Below are positions 1 to 5,362 of a stretch of 5,362 bases of DNA, one piece after another (position 1 is the first letter of the stretch; each line of letters opens with the position of its first letter). The stretch lies in assembly GCA_964426185.1 (NCBI GenBank), contig CAYRPF010000057.1, positions 16,553 to 21,914 of the forward strand, in the 5' to 3' direction. The position numbers and the translations under genes were made by a program. The notes beneath the pieces are model-generated. The model did no database searches, was not told the DNA's origin, and saw nothing but the letters and a program-made list of their open reading frames with translations. This stretch comes from an uncultured archaeon. Its GTDB lineage: Archaea > Asgardarchaeota > Lokiarchaeia > Sigyniarchaeales > Promethearchaeaceae.

Positions 1-35
1 TGGATAAATATGGAAAAAGGATAAAAGCATCAAAA

Positions 36-680
36 TTAGGCTAGCTTTATAATCGAATTCTGCCATATCAGAAATACTGGGCTGACAAACAACATTGCTT
101 TTTTTGCGAAATATTTATCTCGAGTAATTAAACCGACGTTCATAGAAATTAGGAAATTTAGAATGGTATTGTCTGATTTACCGTGATAAATTTCTGGTAA
201 AGGGATCATCATAATAGAGAAAAGGGTGGCGATTTGTTGTACATTTGCTACATGGTGTGATAAATTTTCATCTAAAAAGGCGGTGTTTTGGTGGTGAGTG
301 TTGTGGTAATGGCTGTAAACTTGATCTGAAGTGTGAAATTTCTTATGGCAAAGTGGACATCGAAAAGAATGTTGAGATGATGGATATTGAGAAAATTTTG
401 ATTCTATTTGAAATTTCCTGATCTTATATTCTTTCTTTGAATCATTTCGTCTTATCTGGTAATTCATGGAGTGTTTTGCTTGAATATGCTGTTCTAATGC
501 TTTTTGACCTTTTAATTTCGTTTTATGACAATATGGGCAGTTTTTAAAATTTTTTGAATTTGCTTTTTTTATCCTTTTCTTTTTTTGGTGCCCGATGCTT
601 GAAATTGATTTTTGATGGAGTTCATATTTCGGTAAAAATTCATGTTCACTCTTGTTTAAATAGTATTCTCCTAATACCAT
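36..680 (-). CDS. Tandem C2H2 zinc-finger protein with C-terminal DUF5615/Mut7-C-like PIN domain (putative RNase or nucleic-acid-binding protein), 214 aa
   Basis: ZF1 C48-x2-C51-x13-H65-x4-H70 (CPYC...HIQAKH). ZF2 C108-x2-C111-x3-F-x8-H124-x4-H129 (FRCPLCHKKF...HYHNTH). The C-terminal FLDENLS...GKSDNTIL...LITRDKYF matches the DUF5615/VapC45/Mut7-C pattern (hhDENh...G.sD..Ih...hhTrD.dF). ATG at 680 is the first start after an in-frame TAG at 704-702. Confidence 0.8.
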   Translation of the reverse strand: MVLGEYYLNKSEHEFLPKYELHQKSISSIGHQKKKRIKKANSKNFKNCPYCHKTKLKGQKALEQHIQAKHSMNYQIRRNDSKKEYKIRKFQIESKFSQYPSSQHSFRCPLCHKKFHTSDQVYSHYHNTHHQNTAFLDENLSHHVANVQQIATLFSIMMIPLPEIYHGKSDNTILNFLISMNVGLITRDKYFAKKAMLFVSPVFLIWQNSIIKLA

Positions 681-706
681 CTTTGAATAATTTAGATCAT
701 TCTAAA

Positions 707-713
707 TATTTAA
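707..713 (-). promoter_or_regulatory. Putative archaeal TATA box (TTAAATA) for the ZnF-PIN gene
   Basis: Lies 27-33 nt upstream of ATG 680, the spacing expected for a leaderless archaeal transcript. The AT-rich background lowers specificity. Confidence 0.4.
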
Positions 714-808
714 TTGTTAGGGAAAAAAGTCCTGTCATTTCATAAATGCATGACAAATCTCGACAAAAACTAATTAAAAAGTTTATTATTCCATTAATTA
801 ATGTAACT

Positions 809-838
809 AAAGAAATAGAGAGAAAGAAACAAAAAAAA
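809..838 (-). terminator. Oligo-T/pyrimidine tract, putative archaeal terminator of the gdh-like gene
   Basis: Minus strand reads TTTTTTTTGTTTCTTTCTCTCTATTTCTTT starting 9 nt after the stop codon. Confidence 0.5.
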
Positions 839-846
839 TAAATGAT

Positions 847-2088
847 CTATGGATAAACTCCGCGCATTTGGTGTGCTTTATCCAGTTTTTCTATGGCGAT
901 CATATATGCTGCTTCGCGGAAGGTGATGTCTTCTTTAACCCGCAAATCGTAGACTTTATGGAAACTTCTAGTGATTAACTTCTTCATTTCCATTTTTACA
1001 GTTTCAATATCCCAAGCATGATCTGTAAAGTTTTGAGCCCATTCAAAATAGCTAATCAACATTCCTCCAGCATTTGCAAGAACATCTGGAATAACTGGGA
1101 TATCTCGCTGCCATAAAACATGATCAGCATTTAATGTAATGGCGCCATTAGCCCCTTCAATTATCCGTCTACATTGGACTTTATAGGCAATGTCCTCAGT
1201 AATTACATTAGGAATCGCACATGGAATCAAAACATCACAACTTAGAGTAAGTAAATCGTCATTTGAGATCGGCTGCCCTCCAGTAAATCCTTTGATTGAC
1301 CCATGTTGTTCTTTGTATTCTATAATTTCTTCACAATTGATCCCATTTGGATTGTAAATTCCACCTGAACTGTCAGAAACTGCAACTACTATTGCACCTA
1401 ATTCATCTACCGCGCGAAAGAAATTCCTTCCCACATATCCTAAACCTTGAATTGCCACTTTGTGGTTCTGGATTTCTTCAAATTCCGTTCTCGCTAATTC
1501 ATGCAAAATATAACTAATTCCTAAACCTATCCCTTGATCTCGACCAAAAATTCCGCCAATATTTTTTGGTTTTCCCGTACAAACGCGGAGTGGAGCCTTT
1601 CCTAAGGACATGCTGTATGTATCTGCTACCCAAGACATAGTTGTTGAATTTGTATTTAGATCCGGGCAAATAATATCTTGAGTTGGACCAATAACATTTA
1701 AAATCGAAAATGTATAGCGTCGGACAAGATTTTCCAGTTCGCCATCACTTAATTTTTTCGGATCTCCGACAATTAAACCGCATGAGCCTCCAAACGGAAT
1801 TCCCATAAGTGCAGCTTGAATTGACATTATCATCGCAATGGCATGAAGATCTTCCACTTGATAACGTTCGCTAATGATTAATCCTCCCAAGGTAGGACCT
1901 AATGTATTTGAATGCTGCACGCGATAACCTTGATAAAAATCAATATGCCCCATATCCAACTTAATGGGAAAATTTACCTTGGTTGTCCTTAAAGGATGGC
2001 AGAAAAACTCAATGGTTTCTTTAGATATCTCTAATTTTTTACCAAATTTGGTAAAGCGCTTAACTTGATCTTGCAACAGGCTGCTCAT
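847..2088 (-). CDS. gdhA: Glu/Leu/Phe/Val dehydrogenase family protein (glutamate dehydrogenase homologue), probably catalytically inactive, 413 aa
   Basis: GDH hallmarks along the whole length: GYRVQHS..LGP, PFGG..G, DPKKLS..ELE, IGP..DI..PD, TGKP..IGG..GR, Rossmann VAIQGLGYVG, VAVSDSSGGIYNPNG, CDVLIPCA, IEGANG, VIPDVLANAGG..SYFEW, C-terminal RGVYP. The active-site lysines are substituted (see findings), so the symbol denotes homology only. Confidence 0.93.
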   Translation of the reverse strand: MSSLLQDQVKRFTKFGKKLEISKETIEFFCHPLRTTKVNFPIKLDMGHIDFYQGYRVQHSNTLGPTLGGLIISERYQVEDLHAIAMIMSIQAALMGIPFGGSCGLIVGDPKKLSDGELENLVRRYTFSILNVIGPTQDIICPDLNTNSTTMSWVADTYSMSLGKAPLRVCTGKPKNIGGIFGRDQGIGLGISYILHELARTEFEEIQNHKVAIQGLGYVGRNFFRAVDELGAIVVAVSDSSGGIYNPNGINCEEIIEYKEQHGSIKGFTGGQPISNDDLLTLSCDVLIPCAIPNVITEDIAYKVQCRRIIEGANGAITLNADHVLWQRDIPVIPDVLANAGGMLISYFEWAQNFTDHAWDIETVKMEMKKLITRSFHKVYDLRVKEDITFREAAYMIAIEKLDKAHQMRGVYP

Positions 2089-2135
2089 ATTTGGTTTCCT
2101 GATAATTTTTTTTTAATGAAAAATGAACTGCTCAG

Positions 2136-2145
2136 CTTTATAAAG
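2136..2145 (-). promoter_or_regulatory. Putative TATA box (TTTATAAA inside palindrome CTTTATAAAG) for the gdh-like gene
   Basis: Consensus archaeal TATA about 50 nt upstream of ATG 2088; weak AGGA at 2100-2097. Confidence 0.5.
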
Positions 2146-2238
2146 AAACAATAAAGCGAGTATGATTCATACGAGTGAGTGATTAAATTCTGTGAAATTT
2201 AAAAGTTTTTTTTAACATTTGAGATAAAGATTCTACCC

Positions 2239-2279
2239 AAAAAAATGGGAAAATTATAAAATAAGAAAAATTGAAAAAA
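2239..2279 (-). terminator. T-rich tracts, putative terminator of the permease gene
   Basis: Several T4-T7 runs on the minus strand about 65-105 nt after the permease stop. Confidence 0.3.
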
Positions 2280-2345
2280 TCTAGAGTTAATCTCAAGAAA
2301 AGTAATAAATGATCTAGCAGAGAACTCACTTAGCATGTTAAATCA

Positions 2346-3608
2346 TTAAAAAGCACTAATTAATGCCAACAAATTCAAAACAAATAAATATAATCCCAAA
2401 ATTATGGATAACGGGAAAATAATATAATATAATGGTGTTTTAAATGGTCTTTCCAGTATCGGCATTTTGATTCTAAGATATAGAGCAATAACACCGGCTG
2501 GAATCATCGCAGATAATAAGATAAGTCCCAGACCGATATAGGAGAAGATATCTATTATTGTTCCGCCCATTTTTGAAAACAAGAGCACCATAACTAATCC
2601 GAAAATTCCACTAATTATTACAGTTAAAGTTGAATTGTAAATGTGGATTCTTTTTTTCGTTTCTGCAAATATCTTATGTAAGCTTTCACCTTCGGCGAGC
2701 ACTTTTAATTGATGGGTTAAGGTAATGAAAATCGCAAAAGCGGTACCTAAGGCAGAAAATGATTTCAACCCAGAGAGAAGAGCACTTGGCACACCATAGT
2801 TTGCTTCAATAAAGGCAAAGAAATCAGGATCAGTGTCGGATAATATCCCTTGAGGAATTATCATACCGGCGCTGATTATTACAAAGATGTATATTATAAT
2901 TATTGCACTCAGCACCATCAAAATTCCGCGAGGTAAAAGTTTTTCTGGTTCTTTTTCTTCTTTTTTCAGTTTTAAATCACCGCTGAAAACTAACAGAACT
3001 TCGAAACCCATTAACGCCCATAAAGAGCTGTTTCCAATAGAGATAAACATTTCACCCGTAAAAGTAGAAGTATTAAGATTTGCACCATTTCCTTTAATTA
3101 TAAAGAATAAGGAAATTATCAGAAGTGATAAAACTTTTAGGCAAATCCAGATGCTGATTGTCCAACCAATTATTCTTAAAGGTATTGCTTCTACTACAAA
3201 TGCAAGTATTATTATAACTAAAACCGTGAGAATTATCAAAAGTGCAAAGGAATCAACACCTATCATTTCCAAAAATGATGATACTGAAACAAATACTAAA
3301 ATTGCTCCAATTATGGTATATCCAAAATAGTAGACGAAACCTAGAATGCTACCCCATTTTTTATTAATTGCGCCGCTTACATAAGAATAAGGTCCACCAC
3401 TTTTGGGGAACATGCCTACAACTTCAGCATATGCCAAACCTGCCGTGAAAAAAAGCATCCAGCTGATAACTATTACAAGAATTGAGTATGATCCAGCTGT
3501 ATTAACCCAAGAAAATGGATCGCCCCAAACCCCGCTTCCAATTACAGTAGTAAGCCCTAAGCTCAAGATACCAATAATTCCAATTTTTGAATTAGTGTTC
3601 TCCCTCAT
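2346..3608 (-). CDS. APC-superfamily amino acid permease (about 420 aa; alternative TTG start at 3641 gives 431 aa)
   Basis: Highly hydrophobic with about 11-12 TM segments. TM1 unwound motif TTVIGSGVW, loop YAEVVGMFPKSGGPYSYV (cf. YAEL...P.sGG.Y.Y), TM6 WALMGFE, C-terminal LRIKMPILERPFKTP (cf. LR...P...RPF+.P). ATG 3608 is preferred because a TATAAAA at 3655-3649 lies too close to TTG 3641 to serve it. Confidence 0.9.
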   Translation of the reverse strand: MRENTNSKIGIIGILSLGLTTVIGSGVWGDPFSWVNTAGSYSILVIVISWMLFFTAGLAYAEVVGMFPKSGGPYSYVSGAINKKWGSILGFVYYFGYTIIGAILVFVSVSSFLEMIGVDSFALLIILTVLVIIILAFVVEAIPLRIIGWTISIWICLKVLSLLIISLFFIIKGNGANLNTSTFTGEMFISIGNSSLWALMGFEVLLVFSGDLKLKKEEKEPEKLLPRGILMVLSAIIIIYIFVIISAGMIIPQGILSDTDPDFFAFIEANYGVPSALLSGLKSFSALGTAFAIFITLTHQLKVLAEGESLHKIFAETKKRIHIYNSTLTVIISGIFGLVMVLLFSKMGGTIIDIFSYIGLGLILLSAMIPAGVIALYLRIKMPILERPFKTPLYYIIFPLSIILGLYLFVLNLLALISAF

Positions 3609-3648
3609 AAATGATCGATCCCTAAAAGCAAAATAACTCAAATTTTAC

Positions 3649-3655
3649 TTTTATA
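3649..3655 (-). promoter_or_regulatory. Putative TATA box (TATAAAA, preceded by AAAG) for the permease gene
   Basis: 41-47 nt upstream of ATG 3608 with a purine-rich BRE-like flank. Confidence 0.35.
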
Positions 3656-3670
3656 CTTTATGGTCTCATC

Positions 3671-3677
3671 AAAAAAA
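3671..3677 (-). terminator. T7 tract, putative terminator of the E1 gene
   Basis: T7 on the minus strand 34-40 nt downstream of the E1 stop. Confidence 0.35.
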
Positions 3678-3710
3678 TTTCAATAATTTATAATTGGATA
3701 GAAATGATCC

Positions 3711-5360
3711 TTAAATCATTTGAATAGTTACATTGTACTGCTTTACTTGCAAATTTTCATTTTTTACTGCATTCATTGATGGGTTGCTATTTAGTGTGGC
3801 CTTGTGCCCAATCGCAGTAAAAACTACCTCGCTATAGTTTTTTAATTCCATTTCCTGTAGTGTTTTAGACTCTGTTTTTCCCTTCTCAAAAAGGGGATTA
3901 TAGACAAATTGCTTGGTTAAGGGATTTGTAATGATAAACGATTTTCGATTTACTGTTGGAAAATAGTCCCTTACTGCTTTAAAAAGATCTAAAACTGTTG
4001 CATCAGAGGAGACTACTACTGTAATATTTTCCTGTCCTTGTTTAGATCCGCATGCAACACAATCTTCTAGCCTAGAAATTTCAACTGGTTCGAACAACCC
4101 GAAAACCCCGTTATAATTAATATATGGAGGATTCATGATATTACCAATAGAGTGATCGTTCATTAAGAAGAGGATTTTCAAGATTTCTTGAGATTGAATG
4201 GAAGAAATAATCGAACTTACACTTTGAATTGCAGGGATTTTATTTCCTAAAATATTTTCCATATCTTCTAAAGCAAAATCTTCCCCGAAAGTGGTTAAGA
4301 TATTCTGCTTGATTTCTTGCAACGATTCTTTAGAGATTGTGTTCTTCATTTCTGGAGGTATAGATTCATCTAAAACCCTTTGCCGTAGATTTTCTAACTC
4401 TTTCTGAGCATATATCAGCGTTTCTTGCATATCTTGGGGATTGTTATAATCTGGTTTTCGATCATATTTTTTAATAAAGTGTACTTCTCCTTTAATCGCA
4501 CAGTGTTCACGTGTACGCGGAATTCCCTTAAGCGTGCAGGCCGCAACTTGATTTCGAAGTGGAGGTGGTACTGGAACCACGCAACGATAACATGGTGTGT
4601 GATGCATGTATTTTGATTCATATTCATCGAAATGATTTTCAATTTTTTCTCGGATTTGTTGCCGAACTGGTGTGATATATTTCTTCTCCAGAGATTCAAT
4701 TTCCTCCTGCAGTTCTGCTATCCGTGATTGTGCAGAAAAATATTCGGGAAATTGGGATTCATCTAAAATCCATAATTGCTCATCTACCAAACGATCCATT
4801 ATACTGGTCTTTGATCCAACAGGAAATGCTTTTCCACTCTTAGTTCGGGTTGATTCGGGAATTATTACTTGAACATGACCTTCAAATCCTACGGTACCTC
4901 CTTCAATCAAGGGAATTCCTAATTTTAGGCAGAACTTGTTCAGATCCATACGTGCTTGCACATTATCCAAAGCTGCTACCACGGCATCGCATTCCATATA
5001 TTTTGTCATGGGGATTTGTTGGAGTGGAATAGTGAAAACTTCCACTTCTAGGAATGGATTCATTTTTTTAAGGCGTTCAGCGGCGACTTCTGCTTTAAAT
5101 CTGCCTTCATCTCCACGATAAAATAACATCTGTCGTGAGAGATTACTGGTTTCTATTGTATCCATATCACAGAGAATTAACTTTCCAATCCCCATTAAAG
5201 CCAAATCCTTGGCAATCTCACACCCTAAAGCACCCACCCCCGCGATAAAAACGGTGCTCTGCTTTACAACGATCTGATTCCATCCTGGAAGTAGTTTTTG
5301 GCGTTTAGCACGTTCAATTTCTTCAGAAGTGAGCGTCGTTTCTATTTTTTTTTTTTTTTT
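3711..5360 (-). CDS. Ubiquitin-like protein activating enzyme E1 (ThiF/MoeB/E1 family, Uba3/Uba2-like architecture); 5' end runs to the window edge
   Basis: The frame stays open upstream of the tracked GTG (5237): ...IETTLTSEEIERAKRQKLLPGWNQIVVKQSTVFIAG-VGALGCE, restoring the GxGxxG loop. Other motifs: DMDTIETSNLSRQMLF, KAEVAA, ALDNVQAR, GGTVGFEGHVQV, Zn pairs CYRC (4592-4581) and CVAC (4061-4050), catalytic CTLKGIPRTREHC (Cys at 4538-4536), NKIPAI, and a C-terminal ubiquitin-fold-like region. Confidence 0.92.
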   Translation of the reverse strand, partial: KKKKKIETTLTSEEIERAKRQKLLPGWNQIVVKQSTVFIAGVGALGCEIAKDLALMGIGKLILCDMDTIETSNLSRQMLFYRGDEGRFKAEVAAERLKKMNPFLEVEVFTIPLQQIPMTKYMECDAVVAALDNVQARMDLNKFCLKLGIPLIEGGTVGFEGHVQVIIPESTRTKSGKAFPVGSKTSIMDRLVDEQLWILDESQFPEYFSAQSRIAELQEEIESLEKKYITPVRQQIREKIENHFDEYESKYMHHTPCYRCVVPVPPPLRNQVAACTLKGIPRTREHCAIKGEVHFIKKYDRKPDYNNPQDMQETLIYAQKELENLRQRVLDESIPPEMKNTISKESLQEIKQNILTTFGEDFALEDMENILGNKIPAIQSVSSIISSIQSQEILKILFLMNDHSIGNIMNPPYINYNGVFGLFEPVEISRLEDCVACGSKQGQENITVVVSSDATVLDLFKAVRDYFPTVNRKSFIITNPLTKQFVYNPLFEKGKTESKTLQEMELKNYSEVVFTAIGHKATLNSNPSMNAVKNENLQVKQYNVTIQMI

Positions 5361-5362
5361 TT
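5345..5362. repeat. T18 homopolymer at the window end
   Basis: 18 consecutive T at 5345-5362, abutting the E1 N-terminus; could be a contig-end artefact. Confidence 0.85.

Follow-up and report, generated by a model that had tools for sequence, protein, structure and literature searches.

The window analysed here is a 5,362-nt stretch of Asgard archaeal DNA that ends together with its contig (C57) and comes from a genome of 3.26 Mb (34% GC, 92% complete). Among named organisms, Promethearchaeota supply the closest relatives of the window proteins; Promethearchaeum syntrophicum and Ca. Lokiarchaeum ossiferum, each with a closed genome, belong to the same family as the window genome. An E1 gene of 544 or more codons occupies positions 3711-5360 (minus strand, as do all features of the gene given below); its reading frame stops at 3711 and stays open through the window end, the 5′ end being cut by the end of the contig, and residues are numbered from the Ile at 5345. 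The encoded protein, a conserved E1 of Promethearchaeales referred to below as E1a, shares 63% identity with the orthologues of P. syntrophicum and Ca. L. ossiferum. DNA matching the gene was found in hydrothermal-vent and marine-sediment metagenomes, no RNA data set containing it was found, and GenBank names two of the E1a orthologues (TXT58843.1, TXT55539.1) ‘putative E1-like ubiquitin activating protein’.

At the 5′ end of the gene the contig ends in a run of 18 T (5345-5362), which reads as A on the coding strand; judging from relatives, about 5-12 codons of the gene would be absent. A second assembly (GCA_054388175.1) also breaks here, at a run of 20-22 A where it folds back on itself, and sequence beyond the homopolymer was not recovered from four DNA runs. 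Homopolymers of at least 15 nt number only two in the whole genome. This tract of 18 or more A at the extreme 5′ end of the E1 gene (window 5345-5362; L218:80-172), which breaks two assemblies, could be a poly-lysine start, a leader or a length-variable tract. In the orthologue from a genome of the same genus (G001; L032, about 8480-8520), a Shine-Dalgarno-like aggaggt is followed by CTG/ATT and no ATG, which suggests a non-standard start codon; gene callers shorten the matching protein to 484 aa.

Downstream of the E1 gene, likewise on the minus strand, lie genes for an APC-family amino-acid permease (2346-3641), a glutamate dehydrogenase (847-2088), with an NCBIfam score below cut-off, and a C2H2-like zinc-finger protein (36-680). 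A functional link of the E1 to its neighbours (permease, glutamate dehydrogenase, zinc-finger and small-GTPase genes) was considered and rejected, the synteny being confined to close relatives and no ubiquitin genes being found there. The statement of the sequence-only reading that ubiquitin, E2 and JAB genes are missing downstream holds for the whole of C57, the partners residing on other contigs.

Domain architecture of the E1 protein

The ORF matches Pfam ThiF at E=8e-56, and this match together with conserved columns delimits the N-terminal part of the adenylation (ThiF/MoeB) domain (4857-5240). The adenylation residues comprise GxGxxG at 36-41, D60, N68-R71-Q72, K84, D127 and R132, and the ATP-site columns are invariant or nearly so in 110 homologues. 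All four zinc cysteines are invariant across the same number of sequences, namely C252 and C255 of the first CxxC (4581-4592) and C429 and C432 of the second, which lies in the C-terminal part of the domain (4050-4244). Seven motifs had been quoted as resembling human UBA3; all of them are present and, in a global alignment against database UBA3 proteins, stand in register with real UBA3 sequences: GGTVGFEGHVQVIIP (4901-4857), TPCYRC (4598-4581), CTLKGIPRTREHC (4538-4500), DYNNPQDM (4451-4428), NKIPAIQSVSSIIS (4244-4203), YNGVFGL (4115-4095) with RLEDCVAC (4073-4050), and SKTLQEMEL (3869-3843).

Arg15 (5301-5303), at least 90% conserved, is the equivalent of the arginine finger Arg14 of E. coli MoeB, and the corresponding RQ/RH motif was found in 108 of the 108 scorable members of the E1 family versus none of 112 UBA3 proteins. 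In eukaryotic E1s the arginine finger is supplied by the inactive subunit or domain, whereas in archaeal E1a it belongs to the same chain. A separate inactive E1 partner subunit was found neither in the genome (92% complete) nor, outside the family that includes Ca. Sigynarchaeum springense (f4), among 151 genomes of the order. Since the arginine finger is kept in cis and no dead partner subunit was found, a homodimer is the most likely form, and E1a probably works, like MoeB, as a homodimer with two active sites.

Cys270 (4536-4538), at the end of the crossover loop, is the predicted catalytic cysteine, as had been proposed from the letters; it aligns with the CTI motif of UBA3 and is invariant in 110 homologous sequences. 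A cysteine at this position alone proves nothing, because E. coli MoeB and ThiF also have one, 12 residues past the first CxxC. Cys270 stands at the start of a helical catalytic-cysteine domain (residues 270-368; 4242-4538) with modelled helices at 279-294, 303-328, 339-353 and 359-368. In a profile-profile comparison (hhalign), the segment resembles UBA3 at E=1.8e-4 (reversed-sequence control, 0.21), the likeness being confined to the first 54 columns with little signal further on. The Helarchaeal orthologue has a Cys domain shorter by about 30 aa (146 versus 177 aa from CxxC to CxxC). In the AlphaFold model of the E1 (mean pLDDT 78), the adenylation fold is accompanied by the helical Cys domain, an inserted helical region (164-249) and, at the C-terminus, an alpha/beta domain; confidence is low for residues 259-276, which cover the crossover loop and Cys. 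By analogy, we infer that a thioester forms at Cys270.

Residues 434-544 (3714-4046) form a predicted E2-recruiting ubiquitin-fold domain (UFD). Because the Pfam models E2_bind, UAE_UbL and SCCH gave no match to the E1, just Ubiquitin_4 appearing at E=0.04, fold comparison was needed here. Folded alone, the C-terminal 111 residues adopt a beta-grasp (pLDDT 84.5), for which the first seven ranks among 48,161 PDB representatives (VIA) all went to UFDs of SAE2/UBA2 and UBA3 (Z 11.0-9.1, 82-90 aligned residues), the best being those of SAE2 (Z 11.0, rmsd 2.3, 88 aligned) and UBA3 (Z 10.4, rmsd 2.7, 89 aligned); free ubiquitin reached a Z of at most 8.5 over about 66 aligned residues. The top 40 Foldseek matches were likewise all E1 UFDs, and the profile-profile comparison with the UBA3 C-terminal domain gave E=1e-3 (reversed-sequence controls, about 0.2). 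With the whole chain, the best Foldseek match was UBA3 (2nvu_B, E=3.5e-25 over 545 columns), followed by UBA6 and SAE2. The sequence-only reading had staked its case on a C-terminal E2-recruiting beta-grasp, and the predicted model bears out the beta-grasp, being nearest to E1 UFDs; of the HMM matches it had anticipated, that to ThiF was obtained and those to the E2_bind/UFD models were not. Complex prediction for the E1 (residues 8-544) with the E2 encoded on contig C85 returned a score of 0.00 (mark 0.32), which weighs neither for nor against the pairing.

Partner genes and phylogenetic position

A single canonical E2 (C85:66-611), recognised by its HPN motif and Cys and by a UQ_con match at E=2.5e-24, is encoded in the genome alongside one ubiquitin ending in GG-N (C28:4211-4462; E=7e-9); JAB gave three matches and RING weak ones (best E=2e-5), so that the genome search suggested with the original reading located all four kinds of partner, each away from C57. 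Within the family of the window genome, the genes for E1, E2 and ubiquitin are not linked, with more than 1 Mb between them in three closed genomes; the assignment of partners therefore rests on relatives. An orthologue of the E2 (about 70% identical) is found within 12 kb of E1a in 14 of the 19 family f3 genomes and on a separate contig in the other five, counts that come from kin and not from independent samples, and it also lies within that distance of E1a in the family f2 genome. At a Helarchaeote locus (L008), E1a is followed by the E2 orthologue as the next gene and then by a JAB-like gene, and in Sigynarchaeum-type loci an orthologue of the ubiquitin (about 78% identical) lies within about 1.5 kb of E1a. 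The cargo of E1a is not certain, because the genome encodes several other GG-ended small proteins.

Further genes of related families are present. The genome contains a separate 273-aa ThiF among TusA/IscS genes (sulfur transfer) and two further ThiF-family genes in separate JAB-containing operons. Of two further ubiquitin-like operons, one (C37:20315-23592, L002) encodes a 283-aa E1, a JAB and neighbouring genes; the other (C123:1304-4811, L004), a Ubl(GG)-E2-JAB-E1 cluster, adjoins a SIR2-like gene. Most relatives carry a second E1 paralogue (E1b) of about 411-426 aa, devoid of the insert and encoded in an operon with a second E2 and a Ubl-like gene whose product ends in STAG-x rather than GG (L033:4886-7146, L034:4960-7224, L035, L036); E1b was not found in the window genome (92% complete). 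Elsewhere, a JAB/MPN gene adjoins a TBP gene (L037:895-1881), and an RPA-like OB-fold gene is preceded by a small RING-like gene (L041:1135-1680).

In a 38-row tree of the E1 core, from which the insert was removed and which included three outgroup rows (MoeB/ThiF) and no UBA2, the window protein is placed within the clade of Loki E1a, beside Helarchaeal E1a, and MoeB/ThiF occupy their own side of a 100/99 branch. Grouping with the sulfur-transfer enzymes, which the sequence-only reading had named as an outcome that would speak against it, was not seen in this tree, although the AU test did not reject a tree with MoeB/ThiF attached on the E1a branch. UBA3 and UBA1 form a clade at 100/98, the archaeal sister of which is not fixed by the tree: E1a as sister of UBA3 was rejected (AU test, p=0.0006), E1a with its close archaeal relatives as sister of UBA1+UBA3 was neither supported nor rejected (p=0.084), and attachment of MoeB/ThiF on the E1a branch gave p=0.196, a value that is based on three outgroup rows and reflects an uncertain root. 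The label ‘Uba3/Uba2-type’ consequently stands for the layout and falls for UBA3 orthology, UBA2 being absent from the tree. E1s that have the Cys domain and the C-terminal domain but not the insert occur widely across Asgard archaea and Caldarchaeales and in some Thermoplasmata. E1s of Thermoplasmata/Methanomassiliicoccales MAGs (L183, L184, L188) branch inside the Asgard E1a group (93/92), possibly owing to transfer or mis-binning.

Proposed mechanism and alternative explanations

We consider the gene, with a probability of about 0.88, to encode the enzyme that activates ubiquitin in the main, eukaryote-like pathway of Promethearchaeales, working as outlined below. The protein combines an intact adenylation site and two zinc CxxC motifs with a conserved cysteine placed after the crossover loop inside a separate helical domain, as in canonical-type archaeal E1s, and with a UFD in the predicted model, its partner genes (weak for RING) being present in the genome or linked. 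The original proposal of a canonical-type E1 in an archaeal E1-E2-E3 cascade is supported by the UFD fold, the placement in the Asgard E1 clade and the partner genes elsewhere in the genome. By comparison with C. subterraneum, a JAB protease would trim the final Asn off the GG-N ubiquitin precursor (C28:4211-4462). Two identical E1 chains, in which the residues concerned are present, would then pair in the manner of MoeB, each lending Arg15 to the ATP site of the other, and adenylate the ubiquitin C-terminus; Cys270 would attack the adenylate to yield the thioester. The C-terminal UFD, a fold taken from the prediction, would recruit the E2 of C85:66-611, the partner indicated by linkage in relatives, ubiquitin would pass to the E2 cysteine, and RING proteins would presumably hand it to substrates. 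The chemistry underlying this scheme (adenylation, thioester formation, E2 recruitment by the UFD and transthiolation) is established (PMC12355090, PMC5654768), and conjugation of ubiquitin has been achieved in vitro with related archaeal E1s (PMC5654768; 10.1101/2023.07.25.550441). A literature search that covered mostly papers available without subscription retrieved neither a structure nor an assay for any Lokiarchaeal E1, and no biochemical assay was found for the E1a orthologous group.

It is very improbable that the E1 instead adenylates its tag without a thioester at Cys270, whether in a sulfur transfer like that of MoeB/ThiF or with the E2 attacking the adenylate directly. E. coli MoeB and ThiF and archaeal UbaA/ELSA do share with E1a the adenylation fold (Z 27, rmsd 2.0 to MoeB), the zinc site, the arginine finger in cis and the probable homodimer, and the MoeB and ThiF cysteine 12 residues past the first CxxC would fit such a reading; against this, they are proteins of about 250-270 aa that possess neither the 99-aa Cys domain nor the UFD nor an E2, a difference already pointed out from the sequence and confirmed by the comparison, and the NCBIfam models for MoeB/ThiF/UbaA all score the E1 far below cut-off. 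The attachment of MoeB/ThiF on the E1a branch (p=0.196), though about where the outgroup joins, has to be set against the 100/99 branch that keeps them on their own side. Although no E1 Cys mutant is among those listed for C. subterraneum, the linkage seen in relatives is to E2 and ubiquitin and not to sulfur genes, and the genome already has a separate sulfur-type ThiF. Still harder to sustain, and in our view extremely unlikely, is that the E1 is a true orthologue of UBA3 (or UBA2) that forms a heterodimer with an inactive partner as APPBP1-UBA3 does. Human UBA3 (the NEDD8 E1) and SAE2/UBA2 (the SUMO E1) agree with it in domain order, the two zinc CxxC, the CT..P..HC motif and the UFD fold, its motifs match those of UBA3, and a dead adenylation domain is indeed employed, as a fusion in cis, by Sigynarchaeum relatives. 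However, a clade of E1a and UBA3 was rejected (p=0.0006), UBA3 being held together with UBA1 at 100/98; the arginine finger, absent from all 112 UBA3 counted and left there to a separate subunit, is in cis in E1a; and the inactive partner (APPBP1 or SAE1) that UBA3 and UBA2 require was not found here, nor in any of the 151 genomes of the order other than those of family f4. UBA3 and UBA2 also lack the insert, and UBA3, the one tested, is not sister to E1a.

The ubiquitin-activating E1a of the preferred reading carries a charged helical insert of 86 aa (residues 164-249; 4599-4856) between the first two motifs, which the sequence-only reading, as with the longer Cys domain, does not mention and for which no homologue was detected; its modelled helices span 179-246 (pLDDT about 58-83). 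The insert is present in 109 of the 110 aligned homologues, the exception being the Helarchaeal one; full-length matches that include it came only from families f1-f3 of one order, and it is missing from the sampled Helarchaeal, Thermoplasmata, Caldarchaeal and other Asgard E1s. Because close orthologues do without it, the insert would not be needed for the basic chemistry, and this, together with the lack of detectable homology, leads us to read it as probably a lineage-restricted helical addition that may brace the dimer or offer a contact surface for ubiquitin or E2. In a phmmer alignment, it sits at the point where UBA1 inserts the FCCH into its inactive domain (for the eukaryotic layout, see PMC12355090), so that in a homodimer it would probably flank the Cys domain of the other subunit and the bound ubiquitin. 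That it is a relic of an ancestral domain behind the eukaryotic FCCH/APPBP1 insertion, as this shared point of the fold might suggest, is improbable given its restriction to f1-f3 and the lack of similarity to the UBA1 FCCH/4HB profile (E=0.66) or to any PDB chain (best E=0.1 in the sequence search, by which APPBP1 was compared); nor was a significant match obtained in PDB, Pfam or ESM Atlas (best 0.81). No paper describing the insert was found.

Relation to known E1s and implications

The three-part layout of archaeal E1s, Lokiarchaeal ones included, has been in print since 2014-2017. The C-terminal ubiquitin-like domain, formerly held to be restricted to eukaryotes, was listed for Loki and Heimdall E1s by Hennell James et al. 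(2017; PMC5654768, Suppl. Note 4 and Suppl. Table 2), who modelled the E1 of Ca. Caldarchaeum (Caldiarchaeum) subterraneum (CSUB_C1476) on UBA3 and reconstituted the cascade. Like E1a, CSUB_C1476 is a single chain with adenylation, Cys and C-terminal ubiquitin-like domains (PMC5654768), its Cys lying 15 residues past the first CxxC, and E1s of C. subterraneum in GTDB show 43-48% identity to E1a over the adenylation part; unlike E1a, it has about 400 aa, no insert, a different Cys-domain sequence and a position in a separate clade, and it belongs to a Ub-E1-E2-RING-Rpn11 operon. The Asgard cluster I/II E1s (Lokiarchaeum KKK43157, Loki CR_4 OLS16232, Heimdall LC_2/LC_3; PMC5654768, Suppl. Table 2) share both layout and phylum with E1a, although these accessions could be either paralogue. 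By contrast, the Helarchaeal E1 from which an Asgard cascade has been reconstituted (10.1101/2023.07.25.550441) is the paralogue of an ESCRT-linked operon, with a ubiquitin ending in GG-SPKN, and falls outside the E1a group. E1a is, accordingly, a correctly identified further archaeal E1 of canonical type, with an insert that was not found in papers.

In family f4, the E1a orthologue is a fusion of 730-800 aa in all four genomes, one of them that of Ca. Sigynarchaeum springense; the loci are L028:1613-4555, L029:7489-9867, L030:2-2470, L031:2427-4625, L216 and L220:1291-3693 (P0121), and the ubiquitin gene lies nearby in three of them. Its N-terminal degenerate ThiF domain keeps the arginine finger and is devoid of NLSRQ, the zinc site and the Cys; the second part is a live adenylation-Cys-UFD unit with neither arginine finger nor insert. 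No such dead-plus-live fusion occurs outside family f4 among the 151 genomes searched, and no paper on it was found. Fusions of a dead and a live adenylation domain are known from bacterial BilD. The Sigynarchaeum protein shares with UBA1 the layout of dead and live adenylation domains in one chain; yet, because the live unit falls with Loki E1a and its placement with UBA1 was rejected (AU p=0.022), the likeness is probably convergent, as far as the trees tell. Relative to the insert-bearing E1a, the live unit was placed with support of 77/47, and a quick tree nested Sigynarchaeum inside at 87; Sigynarchaeum may either have lost the insert or never have had it. It is conceivable, though we incline against it, that Promethearchaeales E1a re-runs the history of eukaryotic E1s independently, with a symmetric homodimer in which the insert, working in trans, provides ubiquitin with an FCCH/APPBP1-like wall, and with a UBA1-like fusion in Sigynarchaeum in which the arginine finger has moved to the dead domain and there is no insert. 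If true, comparing this homodimer with the fusion would make it possible to test directly why asymmetry arose in eukaryotic E1s.

Both cultured Lokiarchaea possess an E1a orthologue, annotated just as ‘ThiF family’, to which a specific E2 and ubiquitin can now be assigned despite the scattering of the three genes in this family. A symmetric E1 that handles the E2 with a pair of Cys domains and a pair of UFDs would represent the presumed state that preceded the eukaryotic heterodimers.
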